Below, one piece after another: positions 1 to 64,000 of a stretch of 64,000 nucleotides of DNA. The stretch is from positions 1 through 64,000 of the forward strand of contig JAOPTX010000032.1 of assembly GCA_051532055.1 (NCBI GenBank). The letters run 5' to 3'. The stretch comes from Fibrobacterales bacterium (GTDB lineage Bacteria > Fibrobacterota > Fibrobacteria > Fibrobacterales > JAOPTW01). The notes under the pieces were generated by a model, which was not told where the DNA came from, did not search any database, and saw only the letters and a program-made list of their open reading frames with translations. Numbering within the stretch: the stretch's first letter is position 1; every line of letters starts with the position of its first letter. Both the position numbers and the translations under genes were made by a program.

Positions 1-3
1 AAC

Positions 4-125
4 TAATATCAAATCGTTGGAGACGGTAATCACGCATTAGCCAAAAAACAAATTAACTCGCATTCGCTCATACAATAATTTATTTTTTGGCTAACACGCA
101 ATTCCGCTCAACTCAACCGTTATAA
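4..125 (+). mobile_element. attC site (integron cassette recombination site), near-complete
   Basis: Degenerate R'' (TAATATC), 5-nt spacer, L'' GTTG(G)AG(A)CGG pairing with L' CCGCTCAAC leaving two extrahelical bases, long inner palindrome TAGCCAAAAAAC/AAATTA..TAATTT/ATTTTTTGGCTA, 6-nt spacer, R' GTTATAA at 119-125. Confidence 0.8.
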
Positions 126-150
126 GTGCTGAAACATTAGTGTCAGCACT
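125..150 (-). terminator. Hairpin downstream of the reverse-oriented cassette gene
   Basis: AGTGCTGA..TCAGCACT inverted repeat 13 nt after the stop of 164..472. Confidence 0.45.
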
Positions 151-163
151 AGTTTATTTTAGA

Positions 164-472
164 TTACAACTTACTGTGCAACCCTCCAAATGTATCCCAA
201 TGTGAGTAATTTACATTTCCATCTGTCCAATATATTTTCATTGTATTTTGCGCAGCCTTTGCTGTCAAAATTATTGATAAAATTGTATTTCTTTCTTCGC
301 CCGTTTCTGTAATACCAATATCTTTATCATGACAAGTAGTTTGAAAAGACAGTTTACCATTTGCATAATAAACCTCTTTGATCGTACCTTCACAATTTCC
401 TGCAAAAACACTACCAGCTGAAATCGCCATCAGAGCACATGTACTAATTAAAAAATTTTTTAGATATTTCAT
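164..472 (-). CDS. Small secreted hypothetical protein (cassette gene, inverted relative to the attC sites)
   Basis: Signal peptide MKYLKNFLISTCALMAISAGSVFA, two Cys, SD AAGGA upstream; bounded by GTTATAA (119) and TTATAAC (586). Confidence 0.8.
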   Translation of the reverse strand: MKYLKNFLISTCALMAISAGSVFAGNCEGTIKEVYYANGKLSFQTTCHDKDIGITETGEERNTILSIILTAKAAQNTMKIYWTDGNVNYSHWDTFGGLHSKL

Positions 473-585
473 AGTTATTCCTTATAATATTGATTGGTCT
501 ATTCTTATTAGACGACAACTTATTTACAAATGGGAAAATAAAATATTAATATAGAAAAATATTTTGTAAACTTCTTTGACAGGCA

Positions 586-678
586 TTATAACAAAACGTT
601 GGAACGGCAAGCAAGTATTTGCTAAAAAAGTAATTACTCGCTCCGCTCAAACATTAATTACTTTTTCATCAAACACTC
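586..678 (+). mobile_element. Truncated attC site (right L'/R' boxes lost)
   Basis: R'' TTATAAC, spacer AAAAC, L'' GTTGGAACGG, inner palindrome AAAAAGTAATTA..TAATTACTTTTT, and loop CTCGCTCCGCTCA homologous to attC 4..125. Confidence 0.7.
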
Positions 679-764
679 AGGAAGAAAAGTACCTTTTAAA
701 GAAAACAACTGTCTAGTGAGGCAGGGTCACATCAATACGGCTATGCTACCACGCAAGGATTTTC

Positions 765-1256
765 ATGGACACACTTAAGCCCCTTATTATAATATTAGTC
801 AGTGGTACAATTTGTCTTTTATTTAGCCTAAATTCCTCAAAGAAAATAAAGAGGAATGGTGGGGTTGAATTAGTTGAATATAGCCTTGGGATTAAATCTC
901 TATCCTTTGTGTTTCTGATATTATTAGGCGTCATGATTTTAGCATTAAGCTCAAAACAAGCCAACAATATTTTTGAACAATTTTCAGTCCCAATATTTTT
1001 TGGATCTTTTCTTATTTACATGATACCTGAAACCTTTTTCAAAAAGGTCAAGATCTATGACTCCACATTTGAAGTTATATCACCATGGAGAAAAAATTGT
1101 AAGATCACACCGTCTGATATAATTAAAATAAATTATTCAGACTCTTTACAATGGCATTCAATCAAAACTAAAAACAATGGAACCATTTATTTACATGATT
1201 ATTTAAGAGGAAAAGATCAATTAATTGAACGCATGCTTAAACATTCGAGTAAGTGA
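765..1256 (+). CDS. Hypothetical membrane protein (cassette gene; 3 TM segments plus a PH-like soluble tail)
   Basis: 163-aa ORF, SD AAGGA, hydrophobic segments; an attC-like R'' box follows 7 nt after the stop. Confidence 0.75.
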   Translation: MDTLKPLIIILVSGTICLLFSLNSSKKIKRNGGVELVEYSLGIKSLSFVFLILLGVMILALSSKQANNIFEQFSVPIFFGSFLIYMIPETFFKKVKIYDSTFEVISPWRKNCKITPSDIIKINYSDSLQWHSIKTKNNGTIYLHDYLRGKDQLIERMLKHSSK

Positions 1257-1263
1257 TGAAGCC

Positions 1264-1311
1264 GTATAACAAACCGTTCTTTTAGACACTTAAGTCAAGA
1301 ACTAGTTATTC
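1264..1311 (+). mobile_element. Short degenerate attC-like hairpin
   Basis: GTATAAC-AAACC-GTTCTT..GAC/GTC..AAGAAC-TA-GTTATTC; R''/L''/L'/R' order kept but the L'-R' spacer is shortened. Confidence 0.5.
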
Positions 1312-1321
1312 AATACACAAA

Positions 1322-1777
1322 CTACAACTCAAGTATCCCTTTACTTTGCATCAATTCAGACAAATCTTCTACACCACATATTTCCATATCTTGCGTATCA
1401 ATGCTTCGAACCTCATTAATCACCCAAAGATCATGCCATGTTGAGCAACCCACACTTTCGACAATAACCTTACTTTCTTGATCATCAAATTGATCTGCAG
1501 TTATATCTATAATCAATTCTTCACCCATCAACCATACATGTACATGAAGCCCTCGTTTAGCTACTACCAATCGATACTCTCCACTATTCAACGTATTCAG
1601 GTGGACCCCTAAATTTACTGAGGACAATAAACAAACCCCCATTGGAAACCCTCGAAACTCTTTATTATTTGGAATAGCTGACACTAATTCAAGAGCCGCT
1701 CGAAACTTACTTGCTTCTTCAAATATTCTGGCCTTACTCGACATACACAACACTTTAAGAAAAATCCATTTATCCAT
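1322..1777 (-). CDS. Hypothetical protein with a transglutaminase/papain-like Cys-His-Asp pattern (start may be 1744)
   Basis: FPMGVC...HVWL...IIDITADQF motifs. Confidence 0.65.
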   Translation of the reverse strand: MDKWIFLKVLCMSSKARIFEEASKFRAALELVSAIPNNKEFRGFPMGVCLLSSVNLGVHLNTLNSGEYRLVVAKRGLHVHVWLMGEELIIDITADQFDDQESKVIVESVGCSTWHDLWVINEVRSIDTQDMEICGVEDLSELMQSKGILEL

Positions 1778-1945
1778 AATAGAAAAATATCACCAGAAAT
1801 TCTTTGAGATGACAATGGCACACACTCATAAAACAGATATTCACGATCAACTAATATTTATCTATTTTGTGGGAACCTCCATTTTCACCACATTCAATTA
1901 CTTTATGGGACAAGGGGGCATTTCCCCAATTTCAAGAAGGACACC

Positions 1946-2287
1946 ATGGATAATACACAAGAATATTTAATTGGATTCTTATATCATCAGCCACGAACTA
2001 TGAACCTTTTTAATGCAGGCATGCTCAATGAATACGAATCATCATCTGGTTTTTATGTAACCGCACCTGACGAGCAGAGCGCATTTACATGGGGTGAGGC
2101 TGTTGCTGAAAAAATATTTCAAGACCTAAACAATGATTCCACATTGAGTTTAAAGAAATCGAACTATTATGTATGGGTCGTTGACTCACCAGAAAAGTCC
2201 AATTGGAGAAATAAACTGAACACCTTTCCAAAGATTGCTATTGGAGAGTTTCCTCATCTTGACTTCTTTGATGAAACTAAAGAGTAG
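1946..2287 (+). CDS. Hypothetical protein
   Basis: 113-aa ORF with SD AGAAGGA. Confidence 0.7.
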   Translation: MDNTQEYLIGFLYHQPRTMNLFNAGMLNEYESSSGFYVTAPDEQSAFTWGEAVAEKIFQDLNNDSTLSLKKSNYYVWVVDSPEKSNWRNKLNTFPKIAIGEFPHLDFFDETKE

Positions 2288-2418
2288 AATCATACGTTTT
2301 TTACCTCATACACACTAACCGCGTAGTAAACAATTCCTTCTACACGCACCTTAATACCCCCATTAAAACTGTCAATTTCTATTTTTGAGATAAATACCTA
2401 CCACTATAAGGTTTCTAC

Positions 2419-2739
2419 ATGAAATTCCCTGATGACGAAATTGGTTCTATTCTCCAGCAGATGGATGAACACGGAGAAGATCTCTCTCAACCTGTTGAAA
2501 ACTCATTTTTTATTCTTTTCGAAAAAAGAAGTGACCTCTTAAGTTTTCTTGAGTCTCGGAATGAGCTTGAATGTTCGGAAACAATTTCTTGGGTTGACGA
2601 AGCCTCTATGTGGGAACTCGCAATCGTACAATCTATGATTCCCGATTATGATATCATAAAAAATATTTCAGATGAAATTGAATCATCTGCTTCGCTCTTT
2701 AATGGCGTCTCTGATGGCTGGACCTGTATTACCAATTAA
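2419..2739 (+). CDS. RraB-domain protein (ribonuclease E inhibitor family)
   Basis: FPDDEIGSILQQM..GEDLSQP..F and terminal GVSDGW; acidic. Confidence 0.75.
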   Translation: MKFPDDEIGSILQQMDEHGEDLSQPVENSFFILFEKRSDLLSFLESRNELECSETISWVDEASMWELAIVQSMIPDYDIIKNISDEIESSASLFNGVSDGWTCITN

Positions 2740-2938
2740 GAGTTCGTACACTGTTTCAGTCAATGAGGACATCTGTACTGGGTGTAGTGGATGCGCGAAT
2801 CAATGCCCCTCTGCTATTCTCTTTATTGATGACACTGAGGGGGTATGCAAAGTAATTGATACCGTCATATGTGGTGGTGAGAGAGAGTGTATGGACGTCT
2901 GCCCAACAGGCGCTATAACAGTTAAATCAAACTCTTAG
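2672..2938 (+). CDS. Ferredoxin (4Fe-4S binding); true start probably 2702 or 2714
   Basis: CTGCSGCANQCP and CGGERECMDVCP cluster motifs. Confidence 0.75.
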   Translation: MKLNHLLRSLMASLMAGPVLPIKSSYTVSVNEDICTGCSGCANQCPSAILFIDDTEGVCKVIDTVICGGERECMDVCPTGAITVKSNS

Positions 2939-2964
2939 CAATTACTGGTACACCCCCATAATCA

Positions 2965-3528
2965 TTATACCCCATATTGATCCTTATCTCCAATATCGTA
3001 ATGCAGTGGCATTGTCCATTTTGCCACCGCTAGCCAGCTATACAGAAGTGATGCAATTCCAACAGCGAGATATGCAGCAGTATCGAATGAGAATAAGAAA
3101 GCCCCAATTGCAAACGCAAAGAGAAATGGAACAAAGGGAAGCCCTGGAATTTTAAAGCAAAAATATTCTTTAAAGGCCATCATTCCAGTGCCTGCATAGA
3201 AAAAACCAAGAGCTGCGAGCTCTGCATGCTCATGAAACCACACATTATCTATACGGGTAGATATACCAAATATCACTAACCCTATCCAACTCATCAGTGG
3301 TATCAACCAACGGAAACGAGGGTCATACAAATGAATATTGGCGCTTGCAAGTGCCGCCCCCATCGCGACAATTGGTAAATACCAATCGCCTAAAATCGAC
3401 CACTCGGCAAAGAATTCAACACTATATATCAGTGAGCTTAATCCCACTATAACAAGCCCAATGCGATAGAGCGATACAGTCATTTTATCGAAGCTATGCA
3501 TTTCAGGTAGATGTTCTGGGTTTGCCAT
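2965..3528 (-). CDS. DUF2301-family integral membrane protein
   Basis: ANIHLYD, KEYFCF and PLHYDIGDK motifs; multiple TM segments. Confidence 0.8.
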   Translation of the reverse strand: MANPEHLPEMHSFDKMTVSLYRIGLVIVGLSSLIYSVEFFAEWSILGDWYLPIVAMGAALASANIHLYDPRFRWLIPLMSWIGLVIFGISTRIDNVWFHEHAELAALGFFYAGTGMMAFKEYFCFKIPGLPFVPFLFAFAIGAFLFSFDTAAYLAVGIASLLYSWLAVAKWTMPLHYDIGDKDQYGV

Positions 3529-3704
3529 GGAGTCTCCTTATTTTATTTATCTAAGATAGTTCCAATTCAAATAAGAAACAACAACTCCGCACCCTTGTTC
3601 CAATGTTATTGCAACTATTACGTTCCTGTAATCCCTGAAACCGCCCCTTCATTCTTTTCGAAAAATAATCTACTTTAACACAAGAGCTTAATTGAGAATA
3701 AAGT

Positions 3705-4070
3705 ATGAAAACAGTGATCATCATCGCTCACGGAAGTAGGCGGAACGCTTCAAATGAAGAGTTCATCAATTTTGTCTCTCAGATTGAAACTGAGCATCGT
3801 TCAAGTGTATGCACCATAGCCCATGCCTTTCTTGAATTGTCTGAGCCCACCCTTAATCAAGCCATCGAATCAGCAATACACCAAGGTAGTACTACAATTG
3901 ACATTCTCCCCTATTTTCTCAATGCAGGAGTCCATGTGGAGCGAGACATTCCCAAACTTATGTCTGAAGCACAAGCTACCTACCCTAAATGCCGCTTCAC
4001 CACACTGCCCTATATTGGTGCACTAACGGGAATGCAGAGCCTTGTGGCCTCCCAAATAACTACCAAATAA
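3705..4070 (+). CDS. CbiX/SirB-family chelatase (short single-domain form)
   Basis: IIAHGSR, AFLELSEP, PYFLNAGVHVERDIP. Confidence 0.85.
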   Translation: MKTVIIIAHGSRRNASNEEFINFVSQIETEHRSSVCTIAHAFLELSEPTLNQAIESAIHQGSTTIDILPYFLNAGVHVERDIPKLMSEAQATYPKCRFTTLPYIGALTGMQSLVASQITTK

Positions 4071-4081
4071 CTACCAAATAA
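4052..4081 (+). repeat. 11-bp tandem repeat (CCAAATAACTA x2.7) over the cbiX stop
   Basis: Direct reading of the sequence. Confidence 0.8.
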
Positions 4082-4168
4082 AGCCCCCAACGCCTTTCTC
4101 TTGGATAAATTCCATACTTTGAAAAGAAAAAACTACATTCTATTCAAATAGATTAGAGGATATATTGT

Positions 4169-5407
4169 ATGTTAGGACAACAGGTTCGTGTTGAAGTTCA
4201 AAATGACTTTTTAACCAAGGTCTCCCAGGCCAATCCCGTAGCTGCACTTGCAGAACTTATTTGGAATGCACTGGATGCAGATGCAACTGAAGTAGTGGTT
4301 GAAACCCTTGAAAATGAACTGGGAGTCATAACCGACATTATTGTCAAAGATAATGGCCATGGCATACACTATGATCACGCCCGAGAACTCTTTGGTTCAC
4401 TCGGGGGCTCATGGAAGAGTAGTTCAATGTCAACTGGTCGTGGACGATTTCTTCATGGCCAAGAAGGTAAAGGCCGTTTTAAAGCATTTGCCCTGGGTGG
4501 TGACGTGCATTGGGATATCGACTACTCTGATGATACAACGACCAAACGATACTCCGTCTCATCTCAATACGAAAACCTCGGAACTTTTAGCATTACCGAC
4601 ATTGAGACATCTCAACAGAACCATGCTGGTGTAACGGTACATATATCAAACCCTCATAAACAGTTTGCATTTTTTGATCAAGATATCGCAAAAGAAAAAC
4701 TGACTCCAATCTTTGCCTTTTATCTCATGGCCTACAAAGATGTATCAATTAGATTCAATGATGCGCTCATCACCCCTGAGACCTTAATTAGAAATCACAC
4801 GACCTACACTCTTGAAACCCTCGATGTTGAAGGAACTCCTTACAATTATGAACTCGAAATTGTTGAATGGAACGAAAAAACTGAGCGCTTGTGTTATCTC
4901 TGTAATCAATACGGCTTCCCTTTAGAACGTAGCGATAGAAGCCTTGCACAGTACAAAGACTTTTCTTTTACCGCATATCTCAAATCAGAACATTTGACTC
5001 ATCTCAATAATATGGGCCTTTTGGCTATTTCGGAGCTTGAGCCCCACCTCTCGCTTATGCTTGATAAAGCATTTTCAGAAATGAAAAATCATTTTAATAA
5101 ACAGTCAGTAGCGAGTTCTCAAAAAGTTATCACCGAACTCCATAACGAGAAAGCCTACCCATTTGAAAAAGCCGTTTCGGCAGATGAAAAAGTGCTCCGA
5201 AAAATATTTGATGGATTAGCAGTACAGATTCAAGAAGAGATTCCCGATTATAAAAAAATGGGCGCTAAAGCAAAAGCACTCCACTATAGACTCCTCAAGC
5301 TTGCTATGGAACAATCTCCTGATCAGTTACATCAATTACTTGCAAGTGAAGTTAACCTCAAAAAAGATGCTATTTCTGAACTCGATACCCTTATGAGCGT
5401 CACATAA
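4169..5407 (+). CDS. GHKL/MORC-like ATPase (HATPase_c)
   Basis: AELIWNALDADA, VKDNGHGI, GQEGKGRF ATP-binding motifs. Confidence 0.85.
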   Translation: MLGQQVRVEVQNDFLTKVSQANPVAALAELIWNALDADATEVVVETLENELGVITDIIVKDNGHGIHYDHARELFGSLGGSWKSSSMSTGRGRFLHGQEGKGRFKAFALGGDVHWDIDYSDDTTTKRYSVSSQYENLGTFSITDIETSQQNHAGVTVHISNPHKQFAFFDQDIAKEKLTPIFAFYLMAYKDVSIRFNDALITPETLIRNHTTYTLETLDVEGTPYNYELEIVEWNEKTERLCYLCNQYGFPLERSDRSLAQYKDFSFTAYLKSEHLTHLNNMGLLAISELEPHLSLMLDKAFSEMKNHFNKQSVASSQKVITELHNEKAYPFEKAVSADEKVLRKIFDGLAVQIQEEIPDYKKMGAKAKALHYRLLKLAMEQSPDQLHQLLASEVNLKKDAISELDTLMSVT

Positions 5408-5433
5408 TTAATAAGAAATAACAACGTAGATAC

Positions 5434-5467
5434 AAAAGGGGCCTCTAATAAATAGAGGCCCTTTTTT
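5434..5467. terminator. Intrinsic terminator
   Basis: AAAAGGGGCCTCTA-ATAAA-TAGAGGCCCTTTTTT. Confidence 0.85.
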
Positions 5468-5722
5468 ATTAAGCAGCACCGCCCCCAGCGCTACTCAATT
5501 TTTATTCGAGAACTATTGCATTTCATTACTTCTAACACATATATCAATTCTGTGTACTACCTATTATGCCATTCTTATTACCTATCTGCACGAAGAATAC
5601 CTCTATAAAGCCAAATTTCTAATAATTAATGCTAAACTCATTTTTCAAGTAAATTTCCCGGAGACAAAGAACACACTCCACTCCAAATTGTTATCTTTGA
5701 CCTAGATTTAAAAGGATACGAC

Positions 5723-6553
5723 ATGGCTTCTATTGGCAAAACAGCAACTCTTACTGTAGTAAGTGTAAAAGAGTTTGGACTCTATCTTGATGGTGGTGAA
5801 CTTGGTGAAATCTTAATTCCCACTCGTTATGCGCCATCTCGTGCTCAAGAAGGCGATGAAATATCTGTTTTTATCTATTGTGATTCTGAAGATCGCGTTA
5901 TAGCTACTACAGAAAAACCATTCCTTGAGGCGGGCGAATATGGCTTATTAAAAGTTGCCGAAACTGGCTCGTATGGTGCATTCTTAAACTGGGGCCTACC
6001 AAAAGATATTCTTGTACCCCACAAAGAGATGCAGCGTGAGATGGAACAAGGCTTTGAATACCTTGTTACAGTTTATGTCGATCACGAAACTGACCGCCTC
6101 GTTGCCAGTTCACGACTTGACCGCCACCTGAGTATCGATACCGACATGTTTTCTGAAGGAGATGAAGTCTCTATTATTGTTGCTCACTTTACCGATATGG
6201 GCTGTAAAGTAGTAGTCAACAATCACTGTTGGGGATTACTCTTCAAAAACGAGATCTTTCAAGATTTAAAAAAGGGTGATAAAACCACTGCATGGATTAA
6301 GAACATACGAGAAGATGGAAAGCTCGACTTAGTGTTACAACAAGCGGGATATGACACCATTGACCCTCTCTCCAAAGAAATTATGGAGAAGCTTGATGAC
6401 TCAGATGGCTTCCTTCCTTTTAATGATAAAAGTGCACCTGATGAAATTTATGACTTTTTTGGCATGAGCAAAAAAGCGTTTAAAAAGGCACTCGGAAGCC
6501 TTTATAAAGAACGCCTCATTACTATCGAAAATGATGGCATCCATAAACAATAA
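5723..6553 (+). CDS. cvfB: CvfB/YitL-family S1 RNA-binding protein
   Basis: FGLYLDGG, GAFLNWGLPKD, C-terminal winged helix MSKKAFKKALGSLYK. Confidence 0.9.
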   Translation: MASIGKTATLTVVSVKEFGLYLDGGELGEILIPTRYAPSRAQEGDEISVFIYCDSEDRVIATTEKPFLEAGEYGLLKVAETGSYGAFLNWGLPKDILVPHKEMQREMEQGFEYLVTVYVDHETDRLVASSRLDRHLSIDTDMFSEGDEVSIIVAHFTDMGCKVVVNNHCWGLLFKNEIFQDLKKGDKTTAWIKNIREDGKLDLVLQQAGYDTIDPLSKEIMEKLDDSDGFLPFNDKSAPDEIYDFFGMSKKAFKKALGSLYKERLITIENDGIHKQ

Positions 6554-6570
6554 CCTTGGTTGATTCTTCT

Positions 6571-6936
6571 ATGGCTAAAAAAATGAACTCATTTGCTGAC
6601 CTCGTCTATTCAACAGAGACGGGTTCGACTTGCCCCAAATGCGGAAAAGCATTAAAAAAATGTAGCTGTACTACTAATAGCACACCACCAAAAGGTGATG
6701 GTATCGTACGTGTTGGTCGACTGACCAAAGGGAAAAAAGGGGCTGGTGTCACCACAATAACAGGCCTCCCCCTCAATGATAGTGACCTCAAAGATGTCGC
6801 TAAAAAATTGAAACAAAAATGCGGCACCGGTGGGACTATTAAAGAACGCATCATCGAAATCCAAGGAGATAAACGTGACTTACTTATTCCCGAACTTGAG
6901 AAAATGGGCTATACTGTAAAACGTGTCGGCGGATAG
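6571..6936 (+). CDS. yciH: Translation initiation factor SUI1 family (YciH)
   Basis: LVYSTE, KGKKGAGVTTITG, KLKQKCGTGGT, IEIQGD. Confidence 0.9.
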   Translation: MAKKMNSFADLVYSTETGSTCPKCGKALKKCSCTTNSTPPKGDGIVRVGRLTKGKKGAGVTTITGLPLNDSDLKDVAKKLKQKCGTGGTIKERIIEIQGDKRDLLIPELEKMGYTVKRVGG

Positions 6937-6944
6937 CGAAGACT

Positions 6945-8291
6945 ATGTCACGCACCCTTCCTGATCTCACCACAACTCCTGTAGGAAAATCACTTGCGTC
7001 AATGACACTCCCCATGATAGTGGGTATTGGCGGAATGATCCTTTTTAATCTTATTGATACATGGTTTGTTGCACAACTTGGTCCCCTCCATCTTGCCGCA
7101 ATGAGTTTCACCTTTCCCATTACACTTTTTGCAGGCGGGCTCGCACTAGGCCTCGGCACTGGAGCCACTGCTGTAATTTCACGTGCGATTGGGACTAAAG
7201 ATACCGCAAAAGTCAACCGCACTACTGTCGATGCCTTGCTCCTCTCTCTTATTATCGTATCCCTTTTTATACTCATAGGGTTCCTCACAATGGACCCACT
7301 CTTTAGGTTACTTGGATCTGAGTCCGACACCATACATCTCGTAAAAGACTATATGACGATATGGTATGGAGGTGCACTCTTTGTGGTAGTCCCCATGGTT
7401 GGTAATAGTGCTATTAGAGCAACCGGTGATATCAAAACTACTTCTGCAATTATGATGATCGCTATTGTTATTAATTTCATACTCGACCCCCTTCTCATAT
7501 TTGGCTATGGGCCCTTTCCTCGTATGGAAATGGAGGGTGCTGCTCTCGCCTCAGTCATTGCTCGGGCAACAACCTTTATCGCCTCACTACTGGTGCTTCG
7601 TTATAAACATAAGATGCTCACCTTCATACGACCCACCTTTCAAGAACTCGTACAGTCCTGGAAAGGTATTCTCTATATAGGCCTCCCCTCTGCAACGACT
7701 AAATTAATCATCCCCATCTCTATGGGGGTTGTTACTCGAATGGTTGCTCAGTATGGCACCAATGCAGTCGCTGGGTTTGGTGTTGCTTCACGTATTGAAG
7801 CACTTGCCATCATGGTCTTTATGGCACTCTCTGCCGTAACAGTTCCCTTTACCGGACAAAATTTTGGTGCAGGACATTTTGTACGCATTAAAGAAGCGGC
7901 CCTGAAAAGCTCCCTCTTTGCACTCATATATGGGTTCGCACTATTTTTACTCTTTTTTAGTGCAGGAGAATCTATTGCTGCACTCTTTGATAACACCCCA
8001 TCAATTGTTGCCGTCACCAACCTCTATCTCTTTATTGTCAGTCTCAGCTATGGACTTGCAGGCATACTTATGGTCAATAGTTCAACGTTTAATGGACTCA
8101 ATCAACCGATGCCGACACTGTATTTAGCTATTGTACGGATGGTTGCTTTTTATATACCCTTCGCCTATATCGGCTCTCACCTGTTTGGCCTTGCAGGCAT
8201 TTGCATTGGAATAGCCTTGGCTAACGCCCTAACTGGGGCTTGGGCCCATTTTTGGTTAAAACAGACATTAAATCGTCTTATAAAAACCTAG
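6945..8291 (+). CDS. MATE family efflux transporter
   Basis: ~12 TM segments; N-terminal NLIDTWFVAQLG, INFILDPLLIFG, GQNFGA. Confidence 0.92.
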   Translation: MSRTLPDLTTTPVGKSLASMTLPMIVGIGGMILFNLIDTWFVAQLGPLHLAAMSFTFPITLFAGGLALGLGTGATAVISRAIGTKDTAKVNRTTVDALLLSLIIVSLFILIGFLTMDPLFRLLGSESDTIHLVKDYMTIWYGGALFVVVPMVGNSAIRATGDIKTTSAIMMIAIVINFILDPLLIFGYGPFPRMEMEGAALASVIARATTFIASLLVLRYKHKMLTFIRPTFQELVQSWKGILYIGLPSATTKLIIPISMGVVTRMVAQYGTNAVAGFGVASRIEALAIMVFMALSAVTVPFTGQNFGAGHFVRIKEAALKSSLFALIYGFALFLLFFSAGESIAALFDNTPSIVAVTNLYLFIVSLSYGLAGILMVNSSTFNGLNQPMPTLYLAIVRMVAFYIPFAYIGSHLFGLAGICIGIALANALTGAWAHFWLKQTLNRLIKT

Positions 8292-8366
8292 TGAAGCACC
8301 AACAATACCGCTTACAATTTATTACCTTTTTATTTCACATTGTTTAAACCACTAAAGGACCTATCT

Positions 8367-8948
8367 ATGGAATTATCAATTGCATACCAAGACTCATACT
8401 CTCGAGGAGAGCTTTTACTCAGAACAATACTCGGCCTATTTTATATTGCTATCCCTCACTTTTTTATCCTCCTCTTTCTGGGCCTATGGGGCTCTGTATT
8501 AGGGTTCATCTCTTTTTGGGCTATTCTTTTTACAGGGTCATATCCACAAAGCAGTTTTGAATATCAAGTAAAACTCAGTCGTTGGTCTCTTCGTGTAATG
8601 GCGCGCCTTTGGAACCTTACTGATGGTTACCCTCCTTTTGGACTAAACAACGAAGAGGACCCGGCACAACTTTCAATTGCCTATCCAGAATCGGTGAGTC
8701 GTGTATCCGTTCTTCTCAGAACACTATTTGGTGCTTTTTATGTTGTTATTCCTCACATGCTCTGTCTCTATTTTCGTTTTATAGCTACGGCAGTTCTTCA
8801 ATTTATTGCGTGGTGGATCGTACTCTTTACTGGCTCTTACCCACAAAGCTTCCATGAGTTTAACGTTGGCACCCTTAGATGGCAAACACGTTTAAACCTC
8901 TATATGAGATTTATTACACAAGAATATCCTGCATTTTCCGGTAAATAA
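8367..8948 (+). CDS. DUF4389 membrane protein (two internal repeats)
   Basis: Repeated SR..LLRT..G.FY..IPH and ILFTGSYP..YP.F. Confidence 0.8.
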   Translation: MELSIAYQDSYSRGELLLRTILGLFYIAIPHFFILLFLGLWGSVLGFISFWAILFTGSYPQSSFEYQVKLSRWSLRVMARLWNLTDGYPPFGLNNEEDPAQLSIAYPESVSRVSVLLRTLFGAFYVVIPHMLCLYFRFIATAVLQFIAWWIVLFTGSYPQSFHEFNVGTLRWQTRLNLYMRFITQEYPAFSGK

Positions 8949-9508
8949 TGGAAGGGCAAAATTCCTTTGTTGAGAACCAGCCATCATCGACTGGTTCTTC
9001 AACTGACCTCTCCTCAAAGTATCATCCGCTTCCTCAACCCAATGACATTCCAAAGCGTGAATGTGAAGATGCGATGGGTGGATATCTCATGATGTTTGCT
9101 GTTCTTGCCGTAGGTTTACCTCTACCGATCCTTAATTTAATCGCAGCAGTTATTTACTATTTCGTGAACCGTAAAAAGAGTAAATTTGTTCATTTCCATG
9201 TATTACAATCACTTATTTCACAACTCCCTACATCAATAGCAAACGTTGCCCTTGTTGGATGGACTGTTCAAATATTTTATCATTCAAGTACCACTGTACA
9301 GTTGGAATTCAGCAACCACTATATTGGGTATCTTTTTATGACTATTATTCTCAACATGGGATATGTGATACTGAGTATTACTGCGGCCATAAGAGCCCGT
9401 AAAGGTCGTATGATGTATATGCTCTTTTTTGGCAAAATATCATACCATTTTGCATTTCGCAAACAAGACGTTGAAGATGTAATTATTGAAAATAGGCCCC
9501 CTATCTAA
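8948..9508 (+). CDS. DUF4870-family membrane protein
   Basis: EDAMGGYLMMFA, GLPLPILNLIA, FVHFHVLQSL; stop/start overlap with the upstream gene. Confidence 0.7.
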   Translation: MEGQNSFVENQPSSTGSSTDLSSKYHPLPQPNDIPKRECEDAMGGYLMMFAVLAVGLPLPILNLIAAVIYYFVNRKKSKFVHFHVLQSLISQLPTSIANVALVGWTVQIFYHSSTTVQLEFSNHYIGYLFMTIILNMGYVILSITAAIRARKGRMMYMLFFGKISYHFAFRKQDVEDVIIENRPPI

Positions 9509-9510
9509 CT

Positions 9511-10296
9511 ATGTTCATCATTCTAAAAAAATCATTCAAAGAGCTTCTTCTTCTCGTGGTACTACTGGGATCAGTTTGGTATCTTTTTTCACATGTTGAA
9601 CTCGGAACCCCTTCTCTTGATGATCTCGTGTCAATCGAGCTCGAAGAGAAGCTGGGAACTTTTATCATTGAAGACCTGTATAGCACAAACCCTGAATATC
9701 AAAAAATATCAATCCCTCCATTGGATTCAGTTGTAAATATCATATCAAATAGACTCTATCAGGGTATTGATTCTACAGATTACGATTACTCAATCTCTGT
9801 CGTGCAATCCTCAAACATTAATGCATTTGCCCTTCCTGGTGGCCGGATATTAATCACCACAGCCCTGATCTCATTTACCCGTTCTGCAGAAGAATTAGCT
9901 TCAGTTATCGCTCATGAAATAGGCCATGTAGAACATCGAGATGTTGTAGCTGCTCTACTGAAAGAATTAGGCATCGCTGTACTTCTTTCAGACAACATCG
10001 CTTCCATTACTAAGATCACTCTTGGCACAATGCATAGCAGGTCTCAAGAGAGCGCTGCTGATCAATTCAGTCTATCACTCCTCGACAAATCTCATCTTTC
10101 GGCCAAACATATGGCTCATTTTTTTACTCGGCTGAGAGAACAAGAATTCGAGCTCAGTGAACACCTTGCTCTTTTAACGACTCACCCCCATCTAAACAGC
10201 CGTATCAAAGCAGCTCAAGCATTCAACCAATCAGATATATTTACAGAGACCAGTTTTGATATTAATTGGAAAAAAGTACAATCTTTTATCCAATAA
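9511..10296 (+). CDS. M48 family zinc metallopeptidase
   Basis: NAFALPGG, HEIGH (HExxH), E..AD, THP; N-terminal TM. Confidence 0.9.
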   Translation: MFIILKKSFKELLLLVVLLGSVWYLFSHVELGTPSLDDLVSIELEEKLGTFIIEDLYSTNPEYQKISIPPLDSVVNIISNRLYQGIDSTDYDYSISVVQSSNINAFALPGGRILITTALISFTRSAEELASVIAHEIGHVEHRDVVAALLKELGIAVLLSDNIASITKITLGTMHSRSQESAADQFSLSLLDKSHLSAKHMAHFFTRLREQEFELSEHLALLTTHPHLNSRIKAAQAFNQSDIFTETSFDINWKKVQSFIQ

Positions 10297-10307
10297 CCTG
10301 GGCCTCT

Positions 10308-11258
10308 TTACCGCTCTTGTACCAAGAGTGTTTCACCTTCCCAATACCCCACACAATTCCTACCATTTTGCTTTGCAAAATACATGGCAGCATCGGCCCT
10401 CTCAAGAGATTTTGTTACTGGGCGACCAGCATAAAGCCCCGTCACTCCCAGTGATACGGTCAAAGGGATTTCCCCTTCTTTAAAAGAAAACACATGGTCT
10501 TCAATTACCTCTCTCAACCTTTGAGCAAAAGTGAGAGAATGGTGTTTTTTTTGATTTCGGGCAATGATCACAAATTCCTCACCACCAAATCGCCCGATTT
10601 GATCCGTCTCTCTACAAAAGCCCTTTAACAATTCAGCGAGTTCCTTTAAAAGCACATCACCTGCTAGGTGAGAGTGAGTGTCATTAATATTTTTGAAGTG
10701 ATCAATATCTAAAAAGAGCAATGACGATCGACTACCATCCCCCTGAACACGAGCATACTCTTTATCAAGGAACTGCTGTATCGCCTTCTTATTCAACAAC
10801 CCGGTGAGAGGGTCTAGGTTTGCTTCATTTTTTAATATGCGATTTTCTTCATCAAGCATATCAATAGTCAGCCGTGAGTATTCAACCATATTTTTTAAGG
10901 TAAGAAGACCCACAATAATTCCATTAGCCATCACAGGGAGTCTTTTAACATTTTCTATACTAAAGATTTCAATCGCTTCAAGGTAATTCGTTGACACATC
11001 AATGGTAATGAGTGGTTCAGCCATAAACTCTTTGGCTGTAATTCCAAGAACATCAAAAGGCCCCTGTTTAACCAAATCAGCAAAACTACGTTCTGTTATT
11101 ATGCCAACGGGCTTTTCACTATCCATAATAATGATACAACCCACCCGCTCTTCAGTCATTTTCTCAGCACACACTTGAGCAGAATCAGTAATATCAGCAG
11201 TAATAACATGCTCATGCATTATTTTTTCAATAGGTATATTAACGGTATCAGCAATCAT
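10308..11258 (-). CDS. CBS-pair plus GGDEF diguanylate cyclase
   Basis: Tandem CBS (VGIITERS, VKRLPV); DPLTGLLN, DIDHFK, RETD I-site, GGEEF. Confidence 0.92.
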   Translation of the reverse strand: MIADTVNIPIEKIMHEHVITADITDSAQVCAEKMTEERVGCIIIMDSEKPVGIITERSFADLVKQGPFDVLGITAKEFMAEPLITIDVSTNYLEAIEIFSIENVKRLPVMANGIIVGLLTLKNMVEYSRLTIDMLDEENRILKNEANLDPLTGLLNKKAIQQFLDKEYARVQGDGSRSSLLFLDIDHFKNINDTHSHLAGDVLLKELAELLKGFCRETDQIGRFGGEEFVIIARNQKKHHSLTFAQRLREVIEDHVFSFKEGEIPLTVSLGVTGLYAGRPVTKSLERADAAMYFAKQNGRNCVGYWEGETLLVQER

Positions 11259-11403
11259 ATACTACCTCTTTTATCCTCTTCTGTTGTAGAGTACTCCCCC
11301 CGGACTATCGTCATTAAAAGATATCTTCTTGTCACAAACAATTGCTATTTTTCATCTTACTGACCAAATTATTTCAATTCACCACACCACGTTAGGAAGC
11401 GCT

Positions 11404-11640
11404 ATGGCCATTGAACTGGGTGAACCTATCATCAATCAACTCTCCTATTTAATCGACACCTATATGAAAGACGAACTCGACATTGAACTCAGCGATTTTA
11501 AGCTTCAAATGTTTACGAAACACGTTGTCGAAAGTTTTGCCCCTACCATATATAATAGTGCTATTAAAGATGCGCATGCATATGTCGTAACCAAAGCCGC
11601 TGATATGGAGATGGACCTCTATGCCGAAGAGCGCCGTTAA
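11404..11640 (+). CDS. DUF2164 family protein
   Basis: MAIEL..Y..DEL..ELSDF..F.P.IYN.AI.DA pattern; SD AGGA. Confidence 0.7.
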   Translation: MAIELGEPIINQLSYLIDTYMKDELDIELSDFKLQMFTKHVVESFAPTIYNSAIKDAHAYVVTKAADMEMDLYAEERR

Positions 11641-12343
11641 AAATACTACACCTGCTAAAGAGAGCTCCCTCTACCCTGCAGTGAAAGCCTTTTTAGAGCA
11701 CCTTAATTACACCGTTAAAGGAGAGGTTATAGACTGCGATGTGATGGCAGTAAAAGGCCCCAAAAAAAATGCATCCATTGCCATCATTGAATTGAAACTC
11801 ATCTTCAATATGAAAATATTATATCAAGCTCTTGAACGCAAGGCCATTACCGATGCAGTCTATATAGCGCTCCCAGAGAACTGTAGTGCCTATAAAAAAG
11901 ATAGCGCTGCTGCAGAACAGCTATTATCTATGCTCGGTATAGGACTTCTTATTGTCACGCCCGGCCCCCGTGGTCAGGCTCTCCCCATCCTTGAACCAGC
12001 GCCTTATGCACCTCAAGCAGATGACACCACTTGCTCTAAACTATTAACTGAATTTTATGCACTTAATGGTGACCCCAATGTTGGCGGAAGCTCAACCCGT
12101 ACCAAAAAAATGACTGTCTACCGACAGCAGGCACTCTCTCTTGTTGCCTATCTTAAAAAACATGGGCCCACAAAAGCGAGTATCATCAGTACTGAACTTG
12201 AAATACCCAAAGCACGCGCTATTCTCTATGATAATCACTACGGCTGGTTTGAATCTGAAGGTAAAGGCATCTACAAAAACTCTAAAAAGGCTAATTTAGG
12301 CTATAAAGAATGGAGGAAGTACCTGATCCCCCCTGTTTTATGA
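11621..12343 (+). CDS. DUF2161 family putative PD-(D/E)xK phosphodiesterase
   Basis: KESSLYPAVK.FLE, VKGEV..CDV, IIELK, GDPNVGGS, MTVYRQQAL, DNHYGWF. Confidence 0.85.
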   Translation: MPKSAVKNTTPAKESSLYPAVKAFLEHLNYTVKGEVIDCDVMAVKGPKKNASIAIIELKLIFNMKILYQALERKAITDAVYIALPENCSAYKKDSAAAEQLLSMLGIGLLIVTPGPRGQALPILEPAPYAPQADDTTCSKLLTEFYALNGDPNVGGSSTRTKKMTVYRQQALSLVAYLKKHGPTKASIISTELEIPKARAILYDNHYGWFESEGKGIYKNSKKANLGYKEWRKYLIPPVL

Positions 12344-12395
12344 ACGTTTATGAAACAGAATACCACTAATTAGCCGCAACTTCATAGTAATATGA

Positions 12396-12424
12396 TTGCT
12401 CACCTTCTATTGGATACCTATATT
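12396..12424 (+). promoter_or_regulatory. Putative sigma70-type promoter with no nearby ORF downstream
   Basis: TTGCTC-N17-TATATT. Confidence 0.45.
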
Positions 12425-12428
12425 GTAG

Positions 12429-12597
12429 ATATCTGCTATAGGGGTGGATATTTAGAGTCTCTTATTTGTGTGTCCCAATTCAATTAATAAGACTCTAAAT
12501 AATAAATTCAGGTGATTTAGAGGGTATCTGTCCCCAGACACAATATCTCAAGCCCTCGAGAACATGATCTATCATGTCCCTCTACTTCACCTGAATT
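12429..12597. ncRNA. Candidate structured RNA of unknown family
   Basis: Three consecutive stems: ATATCTGCT/GGTGGATAT; ATTTAGAGTC..TTATT/AATAA..GACTCTAAAT; and a multibranch AATTCAGGTGA..TAGAGGG/CCCTCTA..TCACCTGAATT enclosing 3 hairpins. Confidence 0.4.
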
Positions 12598-12598
12598 C

Positions 12599-12707
12599 TT
12601 TAAAAGCTCAGAAATATACCTCCTACATCGTTAAAAAATCCTCACCGTACCAAAGTACGCCTTTGGACTTTTTGCCTCGTATGAGACACATTTCTGAGCT
12701 TTTTAAA
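12599..12707. repeat. Nested palindromic element (REP/MITE-like)
   Basis: Terminal IR TTTAAAAGCTCAGAAAT / ATTTCTGAGCTTTTTAAA; inner AAAAAATCC/GGACTTTTT and CGTAC-CAAA-GTACG. Confidence 0.65.
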
Positions 12708-12945
12708 TATTCAATTTGAACCATAATTAAGCTACTGGCGGTAATTTTGACCGTTTTCGGACACAATTTTTCCTTCAAATATTTTTTCTAAGACTCACCA
12801 CTTTATAACAATCATATCGTAAAAAATCCTCACCGTACCAAAGTACGCCTTTGGACTTTTTGCCTCGTATGTGACACATTTCTGAGCTTTTAAATATTCA
12901 ATTTGAACTATAATTAAGCTACTGGCGGTAATTTTGACCGTTTTC
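12627..12945 (+). repeat. ~130-bp direct repeat, two copies (12627-12758 and 12816-12945)
   Basis: Copies differ at 4 positions (2 substitutions, 2 single-base indels); 57-bp spacer. Confidence 0.95.
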
Positions 12946-13089
12946 AGTAGGTGGCATTCGGTTTTAGGCACTTCATTTTCGGTTTTCACTTTATACTTTC
13001 ACATTTCCATTCGAGACTTCAAGCTTCAGACTTTAGACTTCCTTAAAAAATGCTATATTTGTCCACTAATCAAGACCTCAGGAGAGATT

Positions 13090-14115
13090 ATGAATTACGC
13101 TGATGCTGGTGTATCACTCGAACGTGCCGATAAAGCGATGGCAGGAATAAAAAGCCATGTAAAATCGACATTCAATAAAAATGTTTTAGGCGATATCGGA
13201 AATTTCGGTGGCCTCTTTGCCCTCGATAATCTCGGAATGAAAGACCCTATTTTGGTCTCTTCTGTAGATGGTGTTGGCACAAAATTAAAAATCGATTTTG
13301 ACATGGGAACGCATGAGCTTCCTGGTCAAGACATTGTTAACCACTGTGTAGATGATATCCTTGTACAAGGCGCAAAACCACTTTTCTTTCTTGACTATGT
13401 CGGTACAGGCCGTCTTCAAGATGGTGTAATGGAAGGCCTTGTAAGCGGTATGGCAAAAGCCTGTCGTGAAAATGGCACCGTTCTTATTGGTGGTGAAACT
13501 GCAGAGATGCCTGGATTTTACCAAGATGGTGAATATGATATTTCGGGAACTATTGTCGGTGTTGTAGATCGTGATGAACTTATTGACGGATCGACTATTA
13601 AAGCAGGGACTGTTGTTCTTGGACTTGCCTCAAGTGGCCTCCATACTAATGGCTATTCACTTGCACGCAAAGCGCTTCTTGAAGTTGGTGGATTTAAACT
13701 TGAAGACACCCCTGAAGGCTTTGATAAAAACCTTGGTCTTACACTTGCTGAACCTCACCGTTCATACCTCAACTCTATTTACCCATTGGTAAAAGAGAAA
13801 AAACTTCAAGGTCTCGTTCACGTAACCGGTTCAGGATTCCAAGGAAATATTCCTCGTGTACTCCCTGAAGGTGTTGATGTAATTATTGACCGTACTGCTT
13901 GGGAAGTACCTCCGGTATTTAAACTCATCCAAAAAACAGGCGATGTTGAAAAAGACGAAATGTACAATACCTTTAATATGGGTGTTGGCCTTCTCGCATT
14001 TGTTGAAGCATCTGATGTAGAGTACATCAAAACTAAACTCGAAGCTGCTGGTGAAAAAGTATGCGTTTGTGGTGAAGTTGTTGCAGGCAATAAATCAGTA
14101 TCATTTAAAGACTAA
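13090..14115 (+). CDS. purM: Phosphoribosylformylglycinamidine cyclo-ligase
   Basis: YADAGV, VDGVGTK, GGETAEMPG, SSGLHTNGYS, HVTG, TFNMGVG; SD GGAG before ATG 13090. Confidence 0.97.
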   Translation: MNYADAGVSLERADKAMAGIKSHVKSTFNKNVLGDIGNFGGLFALDNLGMKDPILVSSVDGVGTKLKIDFDMGTHELPGQDIVNHCVDDILVQGAKPLFFLDYVGTGRLQDGVMEGLVSGMAKACRENGTVLIGGETAEMPGFYQDGEYDISGTIVGVVDRDELIDGSTIKAGTVVLGLASSGLHTNGYSLARKALLEVGGFKLEDTPEGFDKNLGLTLAEPHRSYLNSIYPLVKEKKLQGLVHVTGSGFQGNIPRVLPEGVDVIIDRTAWEVPPVFKLIQKTGDVEKDEMYNTFNMGVGLLAFVEASDVEYIKTKLEAAGEKVCVCGEVVAGNKSVSFKD

Positions 14116-14127
14116 GAATTGATCTAT

Positions 14128-14159
14128 TTCACCAAGCTTTTTCTCGTGAGCTTGGTGAA
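14128..14159. other. Intercistronic hairpin between purM and cysS
   Basis: TTCACCAAGCT..AGCTTGGTGAA, no U-tract. Confidence 0.6.
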
Positions 14160-14182
14160 TATATACTCCGCAGGAAGACACT

Positions 14183-15589
14183 ATGGCTATGTACCTTTAT
14201 AATACCGCAAGCAGGAAAAAAGAACTCTTTGAGCCACTCGATGGTGCCACAGCAAAGATTTACTGTTGCGGTCCTACGGTATACCACTATGCCCACATTG
14301 GTAACCTGCGTACTTTTATTTTTGAAGACCTTCTTAAACGTTCACTACAGTATCATGATATTGCCGTGAACCATGTCGTAAACATCACTGATGTCGGTCA
14401 CCTCACTTCTGATTCTGATCATGGTGAAGACAAAATGGAAAAGGGCGCCAAGCGCACTGGGAAATCAGTGTGGGAAATTGCCCAATACTATACTGATCGT
14501 TTTATGGAAGACTGTGAACATCTCAATATTATCGCTCCCAACACCTGGTGTAAAGCGACTGATCATATTGCAGAACAGATTAAACTTACTCAAGTACTTC
14601 AAGAAAAAGGATTTACTTATCAGATAGATGATGGTATCTACTTTGACTCTCAAAAATTTGAACGCTATGCTGACTTTGGCAAAATTGATATTGATGGCCT
14701 ACAAGAAGGTTCTCGTATTGATGTTGGTGGAAAAAAATTCAGAACTGATTTTGCCCTTTGGAAATTTTCCCCCCAAGATACTCAGCGAGCAATGGAGTGG
14801 GAATCCCCATGGGGAACGGGCTTTCCTGGCTGGCACTTAGAGTGTTCTGCTATGGCAATGCACTATCTCGGTGAAACACTCGACATCCATTGTGGTGGTT
14901 CAGACCTTGTAAAAGTACACCACACCAATGAGATCGCTCAATCAGAGTGTGCAACTGGTAAAACATTTTCGCGCTTTTGGATGCATGGTGAATTTCTTAA
15001 AATGGGTAACGACAAAAAAATGTCGAAGTCAGACGATGAGTTTTTAAAACTCAGTCTTCTCATTGAAAAAGGCTACTCACCACTTGCCTACCGCTATATG
15101 GCACTCACCTCTCACTACCGCAACTTCCTTACCTTTTCATGGGAAGGACTCGAGGCTGCCAATAACGCCTTAAAATCACTCCGAAAAAAGATTGCGAGCT
15201 TTATCGCTGCACCATCTCCTATTGAATCTGCTCCTGCTCTTAAATGGCAAAAAGATTTTGCAGATGCAATTGCCGATGATATCAATGTCCCCAAAGGGCT
15301 TGGTATACTCAATTCCATGCTCAAAGATAATAATCTTGCTCATGCAGAAAAAGCGGCACTCATTCTCGACTTTGACGCAGTTCTCGGTCTTGACCTTCAT
15401 TTAGTTGAAGAAGAGATTGTTGATACTGACGGTGTTGATGTTACTGGAATTGAAGCCCTTATTGCTGAACGCGCTTTAGCTAAAGCAGAGAAAAACTGGA
15501 GTCGCTGTGATGAAATTCGTGATGAACTTCTTGCACAGGGCATTACACTCAAAGACTCTAAAGAGGGTACTACCTGGGAAAAACAATAA
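14183..15589 (+). CDS. cysS: Cysteinyl-tRNA synthetase
   Basis: CGPTVY, HIGN, DFALWK, PGWHLECS, KMSKS. Confidence 0.97.
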   Translation: MAMYLYNTASRKKELFEPLDGATAKIYCCGPTVYHYAHIGNLRTFIFEDLLKRSLQYHDIAVNHVVNITDVGHLTSDSDHGEDKMEKGAKRTGKSVWEIAQYYTDRFMEDCEHLNIIAPNTWCKATDHIAEQIKLTQVLQEKGFTYQIDDGIYFDSQKFERYADFGKIDIDGLQEGSRIDVGGKKFRTDFALWKFSPQDTQRAMEWESPWGTGFPGWHLECSAMAMHYLGETLDIHCGGSDLVKVHHTNEIAQSECATGKTFSRFWMHGEFLKMGNDKKMSKSDDEFLKLSLLIEKGYSPLAYRYMALTSHYRNFLTFSWEGLEAANNALKSLRKKIASFIAAPSPIESAPALKWQKDFADAIADDINVPKGLGILNSMLKDNNLAHAEKAALILDFDAVLGLDLHLVEEEIVDTDGVDVTGIEALIAERALAKAEKNWSRCDEIRDELLAQGITLKDSKEGTTWEKQ

Positions 15590-15615
15590 CCCAGGCGTCC
15601 ATATGAACACCTGGT

Positions 15616-16899
15616 TTAAACTTGAAATTCCATTGTAAAACAAACCCCTCTGCTCTCATTATTTTTTACCGAAATAGAACCGCCCATCTCAGTCATATAG
15701 TTTGCGCAAGAGTGAAGCCCAAATCCATGGCCATTATCTTTGGTAGTAAAGCCATGGCTGAATATTTTACCCAACAAATCTTCTCTGATTTTTCTGCCAT
15801 TATTACTTACTGAAATTGAGAGATGCTGAGCATCTCCACCAACTGTGATAACTATAACTCGGTCTCCAAATGGGTTAAACATCAACTCTTCTTTAGCATT
15901 TTTTAAGAGATTAACCAGTATATGCTGTACCTTAGATTTTTGTGCAACAAAAGTTTTATGTGAATGATAATCTTGAATCACCTGAATTGAATACTGTTGA
16001 AGAGAGCCACCAATCATCTCAATGGTATCACTCACTACCGTTCTAGGGTCTATCTCTTGATTCTCTACTGGCGCTGTTGCGAACTCCTGCTGAGAACGAA
16101 TGACATCTCGTATCGCAGTTATTTTATCGAGCATTCTTCCAAGATGATAGTCCATAGAATCTCGTTCATTACCACACTCATCAGAGAGCGCAATGAAATA
16201 CTTCAAAAGGGTTTCACCTTTAGGATTATTAACCACAAAGTCCATTAAATTATCTTCATGCTCTCTCAAAAGGTTCGATGCGTCGATGAGCTTCTGTGCT
16301 GTACTACCTTCATGAATATCATTCATACTTTCATAAGAAAATATTAACGTATTAAGTAAGTTACCAACATTATGGAGTACCGACGTTGCAACCTCAGCTT
16401 TGCCTGCGGCATGTGCGTTTTCTATCAAGATATTTTGGCTTTCTATAAGTTGCTGTTCTGCCTTTTTACGGCTATCAATATCGTGAACCCAAAAGAGCAG
16501 CGACTCTTTACCTTTAAATAGGATCAACTTCCAAGTGAGCAAGCTCCAAAACTCCTCTCCATCATCACGTTTTAGAAGCATTTCATAGTCTACGACCTCG
16601 CCCTCTTCAGAAAATTTTTCCCAAAGGCTATACCGTTGTTCAGGATAAGCCCAGAAATCTATCGCAGACCGTCCCACAAGTGAGGCCCTATGGAGCTCTT
16701 CTAATGTATCATTTGCATAATGAATTGAGCCCGTTTCAAAATCAGATATCCCAATACCAATAGGACTACTATTGAGAATATCTATAAACATCTGTGTTTC
16801 TGTACTGAGCTCTGGAGGCGAAACAGCTTCTATATTCTGACCACCCAATGACGAAAATAAATCTTTCATAGCACCTGGTTTACGCAAATAAGGAAGCAC
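15616..16899 (-). CDS. Cytoplasmic PAS sensor histidine kinase
   Basis: PAS/PAC region; H-box LHNVGN; NLLKNA; GHGFGLH. Confidence 0.9.
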   Translation of the reverse strand: MLPYLRKPGAMKDLFSSLGGQNIEAVSPPELSTETQMFIDILNSSPIGIGISDFETGSIHYANDTLEELHRASLVGRSAIDFWAYPEQRYSLWEKFSEEGEVVDYEMLLKRDDGEEFWSLLTWKLILFKGKESLLFWVHDIDSRKKAEQQLIESQNILIENAHAAGKAEVATSVLHNVGNLLNTLIFSYESMNDIHEGSTAQKLIDASNLLREHEDNLMDFVVNNPKGETLLKYFIALSDECGNERDSMDYHLGRMLDKITAIRDVIRSQQEFATAPVENQEIDPRTVVSDTIEMIGGSLQQYSIQVIQDYHSHKTFVAQKSKVQHILVNLLKNAKEELMFNPFGDRVIVITVGGDAQHLSISVSNNGRKIREDLLGKIFSHGFTTKDNGHGFGLHSCANYMTEMGGSISVKNNESRGVCFTMEFQV

Positions 16900-17226
16900 T
16901 ATCCGAACCCTTCCCTACCATTTTTGATCCATCTAATATACTTTCATATTGAGTACGAGTGACACTTTTTTGCCTTTTTTGTAGGGTTTCATGGTTGATA
17001 AATTATGAGCAGAACCCCCTTTTTCACCATTTTATAGGAGATTTTTTTATCATTTGCTCATAGAGGGCTCTTTTTTTAATAAAAGAACCCTCTATTTTGA
17101 ACATATAGTATATTCTCTCTTTGTGGTATCAAAATGCCATTTTTAGCTGAAATATACCCATACGAACGAAAAGCCGAAAACTCATAAGAGTATTTGGACA
17201 GAGAAACCTTTTATCGGATAGAGAAC

Positions 17227-17823
17227 ATGACCTATTTTACCAACGGTTGCGAAAAAGAAGACGAAAAGAAAGAAGAGAAAAAAGATAACATCGCGATGAA
17301 ACAAGAAGAGTTTTTTCATGACAATCGAACTCTCTTTTTATGGGGCGGTGTTGATGACGACAGCGCTTCAAAGCTTATTAAAGCGATGCTCTATCTCGAC
17401 AGTGTCTCTCAAGACGATATTACCCTTTTGATCAATAGCCCTGGTGGCGTGATCTCTTCGGGTCTTGCAATCTATGACTGCATGCACTCTATTAAATCAG
17501 ATGTACGTACCGTTGTATGTGGCCAAGCAGCTAGTATGGGTGCAGTACTTCTTTGTGCTGGTGCACCAGGCAAACGTTTTGCATGGAATCACGCACGCGT
17601 AATGATTCACCAACCACTTATTCAAGGGCACATGCAGGGACCTGCATCAGACATTGAAATTCAAGCAGACGAAATGCTCAGAATTCGTGAAACCCTCAAT
17701 GGGATACTTGCAAAACACTCTGGTCAAGATGTTGAAACTATCGAAAAAGATACTGACAGAGACAACTTCATGGACCCGCAACAGGCAATTGACTACGGCC
17801 TTGTTGACGCTATTGAGTCGTAA
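17227..17823 (+). CDS. clpP: ATP-dependent Clp protease proteolytic subunit (alternative TTG start 17194)
   Basis: INSPGG, GQAASMGA, MIHQP, DTDRDNFM. Confidence 0.95.
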   Translation: MTYFTNGCEKEDEKKEEKKDNIAMKQEEFFHDNRTLFLWGGVDDDSASKLIKAMLYLDSVSQDDITLLINSPGGVISSGLAIYDCMHSIKSDVRTVVCGQAASMGAVLLCAGAPGKRFAWNHARVMIHQPLIQGHMQGPASDIEIQADEMLRIRETLNGILAKHSGQDVETIEKDTDRDNFMDPQQAIDYGLVDAIES

Positions 17824-17847
17824 GAGTATCCCTCCAAAAGAGATGTA

Positions 17848-18717
17848 ATGGAAGCGGTTAAAGAGCGGTATCAACAGCAGATAGACAATCTGGATCAGGT
17901 ATCCTCACTCCCCACAATTATTTCAAAAGTCCTCAAAGTAGTAAATCATCCACGATCTGCTGCAGAGGACGTTGCTTGGTACATTGAGAAAGATATAGGC
18001 CTTGCGAGTAAAGTACTCAAAATGGCCAACTCATCTTACTATGGCATTCCTAAAACAATTGGCAGTGTTCATTCTGCAGTAGTAATTCTTGGGTTTAATA
18101 CACTCAAATCTATAGTTCTCTCTACTTCGGTAAAAAAACTCTTTCCCGATGAGTCAAAAGTTCCTCACTTCAATTTGAAGAAGTTTTGGAAACACTCCCT
18201 TGAAGTCGCAATGATAAGTAAATACTTGGCAAAGGTTTCAAGCAGTAGCCTCGACGACGAAATCGCCTTTAGCTCTGGACTGCTCCACGAGGTAGGTCTT
18301 TTGGTTGTTGATCAATTTTCACCGGAAGCTTTTGTAGAAGTGATTGATATGGTGCAAAAAGAGAGCTGTACCCTCGTCACAGCTGAAGAACGAATTATGG
18401 GAATTACGCACCTTACCATTAATAAAATGCTTTTTGAAAAATGGGGGCTTCCTGAGGCCCTCTCAGCACCTATTCACAATCACATGGCTCTTAATGAGTC
18501 AATAGAGCACCGTACGGCATCGTATATTCTCCATCTAGCAAACCACATTTCATATCTACGCGGATCGTTTTGTATAGAGAAGGAACCCGTTCCTCCTCTC
18601 AACGAAGAAACTTTTGAAGTCCTCGGAATTGATCAAACTATGGATGGGTTGATGGGCGATATCGCCACAGAACTTGAAAATTTTTCTGAAGTATTTTCCC
18701 TCATTTACTCAGGATAA
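17848..18717 (+). CDS. HDOD domain protein
   Basis: LP.I...L, D.GLASKVLKMANSSYYG, FWKHS, GLLHEVG, KWGLP. Confidence 0.9.
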   Translation: MEAVKERYQQQIDNLDQVSSLPTIISKVLKVVNHPRSAAEDVAWYIEKDIGLASKVLKMANSSYYGIPKTIGSVHSAVVILGFNTLKSIVLSTSVKKLFPDESKVPHFNLKKFWKHSLEVAMISKYLAKVSSSSLDDEIAFSSGLLHEVGLLVVDQFSPEAFVEVIDMVQKESCTLVTAEERIMGITHLTINKMLFEKWGLPEALSAPIHNHMALNESIEHRTASYILHLANHISYLRGSFCIEKEPVPPLNEETFEVLGIDQTMDGLMGDIATELENFSEVFSLIYSG

Positions 18718-18739
18718 AAGTAAGACATAAGGAACACCC

Positions 18740-19648
18740 ATGGGATTTTTTAAAGCAATAAAAAAAGGCCTCACCAAAACGAGAGAGTCTTTCAACAATG
18801 AGCTGGGGACGATACTCGGTAAAGGCGTTTTAACCGAAGAAAAACTTGAAGAGATTGAAGAGCAGTTAATTAGAGCAGATATTGGTGTTGATACCGTATT
18901 CTCCCTTGTTGACTCACTGCGCGACCAAGCACTTGGGAAATCACTATCAGCAGATCAACTCATGAATATGCTGGGTGCTATTGCTTCTGACCTTTTGGTT
19001 GACCCTAAAGAAATAAATTGGGATGCAAAACCCCATGTCGTTCTCATTATCGGTGTCAATGGCGCTGGTAAAACAACTTCAATTGGCAAACTTTCACACT
19101 ACTATAAAAAGCAAGGAAAAAAAGTACTCATCGCCGCAGCCGATACTTTTAGAGCTGCTGCAATTGAACAACTCGAGGTATGGGCTGATCGTACTGATGC
19201 TGAATTTGTTAAACATCAAGAGGGGTCCGATGCAGCGTCTGTAGTTTATGACGCATACGAAGCGGCTCAAGCTCGTGACTGTGATGTACTTCTCGTGGAT
19301 ACTGCAGGGCGACTACACAACAAAGAACACCTTATGGAAGAACTCAAGAAAATCGTCCGTATTCTACGCAAACATGACGAATCTCTTCCCCATGAATCAG
19401 TACTCGTTATTGATGGAAACACTGGACAAAACACTGTAAATCAGATTAAACGATTTAATCATGCAGTCCCTCTTGATGGCCTTATTGTCACCAAATTAGA
19501 TGGTACTGCTAAAGGTGGTTCAGTCATTTCAATGTCCAATGAGCTTAAGCTCCCCATTGATTGGCTCGGTATGGGTGAATCAATGGACGACCTTGTACCC
19601 TTTTCTAAAGAGGAGTATATTAAAGGCCTCTTCTATATGGATGAATAA
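18740..19648 (+). CDS. ftsY: Signal recognition particle receptor
   Basis: GVNGAGKTT, DTFRAAA, DTAGR, TKLDGTAKGG. Confidence 0.96.
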   Translation: MGFFKAIKKGLTKTRESFNNELGTILGKGVLTEEKLEEIEEQLIRADIGVDTVFSLVDSLRDQALGKSLSADQLMNMLGAIASDLLVDPKEINWDAKPHVVLIIGVNGAGKTTSIGKLSHYYKKQGKKVLIAAADTFRAAAIEQLEVWADRTDAEFVKHQEGSDAASVVYDAYEAAQARDCDVLLVDTAGRLHNKEHLMEELKKIVRILRKHDESLPHESVLVIDGNTGQNTVNQIKRFNHAVPLDGLIVTKLDGTAKGGSVISMSNELKLPIDWLGMGESMDDLVPFSKEEYIKGLFYMDE

Positions 19649-20076
19649 TGAGAATAGCGAGTTTCATCTTTTTACTCTTCTTCCTGTCTTACTGTGAAAA
19701 CAGTGAACCTGTGGACGATACTTATGTCTCAATATATGTGCTTACACGGCTGGCTAACACTGAATTTGGTTCTACAACTAAAAAGGCAGAACAGTTTCGC
19801 GCATCAATTTTTAAGCACTACAATATAAAAGAGGGGCTCTATATCAGTGAAATAGCACGCCTCAAAAATGATCCCGAACAATGGCAGCTATTTCAAGACA
19901 GAGTCATAGCTGATATTAAACAACGAGATTCTGCCCTTGATCATCACCAATTAAGAATGATACAGCTTGACTCCCTCCGTCGTGACTCCCTTCTTAATGA
20001 CTCCATTAACAGAGAAGTCCTTGTGGACACTCTCACTTTAGATAGTACCCCATTAATAAAGGATACCCTCAAATGA
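19648..20076 (+). CDS. Hypothetical lipoprotein
   Basis: Hydrophobic leader ending FLSYC; translationally coupled to ftsY. Confidence 0.7.
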   Translation: MRIASFIFLLFFLSYCENSEPVDDTYVSIYVLTRLANTEFGSTTKKAEQFRASIFKHYNIKEGLYISEIARLKNDPEQWQLFQDRVIADIKQRDSALDHHQLRMIQLDSLRRDSLLNDSINREVLVDTLTLDSTPLIKDTLK

Positions 20077-20645
20077 TATCTCCCTCTTGGACTGCACGAT
20101 TAATCATTATAGGACTCATTGCACTGAGCTTTGCCTGTTCTAAGGAAAGTGATAAAAAAGCTCAAAGTCACAACGACTCACCGGTACAATGGCTCACCTT
20201 TGAAGAGGGGCTCAATAAAGCAACTGCAGAGAAAAAACTGATGTTTGTCGATCTCTATGCTGACTGGTGTGGACCGTGTAAATATATGGATGCAACCACT
20301 TATAAAGACTCCTCTGTAGCCGCACTCTTGAATTCACGATTTGTACCCGTTAAAATTGATGCCGACCAGCCTGAACCAATCGCTTGTGAAGAAAAACACC
20401 AGCTTCCTCCTATGGAGTGTGCTGCAAAAATATGGCAAGTACAGGGACTTCCTGGAACTATCATTCTTGATTCAAAGGGGTATTTTTTAACATCCACTAT
20501 GGGTATTCAAGAGGCACAAAACTTAATTGAGTCGCTCAATCTCCTTCTTGATAAAGAAGAAGTTCTTCTCAATATCGTTTCTGAGGAAATCGCACGACAA
20601 GCAGATTCTATTGTTGCTTCTAAAATTAAACCAGCAACAAAATAA
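20073..20645 (+). CDS. Thioredoxin-family lipoprotein
   Basis: Lipobox SFAC; WCGPC active site. Confidence 0.88.
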   Translation: MISPSWTARLIIIGLIALSFACSKESDKKAQSHNDSPVQWLTFEEGLNKATAEKKLMFVDLYADWCGPCKYMDATTYKDSSVAALLNSRFVPVKIDADQPEPIACEEKHQLPPMECAAKIWQVQGLPGTIILDSKGYFLTSTMGIQEAQNLIESLNLLLDKEEVLLNIVSEEIARQADSIVASKIKPATK

Positions 20646-20663
20646 TTAAACTATACTTTGAAT

Positions 20664-21113
20664 ATGAAACAACTGATAATTATCACTCTGATCTCACTTG
20701 CCTCAAGCTTTGCGGCAACCAACGCCCTTGATTTCACCTTGGGGACCGTTAACCCTAGTTCAGACAAAACTGCCTTTAATATCGACTTTAGTGGTAACTA
20801 CTGGTACCAATGGGACCAAATGGTGCTCATTGGTGGTGGTGGCGGTGTACAACAATTCGGGAACAGCAGATCCTATCAAGCACTCCTTGGTGGTATTTTT
20901 CGGCTTCCCATTGGTGGACAAATGCTCCCCATTATTACAGGAAATTGGGGCTATAGCTTTGGAATGAGAGGGGAGTTCCTCTATAAAGCTGGCGGTGGAT
21001 TTGACTTAAAGCTGGGGGACAACTCAAGTTTGCTTGCCCTTGGCGGGTACCAGAACAACACCCACACTGGCTCATATATTTATCTTCGCGGTGGTGTACT
21101 TCTCGAGTTCTAA
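20664..21113 (+). CDS. Small outer-membrane beta-barrel-like protein
   Basis: Signal peptide, Gly/aromatic alternating strands, terminal Phe. Confidence 0.6.
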   Translation: MKQLIIITLISLASSFAATNALDFTLGTVNPSSDKTAFNIDFSGNYWYQWDQMVLIGGGGGVQQFGNSRSYQALLGGIFRLPIGGQMLPIITGNWGYSFGMRGEFLYKAGGGFDLKLGDNSSLLALGGYQNNTHTGSYIYLRGGVLLEF

Positions 21114-21252
21114 TTACTCACTCGACAAATCACCCTGATCCTCCCTTACAATTCAGAATCCATCCCTTCGGAAATTCTAATTATCCTATATTACCTATAG
21201 CGAATATTCTGACTGAATAATTTCCCACTTTTTTAATTGAAAGGAGTCCTGT

Positions 21253-22467
21253 ATGAGCGATATATCGTCTATACCCATGCCCGATGAAAATGGTTTTTTT
21301 GGTGAGTTTGGAGGAACATTTGTACCTCCACAACTTGAATCAATCCTACAAGAGATCACCGATGCGTATAATGAAATAAAAAATGATCCAACATTCACAG
21401 AAGAACTTGAGATGCTCTACAAAACCTATGTTGGCAGACCAAGCGCCCTTTTCCACGCAAAAAACCTATCGAATAAGCTTGGTGGTGGACAAATATATTT
21501 TAAACGAGAAGACCTTAATCACACCGGTGCTCATAAAATAAACCACTGCTTAGGTGAAGCACTTCTTGCCAAAAAAATGGGTAAGAAAAAGCTTATTGCA
21601 GAAACAGGTGCAGGTCAACATGGTGTCGCTCTCGCGACAGCTGCAGTACTTGTTGGACTTGAATGTGACATATACATGGGTGAAGTTGACATTGCCAAAG
21701 AACACCCCAATGTTTTGCGCATGAAAATTCTTGGGGCCAATGTTATCCCCGTTGATCGTGGAACCAAAACTCTAAAAGACGCCGTTGACGCCGCTTTTGA
21801 AGCCTATATGGCCGACCCGATAACGCAAATTTACGCAATAGGATCAGTTGTAGGGCCACACCCTTTTCCTATGATGGTACGAGACTTTCAATCTATAATT
21901 GGAAAAGAGGCTAAAGAACAGTTTCATGAAGTACTCGGTAAGAATCCTGACAATCTCATTGCCTGTATCGGTGGTGGATCCAATGCCATGGGGCTTTTTA
22001 CTGCATTTCTAGAAGATTCTGAGGTCTCCATTTATGGAGTAGAGCCATCAGGTCGGGGACTCGATACCCCTGATCATGCTGCGACTCTCACCCTAGGCTC
22101 ACCAGGAATGCTTCACGGCTTTAAATGTTATAACTTACAAAACGAGCAAGGTGAGCCACTACCAGTCTATTCAGTTGCCAGTGGTTTAGATTACCCTGGC
22201 GTTGGACCTCAACATAGTCTTCTTAAAGATCTCGGTCGTGTAAGCTATGTTACCGCATCCGACAAAGAAGCAATTACTGCCTTTTTTGAAATCTCTCGTA
22301 CTGAGGGTATTATTCCTGCAATTGAAAGTGCCCATGCAATTGCATATGCTATCAAACTTGCACCAACCCTGAATAAGGATCAAACTATTTTAGTTAACCT
22401 ATCGGGAAGGGGTGATAAAGATATCGATTTTGTTGTTGAAAATTACGGTGCTGAATTTGGATTATAA
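21253..22467 (+). CDS. trpB: Tryptophan synthase beta chain
   Basis: [47 protein letters not shown]. Confidence 0.96.
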
Positions 22468-22489
22468 CACCGTTATTCCTTAAAGACAC

Positions 22490-22531
22490 AAGACCGTCAT
22501 GGGAATGAGTACTCCTCCCCTGTCGGTCTTT
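22490..22531. terminator. Hairpin between convergent genes
   Basis: AAGACCG..GGGA..TCCC..CGGTCTT. Confidence 0.5.
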
Positions 22532-22543
22532 AATTTATACTTT

Positions 22544-23284
22544 TTACAATACCCAGTTCAAACCAGCGCTCAGTACATAGATGGGATAGTCGTACTTATT
22601 AAAGTCACTTACTGAAGGAATGTTTCCAGTAAAGGGTAGATAAAACATTCTCAAACCAAACTCTGCATTAAAATTGCGTTTCAGGGTATAGCTATGAGTG
22701 AGTCCCCACTGAACCATCACATCAAACCCTGTAACATCATTTTTGATATCAGGTTGACCTTCTTCTACCTGAGTAAAAGTATGAAACCATTTATGCCCAC
22801 CTAAACCTAATTGAACATTAATGTATTTGAAATGCATTTTCCCATAGATATTCATTGGAATACTCAAAACTAACAGCTCTTTATCATATTCTGTCGTAAG
22901 CTTTTTCTCACCCCAGAGCACTTGTATAAACCCTGTATTAAACCCGAATGAAAATTCCGTTTGACCGAGTACCGACAATTCAAATGCTTTTTCGAGTCGA
23001 TACCCTATATCAGCAATAAAAGGTACACCCCATTTTGAGTATGCTTCATCAATCACACTTGCATTATTAATACTAAAACCAAGTGATGCATTTACAAGAA
23101 AAGCATTACCAATAACCCTACTTCTAATACCGGGCGCCTCAGCAAACTCAACATCCATATCATCAAGTTCATCAAGTGCATCATCACTATCAAGTCCAAG
23201 CTCTGCATCGAGACTTGTTTCTTCCTCGGCAATTATTGGTGATAGCATCCCTAAAAAGAGTATCAGTATCAGCATATATTTCAT
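22544..23284 (-). CDS. Outer-membrane beta-barrel-like protein with acidic N-terminal segment
   Basis: Signal peptide, D/E-rich stretch, amphipathic strands. Confidence 0.6.
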   Translation of the reverse strand: MKYMLILILFLGMLSPIIAEEETSLDAELGLDSDDALDELDDMDVEFAEAPGIRSRVIGNAFLVNASLGFSINNASVIDEAYSKWGVPFIADIGYRLEKAFELSVLGQTEFSFGFNTGFIQVLWGEKKLTTEYDKELLVLSIPMNIYGKMHFKYINVQLGLGGHKWFHTFTQVEEGQPDIKNDVTGFDVMVQWGLTHSYTLKRNFNAEFGLRMFYLPFTGNIPSVSDFNKYDYPIYVLSAGLNWVL

Positions 23285-23391
23285 TTGTTTCCCTCCGCTT
23301 CAGTTGCTCAGTAATATACCTAAAATTTCATGATTTCCATTGTGCTAATAGTGTCCACACTACTATACACTCATTTTTTGCTCTATATTCT

Positions 23392-23688
23392 CTATTCAGA
23401 GAGAATATAGAGCAATATTCCTAAGGGAATTGCATTAAGAAACAGCGGAAGCCACATACCGAATTTGGGTTCTTTCTGCTTAATACCAATAAAGGCAAAC
23501 AATACCCCAAAACCAAAGAGTACGACTGGTACACTCTCTATAGAGAGTACACTCCAAGTCTCAATGAGTTCTGTTGAAATTACTCCAGGGAATACGCCAT
23601 AGCCTAGAACCGAGAGGAGAACTCCCGACCCAATCGATGTCACTCCTAAGAGTAATGAGCGCATGCTGTAATTTAGTTTTCTTTGCAT
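23392..23688 (-). CDS. Small hypothetical membrane protein
   Basis: Three hydrophobic segments. Confidence 0.65.
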   Translation of the reverse strand: MQRKLNYSMRSLLLGVTSIGSGVLLSVLGYGVFPGVISTELIETWSVLSIESVPVVLFGFGVLFAFIGIKQKEPKFGMWLPLFLNAIPLGILLYILSE

Positions 23689-23717
23689 GGCCTAAATATA
23701 TCTAAAAAGCGCAGTAA

Positions 23718-24695
23718 TCAAAATGGAAACTGGCGATATATCTCATCAACCATACCAAGGGTCTCTAAGGTGTCATTCCATGTCATGAGTGGATGCTCTA
23801 ATCCCTGTTCACCACTCAGTAAGAATTGGGATACTGCATCAATCTCATAGCTGTAACCAGTGCTATCAATTTCAAACTGATACTCTTTAAGCCCTTTGTC
23901 TGTTACCTCAAGGAGCATCCTCTCTGGTCGCCAAAATTCCTGATTAATGGCAATGCTTCCTTTCGTGCCCACAATTTTTGCATCATTAGAAAGATTTGTC
24001 ACCACTGAACAATTGAGCCGAGCCTGAGCACCACTATCATAAAAAAGATGATAGGTCCCTTTTTCATCTACATTAGTTAGTCCTAAATCAACTCCTGCTT
24101 CAATGCGTTCAGGAGCCCCAAGAATCATTTGAGAAAATGAAAGCAAATAGACACCCACGTCAAAAAGTGCTCCCCCACCCAGCTCTTTATTAAAGAGCCT
24201 TGAGTCTGCATCAAACTCAGCACTAAAACCAAAAGATGCTTCGAGTGATGTAATTTCTCCAATGCGCTTTTGATCCAAAATTTCACGCAGCTTATCCATA
24301 AGAGGAAAAAACCGCGTCCAGAGTGCCTCCATGATAAAGAGGTTTTTTGACCGTGCAAGAGCAAATACCTCTTCTGCATCACTCTTTTTGAGGGTAAATG
24401 GTTTTTCACACACAACATGTTTCCCGGCTTCAAGGGCTAGAATCGCTTGCTCTTTATGAAAAACATGCGGCGTTGCAATATAGACTACATCAATCTGAGA
24501 ATCATTAACGAGTTCACTATAGCTCCCATAATAGGCTTCCGCCTCATAGTTTCCAGCAAACTCCTTTGCAATGGCACTATCGCGTGATGCGACCGCGTGC
24601 AATTGGCCATATTCACTATTTTTAATTGCAAGAGCAAACTCATGAGCAATACTTCCTAAACCAAGAATACCCCATCGAATCATTTTATGTTCCAT
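23718..24695 (-). CDS. Gfo/Idh/MocA family oxidoreductase
   Basis: RWGILGLGSIA, YIATPH, CEKP, MEALWTRF, GGGALFDVGVY. Confidence 0.93.
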   Translation of the reverse strand: MEHKMIRWGILGLGSIAHEFALAIKNSEYGQLHAVASRDSAIAKEFAGNYEAEAYYGSYSELVNDSQIDVVYIATPHVFHKEQAILALEAGKHVVCEKPFTLKKSDAEEVFALARSKNLFIMEALWTRFFPLMDKLREILDQKRIGEITSLEASFGFSAEFDADSRLFNKELGGGALFDVGVYLLSFSQMILGAPERIEAGVDLGLTNVDEKGTYHLFYDSGAQARLNCSVVTNLSNDAKIVGTKGSIAINQEFWRPERMLLEVTDKGLKEYQFEIDSTGYSYEIDAVSQFLLSGEQGLEHPLMTWNDTLETLGMVDEIYRQFPF

Positions 24696-24877
24696 ACTGT
24701 TCCCACTTATTATTCTATCGGATTAGAGCAAAGTTGTACAAAAAGGTTCTCTATCCTACGCAATCTATCTCATAGATTAAAAATAGGTTCAAATAGATCA
24801 ATGGAGGTGATCTAAGTTCGTAAAAGGGCCTTTGAATTGCTATATTGCCCTTAAAATGCATATAGAATGAGGATAGT

Positions 24878-25963
24878 ATGTCGAGCGTACTAGGAAATAT
24901 CTTTAAAATATCTACCTGGGGTGAAAGCCATGGGAAAGCACTTGGTGTAGTGGTTGATGGCTGCCCAGCAGGAATGCCTATCGATGAAGACATTATCCAA
25001 AAAGAACTCGACAAACGCCGTCCTGGTCAAAACAAATTGGTCACTCAACGAAAAGAGAGTGATACTGTACAATTCCTTTCGGGAATTTTTGAAGGCAAAA
25101 CCACAGGTACCCCTATCTCGATGGTTATCTTCAATGAAGATCAGCGCTCAAAAGACTATGGCAATATTGCAGAGACTTACCGTCCATCCCACGCAGACCT
25201 TACCTATGACCTTAAGTATGGATTTCGTGACTACCGTGGTGGGGGTCGATCAAGCGCTCGTGAAACAGCGGGGCGGGTTGCTGCAGGTGCACTTGCAAAA
25301 CAACTCCTCCTTAAAGCTCATGACACACAGATCTTAGCTTATGTAAAACAGATCGGTTCAGTAGTTGCAGATATTGATCCACTCGCAGTGACTGAAGCGA
25401 TGATTGAAGCCCACCCAACACGCTGCCCCGACCCTGAAGCAGCAGTGCTCATGGAGCAGGAAATTCGTGACGCACAAAAAGATCATGATTCTGTTGGTGG
25501 CGTTATCGAACTGGTCATTACCAATGCCCCTATTGGGCTCGGTGAACCTGTTTTTGATCGCGTTGAAGCAAATCTTGCAAAAGCAATGCTTTCAATTATG
25601 GCCTCAAAAGGGTTTGAGATTGGTGAAGGCTTTAATGCTGGTTCAATGCGTGGTTCAGCCCACAATGATGCCATTATTCATGATGAGAACGGTTTCCATA
25701 CTAAAACAAATCATGCAGGTGGAACCCTTGGGGGTATTACCAATGGTGAACCTATTATCTGTCGTATTGCCTTTAAACCAACTGCGACTATATCACAACC
25801 CCTTGAGACAGTTACTCGTTCAGGAGAAGCAACATCATTGACTGCCAGGGGGCGCCACGACCCTTGCGTAGCAACACGTGCCCCCGTTATTGTCGAAGCA
25901 ATGGCAGCACTGACTCTTGCCGACCTCTTCTTAGAAAACCGTGCAAAAATTGGACTTTTTTAG
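24878..25963 (+). CDS. aroC: Chorismate synthase
   Basis: GESHG, RPSHAD, RSSARET, FKPTATI, RGRHDPC. Confidence 0.97.
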   Translation: MSSVLGNIFKISTWGESHGKALGVVVDGCPAGMPIDEDIIQKELDKRRPGQNKLVTQRKESDTVQFLSGIFEGKTTGTPISMVIFNEDQRSKDYGNIAETYRPSHADLTYDLKYGFRDYRGGGRSSARETAGRVAAGALAKQLLLKAHDTQILAYVKQIGSVVADIDPLAVTEAMIEAHPTRCPDPEAAVLMEQEIRDAQKDHDSVGGVIELVITNAPIGLGEPVFDRVEANLAKAMLSIMASKGFEIGEGFNAGSMRGSAHNDAIIHDENGFHTKTNHAGGTLGGITNGEPIICRIAFKPTATISQPLETVTRSGEATSLTARGRHDPCVATRAPVIVEAMAALTLADLFLENRAKIGLF

Positions 25964-26063
25964 TCCATTGTGAGTTATGGCCTCACCCCATTTTCCCTTT
26001 TGCCCTCCATTTCTCTTTTATAAGTAGTATACTAGCGATAGAATAACTCTCGTATATAAGCAA

Positions 26064-28346
26064 ATGAAAATACGGAAATTAAATATTAGCGACCGGCTTC
26101 TATTTAGCTATGGTCTTATCATTTCATTTATTGCAGTAACTGCTGGTATTGCACTCCTTACCCTGTTTACCTCTACCCATTCAATAAAAAAAGTATCCAA
26201 CAATTCAGTTCCAGAACTCATACTACTACACACAATCAAGCACAACTCAACACGTCTCTTTGCAGAAACTCAAGGTTTTTTTGCCACAGGAGACAAGGAA
26301 GAAATTGAAGAATTTGAAAGTGCGGCACAGAACCTCAACAGATATCTCCATAACTGGAACACACAAGATTCTGAATTAAAAACAAGTATCAAAAATGAGC
26401 TTCTTAAAAAACAGGTGATATTTAAAGAGCTCGCTGAAACACTTTTTAAAGAACATACAAATCGTCAGGGTATACTCAACCATCTTGACTCCCTCGAACT
26501 CCTCCTTCTCTACCACAGAACAACACAGTCTAACAAGCACCTAGTGTACGATTCTCTCTTCCATACCTACCATACAGTTCACAAAGAGATAAGTACGCAC
26601 TCTAACTCTTTACTCTATAATACTAACGCTGAAACAAATACGGCGTCCAACGAGCCAGAATCAGTAGACAGTAACCACATTGGCCAATCATTTCTTGATC
26701 ATGTTCGAAATCATCTGTTCCCTTCTCTCACTTCAATTGCTCATCGCACTCAGCAAACCACAACTAAAGACCTTGTTGCTGAGATAATAACAACACTGAA
26801 CACCTTTATTGAAAAATCCATACTCCTCTCAAGTCTTATTCAAAAAGTAGAAGAGGAGGAAGAGAATATATTAAACATTTCTGAAAGCGCTATTCAAACT
26901 ACGGTCATTGAAATCACATCACAATCAAAGCAACTTTCAAGCCTTGCTCATTTAGGAGTGACCCTCATTACTCTCTTCTCATTTCTATTTATTCTTCTCT
27001 CAATATTTACCTTCAAAAAAGTGACTCGTTCACTCCTTTTTCCTCTGGATAACCTCGTAAAAGCTACCATGGTTGTAGGGTCAGGCAACTTTACCTATGC
27101 TGCACCAGTAGTCTCAGAGGATGAAATTGGCGAAGTGACTCGCTCCTTTAATAGTATGGTAAAAGACCTTGGGCTATTAAAAGAAAAAGAGAATACCTAC
27201 GAGACTGAAAAATCTCGTCGTATCGCTGCGGAATTAACTGCTCAAGCAAAATCAGAATTTTTAGCAAACATGTCCCATGAGCTCCGCACACCAATGAACG
27301 GCATCTTTGGCTCTTCAAGCCTCCTTCGTGATATTAAAAATGTTCCAGAGGATGTTCATGAACTGAGTGAAATGATTTACACTTCAACCGAATCACTACT
27401 CGTAGTCATCAATGACATCCTGGACTATTCAAAACTGGAGTCAGGAAAATACCACATTGAAGCCATTCCTTTTGATCTTAAAGACCTGTTACACGATGTC
27501 TACACCCTCATGCATTATAATGCAAACCAAAAAGACATCACCTTCACCCTTGAGTATACTCAAATTGACCATGAGGTATTTATTGGTGATCCCACTCGAA
27601 TACGACAAATTTTAATTAACCTTATCGGCAATGCCATTAAATTTACTAATAATGGCTCAGTAACTATCAAGTGTGCCTCAGTATCCACTGATGAACAGCA
27701 ATGCGCACTCTCTATTGCTATTGTTGACACAGGTATTGGCATCCCCGAAAGCAAACAGAGTGCAGTATTTGATGAGTTTTCACAAGCAGAACATTCAACA
27801 ACACGAAAATATGGTGGAACTGGGCTTGGACTCACAATATCAAAAAAACTAAGTCTCTTGATGCATGGTGATATCACCTTACAAAGTAGCGAAGGTGAGG
27901 GCTCTACCTTTGCCCTCGAATTATCACTCCGAAAATCTGATGAACAAATTAAACAAAAATCTCGTACCATGGAAAAACGGGATTATCAAAAAACAATCTT
28001 ACTCGCAGAAGACAACCTCCTTAATCAAAAGCTCTTCAAAAAAATGCTCACAAAAATAGGGGTCGCTGTGGAAGTAGCCGCAAATGGTGCAGAGGCCATA
28101 GCGATGGTGAAAAACAAAGAGTATGCCATTATTCTTATGGACATGCAAATGCCCGTTATGGACGGAATAACTGCAACTGAGACACTCCATAGAACACTCC
28201 CTAACCAACTCCCACCTATAATTGCACTTACTGCAAATGCACTCCCCGAAGATAGAATCAAGTGTATTGAATCCGGTATGCAAGGATTTTTAACAAAACC
28301 ACTCAATCAAGCTCGGTTAGTTGAAGAGTTTGACCGCTGGTTCTAA
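26064..28346 (+). CDS. Hybrid sensor kinase (periplasmic domain-HAMP-HisKA-HATPase-REC)
   Basis: Two TM segments, [33 protein letters not shown]. Confidence 0.93.
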
Positions 28347-28550
28347 GGTATCCCGAGGCCTATTCATATTCTATTACTTAGATGAAATTAAACAAGAGGT
28401 GTACCGAGATGAGCGGCCGCGCTTGAGTCGAACGTACAGAGGATACCTCTTCTCAATCTCTATCCATTTTGAGTACACTTACAGAGATCTTTCGAAGAAG
28501 ATATGATTATCACAATGTTATACCATAGGAAGTTCGTTGTATTAGACTTT

Positions 28551-30194
28551 TTATACTCTAAAGTGGAGTACTTCTTTATTGAGCTCTCGAGATATTTTGC
28601 TGAGTCCTTCAGACTCTCCATTAAGCCCTTCAACCTCACCCCTGGTCTCTTGTATCGCTTTTTTAATCTCGTGTACACTTTCGGTTGTTTCGTTAATACG
28701 ATCAGCTACTCGACTTACGTCTTCAGTAATAGTATTCACTGTGGTACTCGTACTCGCAACACTGCGGGCGATTTCATTTGAAGTCCCTGACTGCTCTTCA
28801 ACAGCGAGAGAAATAGATTGAGACATCTGATTGAGCTCTTCAATAATCTCAGCAACTTTTGAAATAGACTGATTTGTCGCTTTAGTACTTTTTTGCATCC
28901 CGTTAATAAGTTTACGTATCTCTTCCGTTGCATCAGATGTTTGAGTTGCAAGCTCTTTGACCTCATTTGCAACGACAGCAAATCCTTTCCCTGCCTCTCC
29001 GGCACTTGCGGCCTCTATCGTTGCATTCAGAGCAAGTAGATTGGTTTGCCTTGCTATAGCACTAATTACTTCAATAACCTTCCCAATTTCTGTGGCTGAG
29101 ATGGTCAGGCCTTCCATTACTGATTGGGACTCTTTTGCTTGTATTCCTGCTTCTGTTGCGATAGAAAGTTCATGCTGACAACTTTGAGACACATTTGAAA
29201 TGGTTGAACTCATTTCATCCACTGCAGCAGCGATACTTTCTGTATTTGCATTGAGCTCTTGAATTGCCCCCGAGATACTTTCAATATTATTTTGGGCATT
29301 CTCTGTTTTAGAAAGTGCACTATCACTCTCGCTCGATAAAGTCTCTGAGTTTTCAGTGAGCTCTTGCGCAACACCTGCAATAGAACTTGATGATCCACGG
29401 AGTACATCAACAGTTTCATGAAAATTTCGAAGTACACTCCCCACTTTATCAATCATTACATTTATAGTATTAAGGAGCGCTCCAAATTCATCTTTACGAT
29501 TATGTGATATTGATATGGTAAAGTCACCCTGAGATACTTTACGCATCATCTGCTGTACCTGACTAATTGGCTTTATAATACTTTGCCCAAGGAGCGTAGA
29601 AATAAGCAAAATCACTGCTACAATTACCAAAGAAACAATTACAATAAAGACAAAGTTTTTATTAAGAGTTGCAGTGCTCTTTTCAAACTCTCCTTTGGTT
29701 GCAACAGAGGCTTTTTCAATCTCTTTTTTAATAATAGCATTAAGGTCTTTACTGGCACGCGCAAATTCAGGATATTGCTCTGTTGCTGAATAGGCATCAG
29801 CTGAAATACAAATTGTTGAAACGTTAACAAATTGTTCTTGAAACAACGAAAGCTTACTCATCAATAATTCTGCGACGGTAGATTCTATAGTCCCCTCTTT
29901 AAGCTGTTTACCTCCCTGCTCTATTTGCTGGAGTAACAGCTCAGCTGTCGTTTTTATATTTGCAGGGTCTTCTCCAAGCATATTAGATATAATGAGATTG
30001 GGAAGCCCAGCATCAGCCTCAGAAATTGCACCGGCAACCTTTGAGAGCAGTTCCATATTTTTCACATTTTTATTGTAAAGAGTATCAAATGACTGTTTAA
30101 CCGTATTCGAACCAGCCCCCACAAAAAGGACAATAGTCGCTACTGCCACTGCAGTTATAGCAGGAAATAGAAATAATTTACTCTTTACTTTCAT
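28551..30194 (-). CDS. Methyl-accepting chemotaxis protein
   Basis: Two TM segments, [38 protein letters not shown]. Confidence 0.95.
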
Positions 30195-30204
30195 AGTGGA
30201 TTAC

Positions 30205-30675
30205 CTATTTGTAGATTCCAGCAACGACGATATAGCTTTTACCCTTTACCTTGACCAACTTACAATAAGCGGTTTTAGCATGAATTCCTTTCTCACCAGG
30301 TTTTTGATAACTATAATCGGTCCAACCTTCACCTTTTTCGAGAGCAACTGCAACAATCTCATCTCTAAACTTTTTGCCTCGGACATCAGGCTTCCCTTTA
30401 TACGACTTCCCTATAAGCCCTGGCTTGTAAGGGTGGGCAAGCATCACCGCTTCATCTGAATAGACAAATGCATAGAGTGCTTTCTCTTTAAAATAGAAGC
30501 CTCCATCGGGCTTGCTAATTTGTTTCAACCCCACTTCACCTTTACTTGCAATGAGTATTGCTGCTTTTTCTACCAATGCTTTTGCCTCTTTCTGTTTATC
30601 AGATAGGCTACCTGCAAAACTTGTACTGCATAGCACAAGAACTACCACTAGAAGTGATTTGATTATTCGACCCAT
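30205..30675 (-). CDS. Stand-alone periplasmic single Cache domain protein
   Basis: SD AGGAGA before ATG 30675; signal peptide; LYAFVY..MLAHP..LIGK..D..GK, GEGWTDY..KPG. Confidence 0.85.
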   Translation of the reverse strand: MGRIIKSLLVVVLVLCSTSFAGSLSDKQKEAKALVEKAAILIASKGEVGLKQISKPDGGFYFKEKALYAFVYSDEAVMLAHPYKPGLIGKSYKGKPDVRGKKFRDEIVAVALEKGEGWTDYSYQKPGEKGIHAKTAYCKLVKVKGKSYIVVAGIYK

Positions 30676-30813
30676 TGAGTATCTCCTTAATTTCTGTTTT
30701 TTGATACAAATATTGTACCATAGCACATAAGAGAATAACAATATAAAACACCAGAAATACTCATTTATCTCTAATAAGTAACCTAAAGGGGCTCGTATGA
30801 AGGTCCAGAGCAT

Positions 30814-30847
30814 AAAAAAAGCTCTCTCCATTAGGAGAGAGCTTTTT
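30814..30847. terminator. Intrinsic terminator after the aldolase gene
   Basis: AAAAAAAGCTCTCTCC-ATTA-GGAGAGAGCTTTTT. Confidence 0.88.
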
Positions 30848-30870
30848 AAAATATAATGAAATGTTTGTAG

Positions 30871-31827
30871 CTAATCGCACTCACTTGCAGTGCTTTGAAG
30901 GCTTTCGTAAAATTCACGATAATTGTCTTTATCTGCACTTTCACGGAGAGCCATAGCTGCGCGAGGATGCTCATTCATAATTCCGGCAACTGCATAAGGG
31001 ATAATATAGCCCCATTCAATCTCTTCACGTAATGGAAGCATTTCATTTGTAATACACTCAAGTATTGGACGAAGATCATATTTTGGGTTTTTAAGAAATC
31101 CAAGGAGAAGCTCTAAATTACAGTTCCCTGCCGCACGACCAATGCCATAAATTGTAGCATCGAGGCAGTTGGCCCCTTCAATAACTGCCTGAATGGTATT
31201 GCCAAAAGCGAGTTGCTGGTTGTTATGACAATGCACTCCAATCTCTTTTGTTTTGATTACTGCTTTAGCTCGTTTTACCAAAGCAGCCATTGACTCTTGA
31301 TTCAAATAACCAAAACTATCCACAATATTTACTACTTGTACTGTTGATTCTTTTTCAAGCTGAGTAAAGGCATCTTCAAGCTCAGGACCCTGATCCTTAG
31401 AAATAGCCATAAGGTTAATTGCAGTCTCATATCCTTTTTCATCAAAGGCAGTTGCCATAGCAATGGCTTTATCTACATCTTTGACATAACACGCAACACG
31501 CATCATATCAACGGGTGATTCTGAAGCTGGTTTTACGTCATCCATATTAACACGGCCAATATCGACCATACAAGAAATTTTCGTATTCGTTTCAACGCCT
31601 GCAATAACTTCAGCAACAACGTCATCATCACAAAACTTCCAAGGGCCAAATTCATCAGGTGAAAAAAGTTCTTTAGAATTCTTATAGCCGATCTCAAAAT
31701 AGTCAACACCTGCATTTGATGATGCACGGAATACTTTTTTAACAAAATCCATGCTAAATTGATGGTTGTTAATAAGGCCACCATCACGAATGGTGCAGTC
31801 AAGTACTTGGATTTCTGGTCTATACAT
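30871..31827 (-). CDS. DRE-TIM (HMGL-like) aldolase-family protein
   Basis: LDCTIRDGG, VDSFG, HCHNNQQLA, GIGRAAGN. Confidence 0.88.
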   Translation of the reverse strand: MYRPEIQVLDCTIRDGGLINNHQFSMDFVKKVFRASSNAGVDYFEIGYKNSKELFSPDEFGPWKFCDDDVVAEVIAGVETNTKISCMVDIGRVNMDDVKPASESPVDMMRVACYVKDVDKAIAMATAFDEKGYETAINLMAISKDQGPELEDAFTQLEKESTVQVVNIVDSFGYLNQESMAALVKRAKAVIKTKEIGVHCHNNQQLAFGNTIQAVIEGANCLDATIYGIGRAAGNCNLELLLGFLKNPKYDLRPILECITNEMLPLREEIEWGYIIPYAVAGIMNEHPRAAMALRESADKDNYREFYESLQSTASECD

Positions 31828-31915
31828 TCTAAAAACCTTTTATTTCTTTAAAAATTGCGCTTCACAAATGTAGGATTATCGGACGCTATTTTCTATCGAT
31901 TCACTGGTAGGAACT

Positions 31916-33025
31916 CTATTTTGGCCCATTTTGTCGCGAAGGCTCAGAAACCATACAGAGTTCTCGCAATACCGAGGTTGCAAATGCGCCTCGCACCAAG
32001 GTGCATTCAATAATTATATGCTCCTGTTCATTTACACGAAACTTGAGATCACTTACTTTCAGGCGAAGTGCACGGCGATCAGCCCGCATATCCTGTTTCA
32101 ACAGTCCCTCCGTAAAGGGAGTATATGATGCAAGTACCTCCTGCTCATACTGGGCAACTGACTCATGTAGATTGCCACTTTCTTCACCAAAAAGTGGACC
32201 TGTAGGGTGTATATCCCAGTTTTTGAGTCGATCATTAATCTCTTGATCAACAACTTCGGTGGTAAACACAGCATTCGATGTCTCGAAAGTACAGCGTTCT
32301 CCCGGTATAATTGAATTCCAACTATTGTCAGCTATTCGTTTTGAAAGAACGGCATTAAAAAGAAGTGAACGCGCTGCTGACAAATAGAGCCCGCGCAACT
32401 TTTTACTGTTACTCCGAAGACTCCCATCAAAGAGTTGCTGTGCCCGTATAATATTAATTCCGCCATTACCAAAGCGTTGTGGACCAAAATAGTTGGGAAC
32501 TCCATCTTGTTCAATACGATTTATGCGCGAAATAAAGTCTTCTATAGCCCCCTGAAAGCCCGTTATTGTAATAGTAAAATGATTGGATGTATGAATTCCT
32601 TTCTTCAGCTTTTTAGTATGGTGGGTAATTGACTCCACAACAACTGAACCCCCAAGAGCTTTTACTGCTTTATTTTCAGTAATAAATTTTTCGAGCTTAT
32701 CTTTTGAAACATTTTTTGTGTATCGAGGCGCATACACACTCATCCACTGAGAAGTAATAGCCCGTTTATCCTTAAGCCCTGAGTAGCCCACATCCATAAT
32801 TTTGACATCAAAATAAGCGGCAAGTGCCTGAGCGACATCTACAGTATTACACTCCCGTTTTGTTATATAGAGACAGTAATGTTCCCCAGTACCTTCAGGG
32901 GAAAATCCTAAGTTTTCTGCTACCTTAAAGTCTTCAGGTCGTGTTCTAATTACTCCTGATGTTTTTGGTTTACTATCAGCGTAGTTCCACTCATCTGAAT
33001 AAATATAATACTGCTCTTCTGACAT
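31916..33025 (-). CDS. truD: tRNA pseudouridine(13) synthase
   Basis: PEDFKV, GLKDKRAITSQW, NHF, PNYFGPQRFG, GAFATSVLRE. Confidence 0.95.
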   Translation of the reverse strand: MSEEQYYIYSDEWNYADSKPKTSGVIRTRPEDFKVAENLGFSPEGTGEHYCLYITKRECNTVDVAQALAAYFDVKIMDVGYSGLKDKRAITSQWMSVYAPRYTKNVSKDKLEKFITENKAVKALGGSVVVESITHHTKKLKKGIHTSNHFTITITGFQGAIEDFISRINRIEQDGVPNYFGPQRFGNGGINIIRAQQLFDGSLRSNSKKLRGLYLSAARSLLFNAVLSKRIADNSWNSIIPGERCTFETSNAVFTTEVVDQEINDRLKNWDIHPTGPLFGEESGNLHESVAQYEQEVLASYTPFTEGLLKQDMRADRRALRLKVSDLKFRVNEQEHIIIECTLVRGAFATSVLRELCMVSEPSRQNGPK

Positions 33026-33162
33026 TGATCAAGCCACCCTTTTCGGTCGATAAGTGCATATTAGAAGAATAAAGCACGGTTTTTCTGACCAATCTTCTAT
33101 TCATATTCACTAAAAAGATAAAAAGTAGTATAATTCTCACAGTGGAACTACTTTGACAGAGA

Positions 33163-34587
33163 ATGAATACTACACGCTTAAAGATTCGATATATCATATC
33201 CCTCTTTCTTTTGGGTTTTGTTGTATTTGTACTGTATAACGAGATTACCCTAGAAAAATTTGCTCAAGATCAGCTCACAAAACATGGAACCATTGTTTCG
33301 AATGCTCTCTGGAATCTTGATAAAAAAAGCCCCCTTCGGTATCTCGAAGAAGCAGCAGTAAACCATAACTATAAAAAATTGATTCTCCGAGATGACCTCC
33401 AACAAGAGTTTATTAAAATTGATAGCGATTCGATCGCCCACAATATAAATTTTTTTAGTACGCTCCTCCCCACCAAACAGCTCATTTCGAATGTCTATTA
33501 TAATAATCGTAAAATTGGTTCTCTAGAGGTGTGGTGGCGCAATGACTCCCTCTTTTTGTATACAAATATACTCCTCATGTCCACCTTCATCATTCTCGCA
33601 CTCTCTCTCTATTTAAAGCTCCTTTATACGAATAGCAACTTAGAGCAGATGGTTGAAGAACGCACATTTGAACTCAAACAAGTAAATGACAACTTGGCAA
33701 ATCATAAAGAGCACCTTGAAGAAATTGTCATGGAGCGTACTAAAGAGCTACTCTCGACTCAACAAGCAGCTATTGACAATGCTCATAGAGCAGGCATGGC
33801 AGACATTGCAAATGGAGTACTCCACAATATTGGCAATATTCTTAACAGCGTTAATACCTCCGCTCATATTATCCATGAACTTTCACAAGATTCATTCCAT
33901 CAAAAATTTGCTGATGCGAACCAAATTTTATCTGAAAACATTGAAACACTTTATGATTTTATTATTCACGATTCCCGTGCAAAAGCGCTCTTCGAATACT
34001 ATTTAGAACTCGGTAAGGTACATGCCCACAATCAAGAAATGCTCCAGAGCCACGTCCTACGGCTTCAAGATAAAATTAAAGCAACTATTGATGTCATAGC
34101 CTCTCAACAAGCGTATGCAGGCAGCGCATCAATGAATGAGCTCATTGATGTCAAAGAGGTGATTCTCGATGGACTCAGTATGGAAAATCAATCATTGGAA
34201 AACAGTGGTGTTACTGTCATTGATAATATGGAGCACCACAAGACCTTAGCAGACAAAACCAAGCTGATACATATTGTTATTAACCTTATCAAAAACGCCG
34301 TTGACGCAATGCTTGACAACCCTGCAACCAACAAAAAACTTACCTTTACCACACTTTATGAAAATGAGACCTTTTATTTAAAGATCAGTGACACAGGGTG
34401 TGGTATCAGTCAAGAGAACCTCAATAATATATTTGCTCATGGGTTCACCACAAAAATAGGCGGGCACGGGTTTGGCCTACATTCATGTGCCAATTATATG
34501 ACTGAGATGAGTGGGAAACTATATGTCGAATCTGATGGTCTGAATCAGGGAGCAACGTTTACCCTCGCGTTTCATCAAAAAACGTAG
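33163..34587 (+). CDS. Membrane sensor histidine kinase
   Basis: Two TM segments, VEERT coiled coil, LHNIGN H-box, GHGFGLH. Confidence 0.9.
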   Translation: MNTTRLKIRYIISLFLLGFVVFVLYNEITLEKFAQDQLTKHGTIVSNALWNLDKKSPLRYLEEAAVNHNYKKLILRDDLQQEFIKIDSDSIAHNINFFSTLLPTKQLISNVYYNNRKIGSLEVWWRNDSLFLYTNILLMSTFIILALSLYLKLLYTNSNLEQMVEERTFELKQVNDNLANHKEHLEEIVMERTKELLSTQQAAIDNAHRAGMADIANGVLHNIGNILNSVNTSAHIIHELSQDSFHQKFADANQILSENIETLYDFIIHDSRAKALFEYYLELGKVHAHNQEMLQSHVLRLQDKIKATIDVIASQQAYAGSASMNELIDVKEVILDGLSMENQSLENSGVTVIDNMEHHKTLADKTKLIHIVINLIKNAVDAMLDNPATNKKLTFTTLYENETFYLKISDTGCGISQENLNNIFAHGFTTKIGGHGFGLHSCANYMTEMSGKLYVESDGLNQGATFTLAFHQKT

Positions 34588-34696
34588 TACATTCCACTTT
34601 ATTTGCTCACCAATTAAATACACATATCAGTATATTTTCCACTCATTTATACCTGAATTTCGGTATACTTAGAATGGACTTTATTTTACAGAACAA

Positions 34697-35224
34697 ATGA
34701 AAATTAGATTTGTACTTCTTCTCCTTATATTGATGGCCCCACTTACTGGCCAGTCAAAGGAGTATATTGTTAAGTCTATTTTTCTTGCAAAATTTTCGAA
34801 GTTCATAGAATGGCCTTCAGATAAAATGAAAAGCGATTCCTTTATCATTGGTATTTACGGTGACAACTCTTATACAGATATTATCGAAAAGGTGTATCAA
34901 TTTAAAAAAATTAAGAATAAAAATGTTGATATCCGATATATTAACGACCCGAGTCAAGTATCATCATGCCACATTCTTGTTCTCAATTCAGTTAAACCAG
35001 AAAGCCTTTCAAAAATTACCTCCATTGCAAATCGTCATAGCGTACTCACCATATTAAATGACACCAACAAATCGTATAACGGTATCATTATTCAGTTTTT
35101 TATTGCAGGCAATAATACTGTTGGGTTTTCAATGAACCGAGAAAGCATGAAAGAAAGCCCACTCGACATCAACTTTATGCTTGTAGAAATTGCAAACTCA
35201 TTAAACATGGAGGCACCAAAATGA
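34697..35224 (+). CDS. YfiR family (DUF4154) periplasmic protein
   Basis: EYIVKSIFLAKFSKFIEWP, F.IGI.GD, CHIL, V.F.MN. Confidence 0.85.
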   Translation: MKIRFVLLLLILMAPLTGQSKEYIVKSIFLAKFSKFIEWPSDKMKSDSFIIGIYGDNSYTDIIEKVYQFKKIKNKNVDIRYINDPSQVSSCHILVLNSVKPESLSKITSIANRHSVLTILNDTNKSYNGIIIQFFIAGNNTVGFSMNRESMKESPLDINFMLVEIANSLNMEAPK

Positions 35225-36846
35225 AAATTTTCGCAAGCCTCTCAATAAAAAGTAAGATCGTACTGATTATAACCATTGTGAGTTTTATTGTAATCTCTAT
35301 TACAACATCAATTATAAGCTATGTCCACATCAGTGATTACAAAGAGAATCTACTCAATCAATCTCAGATCAAAGCAAAGCTTGTTGGCGACTACTCTATC
35401 ACCGCCCTGAGCTTCAACTATCCTAAACGTGCCGAAGAGATACTTGAAAAATTACAGAATGACCCTTCTATTGTACAAGCCGACATCTACAATGTCGACC
35501 TCACCCTTTTTGCATCTTACCCAAGATCTGAAAACAGCCGGCCCCATGAAATCCCCTATACTGAAAGCCACGATGAATTTAAAGGTGACATCCTCAACAC
35601 GTATCAACCAATAGCATTCAAAAATGAAGTCTATGGGTACATTCATTTACAATATGATACGAGTCTGAGCTCTAAGCTTCGTGACCAAGTTACTATGATA
35701 CTGTTACTCTTAGTGGGAGTTATGCTTCTTTCACTCTTTATTGCACGAACCCTACAAAGTATTATTTCAAACCCAATTATCTCTCTTTCAAATACAGCCC
35801 ACCTCATCTCTAACAATCACGACTATAGTATACGTGTCAAAAAAGTGAATAGTGATGAAATAGGAGATCTCTACGACAATTTTAATGCCCTCTTGAGTGA
35901 AACAGAGAACAAAGAGATAGAGCGCAATGATGCTATTGAAGCTCTACAAGAGCACAAAGAGACTCTTGAAGTTAAAGTAAAAGAACGTACCGACACATTG
36001 ATGAATACTCAGAAAGAACTAATTGACAATGCACATAAAGCAGGCATGGCAGATATTGCAAGTGGCGCACTCCACAATGTTGGCAACATTCTCAACAGCA
36101 TTAAGACCTCTGCATCTCTCATAATGGAGTTCCATTCAAACTCTGGGTTCTCCCGTTTTAAACAGGCGAACACACTGCTGAGAGACAATATGGATACCTT
36201 AGAAGATTTTATCATACACAATCCGAAGGGCAAAAAGTTACTCATGTACTATCTTGAACTAGAAAAAATGCAAGAGTCATCAGACGAACAGATTACCAGC
36301 CATATATACCGCCTCATCGACAAGGTCAACTCAAGTGTTGATGTCATTCATGCACAACAAAGTTACGCCAGCGCGACATCACTCACTGAAATGTATAGTG
36401 TGAGTGAAATTATTGAAGATGGTCTCGCTATGGAAAGTAGCTCAATTGATAAACATGGGATTTCTGTTAATAAAAACTACTCCGTTGTTCCCAATGTTCC
36501 TATCCAACGCACAAAACTCATTCACATAATTATTAATCTCATAAACAACGCTAAAGAAGCAATGGAAGAAACCCCTCGGTCAGAAAGATTTTTATCAATT
36601 GAAGTCGTTGATCAAGAAAGCGAAATTGCCATTCATGTTTCCGATTCAGGTCATGGTATATCTATTGAAAATATAAACAATATTTTTTCCCACGGCTTTA
36701 CCACCAAAAAAGAGGGCCATGGCTTTGGCCTTCACTCCTGTGCAAATTACATGACCGAAATGGGAGGACGCATGAGCGTCACTTCTGGCAAAGTTCTTTC
36801 TGGCGCCACCTTCACCCTCACCTTTGTCAAAGAGATCAACACTTAA
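35221..36846 (+). CDS. Sensor histidine kinase with YfiN-like (CHASE8-type) periplasmic domain and HAMP
   Basis: SIKSKI..I, AL.F...AEEIL, DYSIRV..DEIG.LYDNFN, LHNVGN, GHGFGLH. Confidence 0.9.
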   Translation: MKIFASLSIKSKIVLIITIVSFIVISITTSIISYVHISDYKENLLNQSQIKAKLVGDYSITALSFNYPKRAEEILEKLQNDPSIVQADIYNVDLTLFASYPRSENSRPHEIPYTESHDEFKGDILNTYQPIAFKNEVYGYIHLQYDTSLSSKLRDQVTMILLLLVGVMLLSLFIARTLQSIISNPIISLSNTAHLISNNHDYSIRVKKVNSDEIGDLYDNFNALLSETENKEIERNDAIEALQEHKETLEVKVKERTDTLMNTQKELIDNAHKAGMADIASGALHNVGNILNSIKTSASLIMEFHSNSGFSRFKQANTLLRDNMDTLEDFIIHNPKGKKLLMYYLELEKMQESSDEQITSHIYRLIDKVNSSVDVIHAQQSYASATSLTEMYSVSEIIEDGLAMESSSIDKHGISVNKNYSVVPNVPIQRTKLIHIIINLINNAKEAMEETPRSERFLSIEVVDQESEIAIHVSDSGHGISIENINNIFSHGFTTKKEGHGFGLHSCANYMTEMGGRMSVTSGKVLSGATFTLTFVKEINT

Positions 36847-36862
36847 TAAGTGCCATTTTTTC

Positions 36863-39331
36863 CTATCGCTCTTTCTTTCTATTTTCAAACACCGCTGTAC
36901 TCATCAATTGCCCTTCTGAAACACCATATTTTTCTAATACATCAATACGGCTCACTACTTCACTCGGCGCGAGAGCCCCTGTGAGCGCTTCATTATACGC
37001 GTTCACTTTATTTCTCAGTTCTTCTTTTGTCTCATACAATGCTTCGATTCTAAAACTTGAAACCCCCATCTCCTTAAAGCGATCAATAAGTCGACCCGAT
37101 GACTGAGGCACCCCATGATACATTGTATTTCGGCAAGCATAGTCTGGTTTCACCGGATGTACAACCCCTTTATGGTCCTTAAGAGAGGCCTTATGTTTGC
37201 GACATGGCTTACCACACGTTTTTACATCCGTACCTTTTGACATAAAGGCAGCATATGGGCAATGCTCCATATAAAAGGTTGGCATATAATGATGAAGTAT
37301 CAACTCTACCTTTTCACCTAGGGTATAAGTCATCATTTGTGTGAGCTGCTCCATATTAAGGTCATGGCCAGGAGTAAAACGCTCAACACCTTGATCAACA
37401 AACCACTCTGCACTCAATGAATTACAAATATTAAAACTGTAATCCGTTACCACAGGAAATGAATAATTTTTAAAATAATGAAGGGCTGCTAAGTTTCGCG
37501 CCAACACCACATCGGGCTTAAGCCCTGATATTATATCGAGATACTTTGTATCAAAAGGCTTAATTACTCGCAGGGTCGCAATCCCCACTTTAAACCCAAA
37601 AGAACGCACCATTGACATCGCATCTTCATACCGTCGACCATAATCAAAATCGAGATATACAATATCAATGGGTAATCCTTCTAAATATGCAATCTGTTCA
37701 GGGTCTCTAATGAGTACCGACAAAGTTATAGCTTCTGGCTTTTGTTGCGTACACAGCAAAGGGAGCGCTGTAATATTCTCCTCAATAGCAAGAGGTGTTC
37801 TCAATACTCGCACTTCATCGAGCTTTTCTACAATCTCTTTTCTAAGGCCACGCATTTGCTTTTGAGAAATATAGAGTGCACCATCAATGTTGGCCGAGAA
37901 AGAACCAACACGATAGCAGCTTTTTCCCAACTTGCTACTCTCTTCTTCTAAAAACGTTTCGGTTATTGAACGACTCTTAGCCAACTCCGGCACTACTGAG
38001 CTCGTGAAAGACAATGCATAGCCATCGCTTGATGAAACGGCTACAGCGATACCACTCTGTTTTTTAACGGTTAATGAAAGATCTAAAGAGAACGTTTTAA
38101 GCTGTTCTGTTTGGGTAAAGGTCTTCTGGAGCTCTTTCTCCAAATCTGGCGCATCATTTTGATAGACCTTCCAGCCCTTTGCAATTGCCGTTGGTTCGAA
38201 TTCATTATTAAAACTGAGCTGTACCTTTGAGTCACTTCCTTGCTCAACCCCATATATTCGAGCTCCATAACGGTCCCCTTGTTCAAAGTCTAAAAACGAG
38301 ATCCCATCACCAGCTTTTAATGGGAGCCTACAAGACACCTCTACTCTTTTACCAATGATACGAATCACTTCACCAACAAAGGAGCCTTGATGTGAACTAA
38401 TAAAACCGTTTACTAATTCTTGATGATTAACTCCATGGAGCCATCCAGAATAAAAACCCCGAGAAAAAAGCAGTTCCATCTCATGCTTCGCTTGCTCGGG
38501 CACAAGGTTATTGTCCATCACCGCTCTATAATTTGAAGTCGTAGATGCGACATAGGCGGGTGACTTAAGACGGCCTTCAATTTTTAAAGCAGTAATCCCC
38601 ATCTCTTGAAGCTGCGGTATTTCTGCGACCCCACATAGGTCTTGAGGAGATAAAAGATATTTTTTACCATCAAGGTCTCGTGTTTCACCATCAACAATGA
38701 GCTCAAAATCGAGTCGACAGGTTTGCGCACACTGCCCTCTATTAGCAGAACGGCCACCAAACACTTCAGATGTAAGGCACTGCCCTGAATACGCAACGCA
38801 AAGAGCGCCATGTACAAATACTTCGAGTTCAACATTAGTTTTTTTTGAGACGTCTTCTATCTCATCAAGGGTCATCTCTCGTGAAAGAGTAACCCTTTTA
38901 ACTGATAGATCATCGAGGGCATCAATAGCAAGAGCATTTGTAACCGTCATTTGAGTGGAGACATGAATATTCATTTCTGGTGCAATTGCTTTAATCAGTT
39001 TTATAAGACCAATATCTTGCACGATAAACGCATCAGGGCTCAATTGAATCATTGCACTAATAAACTCGGTCAACTCTCGAATTTCATCTTCAAAAACAAC
39101 AACATTAAATGCAAGATTCGCCTCAACACCATAGAGATGACAGAGGTCAATAAGCTCTTTCATATCATTCAGATCAAAATCAATAGTACGACCCCGTGCA
39201 TTAAAGCCAGGCACACCAAAATAGACCTCTGTTGCGCCATTATGTATAGCGGCTAAACACATTTCTCTATTGCCTACAGGGATTAAAAGATGAGATGACA
39301 CAAGTGACTCATAATTGAAGGTATGAGTCAA
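36863..39331 (-). CDS. rlhA: U32-family protein, long form (RlhA-like RNA hydroxylase)
   Basis: EVFVHGALCVAYSGQC..SANRGQCAQTCR, LKIEGRLK; second U32-like domain at the C-terminus. Confidence 0.8.
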   Translation of the reverse strand: MTHTFNYESLVSSHLLIPVGNREMCLAAIHNGATEVYFGVPGFNARGRTIDFDLNDMKELIDLCHLYGVEANLAFNVVVFEDEIRELTEFISAMIQLSPDAFIVQDIGLIKLIKAIAPEMNIHVSTQMTVTNALAIDALDDLSVKRVTLSREMTLDEIEDVSKKTNVELEVFVHGALCVAYSGQCLTSEVFGGRSANRGQCAQTCRLDFELIVDGETRDLDGKKYLLSPQDLCGVAEIPQLQEMGITALKIEGRLKSPAYVASTTSNYRAVMDNNLVPEQAKHEMELLFSRGFYSGWLHGVNHQELVNGFISSHQGSFVGEVIRIIGKRVEVSCRLPLKAGDGISFLDFEQGDRYGARIYGVEQGSDSKVQLSFNNEFEPTAIAKGWKVYQNDAPDLEKELQKTFTQTEQLKTFSLDLSLTVKKQSGIAVAVSSSDGYALSFTSSVVPELAKSRSITETFLEEESSKLGKSCYRVGSFSANIDGALYISQKQMRGLRKEIVEKLDEVRVLRTPLAIEENITALPLLCTQQKPEAITLSVLIRDPEQIAYLEGLPIDIVYLDFDYGRRYEDAMSMVRSFGFKVGIATLRVIKPFDTKYLDIISGLKPDVVLARNLAALHYFKNYSFPVVTDYSFNICNSLSAEWFVDQGVERFTPGHDLNMEQLTQMMTYTLGEKVELILHHYMPTFYMEHCPYAAFMSKGTDVKTCGKPCRKHKASLKDHKGVVHPVKPDYACRNTMYHGVPQSSGRLIDRFKEMGVSSFRIEALYETKEELRNKVNAYNEALTGALAPSEVVSRIDVLEKYGVSEGQLMSTAVFENRKKER

Positions 39332-39383
39332 AAGTAACTTTTTAGTATGGGTGAGTCATCTTTTTGCCAGCATTGTAACAGGT

Positions 39384-39962
39384 TTATAGCGAGAAGTAAA
39401 GCTCCAAAGAAAGAGAGGTCACATCAAGAACCCCAATTGACTCATTCTCAAATGCATAGAGTAAGTAGGATTGGAGCGTCCCTGCGCTCACTGAAAACCC
39501 CAACTCATCCACGACGCCAACCCCCTCCATAAGGAGTACCGACAGCCCTGTATAGTAGCCAATACGAATACCCGATGGCCAATAATAGGATCTAAACCGG
39601 TCGTTTACAATAACATCATATTGGGGCGACACAATTGTATTCACCGCAACATGGGGTACAATACCGATGGAGCTTCCTAATACAGACCCAACATTAATGG
39701 TTACTGGTTCAAATCGCCCTTTTATTGCAACACTATGCACCGACACTCCCCCCAAAGCTTTGGGCGTGTACCCGTAAGAGATAGATCCATAGAGATGGTT
39801 CGTAAAATAGCCATAGCCAACACCTACCGACACCACCCCCTGATGCCCTGCATATTGTACTAAATAACGATCCGGCGCATACCATGTGTCGTTTGTACCA
39901 ACAGAACCCTCAGACGCCATTACGACACCAACGCATACAAAGACAAGTATGACCCACTTCAT
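39384..39962 (-). CDS. Outer-membrane protein, hypothetical
   Basis: Signal peptide; WY.PD...QYAG..G.VSVG.GY; YGYTP. Confidence 0.65.
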   Translation of the reverse strand: MKWVILVFVCVGVVMASEGSVGTNDTWYAPDRYLVQYAGHQGVVSVGVGYGYFTNHLYGSISYGYTPKALGGVSVHSVAIKGRFEPVTINVGSVLGSSIGIVPHVAVNTIVSPQYDVIVNDRFRSYYWPSGIRIGYYTGLSVLLMEGVGVVDELGFSVSAGTLQSYLLYAFENESIGVLDVTSLSLELYFSL

Positions 39963-40780
39963 CAGAACCCCAGCTCTTGATAGGTGTAGGCACTATCGTT
40001 AAAATTAAGTAGAAGCACAGAATGGCCCGTTACATCGTCTGCTACAAGATATTGAGTCGAACTTTCTGGATAAAAAGCATGATTATTAAAGGAGTGTGTA
40101 TGCCCATGCACCGAGAGCATGACGTCTTTTTCATCTAAAAGTGCAACATACTTAATTTCATCATCGGAAGTAAACTGATCCTTCCACGGTGGCACATGCG
40201 AAAAGAGTACCTGTCCCTTACACTCAACCCCACAAAGGGTAGGATCAGAAAGAGACTGTTCAAGCCATGGAAAATTAGGCGCATCATCAAAATGCCACCC
40301 ATTGGTGTTAGCAAATACAAAGTGATAGCCCCCATAGGTAAAGGAGTAATCAAGTGCACCGAAAGAGTACTCATAGACCGCAATCCCCTCTGCAACACTT
40401 TCATGATTCCCAATAGTAGTGACATAAGGAACAGTAAGCTTATCTATTGCATCAAAAAAGAACTCATACTCTTTGAGGAGTCCAAACTTTGTAAAATCAC
40501 CCGGTACCACTACAAAGTCTACCCCCTGAAGCGAATTAACGAATGAGACCATCTTATGTAAATCATCAATGAATTGATGAGAATCTGTTATCACTGCAAC
40601 CGTGACTCCTTCCCCTTTAGGAGTCGTAGAAATTATTTTTCCTACTTCTCGCTGAGTGAGGTTGTGCATAGCTCTGTTCGAACTTTCAACCGTATAGGGA
40701 GTATATTCAAACATTTCACAATTCACAAGTAACAGTACAGCTAACCCAATAGTAAAGTACCTTTTGAATGTATTCATCAT
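39962..40780 (-). CDS. Calcineurin-like metallophosphoesterase lipoprotein
   Basis: Lipobox LVNC; DSH, GDFT, GNH, HVPP, HGHTH. Confidence 0.9.
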   Translation of the reverse strand: MMNTFKRYFTIGLAVLLLVNCEMFEYTPYTVESSNRAMHNLTQREVGKIISTTPKGEGVTVAVITDSHQFIDDLHKMVSFVNSLQGVDFVVVPGDFTKFGLLKEYEFFFDAIDKLTVPYVTTIGNHESVAEGIAVYEYSFGALDYSFTYGGYHFVFANTNGWHFDDAPNFPWLEQSLSDPTLCGVECKGQVLFSHVPPWKDQFTSDDEIKYVALLDEKDVMLSVHGHTHSFNNHAFYPESSTQYLVADDVTGHSVLLLNFNDSAYTYQELGF

Positions 40781-40786
40781 CGACTC

Positions 40787-41362
40787 CTAAAAGGTATATC
40801 CCACATTAAATTCAGTCCATCTAAAGGTCTTATAATCATTAAGCAACAACCCATTACTTTCAAGACGAAGCTCTATGTTCTTATATTGTATCCCGGAACC
40901 AAGACGCATGTTCATGTGGAGATCTTGAGATGCATAGCGATCATCTCGGGTAAGACGTGTATGACTTACTACTGAAAGACCGGCACCTGCAATACCACTC
41001 ACTGCTAGAGATTGAGTCACCTGGTAGAAGGGCTTAACCTGAGGTGTCACTTTATATATATTTGCAATGGTTGTTGTACCCGAGCGTTCTTCCGATATCG
41101 TTGAAAATCCAACCTGCCCACCAACCGCAATACTTTTTGAGAATGAACGGTACCGATCAAAATTGACATTCTGACCCGTGGACACCCCTTTACTAAAGCC
41201 AAGTGGTGAACGCTCCCCCTCCATCATCGCATCCTCCCCCTTTAGGTCAAAAGGAACTACTCGTGTAATCCCAATAGAGATTGATGAACCGACAGGAGAT
41301 GCCGCCACAAATAATGGAAGTGCCACAAAAATTATTAGTGCTATTTTTATAAATCGTATCAT
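40787..41362 (-). CDS. Outer-membrane beta-barrel protein
   Basis: Signal peptide, amphipathic strands, C-terminal VGYTF. Confidence 0.65.
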   Translation of the reverse strand: MIRFIKIALIIFVALPLFVAASPVGSSISIGITRVVPFDLKGEDAMMEGERSPLGFSKGVSTGQNVNFDRYRSFSKSIAVGGQVGFSTISEERSGTTTIANIYKVTPQVKPFYQVTQSLAVSGIAGAGLSVVSHTRLTRDDRYASQDLHMNMRLGSGIQYKNIELRLESNGLLLNDYKTFRWTEFNVGYTF

Positions 41363-41585
41363 ACTTAGTTTCCCCAAAAGTTTTAGTCACCCCTATAACA
41401 CATGAGATGAAAAAATGTGTCACCCTTTTATCACAATGACTCTTTGAGTGTAACTTACGAAAAAGGCAACCATTAGACAATGCTAATATTGTATCATTGT
41501 GTAACAAAGTGTATCAGGGCACGATTATCAATTCACCTCTCAATAACTGAATGCGTGGCAAGTGGCAGTACCGTTGGGATACAAC

Positions 41586-41618
41586 AAAAAACGGTTCACC
41601 TCTTACAAAGATGAACCG
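41586..41618 (-). terminator. Intrinsic terminator of the ldhA-permease operon
   Basis: CGGTTCA..TGAACCG stem with U-tract on the minus strand. Confidence 0.7.
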
Positions 41619-41648
41619 CTTGTGTAAAACTATTTTTACAAAGGCTTT

Positions 41649-43244
41649 TTAGAGAAGGTAAGAGAGCCCGCCAGCAATCACACCATACACTACCATGGCT
41701 ATAGATGTTCTTTTTAGGATATACCCTTCACTATTTTGAAGTGCAAGTATTGAACATACTGCAACAATATTATTGATACAAACCATATTACCCATTGCAC
41801 CACCAGCTGATTGAAGCGCAAGTATTGTTGTACGATTGAGTCCAAGGTTACCCGAAATCGAATCTTGAATTCCTGCAAAGGTTAAGTTTGACACTGTATT
41901 TGAGCCTGAGAAAAATGACCCAAGCGCACCAAGATAGGCTGCAAAAAATTGCCAACTTTTACCGGTAACATCAGTAAAGAAATTCCCCATAAGTGCAACT
42001 GGCGAATTGTCACCGCCAGACATCATAAACTTCACAAAGATAAGCGCTGCAAAAAGAGCAAGAGCCGGATTTTTAAGTCGGGCAGTCGTTTCACCAAATA
42101 CCGCCTTCACATCGCTCTTACTACTTTTAAAAACCCAAAAGGTAATAAGTGAAATAAGCATAAAAGGCACGAGTGACGGCACATAGAGTAATTTATGACT
42201 CCAACTGTATTCGGTATAAAGGATGTCTTTAAGACCTACAACAAGAGCTGGACTTATGGTAAAGGTACCAAGACCACCGAGTGACAATGATGCATGAGGC
42301 TCCGTTAATGTGAGGAGACCTTTAAGGCCAAGACTTGAAATCCGGGTAACGATTAGTATTAGTAGCGTCCCCCAAAGCGGAAATGAGGCCTTAACTAATG
42401 CGCCCATTTTAACCGGTTCAGCTTTTTCAATACTCTGAGATGCGTGCGTATCACCAGAGTCTTTTAGTCCAATCCTCATTTTTGCAAAAATACCTGAGAA
42501 GATCAGCCCTGAAAAGCCACCAACTATAGAAGGAAACTCGTAGTTATATTTTGCAACAGCAACATACGGCACTACTGTAGCAAGAATACTGAGAAGTACG
42601 AATAACCAGTTAGCCTTAACTTCTTTTTTGGTTGCAACAAAAAGTAGCGCAATCCAAGGGATAACCAGCGCTGCAGATGCATTGATAATAGCCGACTTAA
42701 TACCAATTTCAGAAAGCTCTGCACTACTTAAAGTGAGTGCAGAAAAACCAAACCATGTTGGCGTACCGACTGCGCCAAATGAGACGGGCACTGAATTCAT
42801 AATTAAGGCAAGAATTGCAACGCGCATAGCAGGAAATCCAAGCCCAACAAGAAGCGGGGCAGCAATTGCTGCAGGTGTACCAAAGCCACTGGCACCTTCG
42901 ATTAAAAAGGGGAATGCCCATCCAACAATCATTAACTGTGCAATTCTATTATCAGTAATACCATTGAGCCATGCACGAATCGTATCCATTGCACCGGTCT
43001 GTTCCATAGTTTTAAAAAGAAGTATAGCACCCCAAATAATAAGAATAGGGGTCCATGAAGTTAAGAAGCCTTGAACCATTAGAGCCACAAGATCAATGAG
43101 ATTTCGATCAAACACAAAGACCATTACGAGAAACAGTGATACCGCCGCAATAGGTAATGCCTTATGCGACGGAACTGCATTCTTTTTTACCATCAACCAA
43201 ATAAGGAGGAGGAGGGGGATAAAAGACATTATAGTTTGAAGCAT
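41649..43244 (-). CDS. lctP: Lactate permease (LctP/LldP family)
   Basis: FLIEGASGFGTP, PVSFGAVGTP, FFSGSNTVSN, QSAGGAMGNM. Confidence 0.92.
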   Translation of the reverse strand: MLQTIMSFIPLLLLIWLMVKKNAVPSHKALPIAAVSLFLVMVFVFDRNLIDLVALMVQGFLTSWTPILIIWGAILLFKTMEQTGAMDTIRAWLNGITDNRIAQLMIVGWAFPFLIEGASGFGTPAAIAAPLLVGLGFPAMRVAILALIMNSVPVSFGAVGTPTWFGFSALTLSSAELSEIGIKSAIINASAALVIPWIALLFVATKKEVKANWLFVLLSILATVVPYVAVAKYNYEFPSIVGGFSGLIFSGIFAKMRIGLKDSGDTHASQSIEKAEPVKMGALVKASFPLWGTLLILIVTRISSLGLKGLLTLTEPHASLSLGGLGTFTISPALVVGLKDILYTEYSWSHKLLYVPSLVPFMLISLITFWVFKSSKSDVKAVFGETTARLKNPALALFAALIFVKFMMSGGDNSPVALMGNFFTDVTGKSWQFFAAYLGALGSFFSGSNTVSNLTFAGIQDSISGNLGLNRTTILALQSAGGAMGNMVCINNIVAVCSILALQNSEGYILKRTSIAMVVYGVIAGGLSYLL

Positions 43245-44281
43245 CGTTTCTCCTTCTTTTCTTTATTTTTACAATCGTGTTCGCAACGGTAACAGATTTC
43301 ATTTTCCAACACCTCATTATTAAGATACTGGGTTATATTATGCAGTGTGGTCTCTGCAATTGCATGGAGTGCCTCTTTGGTGAAAAAAGCTTGGTGTGAC
43401 GTTATGAGTACATTAGGGAAACTCATGAGTCGTGCCAACACATCATCTTGAATGAGGTCAATTGAGTGGTCTTCGAAAAAATAATCGCCTTCCTCTTCAT
43501 ACACATCAAGACCAGCCGCGCCAATATTACCATGCTTTAAACCGTCAATAAGATCTTTTGTATTGATAAGACCACCACGGCCCGTATTTACAATAACCAC
43601 TCCCGGTTTCATCATACCAATAGAGAAGCGATTTATCATATGATAGGTATCTTTTGTAAGAGGACAGGTAAGGTTAATCACATCACTCTGTCTATAGAGG
43701 TCATCAAGTGATACATATTCTATACCTCTCTCTTGTGCATACTCTTCATCGGGGTATAGGTCATAGGCAAGGACACGCATACCAAACCCTTTTAAAATAT
43801 CGATCAGACAACGACCAATACGGCCTGTCCCAATAACACCCACTGACTTGCCATACATATCAAAGCCGAGAAGGCCATTAAGTGCAAAGTTACCTTCACG
43901 AGTACGCGTATACGCACGATAAATTTTTCTATTGAGTCCCATAAGAAGCGCAATGGTATGTTCTGCGACTGCATGAGGGCTATATGCAGGAACCCGTGCA
44001 ACATGCATTTTACCATAGGCCGCTTGCATATCGACATTGTTATACCCTGCACAACGCATCACAACAAGACGTGTTCCGTTGGCATACAGCTTTTCTATCA
44101 CCTCTTTACTTAAGGTGTCATTCACAAAAGCACACACAATTTCATGACCGTGCGCTAATTCTGCCGTCACTTCATTTAGCCGTGGTTCCATATAAGTGAT
44201 ATCAAGATCATGTGATCTATTGACATCTTTAAATGAAGTTTGGTCGTAGGGCTTCGCATCAAAAAGAGCAATTTTAGCCAT
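43229..44281 (-). CDS. ldhA: D-lactate dehydrogenase (D-2-hydroxyacid dehydrogenase)
   Basis: RCAGYNNVD, RVPAYSPHAVAE, GTGRIG, NTGRG, LDVYEEE, SHQAF. Confidence 0.92.
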   Translation of the reverse strand: MAKIALFDAKPYDQTSFKDVNRSHDLDITYMEPRLNEVTAELAHGHEIVCAFVNDTLSKEVIEKLYANGTRLVVMRCAGYNNVDMQAAYGKMHVARVPAYSPHAVAEHTIALLMGLNRKIYRAYTRTREGNFALNGLLGFDMYGKSVGVIGTGRIGRCLIDILKGFGMRVLAYDLYPDEEYAQERGIEYVSLDDLYRQSDVINLTCPLTKDTYHMINRFSIGMMKPGVVIVNTGRGGLINTKDLIDGLKHGNIGAAGLDVYEEEGDYFFEDHSIDLIQDDVLARLMSFPNVLITSHQAFFTKEALHAIAETTLHNITQYLNNEVLENEICYRCEHDCKNKEKKEKRCFKL

Positions 44282-44517
44282 TATAGTTCCCTCAGTATCT
44301 CAATTTGGCCTAAAGATACCTTATCCACATTAATAGTCATTGATACTGATCAACAAAAGTTTGTATTCATTACAAGATTTCAAAGCTGTATTTATCTGTT
44401 AGAGTCTATGACTGTAACTACTGCAACACCAAAGATTTATACAAAGTCTTATTGCCAGTTTTTGAGTCTATTTTTAACATTTTCACTGTTACAAAATAAC
44501 AAGTTTTAATTGAGTAC

Positions 44518-44544
44518 AAAAAAAGGGAGCTTCGTAAAGCTCCC
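44518..44544 (-). terminator. Intrinsic terminator
   Basis: GGGAGCTT-CGTA-AAGCTCCC with U-tract on the minus strand. Confidence 0.8.
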
Positions 44545-44567
44545 CCATATTTCATTGAATTAGTCGA

Positions 44568-44780
44568 TTAAATAACCTCTACATCCACTTTTTTGATCCA
44601 AAACTGCTTTCGTCCGGTATCAATCTTTACTGCTGTAGGCTTAAGAGCCACGACCTTTGCAGCACCGGTATCATAGGGGCCCTCAAACATAACTCGATCA
44701 CCGATTTTAATATCTTGTTTTTTTCGGTTTTCTTCTTCATTTAAATCAATATCATTATCAAATTCATTTTCATCGCTCAT
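44568..44780 (-). CDS. Small acidic protein with a KOW/SH3-like fold
   Basis: SD AAGGGG before ATG 44780; IKIGDRV...G..KVV. Confidence 0.6.
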   Translation of the reverse strand: MSDENEFDNDIDLNEEENRKKQDIKIGDRVMFEGPYDTGAAKVVALKPTAVKIDTGRKQFWIKKVDVEVI

Positions 44781-44902
44781 TGTGCACCCCTTAAAAAAAC
44801 ACCTCTCTCCAGGCAAATGTAATAAAGAGTAGTAGAGAATTCCATTGTATGTAAGGTAAACTTTGGGTAACCAAACCATAGATTGAATGCATTAATCAGA
44901 CG

Positions 44903-45988
44903 TTACTGGGCAAATCTCAATGATACTGTTTCATGCCCCACTGAATCCCTCATTACATCTAAAACCTCAACCAAATACAGCCCCTTATCAGTTTGAGTAA
45001 CAAACTGCTGACCAACTGATTCTATTGTAATGTGATTCTTAGCTGGGACATGCTGAGCGTCACTCACTTTTTCAAAAAAGTTATTAAGTATCATAAAACG
45101 GCTTATATCACCTTTTTGTGTAATAGCCCTATCAACACCTAAAACATCGTAAAACTCTGTCTTCGAATAATTAAGTGAATCTTGAAGATATACATTTTCA
45201 ACTGACGCACTCAAATTCGTGCCCTCTTTCCCAGCATACTGCTTTAAAAAGTCTAGGGATGAAATCATAATGGTTGAATCGAAAGAAGTGATCATCATAT
45301 CAAGCTCACCTGATTTACTCTCAACCACTTGCCAATAAGGGTAGTTCGCATTGCTGTCAATATCAAACAGCGATTCAAATGCACCAGAGGCAAATGTAAC
45401 ATCAAAGTATTCTACTGCTTTTTGGTCTGTTGTGTCACAGTGGGTTTCTCCATCTATGTAAATTTGTTTAATAATTGATGCCCCATATGTTTCAACTCCA
45501 TATTTAATTGAATGGACTCTTGTATAAACACTTATTTTATAAATACCCGCACACAATTCCTTAGGCCTCAGTGTTACCGTTTGGGACAATACAGTTGAGT
45601 AACCTTCAACTATTGTATCTATAAAAAATAGAGAATCTATTTTTCCATATTCATCAAAATCATCATATTCGTACGTATAACCACTTGTACTTATCGGTAA
45701 TCTCTTATATGATGAATTCACACTCACTGCATGCTCATAATTGTTTTTGTGACCTTTATAAATGTCTGTTCTTGCCTCAACCACAATACTATCACCTGGA
45801 AACAAAACTGTTATTAGGGTATCTTCTTCATACTCTTTGTAATCTGTAGATTCGTCCCAACGAGTGGAATCAAATTTCATTGTTAAATAGTTACTCCAAT
45901 CCCTGTCAGGGCCATCAATCTCAGCATCAGCATTCTGAAGCTGACAACCTACCGCACACGCTGTAAGTAATAATATAATCCATTTCAT
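44903..45988 (-). CDS. Hypothetical lipoprotein, last gene of the ECF-caspase operon
   Basis: MKWIILLLTACAVGC lipobox; SD AGGAG; 10 nt after the caspase stop. Confidence 0.8.
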   Translation of the reverse strand: MKWIILLLTACAVGCQLQNADAEIDGPDRDWSNYLTMKFDSTRWDESTDYKEYEEDTLITVLFPGDSIVVEARTDIYKGHKNNYEHAVSVNSSYKRLPISTSGYTYEYDDFDEYGKIDSLFFIDTIVEGYSTVLSQTVTLRPKELCAGIYKISVYTRVHSIKYGVETYGASIIKQIYIDGETHCDTTDQKAVEYFDVTFASGAFESLFDIDSNANYPYWQVVESKSGELDMMITSFDSTIMISSLDFLKQYAGKEGTNLSASVENVYLQDSLNYSKTEFYDVLGVDRAITQKGDISRFMILNNFFEKVSDAQHVPAKNHITIESVGQQFVTQTDKGLYLVEVLDVMRDSVGHETVSLRFAQ

Positions 45989-45998
45989 ATTTAACTCC

Positions 45999-47636
45999 TT
46001 AAAAGATATTAACGGTCAAACCAACCTGAGCACCCGGCCACATATACAACCCATCTGCAACATTATAAAACCTACCGTACGAACCACCCCATGGACGAGC
46101 TAAATATATGTGATCAAAATTTGCCAACAGATTTGCCGAAGCACCAAACCAAAAACTCACCCAATTCGTCACATCCACATCAACAATTCCAGACACGCGA
46201 GCAAGAAACTCATCATGGAATTCATTGTCCCATGGTTCCGCATACCAACTAGTAGACTCACCAGCCCCATCAAACCCCATATGGCCATTTGGCTCATAAT
46301 TACAATACAACCAATACCCCTGAAGCAACCCCTTTATTGAATACCAGCCTCTATCACTGCTATACCCCAATCCAACACCACCACTATAGTTCCCCCCAGC
46401 CTTATTATAGGGGTCATAGCCAAAACTTACCATACCAAACCATGGCCCTCTCTCCATACTCACATCTATATACCAAGTACCTAACTCCGAAAATGAACTC
46501 CCGACATTCAAACGATTCTTAATAGAATCACTTTTTGTCTGCAATAATTCTGCACTCACGCTGGTGCTATCAATAATATTTTCAGTAGATACGCCTCCCC
46601 CGCGCAACCGAGTATCTTCAACGGCACTCTCAGTAAAATCTTCCTCACTCAAAATCACTCGCACCACACCCTTTAGATCTGCCGTCGCCTTTTTCCATCT
46701 CGTATCATTCTCAAGGACAACAGTATACACTTCATTAGAAAGCCCCAACTCCACTATTCTTCCTGGAGCCTTATACATCTCGGTAACTAGCGTACCATCT
46801 TTTGACTTTACAAAGATTCTCCCTGCAACATTTTTACCAAAGACAATACCCTTATCATTATTTCTCAGATCAGACATTACAACGTCTCCAGATCCAGATA
46901 GTTTCATATCATAACTCGGGTGTTGCGCCCCACCAGATGTATTTTGTGTTCTATTCAACGTTTCGTTAAAGGCAAACTGATAGGCCTCCCCTAAGGTAAT
47001 TCTCCCATCACGACTCACATCAGCCGCCCCTCGCATACCCGACACAAGATAGTGAGTAAAGAATGAACCACCAATGGCCTCAGATTCTTGAGATGCCTCT
47101 GTATTAGAACTTGAAGTAATAAATGCATAGCCCGAAAGGTCATTTGAGGCATCAACCAAAAAGGCCTGTTTGCGATACCCACCCTTCATTTGTGTTATCG
47201 CCCCCGATGCGCACGCATCAAGAATCGTCACTTTCAGTTGCGCCGGAAGCTTATCAATATCTTTTCTGAGTACTCGATAATCGTAATTATCATTTCCAAA
47301 AAAAAGACCATTCTCATTTGCATGACCTGAAAAATAAAGGACAATCTCCCGCCGATTCTTTGTGGGCAGGCCATCCAAGCGAGCAGACAGATCGGTGAGT
47401 GCACTATTGAATTTTTCGGCACTGGGCTCAAGGAGCATTGTTTGGTTCTCTTTGGGGACACCCCCAATTTCTGTGAGTACCCGGCCAACATTTTGTGCAT
47501 CAGTGTGAGCATATTTTAAGAGGTCTCGTTTTGCACCGCCGTAGTTTACGCCAACTATGATTGCGTATCGCTCAATCTCTTGTAACGCGAAGAGGGATGA
47601 ACAAAGTATTAATATAAGACTTACACCTATTTTCAT
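45999..47636 (-). CDS. Exported caspase-family (peptidase C14) protease with C-terminal beta-barrel-like region
   Basis: Signal peptide; AIIVGVN, LKYAHTDA, catalytic YFSGHA and ILDACASG, SQES..IGGSFFT; terminal GLTVNIF. Confidence 0.9.
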   Translation of the reverse strand: MKIGVSLILILCSSLFALQEIERYAIIVGVNYGGAKRDLLKYAHTDAQNVGRVLTEIGGVPKENQTMLLEPSAEKFNSALTDLSARLDGLPTKNRREIVLYFSGHANENGLFFGNDNYDYRVLRKDIDKLPAQLKVTILDACASGAITQMKGGYRKQAFLVDASNDLSGYAFITSSSNTEASQESEAIGGSFFTHYLVSGMRGAADVSRDGRITLGEAYQFAFNETLNRTQNTSGGAQHPSYDMKLSGSGDVVMSDLRNNDKGIVFGKNVAGRIFVKSKDGTLVTEMYKAPGRIVELGLSNEVYTVVLENDTRWKKATADLKGVVRVILSEEDFTESAVEDTRLRGGGVSTENIIDSTSVSAELLQTKSDSIKNRLNVGSSFSELGTWYIDVSMERGPWFGMVSFGYDPYNKAGGNYSGGVGLGYSSDRGWYSIKGLLQGYWLYCNYEPNGHMGFDGAGESTSWYAEPWDNEFHDEFLARVSGIVDVDVTNWVSFWFGASANLLANFDHIYLARPWGGSYGRFYNVADGLYMWPGAQVGLTVNIF

Positions 47637-47694
47637 ACTGTTCCCTTAGTAATAAAATCGTAATTAAGTTTTTTCTCTATTTTTTTGTGAGCGG

Positions 47695-48477
47695 TCATAA
47701 ATTACTTTTCACCTCACCCTTTACCAACACAATTTTCTCAACTTGAAATATCTCATCTTGAGTGATAGTGTTCAAAATGTTATTTTGATTTACATCCAAA
47801 TACGTGTCAACATCAAAGCTATCTGAACTCAAAACCATATAAAAGATCTCATGAGACGGCGCATCATCAAGTTGGTATGAAAAGGGAAGAAGTCGCTTGA
47901 GAGAACCCAGCTTCACCGAACTTCCATCTTCTTTTGCCAGATGATGAGTCACCACACCATTACCATCAACTGAAAATATCACGCCATGACACTTTTCCGT
48001 TACCACATACTCAAGCTGAAACTCGTCACCCGCACTCACAAGCATACTATCTCTCATAAGACTCGAACCCAACCGTGTCTTTTTGTACACATTAAGCTGA
48101 GCATCTAATCCTTTAATGCGCACAACCTCTGCTGTAGTACTCGTCATTCGACCCTCAAAAGGACTCATTGATTTATAAGTAACCGTCACCCCAAAGGCCA
48201 TAATAAGGGTTACCAATATCCCCTTAGCAAAAGTCACAAATGCAACACCCTTTCTTTTTTTATGGATACTCTTACGGTGAGCACGCTCTTGCCGAATCAC
48301 CCCCTCCATAGCCACATAGGGAAACCGCTCTCTCAGATCATGGTTATTCTGCTCCAACAATACCACACGACGCTGTAATTCTGCATCATTAGAAATTTTG
48401 CTCTTTAACTCCACAGACTCTGACTTCGAGAGATCTCCCAATAAATATTGTTCTAAAGTAAAATCATCATACTTCAT
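47695..48477 (-). CDS. Membrane-spanning anti-sigma factor with periplasmic DUF4384-like domain
   Basis: LEQYLLGDL N-terminal anti-sigma helix, single TM, RIKG, GD..QL.Y..SVDG.G.VT, LP.SY.LDDAP; overlaps the ECF stop. Confidence 0.8.
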   Translation of the reverse strand: MKYDDFTLEQYLLGDLSKSESVELKSKISNDAELQRRVVLLEQNNHDLRERFPYVAMEGVIRQERAHRKSIHKKRKGVAFVTFAKGILVTLIMAFGVTVTYKSMSPFEGRMTSTTAEVVRIKGLDAQLNVYKKTRLGSSLMRDSMLVSAGDEFQLEYVVTEKCHGVIFSVDGNGVVTHHLAKEDGSSVKLGSLKRLLPFSYQLDDAPSHEIFYMVLSSDSFDVDTYLDVNQNNILNTITQDEIFQVEKIVLVKGEVKSNL

Positions 48478-48949
48478 AAGTAAATGCCTCCCTCGAAAAC
48501 TCCTGCAATTTCTTTAACCGTTTCCTTACAGCAGGAATTGACATTTTAAAAAACATTGCAACGTCTTCTACCTTCCAGCCATCCCGATAATGCATCACCG
48601 CCATTGCTGCACTTTTTTCATCATTTCGCGATAACACTTTATTCAGAAATGACCTTTCGTTCACAATGGTCAAGGTACACTGCGCATCTGCTATGAGCTC
48701 AAGAGCGGGCTCTTCACACTTTATTTTTGAATCCCTAATCATATTCAATGCTCTATTAGTCGCCATGGTATACAGAAGACTCGAAGGTTGAGTAACATCA
48801 AGAACCTCCCATTTAGTGTGCACTGTCAAGAACGTATCATGCATACAATCCGCCGCCATCTCTTCATTTTTTAACATCGAATAACAACGCCGATATACCA
48901 TCGGACTATACTGTGTATAGAGCTTTTCGAATGTTGTTTTGTTTTTCAT
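48467..48949 (-). CDS. ECF RNA polymerase sigma factor
   Basis: FEKLY..Y...VYRRC..ML, AADCMHDTF, ATNRALN (region 2); region 4 HTH VA...S..AVRKRL. Confidence 0.92.
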   Translation of the reverse strand: MKNKTTFEKLYTQYSPMVYRRCYSMLKNEEMAADCMHDTFLTVHTKWEVLDVTQPSSLLYTMATNRALNMIRDSKIKCEEPALELIADAQCTLTIVNERSFLNKVLSRNDEKSAAMAVMHYRDGWKVEDVAMFFKMSIPAVRKRLKKLQEFSREAFTYEV

Positions 48950-48958
48950 CTATATCTT

Positions 48959-48986
48959 AAACACATGAATATGTAGAAAAGAAACC
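48959..48986 (-). promoter_or_regulatory. Putative autoregulatory ECF promoter (near-leaderless transcript)
   Basis: GGTTTC-N16-GTGTTT ending 9 nt before the ATG; no SD. Confidence 0.4.
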
Positions 48987-49337
48987 ACTTCTCTATTTTT
49001 TTTGCGAAATGTAGTAAATCACCCTATTTCAGTTATTAAACCTATCATAAACGCCGCATTAATAGACCCACCCTAATAAAAAAGGAACATTATCCCATTT
49101 ATACTTAAACATCAAAACCCCAATAAAACACTACGAACACACCTTAAACACCTTTTTAAACATTTATAGGCCAAATTGTCTCCCTTTTCTATAAACACCC
49201 ATTATCAATAAACCAATAATGTTCTAAAGTTCTTTAAACAATAAATGACTTGAATCTGAATGGCCTGTCTTTGAAACATTTGACGCTTACACACCCTCAT
49301 TCAAGCCAGCATAAATGAACAACAAAAGGAACCAATC

Positions 49338-50855
49338 ATGAAAAAAGTATTACCACTTATAGCAACCGCATCATATGCAGCATTTATGATGTCATGTCAA
49401 ATCATAACACCTACCCCTACAGAAGATCTTTTAAGTAGCTCTGCTATAGCGACTGGGGACAGCACTATCGTTTCATCAGAAACAACACTATCGTCAGCGA
49501 CTGCACTCTCGTCTTCTCCATTTGACACCATTATCATCTCTTTCTCATCTGCCGAACTTTCATCGTCAAGCGAAACTGTAACACCAGAATCAAGCAGCAA
49601 TGTAGTCGTTGTACCTGACTCAACGTTCCTCAGCTCTTCAAGTACAGAACTCTCATCTTCTGAAGTCATCGCACCAAGCTCAACCATAAGTTCATCGATT
49701 GCACTTTCTTCTGCCGAAAGTTCTTCAGCGATTGAGTCTTCATCATCTGTGGTTGTTGTAAGCTCATCTTCCCTAGAAAGCTCTTCTTCTATAGAAAGTT
49801 CATCTTCTGTCAATCCACTTCCTCCCTTTATCAATGCAAACCTTGTTAATGCAATAGACACTGCGACCCCATTTACTAATGGCGCCTCTACTAACTCACT
49901 TTACAGTAGTCAATACGCGGCATGGAAAGCATTCGACAAAGCATCACCTTCTACCCAATGGATATCAGGCCATGTGTTTCGCCCTGGAACAGGCCCTGCA
50001 AACCTCATGTACACCTTTGGTGAAGAACATAAAATTGTTGAATATCGCATCGCAAGCCGCTTTGATTCTCTCAAAGATCGCGCACCAAAAAACTGGGTTT
50101 TACAAGGGTCAAATAGCAACACGGCAACAGCTGCTGATGCAATCGATGACACACAATGGGCTACTATTGACACTCAAAACGACATCAACTCTGGCGACGA
50201 ATGGGGATCAACTGACAACTGGAAAGACACCATCGCATTTACCGTACAAACTCCAGGTATATACACCAGCTACCGCCTTTGTGTAACCGCCGTTAACGGA
50301 TCTTCTGTTGTAGATATTATAGACATGTTCCTCATGGAAGAAGCACACGCCAACATCACCATTCCAACAACTGAAACCGACACCCGCACATCATCAAACG
50401 GTACTTATGGAAGTAGCTATCCAGCATGGCATCTCTTTGACGGCGCATCTACATGGACCCAATGGATGTCAGCAAGTCTCTTTCGCCCAGGAAATGGCCC
50501 TGCCAACATAAGCTACAGCTTCGATGACGAACAAATGGTAACTCACTACACCCTTACCGGTAGATATGACAGCCTTAAAGATCGCCTCCCTAAAAACTGG
50601 ATAGTTCAAGGCACCAATAGTGCCACTGCCACTATCAATGACGCTCTTGATGCCACAACATGGACAACTGTTGACACCCGCACTGACATCACTACTGATG
50701 ACGAATGGAACTCTGAAACAAGCGTTGCCGAACTCACCCTTATGGTTACCAATCCAGGCTCATACACTACCTATAGAATTTGTATTACTGCAGTAAACGG
50801 GTCATCGATTGCTGATCTTATTGAAATCTCATTTGCAGGAATACCTGCCATCTAA
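49338..50855 (+). CDS. Lipoprotein with Ser-rich linker and two tandem discoidin (F5/8 type C)-like domains
   Basis: Lipobox MMSC; poly-Ser region; duplicated AW..FD..TQW..FRPG.GPAN..DR.PKNW..QG.N. Confidence 0.85.
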   Translation: MKKVLPLIATASYAAFMMSCQIITPTPTEDLLSSSAIATGDSTIVSSETTLSSATALSSSPFDTIIISFSSAELSSSSETVTPESSSNVVVVPDSTFLSSSSTELSSSEVIAPSSTISSSIALSSAESSSAIESSSSVVVVSSSSLESSSSIESSSSVNPLPPFINANLVNAIDTATPFTNGASTNSLYSSQYAAWKAFDKASPSTQWISGHVFRPGTGPANLMYTFGEEHKIVEYRIASRFDSLKDRAPKNWVLQGSNSNTATAADAIDDTQWATIDTQNDINSGDEWGSTDNWKDTIAFTVQTPGIYTSYRLCVTAVNGSSVVDIIDMFLMEEAHANITIPTTETDTRTSSNGTYGSSYPAWHLFDGASTWTQWMSASLFRPGNGPANISYSFDDEQMVTHYTLTGRYDSLKDRLPKNWIVQGTNSATATINDALDATTWTTVDTRTDITTDDEWNSETSVAELTLMVTNPGSYTTYRICITAVNGSSIADLIEISFAGIPAI

Positions 50856-50877
50856 ACTTTAATAAAAAGCAGTATAC

Positions 50878-50916
50878 AAAAAAGGAGCCTCTCAATTTAT
50901 TGAGAGGCTCCTTTTT
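50878..50916. terminator. Bidirectional intrinsic terminator
   Basis: AAAAAAGGAGCCTCTCAAT-TT-ATTGAGAGGCTCCTTTTT. Confidence 0.9.
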
Positions 50917-50917
50917 A

Positions 50918-51112
50918 TTACTCTGAACTTTGAACCAATGTCACTTGCTCTAATTCTTCAAAACTCATCTGTATCAATTCATCAATAGAAAAAGAATACC
51001 TCTGTGCATTGATAAAGCCATCTCTCTGCTGTGTATGCAGAGCGCTACACGCCGCAATGATCATCACCACCACAACACATATCATTACTCTATTCACACA
51101 ACACCTTTTCAT
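50918..51112 (-). CDS. 64-aa lipoprotein resembling the N-terminal motif of the upstream receptor
   Basis: SD AGGA, lipobox IAAC, SIDELIQMSFEELEQVTL. Confidence 0.7.
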   Translation of the reverse strand: MKRCCVNRVMICVVVVMIIAACSALHTQQRDGFINAQRYSFSIDELIQMSFEELEQVTLVQSSE

Positions 51113-51129
51113 TGCATTCCTACATTCAT

Positions 51130-53175
51130 TTAAAAGTTATATCCAATTTTACCCGAAAATTCACGACTAGATCCAGGTAGAGGGGTATCATACCCATCAT
51201 AAGCTTCTGCCATTTCATAATTTTCATTCAAAATGTTATACGCTCCAACGGTAAGACTTACCCTATCAAAGAATACTGACTCCCAATTCAACACTAGATC
51301 AACCATATATACACGGTCAAGTTCTTTGTATTGAAAATCTGGAATCCAATTACCTAGTGCATCATATTCATACCCATAATCAGCCCAGATAGCCGTACGT
51401 TCACCTACGAACCGTAGTGAGGGCGTAATATTGAGCCTATTAAATGCACGATAACTCATGCTGAGTGTTGCTTTATGTTCTGCAATCCCAAGCTTCCTAT
51501 CGGTATTTAATGGGTCTCTAAAATTCTCAGCTACCGAACCCCAGTTTCTCGCAAATGAATAATTTGATATCACACTTATATCTTTCCATTTATAACGAAC
51601 CGACAGTTCTGCACCATAGGAGCCCATACTTTTTGAATTAAGGTATAGATTTTGTTCAGCACCAGCATCCCATGTATAGATAATTGCATCACGTATTTGC
51701 ATCCAAAAAATATTTCCCTGAATCCATAAATCACCCATAGGATGGTACCCGAGTTCCGCTTCAGTTATCCAGGTAAATTCCGGCTTTATGTCTGGATTTG
51801 TCGCTACATTTAATATCGCTGGATCCCGTTGAGCCCCACTGAGCAATAATTTTAAATCCAGGTCATTTGTCATAGATCCAGTATAAGCAAGCCGAGGTAC
51901 TATAGAATTTCCATAATTCTCATTATTATTTCCTCGAACTCCTGCGGTAAATGTACCAACACCCGTACGAGCAATCAGCTGCGCGTACAACGCTCCAGTA
52001 TAGCTATCAGTATAATTATCCCCATTATAGGTAGAACTCAAGTAATCCCTTCCTATTATAAAATCATATGTAATCCCCGACAACAATTTAACATCATCAT
52101 TAATATCAACATCTACAGGTATATCCAGTGAGTATTTTTCACTACGGTCATCAATCTGCCAATCAGCATACACTGACCCATCAGAATACAACACCTCATT
52201 CGCATTCCAAGGCTTCTGTTGCTTGTATTGTATGGCCGGGTTCAACCTCAATGACGGAGATATATCCAATAAATAACTGACCTTCGCAGCATAACTGATA
52301 AACTCTGTATGATAATCAGGTACATCATATGTTGGATAAGGAAACTGGATATAATAATTATCATAGAATGCATTGATTGTAAATCCTCCGTATTCTGCCT
52401 TAACTAAAGCATTTGAAACTTTAGTCGACCCATTATCATCGTCGCTCAGATCTATATTTGCACCATATATATCATGTAGCGTTCTATCCGAATAATTCCC
52501 TTGCTCCATGCTTATAAAGGCAGAAACATTCCCCTTCTCACTCTTTGTACCAAGAAAAACATTACCGCCAGTGCGTCCTGTCATTTTTTCTGTTCTAGAA
52601 TAATATCCATTTGCATTCACATTGAGTTCTTTTGATGGATTTTTAGTTATTACCGACACAACAGCCATCTCTGCAGCCCCACCATATTGCACAGACCCAG
52701 GGCCCCGGATAATTTCAACACGCTCTATCATATCTGCACTAAAATGTTGTCCAAATGCAATTGACGCATACATTTCATCATTTACATCTATACCATCAAT
52801 AAGGAGAAGAACCTTTCCTTCACTCGCCCAATTACCCCGTATTGCAACCGAACGAACCCCTTGTAAATCCAATAAGAATTCAAAGCCAGGCACAAATTGC
52901 AATATCTCTTTTAAATCACGCAAGCCTCTTCTTTTAATCTCTTCACTGGTAACAACCGTTACAATTCCCGGTGATTCTCGCTGCGTTAGTGCGAACCCTC
53001 CTGACGCTACATTAATTGACAAATTCATAAGAACATCTAAGTCCATCTCTATGAGGTCATCCAAAGAAACGTCCTCCACCCTAATATTATCTACTTCTTG
53101 CCCCATAAGTGAAGTGGCCACAAGTAAGGTAGCTGCAATAGCGTGCACCAATTTATTCATTAATTTCATTTTCAT
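51130..53175 (-). CDS. TonB-dependent receptor-like outer-membrane protein (plug plus barrel)
   Basis: ESPGIVTVVT, VLLLIDG, IERVEIIRGPGSVQYG, L.PE, GAYNILN, terminal YNF; start one of 53187/53175/53169. Confidence 0.9.
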   Translation of the reverse strand: MKMKLMNKLVHAIAATLLVATSLMGQEVDNIRVEDVSLDDLIEMDLDVLMNLSINVASGGFALTQRESPGIVTVVTSEEIKRRGLRDLKEILQFVPGFEFLLDLQGVRSVAIRGNWASEGKVLLLIDGIDVNDEMYASIAFGQHFSADMIERVEIIRGPGSVQYGGAAEMAVVSVITKNPSKELNVNANGYYSRTEKMTGRTGGNVFLGTKSEKGNVSAFISMEQGNYSDRTLHDIYGANIDLSDDDNGSTKVSNALVKAEYGGFTINAFYDNYYIQFPYPTYDVPDYHTEFISYAAKVSYLLDISPSLRLNPAIQYKQQKPWNANEVLYSDGSVYADWQIDDRSEKYSLDIPVDVDINDDVKLLSGITYDFIIGRDYLSSTYNGDNYTDSYTGALYAQLIARTGVGTFTAGVRGNNNENYGNSIVPRLAYTGSMTNDLDLKLLLSGAQRDPAILNVATNPDIKPEFTWITEAELGYHPMGDLWIQGNIFWMQIRDAIIYTWDAGAEQNLYLNSKSMGSYGAELSVRYKWKDISVISNYSFARNWGSVAENFRDPLNTDRKLGIAEHKATLSMSYRAFNRLNITPSLRFVGERTAIWADYGYEYDALGNWIPDFQYKELDRVYMVDLVLNWESVFFDRVSLTVGAYNILNENYEMAEAYDGYDTPLPGSSREFSGKIGYNF

Positions 53176-55954
53176 GATCATCCTCATTTTCTTCTGCTCT
53201 GTTACGCTTTTCCAATTTCTTAAGCTCTATAATCTTTAACCACTTCTCTAACGTTTTAATAACCGAAACTGAATTAATTGGTTTTGGTATGTAATCATCC
53301 ATGCCTGCATCGAGACACTTCTCTTTATCGCCTTCCATTGCGTTCGCTGTCATTGCTATAATGGGCAACTCCGGGTTTAAAATATCTACACCTTTTTGTC
53401 GAATAACCCGTGTTGCCTTATATCCATCCATTATAGGCATCTGGACATCCATAAAAATCAAATCGTATTCTTTCTCTTTGAGAAGCTGTAATGCCTCTTC
53501 GCCATTACCTGCAATATCAGGAACAATACCCGCTTTTTTCAATACACCTATAGCCACTTTTTGATTTATTTTATTATCCTCAACCAACAAGAGACGCACG
53601 CTGGACCGAATATTTTTACTGATACTGTACTGAGTAATAATCTCTTTCTTCTTAGTGTTCCCTGGATCGACTTCGAGACCCAATGCCTCTTCTAAGCATT
53701 CATGAAGTTCACGCGCAAGAACCGGTTTAGTTAAATAGGCCGCAAAACCCATTTCTGAAAGTCGACTTACATCACCACGCTTCCCCATCGAACTCATCAT
53801 AATCAGAATAGTATCTGCAATTTCTGGGTCATTTTTAATTGCCTCACCAACCATTTCCCCATCCATTCCCGGCATCTGCATATCCAGAATTGCCACAGTA
53901 TATGGACTCCCTTTCTGCTGCGCCTCCTTTAACATAGCAATTCCAGCGGGGCCACTTTCAGAAACATCGCAGGTTACATTCCAGGCACCCAACTGTTTTT
54001 CAACTACCTTTCTATTCGTGTGATTATCATCTATGAATAGAATTTTTTCACCTTCAATATCTTTTCGATGAGCAGGAGTATAGTGTTTATCCGATTTATT
54101 CAACTCGATAGTAAACCAAAAGAGTGACCCTGTTGAACCATTATGACGACACACTTCTGAACCATGCTCTACAGGGCTCTCTACCCCTATCTCGCCATTC
54201 ATTAAAGCCACAAGCTGTTTCGAAATGGCGAGACCAAGACCAGTACCCCCAAATTCTCGGGTCGTTGAACTATCTGCCTGAGTAAATTTTTCAAAGAGCA
54301 TCTCTTGTTTTTCTTTAGGAATACCAATCCCTGTATCCCGGACCCCAATTCTTAACCGAATCGCACTTCCAATATCTTCCTCAAATTGGATACAAACAAT
54401 GACTTCACCCTGTTCTGTAAACTTAATAGCATTACCCGTAAGGTTTGTAACCACTTGTCTCAGGCGTCCTGGATCACCTTTTACATAGACGGGTACTTCA
54501 TTATCGATGCTACAAATAAATTCAACACCTTTTTCATCTGTCCTAAAGGCCATAGTATTTGCAAAACTTCCCAGCATTGAATGGAGATCAAAATCTATCT
54601 CTTCGAGGTCCAACTTGCCCGCTTCAATTTTTGAGAAATCAAGGATATCATTAATGATGGATAGGAGTGACTCGGCACTACTATGTACCGACTCTGCATA
54701 CCCTCTCTGCTCATTATCCAATGATGTATCGAGAAGTAATTCATTCATACCTAGAACTCCATTCATTGGAGTTCTAATCTCATGACTCATTGTTGCAAGA
54801 AAATCACTCTTGGCTCTACTTGCAGCCTCTGCCGCTTCAGTCTGTTCAACAAGAAATTTATTGAGGTCACGAATACGTTTTTCTTCAGTGAGATCCATAA
54901 AGACAAACACAACCCCCGTCACCACTCCCTGATCGTTGCGTATGGGGGCCCCGCTATCACTCATAAACTTTACGTCACCACGAGGCGTTAGAATCACTGT
55001 TTGATTTGAAAGTTTTGTTATAACACCTGCCCTCAATACTATTCCTACTGGGTCAGCGATCCGCTCCCTCGTCGTTTGGTTTTCTAGGGTCAATACCTCA
55101 TCAAAAAAGAGACCTTTTGATTCATCTATTTTTAAACCCACAAGTTCTTCTGCTGCAGGATTCATTCGCTCTATTATGCCTTTAATATTTGTGGTAATAA
55201 CCGATTCACCGAGGGAATCAAGAGTCGTACGCAAGTCACGTTCTTGCTCCTCAAGTTCAACTTTTGCATCATGTATAGTGTCCATGAGTGCATTAAAGTT
55301 GTCATAGAGCACCCCTATCTCATCCGTACTCTCTTTTTCAATATGTCGTGACTCATGCTCTCCTCTAGATAACTGTTCCATAAACTGAACAAGTTTTATA
55401 ATTGGAGCCGTTACTGATCGCTGTAATATATAGGCAAGAAGAAGACTCCCACACACAAGTCCCAATAATAAGAGCAACAAGGTCATGATATTTGATCTGT
55501 TTTCGGCATCCATTTTATTCGTTGAAGCAACAATATAAACCAACCCTATCCGTTGCTCTTGCTCAAAAATTGGATAGAACATGTGGAGTTCATCTTCTTC
55601 AAACCGATGTCCCGCCTGTATGTTTTTCTTCCCCTTGGGAAATTCGACATCGCCTCGGATATATTCAGAAAATACCGTAGAGTCCGCCGTATAAACGAGT
55701 ACTCGCTCAATCACATCAATTGATTCCATCGAATTGAGGTAGCTTTGAGCCACTTCACTATCATCAAACATCAAGGGAACGGTCACATATCGGCTGACCA
55801 CTTTTGCTTGTTCCATTATTGAGTTAACAAAATTGTTTCTTAAATTGGTGGCACTACGAATACTCAGTACCGTAAAACCAAGAGAAAGAGTCACAAAACT
55901 GATCCCCACTATGATCAGTAATAACTTTTTCCGTATAGAGATATTACGAATCAT
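53153..55954 (-). CDS. Hybrid kinase: CHASE8-like-HAMP-PAS-HisKA-HATPase-REC-REC
   Basis: [38 protein letters not shown], two D.QMP receiver motifs. Confidence 0.93.
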
Positions 55955-56506
55955 TTATCGAGCCCCCTGCATTTTTTTGAGATAACTCAAAAGGAAGGAA
56001 CTTGCCTTAAGCCCCGAAGCCGCCATAGCCCCGGTATTCATATTAAAACGAACTTTATTATTCTCCTTGTAAAGCAGTACGTGCGCCCCCTTGTCTAATA
56101 ACTCGGGGTTTTCAGTAACAATAAGTGCATGATACTGCTTGTTTTTCTCAAGAAGAAGGTCAAAATCACTCTCACTTTTGGGAGCAATATAAATGACATG
56201 TGCCGTAAAAATAGAATCAACCAAAGAAAGTTTTTGGACCGTTGTTACCCTTTTTTTGATGGTACGACCTTCCATAGCCTTTTCAATCCAAGAAGAAAGA
56301 GGGGAGTCTCCTAATATAAATACGCTAAATTTGTCAGTTTGATCACTCTCGCTCCAAGTAATTAAGGAAACAACCTTTATGAGATAAGCTGCTTTAAGCT
56401 TATTTTCACCTGAATTTTGGCCGAAACTTGTTGAAAATGCCAATAACACTACAATGAGTAGTATGACTCCTCGTGAGTGAGGTTTTTTCTTAAAGTATCC
56501 GTTCAA
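55955..56506 (-). CDS. YfiR family (DUF4154) periplasmic protein
   Basis: SD AGGA before TTG 56506; ENKLKAAYL....W, KVRFNMN..A..GLK.SS.LL. Confidence 0.85.
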   Translation of the reverse strand: MNGYFKKKPHSRGVILLIVVLLAFSTSFGQNSGENKLKAAYLIKVVSLITWSESDQTDKFSVFILGDSPLSSWIEKAMEGRTIKKRVTTVQKLSLVDSIFTAHVIYIAPKSESDFDLLLEKNKQYHALIVTENPELLDKGAHVLLYKENNKVRFNMNTGAMAASGLKASSFLLSYLKKMQGAR

Positions 56507-56878
56507 ACAGTATCCTAATAGAGCGGGTAGAATTCTTGGATATTTTACCAAACATTTCTCAATAAATGCCAATTTTAGCCCATATTCTCTAAAATACCCC
56601 ACATTGCTTACCTTTAACAAGCATATAATAGGCTTTAAACATTTTTCCCTATCAGAAAGGACCCCTGTAACACTCTAGCATCTTTCTAGTATTTCCTTGA
56701 ATTTCAACGATTTATGCTCACCATACAGCGGTAACAAATTGTGAACGACCAATGCAATGTAAGCTAGATTTAACTATGCCCCCCTTCCTAATTATGCTAT
56801 TTTTGAATTACTATCTAATAACCGTGGATCTCAGTCCTATTTCTCACCCCTTAAGAGAGTCCACATTAAGGAGAATCT

Positions 56879-59800
56879 ATGCAGGCTACTGTGTTTGTTA
56901 TTCTATCTCTATGTATCTCTGGCCTCTTTGCCCAGACAACACTTTATTTTGAAGACTTCGAAAACATATCTTCTGCTTCCAGCGATTGGAGTATTTATAG
57001 TGGTTCCGATTGGGAAATTGGCGCACCAACGTATTCTAGTGGCCCAGAAGCGCTTTGGGGAGATAATGTCGCTGGTCTCGACCTAGAGTCGTATCCATCA
57101 GCCTATAGCTATAATTATTTCACTTCGAGTACCATAACATTGCCCCTATCAAGTGATCTCCAATTAGAATTTCACTACTGGTCCGACATATCAAACTACA
57201 ATGAATTACAGGTTGAAATATATACGGGAACCACATGGTATCCTATTATTACAAACCTCCTTTCCAACACCAGCAACCAGTGGAGAAGAGCCTCATATGA
57301 CCTCGCATCCTATGCTGGTCAGAATATCAAACTTCGCTTTATTGCAGCCCTTTCTTATAGTAGTTCCTATTATTCTGGAGCATATATTGATAATATCATT
57401 CTTACCGATTTTGAGGGACATACGCTTTACAACGGATCAACAGTATCTGGTACCATGCAACCTTCAACTACTCTAATCAATGTCACAACCACTTCTATTA
57501 ATGCAACTTCACCACAAGCGCACTCTTTTAGTCACTGGACATCAAAACAAAATGCCATATTTGGAGATGCCACTCAGGCCGCAACTACAGTAACCCTTAC
57601 TACAAACGACACCATAGCCCCTGTTTTTGTACTCGCCCCCATGAAGGCCCTTTCTGAAACACCAGACACACTCAACCTTGATACTAATGCACTTGATTCT
57701 AACTGGGTAAAAGGAGTCTGGACTTCATTTACTGCACCCAAAGCAGGTATATACCGGTTTGATTATAACTATCTGACAAATACCACACTCTACTCAGTCG
57801 CAATGCACCCAAACTCACCACTCTCGGTGCCCCGTTTTTCATATAGTAGTAGAACTTCAGGATCTAACTCTTTCACCGCTGACTCTGCTGGTCACACCTT
57901 CTATTTTCACACTACTGCATATAGTGCTTCGTATAACTTATACTCAATTGAATTATCCGTTAAACATGAAGTAACCCTCACCACTGCGGCAACAGGTTCG
58001 GGTACTCCCACGTATGCATATATTGATCTATCTGCTGGTGATAGCGCCACTGTAACTGCAACACCACATTTAGGCTGGACATTTGTTCATTGGTCAGTCG
58101 ACACCGCTAAAAAAGCAACGATCAGAACTCCTGATGAATCCTCTACCATTGTTATTGTAGATTCATCGACAACAATAACAGCAACATTTACGAGACGGCC
58201 CGTTGCAGGGACCCTCATCAGCTCAGATGAAACCTATAACTACTCTGATGACGGAACGCCACAAGAGGGTGTGTTCTTTCAGTACTCACCTCCCTCGACT
58301 AACACCTACGTTATAACCCGCAAAGTGAACAGTTCGATTCCTGACTCACTGATTGTCTATAGTGATTCACTCTACACTACACCAATTTCAAAAACATATT
58401 GTAGCTGCACCAACCTATTTTCTTCAGAACTCGCACTCGAAAAAGACTCTATCTACTATATCCGAATATACCCCAATACAGCTTCGTTACCTGATTACGA
58501 CTTCACTATATCTGCCGATACCAGCGTTACCGTAGCTATCGCCCCAACTACTCATGGCGAAGCGTATGTTTTTACTTCAGGGGGCCACACTTCCACTGCT
58601 AGCATTTCTGATGATGACGCAGTATCTATTGATGCAACACCACAACTTTCATACTTATTCAGCGCCTGGACTTCAAGCAAACCGACCGCAACAGACTTTG
58701 ATGACGCCACCCTCGCGTCAACAACATTCTCAACTACCGAAGATGTCATCATCACACCTCAATTTTCCTATGCGCCCCCACACCTTTTTAATACTCTCGA
58801 CTCAACCTTTTCACTAGAGGATGACTCTTTTCTACAGCTATCACAACTCGGAATACTCATCAAACATAGTACTGCTGACTCTGGATTCTTTATTCTCAGT
58901 GTTGAAGACATGACAACAGCAGCACTATTCTCATTTTCACAAACGACCGATTCAAGCTTCTCTACAGAGTTACTTAAAACAAGTGGCTCGCTAAAAAACA
59001 GCCTTCCATTATATAGCCACGGCCCTCAAGACTCAGCCTTCTACAAAGTGTATAACAGTGGCTCCACCACTACTGATAGCATTACTATTATAACAGAAAA
59101 AGCTGTCGGCATCAAAACCCTCGTCACCGGCTCCCCAGCTCACGGGACCATTGAGTACCCCACAACCCTTCTGAGCCTAACAGGCGCCCTGAGCGATACT
59201 ATTATTACTGCACCCGATACAGAGATTATTCTTACTGCAAACCCCAACCCAGGATACATCTTTTCTCAATGGAGTACCCTTGAGACATCACCAAGTACTT
59301 TTGACTCCGTTGGTAAAACCCTTACCCTGGCTGCTGATTCCACTCTCTCCATTACGGCGCATTTCCAGCGTACGCCCCCACACCTCATAGATGATACCCT
59401 CCGTAGTTACGAATACACATCCGATGCATCGGACCAAAATTGGCAAGATGGGAGCTACTTTGTCTATCGCGCACCAGCAATAGGCTCCTATAACATCGTA
59501 TTCAATAATTATGGGTTATCCTCTTACAAGATTCTGCATTCATATACTGACAGTACTTTTTCCACACCATTAACAGCCTCAACCACTGCAACAGACTATC
59601 CCCTAACTAAAACAATTACCGCTACCAGCGTCGGTCAAACATTCTACTATAAGGTACTCACTACCTCAGTCAATGCAACACGACGATTTTCTGCTCAAGC
59701 CTTTAAACAATTAACTGTAGAGCTTATCGCTGATTCAACGGGCACCACGAAAGCACTCTATGGAAACTATACTCAAGGCGATACCGTCACCTTAAAAGCC

Positions 59801-61924
59801 ATTCCTAAAAAAGGACACAGCTTTAAGAAGTGGATTATTGCTACAGGGAATCCCATTATAGCCGATTCCACCGATCCAAATACAGATATATATTTACGCG
59901 ATCAGCATGTACTCCTCAGAGCAACCTTTAAACTTGATTCAATAAATACTGCCCACGAGTCCCCCATAGAGTATGATTATTACACCGACTCACAAAACAA
60001 TCTCTATAGTCAAGAAGGTGTTTGGTTTAAATACCATGTGACAATTCCAGGGTCACAACTCATTTCTATCATCAGTGAAAATAACACCGATAATCGCTTA
60101 GTGTTCTATGGCCTCGACTCCACCTTCTCAGAGGCAGATAGTATTGAAGTTGAAAATACTGGAAGCTTCTATCACGCCTTTACCGGAATCAAAGGTGAAA
60201 CCCACTACTTTAGACTGACAACAGATGTATCGAGTCGCTTTGATTCATTCAGCCTTAAAGCGCATAAATCTGCTACCATTACGACCGCAACCATTGGTGC
60301 AGGCTCTCTCCAATTTAAATCAACCAGTGATTCTGACGGCGCTTACAAACCCGAAAATGTATTTTTCATAACAACTCCCATTGGATTTGTTGCAGCCCCA
60401 GAGACAGGGTATCAATTTAGTCATTGGGAAGTTACTGGCCTCGGCTCAGTGGGTAATATTTATGCTTCCGAAACCACTATTATTCCAATTACCGATATGA
60501 CCGTTACCGCTCATTTTAGAGAAACAGACAAATACACAATCACCACTACACCGCTCCTCTACAACTACACTAATCATGCTGCTGGTGGAGACCCTCGCAA
60601 TGGAGTTTGGTTCACCTTTACCGCCCCCAACACTGCAGAATACACGATAACAATTGATGATCCATCAGATGATATGGAGTCAGATAAAATCTTTTATCAA
60701 TACTCCGATTCAACGTTTACTACGTATCTCAACAAAGAGACCGGCCCTAACCATGAGTATCACACTATTAATGCTATAGCTGGTGAAACCTATTACTTCA
60801 TGGCTACCGTTAAGAAAGCAGAAGAGTATGATAAAGATTTTATCATTTTTGTTAAAGGGCGCTACACTGCATTTACCATTTATTCTACAAGCTTTGAAGT
60901 AGAATACTCTCCTATAGGAGCAAGCAAGCCACTTAACGCCACCGCAACTGGTTCATGGGAACGCGGCCCCGCATCCCTGACCGCAGGACCAGACGACACT
61001 TATAATGGGGCTCAGCTCATTGGAACAAATATCAATGGCTTCTATGGGAACAATGCTCAAGACTCTCTGAGAATTGATTCTATCATATTACCAGATTTTG
61101 ATGATATCGAACTCTCTTTTGCAAGCTGGTGTGAAAATGAAAAAGATCGCGATATAGGGACATTATTGGTAAAGGGAAGCCATGAAAGTGAGTGGAAAAA
61201 GCTTCTCTCTGCAAATAGCCCTAACCCAAAATGGAATCGACTCTCTAAAGGCTTAGACGATTACGCAGGCGACACTATTTCCCTCCTTTTTATCTTTGAA
61301 TCTGACGATATTTTAACATTTGACGGCTGGTATATTGACGACATCACTATTACCCTGATGATGGATGAAACTATTGGCCCAGGAAACGTGAGCTCTATAG
61401 ACCCTGCAACAATACCCATTATCCCTGGCGGCCCTAATGACACAACACTTACCTCTGGTGAACCCGGAACCGAGAATCCAGGAGAGGGCGAAACCTCCAC
61501 TGGTCCTATAACCATTCCTCCTCGAGATTCAGGAGGATACCTCCCTGACTCAATTTATGGTGGGGAATGGATCACTAATCCTGGTACGGGCGATACTATT
61601 GCCTATATCGATACAACACGTGGCGATACATTGACTCTGCAAGGTGATTTAGTTTCGCCTAAAGACATTCAAGATTCAGTATTTGTTCTTGATAGCATTG
61701 CCCCTATCCTTCCTTCGTCCTCAAGTCGCTTTTCTTCACTCTCAATCATTCCCCAAGGCACAACTCAAATAGGTGTTCCGATACATGCACGACTCATTAC
61801 GATATATTCAATAGATGGGTCAAAGGTATTTCAATCTACACTCAACGGAACTCAAGAGAGTATTTTTGAAATCCCTCAAAGCATTTGGACCGGTTCAATA
61901 CTTTTCATGGAAATCGAAGAATAA
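56879..61924 (+). CDS. Large secreted multidomain surface protein (repeat modules, MAM/InhA-like ends, T9SS-like C-terminus)
   Basis: Signal peptide; six P..G..F..W modules alternating with GV[WF]F.[FY].AP...Y modules; two YFEDFE..W..G.P..GP..YID.I domains; IYSIDG C-terminus. Confidence 0.85.
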   Translation: MQATVFVILSLCISGLFAQTTLYFEDFENISSASSDWSIYSGSDWEIGAPTYSSGPEALWGDNVAGLDLESYPSAYSYNYFTSSTITLPLSSDLQLEFHYWSDISNYNELQVEIYTGTTWYPIITNLLSNTSNQWRRASYDLASYAGQNIKLRFIAALSYSSSYYSGAYIDNIILTDFEGHTLYNGSTVSGTMQPSTTLINVTTTSINATSPQAHSFSHWTSKQNAIFGDATQAATTVTLTTNDTIAPVFVLAPMKALSETPDTLNLDTNALDSNWVKGVWTSFTAPKAGIYRFDYNYLTNTTLYSVAMHPNSPLSVPRFSYSSRTSGSNSFTADSAGHTFYFHTTAYSASYNLYSIELSVKHEVTLTTAATGSGTPTYAYIDLSAGDSATVTATPHLGWTFVHWSVDTAKKATIRTPDESSTIVIVDSSTTITATFTRRPVAGTLISSDETYNYSDDGTPQEGVFFQYSPPSTNTYVITRKVNSSIPDSLIVYSDSLYTTPISKTYCSCTNLFSSELALEKDSIYYIRIYPNTASLPDYDFTISADTSVTVAIAPTTHGEAYVFTSGGHTSTASISDDDAVSIDATPQLSYLFSAWTSSKPTATDFDDATLASTTFSTTEDVIITPQFSYAPPHLFNTLDSTFSLEDDSFLQLSQLGILIKHSTADSGFFILSVEDMTTAALFSFSQTTDSSFSTELLKTSGSLKNSLPLYSHGPQDSAFYKVYNSGSTTTDSITIITEKAVGIKTLVTGSPAHGTIEYPTTLLSLTGALSDTIITAPDTEIILTANPNPGYIFSQWSTLETSPSTFDSVGKTLTLAADSTLSITAHFQRTPPHLIDDTLRSYEYTSDASDQNWQDGSYFVYRAPAIGSYNIVFNNYGLSSYKILHSYTDSTFSTPLTASTTATDYPLTKTITATSVGQTFYYKVLTTSVNATRRFSAQAFKQLTVELIADSTGTTKALYGNYTQGDTVTLKAIPKKGHSFKKWIIATGNPIIADSTDPNTDIYLRDQHVLLRATFKLDSINTAHESPIEYDYYTDSQNNLYSQEGVWFKYHVTIPGSQLISIISENNTDNRLVFYGLDSTFSEADSIEVENTGSFYHAFTGIKGETHYFRLTTDVSSRFDSFSLKAHKSATITTATIGAGSLQFKSTSDSDGAYKPENVFFITTPIGFVAAPETGYQFSHWEVTGLGSVGNIYASETTIIPITDMTVTAHFRETDKYTITTTPLLYNYTNHAAGGDPRNGVWFTFTAPNTAEYTITIDDPSDDMESDKIFYQYSDSTFTTYLNKETGPNHEYHTINAIAGETYYFMATVKKAEEYDKDFIIFVKGRYTAFTIYSTSFEVEYSPIGASKPLNATATGSWERGPASLTAGPDDTYNGAQLIGTNINGFYGNNAQDSLRIDSIILPDFDDIELSFASWCENEKDRDIGTLLVKGSHESEWKKLLSANSPNPKWNRLSKGLDDYAGDTISLLFIFESDDILTFDGWYIDDITITLMMDETIGPGNVSSIDPATIPIIPGGPNDTTLTSGEPGTENPGEGETSTGPITIPPRDSGGYLPDSIYGGEWITNPGTGDTIAYIDTTRGDTLTLQGDLVSPKDIQDSVFVLDSIAPILPSSSSRFSSLSIIPQGTTQIGVPIHARLITIYSIDGSKVFQSTLNGTQESIFEIPQSIWTGSILFMEIEE

Positions 61925-61929
61925 TTAAG

Positions 61930-61976
61930 AAAAAAAATCAACCACTACATAGAGACCGATCTCTGTAGTGGTTGAT
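61930..61976. terminator. Terminator between convergent genes
   Basis: ATCAACCACTACA..TGTAGTGGTTGAT with A-tract on the left. Confidence 0.8.
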
Positions 61977-62011
61977 CATCTCTTCACTATAATCGGAAGA
62001 GAATAATTTTT

Positions 62012-62314
62012 TTAGTAGAAGCGTGGCGTATCATCGCCTGTAAGAATATAATACCCAAGAGTCACCGCTTTTGAAATTCGTGATTCTTTGTGCCCTTTCA
62101 ATACTGGCATCTCTTCTTGACATACGGGGAGTACAATACAGTCAGAATCATCACAATCTACAAGACCATCCAAATCAGTATCAATTCCATCCATACACAT
62201 AGTCGCTGAACTCTCATGGCGAAAGTCAACATCTGATTTTAACCCGGTGCCCAAGCTCATTAATACCGTTATAAGCAGACCGGCAATACCAATTACAACC
62301 GTATAGCGTTTCAT
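62012..62314 (-). CDS. Small exported protein with a Cys/Asp metal-binding motif
   Basis: N-terminal hydrophobic helix; CMDGIDTDLDGLVDCDDSDC. Confidence 0.7.
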   Translation of the reverse strand: MKRYTVVIGIAGLLITVLMSLGTGLKSDVDFRHESSATMCMDGIDTDLDGLVDCDDSDCIVLPVCQEEMPVLKGHKESRISKAVTLGYYILTGDDTPRFY

Positions 62315-62806
62315 GTTTTTTCTTTACTCGTGTTGCGAGAATGTGGGTGATATCACCCATGATAATGAGACAAAAATACATTCCTCTCAGGGGTCAAACC
62401 AGTCGTAATTCTATAAAGCGTATGACTTTACATAAAGTTAACAGTGTAAAAACTTTGTTTTCTCAGAGTTCAATTTTATCACTTTACATAGCTTTTCCTA
62501 TCAATAGTAGGACTCTCTCTAGCACCCCATTAAAACTTAAGCACTGACATTTCAAAAAAAAACATATAAGCCTTTCTACAGTGGATACTCTTCTTTTGTA
62601 GCGTTATTTAACGGGAACATTTTTCCGAAAACTGAAGGTTAAACAGTAATCACATTTTAATCAAATGATACTTACCACTTTTTTACATTGTAAATTTTTA
62701 TTACATTGCGGTCAGGACATAGATACAGAGTATTCCTGTAAGTTTATGGATCACTCTAATACTATCCTACTATCGACTTCGATATTCAACCATAAGGCAG
62801 GACTCC

Positions 62807-63187
62807 ATGAATAGGTATCTCGGCATCAGTATAGTTTTTATCATTCTTTTTTTAGTCGTAAAAGCTCAATTTATGGACGACCCTCCAGTTCCTCATTTTA
62901 ATAACAAGCCAAATAAAACACACCTCTATATTACGAGCGATTCCTTAGCTGCACACCTTGGCACAAGCCCAAATAGCGGAACTATCGATCACTATCTTAG
63001 CTACCGCGATAGAATAAAAATTCATGAGCGCAACAATGGATGGGTTCGTTTTACCAATTACTTTGATGGTAAAAAACTTGGACTGACGGGTGATGCAGCA
63101 TTTTGGGTCAATGAAGCATTTCTGAGTAGGGTACAACCTCCTGCCAAAGAGAATACAGCGCTTGATAGCGTTGATCTCGTAGAGTAA
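62807..63187 (+). CDS. Membrane-anchored bacterial SH3-like domain protein
   Basis: YITSDSL...SPN..IHERNNGWVRF..WV...FLS; SD AGGA. Confidence 0.7.
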   Translation: MNRYLGISIVFIILFLVVKAQFMDDPPVPHFNNKPNKTHLYITSDSLAAHLGTSPNSGTIDHYLSYRDRIKIHERNNGWVRFTNYFDGKKLGLTGDAAFWVNEAFLSRVQPPAKENTALDSVDLVE

Positions 63188-63309
63188 TTGCAAGAGCCCC
63201 TTTTTTCAAATACAGATTTGAATCAAATACTCATTATGAGTCTTCATTATTAAAAAGGACCCATACTCCCTTCTACTATTTTTTACGTTATCCATAAAAA
63301 AGGTACACT

Positions 63310-63684
63310 ATGGATATTCGGTATGGGATAATAGCAGCAATCTTCGGAGCGCTTGGTGTCATAATAGGGGCGTTTGGTGCCCATGGACTTAAAAGCATTT
63401 TAAACCACCATCAAACTCTCGATACTTTTCAAACAGGTGTTCACTATCAATTTTATCATACACTTGCTCTCTGCATAATAGCACTCTGTATTAAATTCTA
63501 TCCCAACCCGATGCTTCACTGGGCTGCCCTCTCAATGATTACTGGTATCATACTTTTTTCAGGATCTCTTTATATTTTAAGTCTTACCGGAGTAAAAACA
63601 TGGGGTGCGGTTACACCATTTGGTGGTGTCCTTTTAATATCTGGCTGGGTACTTCTTGGCATGTCCCTCTACCAACACAGGTAA
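63310..63684 (+). CDS. DUF423 (YgdD/TMEM256) membrane protein
   Basis: GAFGAHGL, YQFYH, GIILFSGSLY, GAVTPFGG. Confidence 0.92.
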   Translation: MDIRYGIIAAIFGALGVIIGAFGAHGLKSILNHHQTLDTFQTGVHYQFYHTLALCIIALCIKFYPNPMLHWAALSMITGIILFSGSLYILSLTGVKTWGAVTPFGGVLLISGWVLLGMSLYQHR

Positions 63685-63703
63685 CCTCTATCCAATGTAA
63701 AAG

Positions 63704-63739
63704 AAAAGCCATGTAAGGGACTCCCTACATGGCTTTTTT
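63704..63739. terminator. Bidirectional intrinsic terminator
   Basis: AAAAGCCATGTA..TACATGGCTTTTTT. Confidence 0.85.
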
Positions 63740-63762
63740 AATCAATCGAGTGTGCTATACTA

Positions 63763-63999
63763 TTATGGACTTGTGGTACTGGACGAACTCAATGGTTCTG
63801 CAGTATCATACCATTCATCAGCCTCAATGAGCGCAGCTTCGACACTTTCTATAACTGAGTCTGCACATGCTGGTTTTAAAGTATCACGACATTTATTCGT
63901 TCCATCTTCTTGATACCGAACTCTCCACGGCTTATTTGAATAATCAAGGGTTCCATCAGTAACAGTTCCGACACCAAGAGAGTCTCTTTCATCTGTTCT
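63763..63999 (-). CDS. 3' end of a gene entering from beyond the window
   Basis: Open frame RTDERDSLGVG...PLSSSSTTSP* running off the right edge, with its stop next to the terminator. Confidence 0.7.
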   Translation of the reverse strand, partial: RTDERDSLGVGTVTDGTLDYSNKPWRVRYQEDGTNKCRDTLKPACADSVIESVEAALIEADEWYDTAEPLSSSSTTSP

Positions 64000-64000
64000 A

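Follow-up and report, generated by a model that had tools for sequence, protein, structure and literature searches.

The window, meaning the whole 64,000-nucleotide stretch of Fibrobacterales DNA analysed here, contains four co-oriented genes on the minus strand. The preliminary description had given them an overlap of 11 nt followed by gaps of 58 and 10 nt, and the open reading frame calls agree. These genes and the associated features are as follows.

48960-48988, minus strand: predicted self-promoter of the operon, at the same position as the family motif
48467-48949, minus strand: ECF sigma factor, 160 aa, from the open reading frame call
47695-48477, minus strand: anti-sigma factor, predicted single-pass, 260 aa, from the open reading frame call
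48109-48120, minus strand: codons of anti-sigma R120-I-K122-G123, with a candidate site-1 cut after Lys122, from conservation of KG
45999-47636, minus strand: C14 caspase, predicted exported, 545 aa, from the open reading frame call
44903-45988, minus strand: lipoprotein, 361 aa, from the open reading frame call
44900-46950 (ends approximate), minus strand: likely swapped cassette of Ig-like domain, barrel and lipoprotein, from the identity drop against the congener locus L001
44568-44780: small gene of 70 aa, next after the lipoprotein
44523-44546, minus strand: terminator-like hairpin, 3' of the 70-aa gene
41397-41423, minus strand: family-type, unrewired promoter, heading a separate operon at 39384-41362

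Terminator-like sites in the region number 7 against 8.1 expected, which is not above chance. The neighbours of the locus are metabolic genes.

The sigma factor scores 46.3 bits with Sigma70_r2 (Pfam cut-off 24) and 53.8 bits with TIGR02937 (cut-off 42.9); region 2 and the short length of 160 aa place it among ECF factors. Its region 4 has HTH_23 as sole Pfam match (E 0.062) and aligns with relatives carrying PF08281. A single hydrophobic stretch is present in the anti-sigma (window starts at aa 76-86, helix at about aa 78-101), which has no Cys in its first 100 residues, so that no zinc motif of the ZAS type is found; Pfam gives no FecR match. The folds and topology of the module proteins are predicted. 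For the anti-sigma the model gives a cytoplasmic N-terminus, a single hydrophobic helix, a variable linker and an Ig-like periplasmic beta-sandwich (aa 126-253), for which a fold search returned generic Ig-like matches with many ties (best Z 8.9, rmsd 2.5, 95 residues aligned). A DUF4384 (PF14326) profile check, proposed earlier, gave no match in this anti-sigma; of 30 relatives 7 matched weakly, the best at E 0.00062, and the family occurs in 24-33% of members of the Atlas neighbours of the anti-sigma.

The caspase matches Peptidase_C14 (PF00656) over aa 23-243 with 52 bits (cut-off 21.4), and fold search of its model returned metacaspases, MALT1 and caspases as top matches; a PDB sequence search yielded one weak metacaspase match. 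Its N-terminus is hydrophobic, with a predicted signal peptide, followed by the catalytic domain, a loop site K151-G, an Ig-like domain (263-337), a disordered linker and a barrel (374-544). The model has a pTM of 0.42 and is poor over aa 143-259, the C-terminal half of the catalytic domain. The intact His/Cys dyad noted before (H105 in SGHA, C142 in DAC) is invariant in 61 of 61 homologues and in 54 of 54 sequences of a second set. Also invariant are D46 and D140, which we take to be S1 pocket residues and which fit a basic-P1, metacaspase-type pocket, in which case the caspase would accept Arg or Lys at P1. Metacaspases have Arg/Lys specificity according to the available part of PMC3501461. 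The previously noted beta-rich tail, which ends in Phe, is predicted to form eight strands over aa 374-544. Eight antiparallel strands, a terminal aromatic residue and a signal peptide are together the predicted features of an OmpA/NspA-like barrel, and the fold matches NspA, OprF and OmpA, in keeping with the outer-membrane tether that had been proposed.

Conservation of the sigma/anti-sigma/caspase triplet across genomes, on which the preliminary description depended, was borne out: the triad recurs in many phyla, indicating that the arrangement is not due to chance. The caspase is directly preceded by an anti-sigma in 70 of 78 genome loci, and a sigma factor stands beside both in 61 of the 78. 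Among assessable metagenome loci the corresponding counts are 59/60 for the pair and 51/52 for all three genes. Six myxococcal loci in which no sigma was detected still have the promoter motif and the anti-sigma paired with the caspase, indicating that these two proteins form the tightest pair. This genome itself has seven paralogous operons, each of which has its own caspase together with a sigma factor and an ORF that is an anti-sigma or resembles one. The lipoprotein gene is present as described, but it is specific to a clade and does not belong to the conserved core of three genes.

Within the anti-sigma, conservation focuses attention on Lys122-Gly123, modelled as coil in the unstructured, otherwise variable linker, three residues before the first strand. 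Alignment A3 has 54 rows, in which 53 relatives were kept after filters on the KG motif, unknown residues and redundancy; its 54/54 KG count is thus circular, and we counted instead in unfiltered sets. KG is present in 101 of 103 unfiltered sequences (R-x-K-G in 88 of 103) and in 63 of 63 metagenome anti-sigmas. The caspase carries the same word in an exposed loop after the catalytic Cys (consensus T-R-x-K-G-G), in which K151 is invariant among 61 sequences, as is R345-G346 between the Ig-like domain and the barrel; at both sites the model is disordered or of low confidence. This copy keeps R120 in the anti-sigma and has Q149 in the caspase loop where 52 of 54 sequences have Arg. No within-locus co-variation was detected between the anti-sigma site residues and the caspase sites (shuffle p = 0.78 and 0.91). 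A complex prediction with caspase aa 19-350 and the periplasmic part of the anti-sigma scored 0.00 while its controls were not folded, and so carries no weight either way. Given its position, the KG pair could also be a structural or docking motif.

The family promoter, GT[GA]ACA-N16/17-GTGTT, was found in 64 of 75 genome loci (0.12 expected) and in 50 of 54 metagenome loci (0.16 expected). The predicted self-promoter of the present operon ends 10 nt 5' of the sigma ATG and has GTGGTT in place of the family -35 box, with the -10 GTGTT retained. The sigma factor differs as well: its region 4.2 reads SIPAVRKRL where the family has SVSGVRKRL, and among 120 homologues SVSG occurs in 113 and SIPA in 3. 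This copy, with both its -35 box and its recognition helix changed, is likely a rewired, insulated duplicate. The variant promoter also stands in L001 and at G000:C13:17448-17475; the three copies share descent. A genome-wide target search with it showed no enrichment (6 matches, and 6 for the control), no third genome among 296 of the phylum has the variant sigma, and a metagenome scan with this sigma found nothing. The variant pattern has 106 viral matches. In the sigma tree the long branch of the variant clade meets L091, and the place of this clade within the family is unsure. The partly palindromic family motif might suggest the site of a homodimeric repressor; we rejected this as the main reading because the palindrome continues in only 19 of 119 sites and one box only is changed here. 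Another word, AAAAAATAGAGAA, common to the regions before the sigma and caspase genes, was dropped, being not conserved in L001.

A second change affects the input end. DNA identity to L001 is 37-57% inside 44900-46950 and mostly 76-95% outside, and protein identity runs from 95% in the catalytic domain to 47%, 29% and 29-37%. The barrel and lipoprotein end is thus about 30% identical to that of the congener, whereas other orthologous operons retain 77-98% identity. This pattern of divergence makes it likely that the barrel-plus-lipoprotein end was exchanged as a cassette. The preliminary description overlooked this likely exchange of the barrel-lipoprotein end, as well as the probable rewiring of this paralogue. 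The lipoprotein has an AVGC lipobox, whose Cys15 is shared by all 5 members of its family. It matches no Pfam family, and DUF4249, suggested by 12% of one Atlas cluster, was not borne out by Pfam. Its own family is very rare, with 5 clusters in a set of 1.84 billion representatives and members in 2 of 296 genomes from the phylum, and occurs with short-barrel caspases of this clade. A strict lipobox was found directly downstream in only 8 of 72 loci, implying that a lipoprotein co-receptor is not general.

What the canonical copies control was approached through the family promoter. In the relatives examined it heads a TonB-dependent receptor gene in 3 of 3 and an ExbB/ExbD/TonB operon in 2 of 3, which points to uptake rather than defence and makes outer-membrane uptake genes the likely targets of the canonical copy. 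An envelope-stress reading of the cue is accordingly not favoured. No TonB receptor or ExbBD-TonB targets were found for the copy in this window. The unrewired promoter at 41397-41423 and its operon, which encodes a metallophosphoesterase lipoprotein (Metallophos match) as well as two proteins predicted to lie in the outer membrane, are conserved in G001; this promoter is likely read by the canonical paralogue G000:C32:147598-148089 and not by the present sigma.

Building on gene order, conservation, motifs and divergence pattern, all of them directly observed, we lean, with a little more belief than doubt, towards a trans-envelope module in which a periplasm-facing caspase on an eight-stranded barrel makes the site-1 cut in its own anti-sigma at Lys122-Gly123, after which an RseP-like protease would free the sigma factor. 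A surface cue, for which the lipoprotein is probably a co-receptor, would reach the barrel and cluster or activate the caspase. The caspase may then process itself at K151-G, and may also cut at R345-G346 to leave the barrel. Cleavage of the anti-sigma after Lys122 would remove the Ig-like domain, an RseP-like protease would cut the remaining stub in the membrane, and the freed sigma would transcribe from its own promoter. The genome encodes a full-length Peptidase_M50 (RseP-family) gene. RseP is described, in the accessible part of PMC11506125, as removing DdvA after loss of the DdvA periplasmic domain. A broader proposal, which we hold tentatively and with more doubt than belief, is that such modules make up a class of trans-envelope receptors that is both widespread and modular. 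In these, barrel and partner lipoprotein would activate the tethered caspase, which would free itself and cleave the anti-sigma, and new channels would arise by cassette swap together with sigma/-35 rewriting; this locus would be such a channel in the making, a natural orthogonal protease-to-transcription circuit.

The placement of the caspase gene under the promoter of the sigma factor, within a sigma-led operon, fits an output equally well. The caspase-barrel might then be product and not trigger: a housekeeping site-1 protease would release the sigma, the caspase would process envelope proteins (itself, the lipoprotein or receptors), and KG would be a structural or feedback site. A barrel-only relative without caspase is also under the family promoter in this genome, indicating that barrels can be plain regulon members, and the lack of within-locus co-variation agrees with such a role. 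We nevertheless regard it as unlikely, as anti-sigma and caspase remain adjacent in the six loci without detected sigma, both carry the same basic-Gly word, and all seven paralogous operons keep the full set. Binding without cutting, in the style of FecA-FecR, would suit a predicted regulon that resembles cell-surface signalling (TonB receptor, ExbBD-TonB): the R-x-K-G linker would dock in the active site, serving as pseudo-substrate or inhibitor, and the signal would pull on it through the barrel and so lay the anti-sigma open to other proteases. A precedent is the H. ochraceum PCaspase/PCi pair, in which the caspase inhibitor is also a substrate according to the available part of bioRxiv 10.1101/2023.06.23.546230. 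The invariance of the catalytic His and Cys, however, indicates that catalysis is under selection, and renders this reading quite improbable.

Independence from CRISPR, claimed earlier, held up: the window has no CRISPR array and none of six proteins has a PADLOC match. The same results, together with the metabolic neighbours and the uptake and envelope genes predicted as canonical targets, make it very unlikely that the module works as a switch for defence or cell death by sensing contact with phage or predator, like DdvA/DdvS or Csx29-Csx30-RpoE. Under that explanation the hypervariable barrel and lipoprotein of this locus would reflect an arms race, and sigma factors do stand under caspase-clan proteases in known defence systems.

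For most bacterial caspases we know of no substrate or role outside defence. Under the site-1 reading this family has a named candidate substrate, with Lys122-Gly123 as the candidate bond, along with a promoter and a regulon that is predicted, all testable in cultured myxobacteria or Fibrobacter. If true, it would add to regulated intramembrane proteolysis a new class of site-1 protease fused to its own outer-membrane receptor, and the output of a caspase switch would be uptake rather than death. The paired change of -35 box and recognition helix, with the swapped input cassette, would then show how switches multiply without cross-talk.

Our literature searches, with most subscription journals and bioRxiv supplements outside their reach, found no mechanism for this operon. 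Sigma-70/metacaspase operons have been recorded in Myxococcus, Anaeromyxobacter, Haliangium, Sorangium, Ralstonia and Fibrobacter (Asplund-Samuelsson 2012, PMC3501461). They resemble the present one in joining a metacaspase to a sigma factor in the same phyla, and very probably belong to the same gene family; the available part of that source describes neither a mechanism nor an anti-sigma, a barrel anchor, a cut site, a promoter or a regulon. ECF25 also has an anti-sigma in +1, often with DUF4384, and includes Deltaproteobacteria and Fibrobacteres (Casas-Pastor 2021, PMC7826278). By contrast, the promoter stated there for subgroups s1 and s2, GGAAC (-35) and GTC (-10), is not the one found here, and the accessible portion lists no caspase in its context.

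Type III-E Csx29-Csx30-RpoE and type III-B PCaspase/PCc-sigma likewise place a caspase-clan protease on a sigma module, and among the C-terminal domains of Csx30 one group belongs to DUF4384 (bioRxiv 10.1101/2022.08.17.504292), the family weakly matched by relatives of this anti-sigma. In the portions of the sources at hand, however, these systems are triggered by CRISPR via RNA or cyclic oligonucleotide (bioRxiv 10.1101/2022.08.17.504292, 10.1101/2023.06.23.546230) and are without an exported, barrel-anchored protease. In the present module Pfam finds no CHAT domain, which, with no PADLOC match and no array in the window, separates it from Csx29/Csx30/RpoE. DdvS/DdvA of Myxococcus xanthus is likewise an ECF sigma with a single-pass anti-sigma, for which the available part of PMC11506125 proposes that a caspase-clan protease makes the site-1 cut in the periplasmic linker before RseP acts; DdvA differs in having its own CHAT protease and zinc domain and in controlling CBASS/CRISPR. 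Here, the C14 enzyme is separate and sits on a predicted outer-membrane barrel, and the anti-sigma, a 260-aa protein with an Ig-like domain, has neither a zinc motif nor a periplasmic TPR-CHAT of the DdvA type. FecA/FecR/FecI and RseA/DegS/RseP would share with the proposed module outer-membrane input, a periplasmic anti-sigma, two-step proteolysis and an uptake-type regulon. With no FecR match and eight predicted strands, the module lacks the TonB-dependent transducer and FecR anti-sigma of cell-surface signalling. In those systems the input is a TonB transducer or a PDZ serine protease, whereas here it would be a predicted eight-stranded barrel with a fused protease.

The preliminary description of four minus-strand genes, separated by an 11-nt overlap and gaps of 58 and 10 nt, was borne out in the window sequence:

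48467-48949, minus strand: ECF-type sigma
47695-48477, minus strand: anti-sigma
45999-47636, minus strand: caspase
44903-45988, minus strand: lipoprotein

Profile searches confirmed the first gene as an ECF-type sigma (Sigma70_r2, 46.3 bits against a cut-off of 24; TIGR02937, 53.8 against 42.9) and the third as a C14 protease (Pfam Peptidase_C14, 52 bits against 21.4). Neither the anti-sigma nor the lipoprotein matched a Pfam family. The closest relative bearing a name is a Fibrobacterales genome. A sigma gene precedes all seven caspase paralogues of the window's own genome (G000), with a profile-detected anti-sigma in between in five operons and an anti-sigma-like ORF at that place in two.

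The triad proved to be conserved across genomes. An anti-sigma directly precedes the caspase in 70 of 78 genome loci, and the sigma is present as well in 61; these counts, and the metagenome counts below, are not independent events because the loci were picked as best caspase matches, many of them kin. Among the eight loci without the pair are some at contig ends, one with a split gene, one that is a second copy of the caspase and one with a changed gene order. Two more of the eight, L044 and L064, have upstream DNA in which no anti-sigma was detected. Among 80 metagenome loci, the anti-sigma was found in 59/60 having at least 1 kb upstream, and all three genes in 51/52 having at least 1.75 kb. 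Hosts include Fibrobacterota, Myxococcota, Acidobacteriota, Latescibacterota and Gemmatimonadota, and the anti-sigma was detected in 68 of 151 sampled genomes of the phylum. Six myxococcal loci (L045, L053, L063, L066, L072, L078) carry the family promoter motif upstream of anti-sigma and caspase, with no sigma gene detected. At L004, L010, L011, L012, L014, L015 and L026 (several Latescibacterota, one myxococcal), the triad is followed at a short distance by another caspase-like gene.

By contrast with the triad, the lipoprotein did not hold up as a regular fourth gene. By a crude lipobox test, such a protein lies directly downstream of the caspase in 8/72 loci; the family of the window lipoprotein comprises 5 clusters among 1.84 billion representatives and occurs in 2/296 genomes of the phylum. 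An outside family member (P0125) and a short-barrel caspase (P0003) have the same source and a contig size of 8276, suggesting that lipoprotein and short-barrel caspase travel together.

A caspase model built on a 61-row alignment (mean pLDDT 69.9, pTM 0.42) predicts a signal helix and the caspase domain (poorly modelled downstream of the catalytic Cys); residues 263-337 form an Ig-like domain in it, 343-371 a disordered linker and 374-544 eight strands. Foldseek matched the model to metacaspases, MALT1 and caspases, and its tail to NspA, OprF and OmpA. In barrels of eight strands the N-terminus stays on the periplasmic side and there is no channel for a passenger, so the protease domain should face the periplasm. 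The anti-sigma is predicted to be single-pass, as described, with one hydrophobic helix found; beyond it, a variable linker leads to a beta-sandwich that is well modelled (pLDDT 87) and whose fold matches are generic Ig-like and nothing more specific. The DUF4384 profile gave no match for the window anti-sigma and weak matches in 7/30 relatives.

Where the linker ends, in coil just ahead of the first strand (alignment and model), lies the candidate cut site Lys122-Gly123. It is kept in 101/103 unfiltered anti-sigmas (88/103 in the form R-x-K-G) and in 63/63 metagenome anti-sigmas. The caspase loop past the catalytic Cys carries the same word (consensus T-R-x-K-G-G, K151 invariant), and R345-G346, ahead of the barrel linker, is also invariant. 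Caspase D46 and D140 are invariant, which fits a pocket accepting basic residues. Metacaspases have Arg/Lys specificity according to PMC3501461. With a cut past Lys122, the membrane helix would retain a stub of about 20 residues, and G000 encodes a full-length Peptidase_M50.

From the observed gene order, conservation and motifs, and the predicted folds and topology, we infer a chain of signal, cleavages and transcription, and lean towards it over its rivals. A surface cue would reach the barrel, perhaps together with the lipoprotein; the caspase would become active, may release itself at R345, and would cut behind Lys122 in the anti-sigma. An RseP-like protease would complete anti-sigma removal, and the freed sigma would transcribe from its own promoter. 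Two results count against the cut-site reading: residues flanking the sites showed no within-locus co-variation (p 0.78 and 0.91), and the window caspase loop has Gln149 where 52/54 have Arg. Coupling of caspase and anti-sigma through binding without a cut is quite improbable in our estimate, and it is unlikely that the caspase is an output of the sigma instead of its trigger. That the module is a defence switch appears very unlikely; PADLOC models gave no match for the six proteins searched, and with no CRISPR array in the window, the proposed independence from CRISPR is supported.

A GT[GA]ACA-N16-18-GT(G)T[TC] motif lies upstream of the sigma in 64/75 loci (0.12 expected from shuffles), commonly about 10 nt ahead of the start codon, and the same motif in 50/54 metagenome loci (0.16 expected). 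Within 600 bases past the caspase it occurs in 13/127 loci (0.14 expected), in 10 of the 13 ahead of one type of TonB-dependent receptor. All three family-f4 genomes examined have it ahead of such a receptor. Two of them carry it at the head of an ExbB/ExbB/ExbD/TonB operon as well, and one has a separate copy for a DUF4249-like lipoprotein. G000 and its congener G001 keep the motif ahead of window operon 39384-41362, a caspase-less barrel protein and an NAD-binding protein.

39384-41423: family-type promoter with an operon for a metallophosphoesterase lipoprotein and two proteins predicted to lie in the outer membrane; also present in G001

These motif positions, before receptor, ExbBD-TonB, barrel and outer-membrane genes, predict outer-membrane uptake and envelope proteins as the canonical output. 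The caspase-less protein (G000:C7:142199-143170 and L232:2074-3045; exported, 323 aa) consists only of the repeat and barrel half of the long-form caspase without the protease domain, has the family promoter ahead of it in each congener, and is possibly a decoy or free receptor.

The window copy departs from this pattern. Its -35 box is GTGGTT with the -10 box unchanged, and sigma region 4.2 reads SIPAVRKRL; the congener's copy has both changes, and a canonical G000 paralogue retains SVSG and GTAACA. Among 120 sigma homologues, 113 have SVSG, 3 SIPA, 1 SISA and 1 SVNG, and 2 misparsed rows print as SVSG. SIPA and SISA sigmas fall into a single clade (100/100), whose long branch is of unsure placement. 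G000:C13:15789-17476 (minus strand; L124) is the deletion remnant of a copy of the window operon: behind the variant promoter come 29 codons of a sigma, the tail end of an anti-sigma-like frame and an intact lipoprotein paralogue; no counterpart was found in G001. It would leave an orphan lipoprotein under the window sigma. The variant pattern was not enriched genome-wide (6 matches vs 6 for the control), so the predicted regulon is the window operon and this orphan gene only. The three variant-promoter copies share descent, and the window copy has likely been rewired in -35 box and region 4.2. A further sigma sub-clade (G000:C16:85448-85930, L129, L132), with SEVG/SEIG in region 4.2 and an upstream GTATC[AG]C ... 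CGTT motif, possibly represents a third promoter code.

The input end also differs. Identity to the congener is 88% in the sigma and 95% in the catalytic domain, and 47% in the Ig-like domain, 29% in the barrel and 29-37% in the lipoprotein; neighbouring housekeeping genes are 97-98% identical. DNA identity drops to 37-57% from about 46950 to 44900, then returns to 89%. In the five other operons with a G001 orthologue, sigma, anti-sigma and caspase genes are 77-98% identical; of the linked lipoproteins, three are 79-85% identical and one is 43% identical. The protein P0002 is closer to the window caspase in the Ig-like domain (64%; congener 47%) and more distant in the catalytic domain (79%; congener 95%), a mosaic pattern. 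The input end (Ig-like domain, barrel, lipoprotein) has likely been swapped in the window copy.

Other window features were recorded. A divergent lipoprotein (49338-50855) with a Ser-rich linker and two repeated domains has at least two paralogues in G000 and no Pfam or NCBIfam match. A 70-aa gene (44568-44780) with an acidic N-terminus is well conserved in G001, and the start at 44879 given by a longer ORF call is probably wrong. A TonB-dependent receptor gene flanked by a hybrid sensor kinase and a small exported protein (51130-56620) apparently forms one operon with them. At 12632-12945 lies a direct repeat, near-perfect over about 130 bases, with copies spaced 187-188 bases apart.

The feature is real, and the gene cluster itself is not new: sigma-metacaspase operons were listed in 2012 for Myxococcus, other Deltaproteobacteria, Ralstonia and Fibrobacter, with no mechanism in the text covered (PMC3501461). 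We found no published mechanism for this operon in the literature searched, which covered few subscription journals. A defined candidate cut site, a promoter, a predicted uptake regulon and a natural paralogue that is likely rewired and cassette-swapped open the question to direct testing. As proposed, the module would operate in the manner of regulated intramembrane proteolysis and cell-surface signalling, but it did not pass the tests specific to those families. In the parts of the preprints consulted, Csx29 cleaves Csx30, which can carry DUF4384 at its end (bioRxiv 10.1101/2022.08.17.504292), and in a CRISPR setting PCaspase cleaves both a sigma factor and an inhibitor (bioRxiv 10.1101/2023.06.23.546230). 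ECF25, as far as its source was covered (PMC7826278), often has an anti-sigma with DUF4384, the domain weakly matched by relatives of the window anti-sigma, but its stated promoter differs. For DdvA, the text covered (PMC11506125) proposes a caspase-clan site-1 step, as we do here, whereas its protease sits inside the anti-sigma, unlike that of the window operon.

What the first reader, a model, noticed from the sequence alone, without database searches (positions are those of the whole stretch)
50918..53067. 64-aa lipoprotein is a free-standing copy of the receptor's N-terminal periplasmic motif
Seen: small ORF residues 42-59 SIDELIQMSFEELEQVTL align without gaps to receptor residues SLDDLIEMDLDVLMNLSI (53014-53067). 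That is 6 of 18 identical, with most of the rest conservative. The ORF has an SD and a lipobox, starts 17 nt after the receptor stop, and lies inside the operon terminator. Known, from my recollection of the family: an L..MSLEEL.N..V segment at the TonB-box position is typical of receptors encoded beside YfiR genes. In Pseudomonas YfiBNR, an outer-membrane lipoprotein (YfiB) sequesters YfiR. Inference: the motif is the YfiR-binding (or TonB-binding) peptide, and the mini-lipoprotein is a decoy or tuner that sets kinase activity independently of ligand.
Basis: partly seen in the sequence, partly recalled or inferred. Interest (0 to 1): 0.8.

Follow-up and report, generated by a model that had tools for sequence, protein, structure and literature searches.

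The report
Mini-lipoprotein mimicking receptor's YfiR-binding tail
A conserved 64-residue gene at the end of a signalling operon encodes a likely lipoprotein that repeats the short N-terminal motif of the neighbouring outer-membrane receptor and is predicted to bind the operon's periplasmic regulator YfiR, which suggests how this widespread but untested receptor-YfiR-kinase module passes signals inward.

Summary
The 64-aa ORF (50918-51112) ends a YfiR / CHASE8 hybrid kinase / TonB-dependent receptor operon. It is kept in a sister species (38% identical; second codon positions 24/24 identical over residues 41-64), and a third homologue exists. Its C-terminus repeats the helix-helix-strand motif that precedes the plug in 97/119 related receptors. 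Two of three homologues score significantly against a receptor-only profile; the sister does not. All three lack the conserved TonB-box valine, so a TonB decoy is unlikely. In Fibrobacterota the motif tracks YfiR: 33/40 YfiR genomes versus 12/256 others. One complex prediction docks the peptide on its own YfiR (ipSAE 0.75, best control 0.02; mark reached by 116/157 solved and 2/215 mismatched pairs), away from the Pseudomonas YfiR dimer interface and mostly off the YfiB site. Binding, expression and direction of effect are untested, and the alignment used included receptor motifs. Best reading: a lipid-anchored, TonB-independent YfiR titrator, a minimal functional YfiB. This scan has reported the three-gene cassette many times on other DNA.

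The parts
55955..56620 (-). YfiR-like periplasmic protein (start uncertain; the real start is probably 35-40 codons downstream); mature domain has no cysteine
   Evidence: PF13689 E 1.4e-26; NF053591 E 3e-23, below cut-off; a profile of it and 37 relatives hits P. aeruginosa YfiR structures, E 5e-14
53153..55954 (-). Hybrid sensor kinase: CHASE8-HAMP-PAS-HisKA-HATPase-two receivers
   Evidence: Pfam; NF053592 E 1e-38, below cut-off
51130..53187 (-). TonB-dependent receptor, plug plus beta-barrel, 685 aa
   Evidence: PF07715 E 1.7e-19; model pLDDT 87.6; Foldseek matches PirA, BtuB and Cir
53014..53067 (-). Receptor pre-plug motif, residues 41-58: two short helices running into a strand
   Evidence: 97 of 119 homologues carry it by regex; H42-46, H50-54, strand 57-58, block pLDDT 57-76
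53002..53022 (-). Receptor residues 56-62 at the TonB-box position (V60 lies 13 residues before the plug proline, as in Cir)
   Evidence: profile alignment to Cir 2hdf; the label 'TonB box' for the Cir segment is recalled
51118..51121 (-). Shine-Dalgarno-like AGGA, 5 nt before the ATG; AGGT at the same spacing in the sister
50918..51112 (-). 64-aa predicted lipoprotein: signal 1-21, Cys22, variable linker 23-40, conserved motif 41-64
   Evidence: same length, start and stop in sister species, 38% identity; third homologue P0124, E 2.5e-8; dN/dS 0.27 signal, 1.58 linker, 0.38 motif, on few sites
51047..51049 (-). Cys22, likely lipidation site, invariant in 3 of 3 homologues
   Evidence: residue -1 is Ala here but Thr in the other two, outside the common lipobox consensus (recalled)
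50933..50992 (-). Residues 41-60: free-standing receptor-type motif, predicted YfiR-binding segment
   Evidence: interface residues 41, 43, 46-47, 49, 51, 54-55, 57-60; I43, L46, F51, L54 and V60 are invariant in the three homologues
50879..50916 (.). Intrinsic-terminator-like hairpin, probably shared with the convergent gene ending at 50855

Best explanation
The 64-aa gene is conserved and under selection, and it encodes a likely outer-membrane-tethered lipopeptide whose C-terminal motif is predicted to bind the operon's YfiR, likely at the site meant for the receptor's own N-terminal motif, so it would titrate YfiR and set the resting activity or threshold of the CHASE8 kinase. Shown: the operon anatomy, conservation and codon-level selection on the motif, similarity to the receptor motif, loss of the TonB-box valine, and motif-YfiR co-occurrence. 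Predicted: the peptide's two helices pack on YfiR helix 1, and residues 57-60 contact YfiR's edge strand. Inferred: (1) the receptor's motif binds the same site and is the cassette's real signal output, exposed when ligand binds outside, much as a TonB box undocks; (2) as in YfiBNR, YfiR represses the CHASE8 sensor and capturing YfiR relieves that; (3) the receptor residues matching the peptide's strand are the start of its TonB-box position, so YfiR and TonB would compete for the receptor tail, while the lipopeptide, lacking the valine, would be YfiR-only and ligand-independent.
For: Complex prediction: ipSAE 0.74-0.78, median 0.75, best of 3 controls 0.02. The mark was reached by 116 of 157 solved and 2 of 215 mismatched pairs (counts hold only roughly, since my own alignments were used). 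Runs agree in at least 90% of contacts; partner pLDDT 66-67. Five of the 12 peptide interface residues are invariant in the three homologues. On YfiR the interface is residues 2-13, 45-46, 116, 119-122 and 144, which I mapped to P. aeruginosa about 43-54, 84-85, 158-161 and L183. That is not the homodimer interface (D80, R98, T76; PMC4655355). It is mostly not the YfiB site, though it uses the same edge strand (PMC4887326; PMC4655355). It includes two of the three hydrophobic positions (160, 162, 183) that Malone et al. proposed for YfiN binding (PMC3375315). The peptide has no sequence match to YfiB in the PDB. Charges are complementary: net 0 to +7 in all 38 YfiR rows, -1 to -8 in all 24 motif rows. 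In 296 Fibrobacterota genomes, 292 have a plug domain, yet the motif is found in 33 of 40 with YfiR and 12 of 256 without (kin are not independent). YfiR lies within the fetched locus for 42 of 87 related receptors.
Against: The partner alignment held 21 receptor motif rows beside the 3 small proteins, so the pass may reflect the family motif more than this ORF. The receptor peptide, TonB and CHASE8 were not modelled. YfiR was folded as a monomer, and the controls were unrelated proteins, not shuffled or amphipathic mimics. The sister's motif alone is not significant against the receptor profile. All three small proteins replace a conserved hydrophobic residue with E/D. Only three family members were found among 1.84 billion representatives, and the context of the third is unknown. 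No such ORF was found in 86 other receptor loci, so the cassette normally works without it. Six of the 10 motif receptors in this genome have no adjacent YfiR (one lies at a contig end). Of 11 YfiR-less motif genomes inspected, 7 have another periplasmic protein near the receptor and 2 have neither. The YfiR lacks the cysteines of the Pseudomonas protein and falls below the NCBIfam cut-offs, so repression of the kinase is borrowed by analogy.
Confidence: 0.5

Rival explanations
1. Same binding, other role: the lipopeptide is a scaffold or parking site that holds and stabilises YfiR at the outer membrane for hand-over to the receptor. Or YfiR is a positive bridge between receptor and kinase, so the lipopeptide would damp rather than raise kinase activity.
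For: The predicted site lies beside, rather than on, the proven YfiB pocket, so YfiR might bind the peptide and CHASE8 together. The YfiN site itself rests on mutants and conservation in the passages read.
Against: The site includes positions 160 and 183 proposed for YfiN binding, and I160 is hydrogen-bonded to Q187, a YfiN-suppressor position. YfiR is a repressor in P. aeruginosa, and homologous systems are reported to work similarly.
Confidence: 0.2
2. The lipopeptide binds the receptor itself (its periplasmic face, or the receptor's own motif helices) and gates or stabilises it, in the way phage T5 Llp jams FhuA.
For: It is co-encoded right after the receptor. A small periplasmic lipoprotein that binds a TonB-dependent receptor is a solved precedent (PMC9586334, passages). 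Some receptors carry the helix unit in tandem, which suggests it can pack on itself.
Against: No sequence match to Llp in the PDB search. It does not explain the YfiR pass or motif-YfiR co-occurrence. A receptor-peptide complex was not modelled.
Confidence: 0.1
3. It is a TonB decoy that soaks up the TonB C-terminal domain.
For: The motif runs into the TonB-box position in receptors. The genome has 4 TonB_C matches over the cut-off.
Against: The valine conserved in 86 of 97 receptors is Q, Q or Y in the three small proteins, and the following A-S is not kept. Most conservation lies in the helices upstream. Nearly all Fibrobacterota have plug domains, but the motif follows YfiR.
Confidence: 0.07
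4. A real small lipoprotein of unrelated function whose acidic amphipathic helix resembles the receptor motif by chance, or a drifting relic of a receptor 5' duplication.
For: Short acidic, leucine-rich helix starts are common (recalled). The sister copy is not significant alone. hhalign probability is 36%. The family is tiny.
Against: Same alignment diagonal in both species. An independently found third homologue matches the receptor-only core profile (4/5000). It is the top scorer of 24 short lipobox-like ORFs in the genome. Selection acts on the motif and not the linker. Complex prediction passes.
Confidence: 0.13

Closest known systems
YfiBNR of Pseudomonas aeruginosa (PMC3375315, PMC4887326, PMC4655355)
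   Same: A periplasmic YfiR (PF13689) and an inner-membrane CHASE8-HAMP sensor in one operon, with a likely outer-membrane lipoprotein predicted to capture YfiR using an acidic/hydrophobic segment and YfiR's edge strand.
   Different: Output is a hybrid histidine kinase, not GGDEF. The lipoprotein is 43 mature residues with no OmpA/Pal peptidoglycan-binding domain and no likeness to YfiB. The predicted site is mostly a different patch. YfiR has no cysteines. A TonB-dependent receptor with the same motif is in the operon.
NCBIfam trio NF053590 (TOL_0244 receptor) / NF053591 (YfiR-like) / NF053592 (associated kinase)
   Same: Same three gene types side by side. The NF053590 match starts at model position 2 on receptor residue 45, inside the motif.
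   Different: All three proteins score below the curated cut-offs. The trio has no model for a small lipoprotein, and I found no experimental paper on it.
Cell-surface signalling by TonB-dependent transducers (FecA-FecR type; search listing, details recalled)
   Same: An N-terminal periplasmic piece of the receptor would pass the signal to a partner protein.
   Different: Those use a folded signalling domain and an anti-sigma factor. Here it is a motif of about 20 residues, a soluble YfiR and a kinase.
Phage T5 Llp (PMC9586334)
   Same: Small periplasmic lipoprotein acting on a TonB-dependent receptor pathway.
   Different: Llp is phage-encoded and binds the receptor plug. This one is chromosomal, repeats a receptor segment and is predicted to bind YfiR.

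Membership tests
YfiB (YfiBNR lipoprotein) | OmpA/Pal-like peptidoglycan-binding domain | tested here: not met
   No Pfam family at E<=1; no PDB sequence match to YfiB; only 43 mature residues
YfiB (YfiBNR lipoprotein) | Lipoprotein signal with lipidated Cys | tested here: inconclusive
   Cys22 invariant in 3/3 after a short hydrophobic region; residue -1 is A, T, T; lipidation not measurable here
YfiB (YfiBNR lipoprotein) | Binds and sequesters YfiR | tested here: inconclusive
   Prediction passes at a mostly different site; no measurement
YfiBNR system | YfiR (PF13689) beside a CHASE8-HAMP sensor | tested here: met
YfiBNR system | GGDEF output domain | tested here: not met
   HisKA, HATPase and two receivers instead
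YfiBNR system | YfiR disulfide cysteines | tested here: not met
   no Cys in the mature domain
NF053590/91/92 cassette | Receptor, YfiR-like protein and kinase adjacent | tested here: met
NF053590/91/92 cassette | Scores over the curated cut-offs | tested here: not met
   51/645, 82/125 and 133/194 bits
TonB-box-bearing peptide (TonB decoy) | Conserved valine and following small residues at the TonB-box position | tested here: not met
   V in 86/97 receptors; Q, Q, Y in the small proteins
TonB-box-bearing peptide (TonB decoy) | Binds the TonB C-terminal domain | not tested
Llp/Cor superinfection-exclusion lipoproteins | Phage-encoded, sequence-related to Llp/Cor, with an intramolecular disulfide | tested here: not met
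   chromosomal operon; no PDB match; no Cys after Cys22 in any of 3 homologues; PHROGs not searched
Llp/Cor superinfection-exclusion lipoproteins | Binds the receptor plug | not tested

The most novel reading that the evidence does not exclude
The short N-terminal motif of a large class of TonB-dependent receptors is a docking peptide for YfiR (and, in other lineages, perhaps for a different periplasmic adaptor). These receptors would then be surface sensors wired to histidine kinases through a TonB-box-overlapping switch. The 64-aa lipoprotein is a natural, TonB-blind copy of that peptide, evolved as a set-point control: an independently invented minimal YfiB.
Probability: 0.4. Interest if true: 0.85.

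Novelty: new variant of a known kind. Interest (0 to 1): 0.7.

Why it matters
Malone et al. (PMC3375315, section 12) noted that distant YfiR-YfiN pairs almost all lack YfiB, which leaves their input unexplained. The receptor-YfiR-kinase trio is catalogued across phyla, but I found no test of it. This small gene isolates a peptide of about 20 residues that is predicted to be the missing link, with named residues on both sides. That turns the question into a cheap peptide-binding experiment. If right, it defines a route from the cell surface to a two-component kinase through a TonB-dependent receptor, and gives a natural genetically encoded tuner for it. The lipoprotein itself is rare (three sequences); the value lies mostly in what it shows about the receptor family.

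Tried and rejected
Single-sequence protein search found only the ORF itself. A mixed motif alignment added only P0126, a 70-aa protein with a canonical receptor start, which I read as a truncated receptor. P0123 and P0125 are repeat proteins and were dropped as chance. The ESM Atlas gave only leads below 0.9. The 296-genome phylum search found no homologue beyond the sister; the other matches were weak (E 0.005 or worse) and were not followed up. The scan of 5050 short ORFs in 87 receptor loci gave 4 hits: two receptor fragments and two chance hits. Its threshold would have missed the sister ORF, so diverged members are not excluded. One marine metatranscriptome held 0.40 of the words, but its contigs are of depth 1-4, scattered over both operons, and may include DNA: not used as evidence of expression. 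The monomer model of the ORF is low confidence (pLDDT 64, pTM 0.30). No solved structure covers the motif. The idea that the 335-aa alternative periplasmic protein is a YfiR relative was not supported by hhalign; it has only weak hits to ABC-type binding proteins such as 3LFT, E 0.27. Origin by 5' duplication of this very receptor: signal peptides differ in type and the cognate is not the best match, so left open. Literature: 9 searches showed no paper on a receptor-YfiR link. For some searches I saw listings and abstract starts only. 'TonB' does not occur in the main text of PMC3375315 or PMC4655355, nor in the 8 held supplements of PMC3375315. Subscription journals are not covered.

Full report
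Anatomy. On the minus strand the window holds four tightly packed genes: a YfiR/DUF4154 protein (55955-56620, start uncertain), a CHASE8-HAMP-PAS hybrid histidine kinase (53153-55954), a TonB-dependent receptor (51130-53187) and a 64-codon ORF (50918-51112). A strong hairpin follows at 50879-50916. The small ORF starts 17 nt after the receptor stop, has AGGA 5 nt upstream, and reads as a basic start, a short hydrophobic stretch, Cys22, a linker and an acidic, leucine-rich C-terminus. The closest relative is a named Fibrobacterales MAG of the same genus.

Is the ORF a gene? The sister species has an ORF of the same length at the same place, 38% identical against 94% for the receptor. Divergence is uneven: 8/21 identical in the signal, 2/19 in the linker, 14/24 in residues 41-64. 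In that last part second codon positions are 24/24 identical and third positions 14/24; dN/dS is 0.38 against 1.58 in the linker, on few sites. A profile of the two proteins found a third, P0124 (62 aa, E 2.5e-8), with the same layout; its gene context could not be fetched. Expression is not shown. Lipidation is likely but unproven, since residue -1 is Thr in two of three.

Is the motif shared? Related receptors carry a motif of the form hydrophobic-S-L-E-E-L-hydrophobic-N-x-x-V-x-V-A-S before the plug (97 of 119 by regex). It is modelled as two short helices and a strand, and its end sits where Cir has its TonB box (label recalled). Against a receptor-only profile this ORF scores 1/5000 (full) and 0/5000 (15-column core, chosen after seeing the first result), P0124 52/5000 and 4/5000, and the sister is not significant. 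The small proteins resemble best the receptors that carry the helix unit twice; the cognate ones rank 8 and 9 of 216. They differ systematically: E/D at a hydrophobic column, and Q/Q/Y at the valine kept in 86/97 receptors. So it is a free-standing member of the motif family with the TonB-box end altered, not provably a copy of this receptor.

What does the motif go with? YfiR lies in 42 of 87 receptor loci, many of them short contigs. In 296 Fibrobacterota genomes, 292 have a plug domain, 40 have YfiR and 45 have the motif at E<=0.02. Of these, 33 have both, 7 YfiR only and 12 motif only. Kin inflate this, and the motif search is insensitive (2 of 10 copies found in this genome). I inspected 11 of the 12 exceptions; the twelfth is an unpublished genome, counted but not read. 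Two are chance hits, two are receptors with no adaptor nearby, and seven lie near a different, unannotated 335-aa periplasmic protein, in most cases with a sensor gene too. In this genome 10 of 15 plug proteins have the motif, and 4 of the 5 YfiR genes lie next to one. The motif therefore marks receptors tied to periplasmic adaptors, YfiR most often.

Complex prediction. YfiR (152 residues, 38-row alignment) with ORF residues 30-64 (24-row alignment, 21 rows being receptor motifs) scored ipSAE 0.75 against 0.02 for the best of three controls. The mark was reached by 116 of 157 solved and 2 of 215 mismatched pairs; runs agree in at least 90% of contacts; partner pLDDT 66-67. The model supports binding; it does not show it. 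I43, L46, I47, F51 and L54 pack on YfiR helix 1, and V57-L59 contact residues 119-121. Mapped through, this is P. aeruginosa about 43-54, 158-161 and L183. It avoids the dimer interface (PMC4655355, passages) and most YfiB contacts (PMC4887326, section 6 and passages), which makes recall of the solved complex less likely, though YfiB uses the far end of the same edge strand. It touches positions proposed for YfiN binding (PMC3375315, passages and section 12). Helix-1 and strand positions at the interface are fairly conserved among receptor-linked YfiRs, and charges are opposite.

Mechanism. Most likely the receptor's tail captures YfiR when ligand binds outside, freeing the CHASE8 kinase, and the lipopeptide offers the same epitope permanently from the outer membrane, setting the baseline. 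The capture step is predicted for the lipopeptide only. The receptor step, the repressor role of this YfiR and the sign of the effect are inferred from YfiBNR. Rivals: scaffold or opposite sign (0.2), unrelated or relic (0.13), binding to the receptor (0.1), TonB decoy (0.07).

Known versus new. It works like YfiB but is not a YfiB: no OmpA domain, no sequence likeness. The cassette resembles NCBIfam NF053590-92, below cut-offs, and 20 earlier notes of this scan describe the trio. Two targeted word look-ups and a sequence look-up found none on the motif's partner or a mini-lipoprotein. Nine literature searches showed no paper linking such receptors to YfiR; subscription journals and bioRxiv supplements were not covered. 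The gene is rare: no such ORF in 86 other receptor loci and three sequences in all.

Verdict. A real, selected small gene with a credible and directly testable partner. New variant of a known kind; interest 0.7.

Noticed in passing
L174:1646-2641, L175:2111-3154, L176:3030-4016, L178:94-1098, L179:7038-8036, L182:7193-8182, L183:6950-8140, L069:135-1154: An unannotated family of about 335-aa periplasmic proteins (no Pfam hit; weak likeness to ABC-type binding proteins such as 3LFT) lies near motif-bearing receptors, mostly with sensor genes, in seven genomes lacking YfiR. It may be a second adaptor type for the same receptor motif. A 240-aa unannotated periplasmic protein often accompanies it.
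   Followed up: partly
P0021, P0063, P0070, P0098, P0109, P0119; L018-L022, L043, L062, L064: A receptor subgroup carries three or four tandem units of the helix motif before the TonB-box position.
   Followed up: no
window 34697-36846 (+): A second YfiR plus CHASE8 sensor pair in the window with no receptor beside it; it could be served in trans by orphan motif receptors or by the lipopeptide.
   Followed up: partly
G000:C13:32147-34852: YfiR domain at the N-terminus of a 901-aa protein directly after a motif receptor; YfiR in long reading frames also in G001, G249, G255, G257, G263.
   Followed up: no
window 45999-48949 (-): ECF sigma factor, likely anti-sigma protein and caspase-domain protein cluster; the sigma and anti-sigma pair is kept in the sister genome.
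   Followed up: no
L001:8459-9268: In the sister genome a leucine-rich-repeat-like protein follows the small gene on the same strand, and the strong hairpin is absent at that place.
   Followed up: no
window 51127 (loose end): One metatranscriptome contig continues from the receptor's 3' end into sequence matching the sister species' spacer and small-gene start, so a sister-like strain is in that sample.
   Followed up: partly
window 49338-50855 (+) and 56879-61924 (+): A serine-rich lipoprotein with a duplicated C-terminal domain and no Pfam hit, and a 1681-aa secreted protein with InlB B-type repeats, flank the operon on the opposite strand.
   Followed up: no
L034, L046, L061, P0072: A receptor clade with a degenerate motif still lies beside YfiR (three loci), whose helix 1 also departs from consensus: a possible co-variation, untested.
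   Followed up: no
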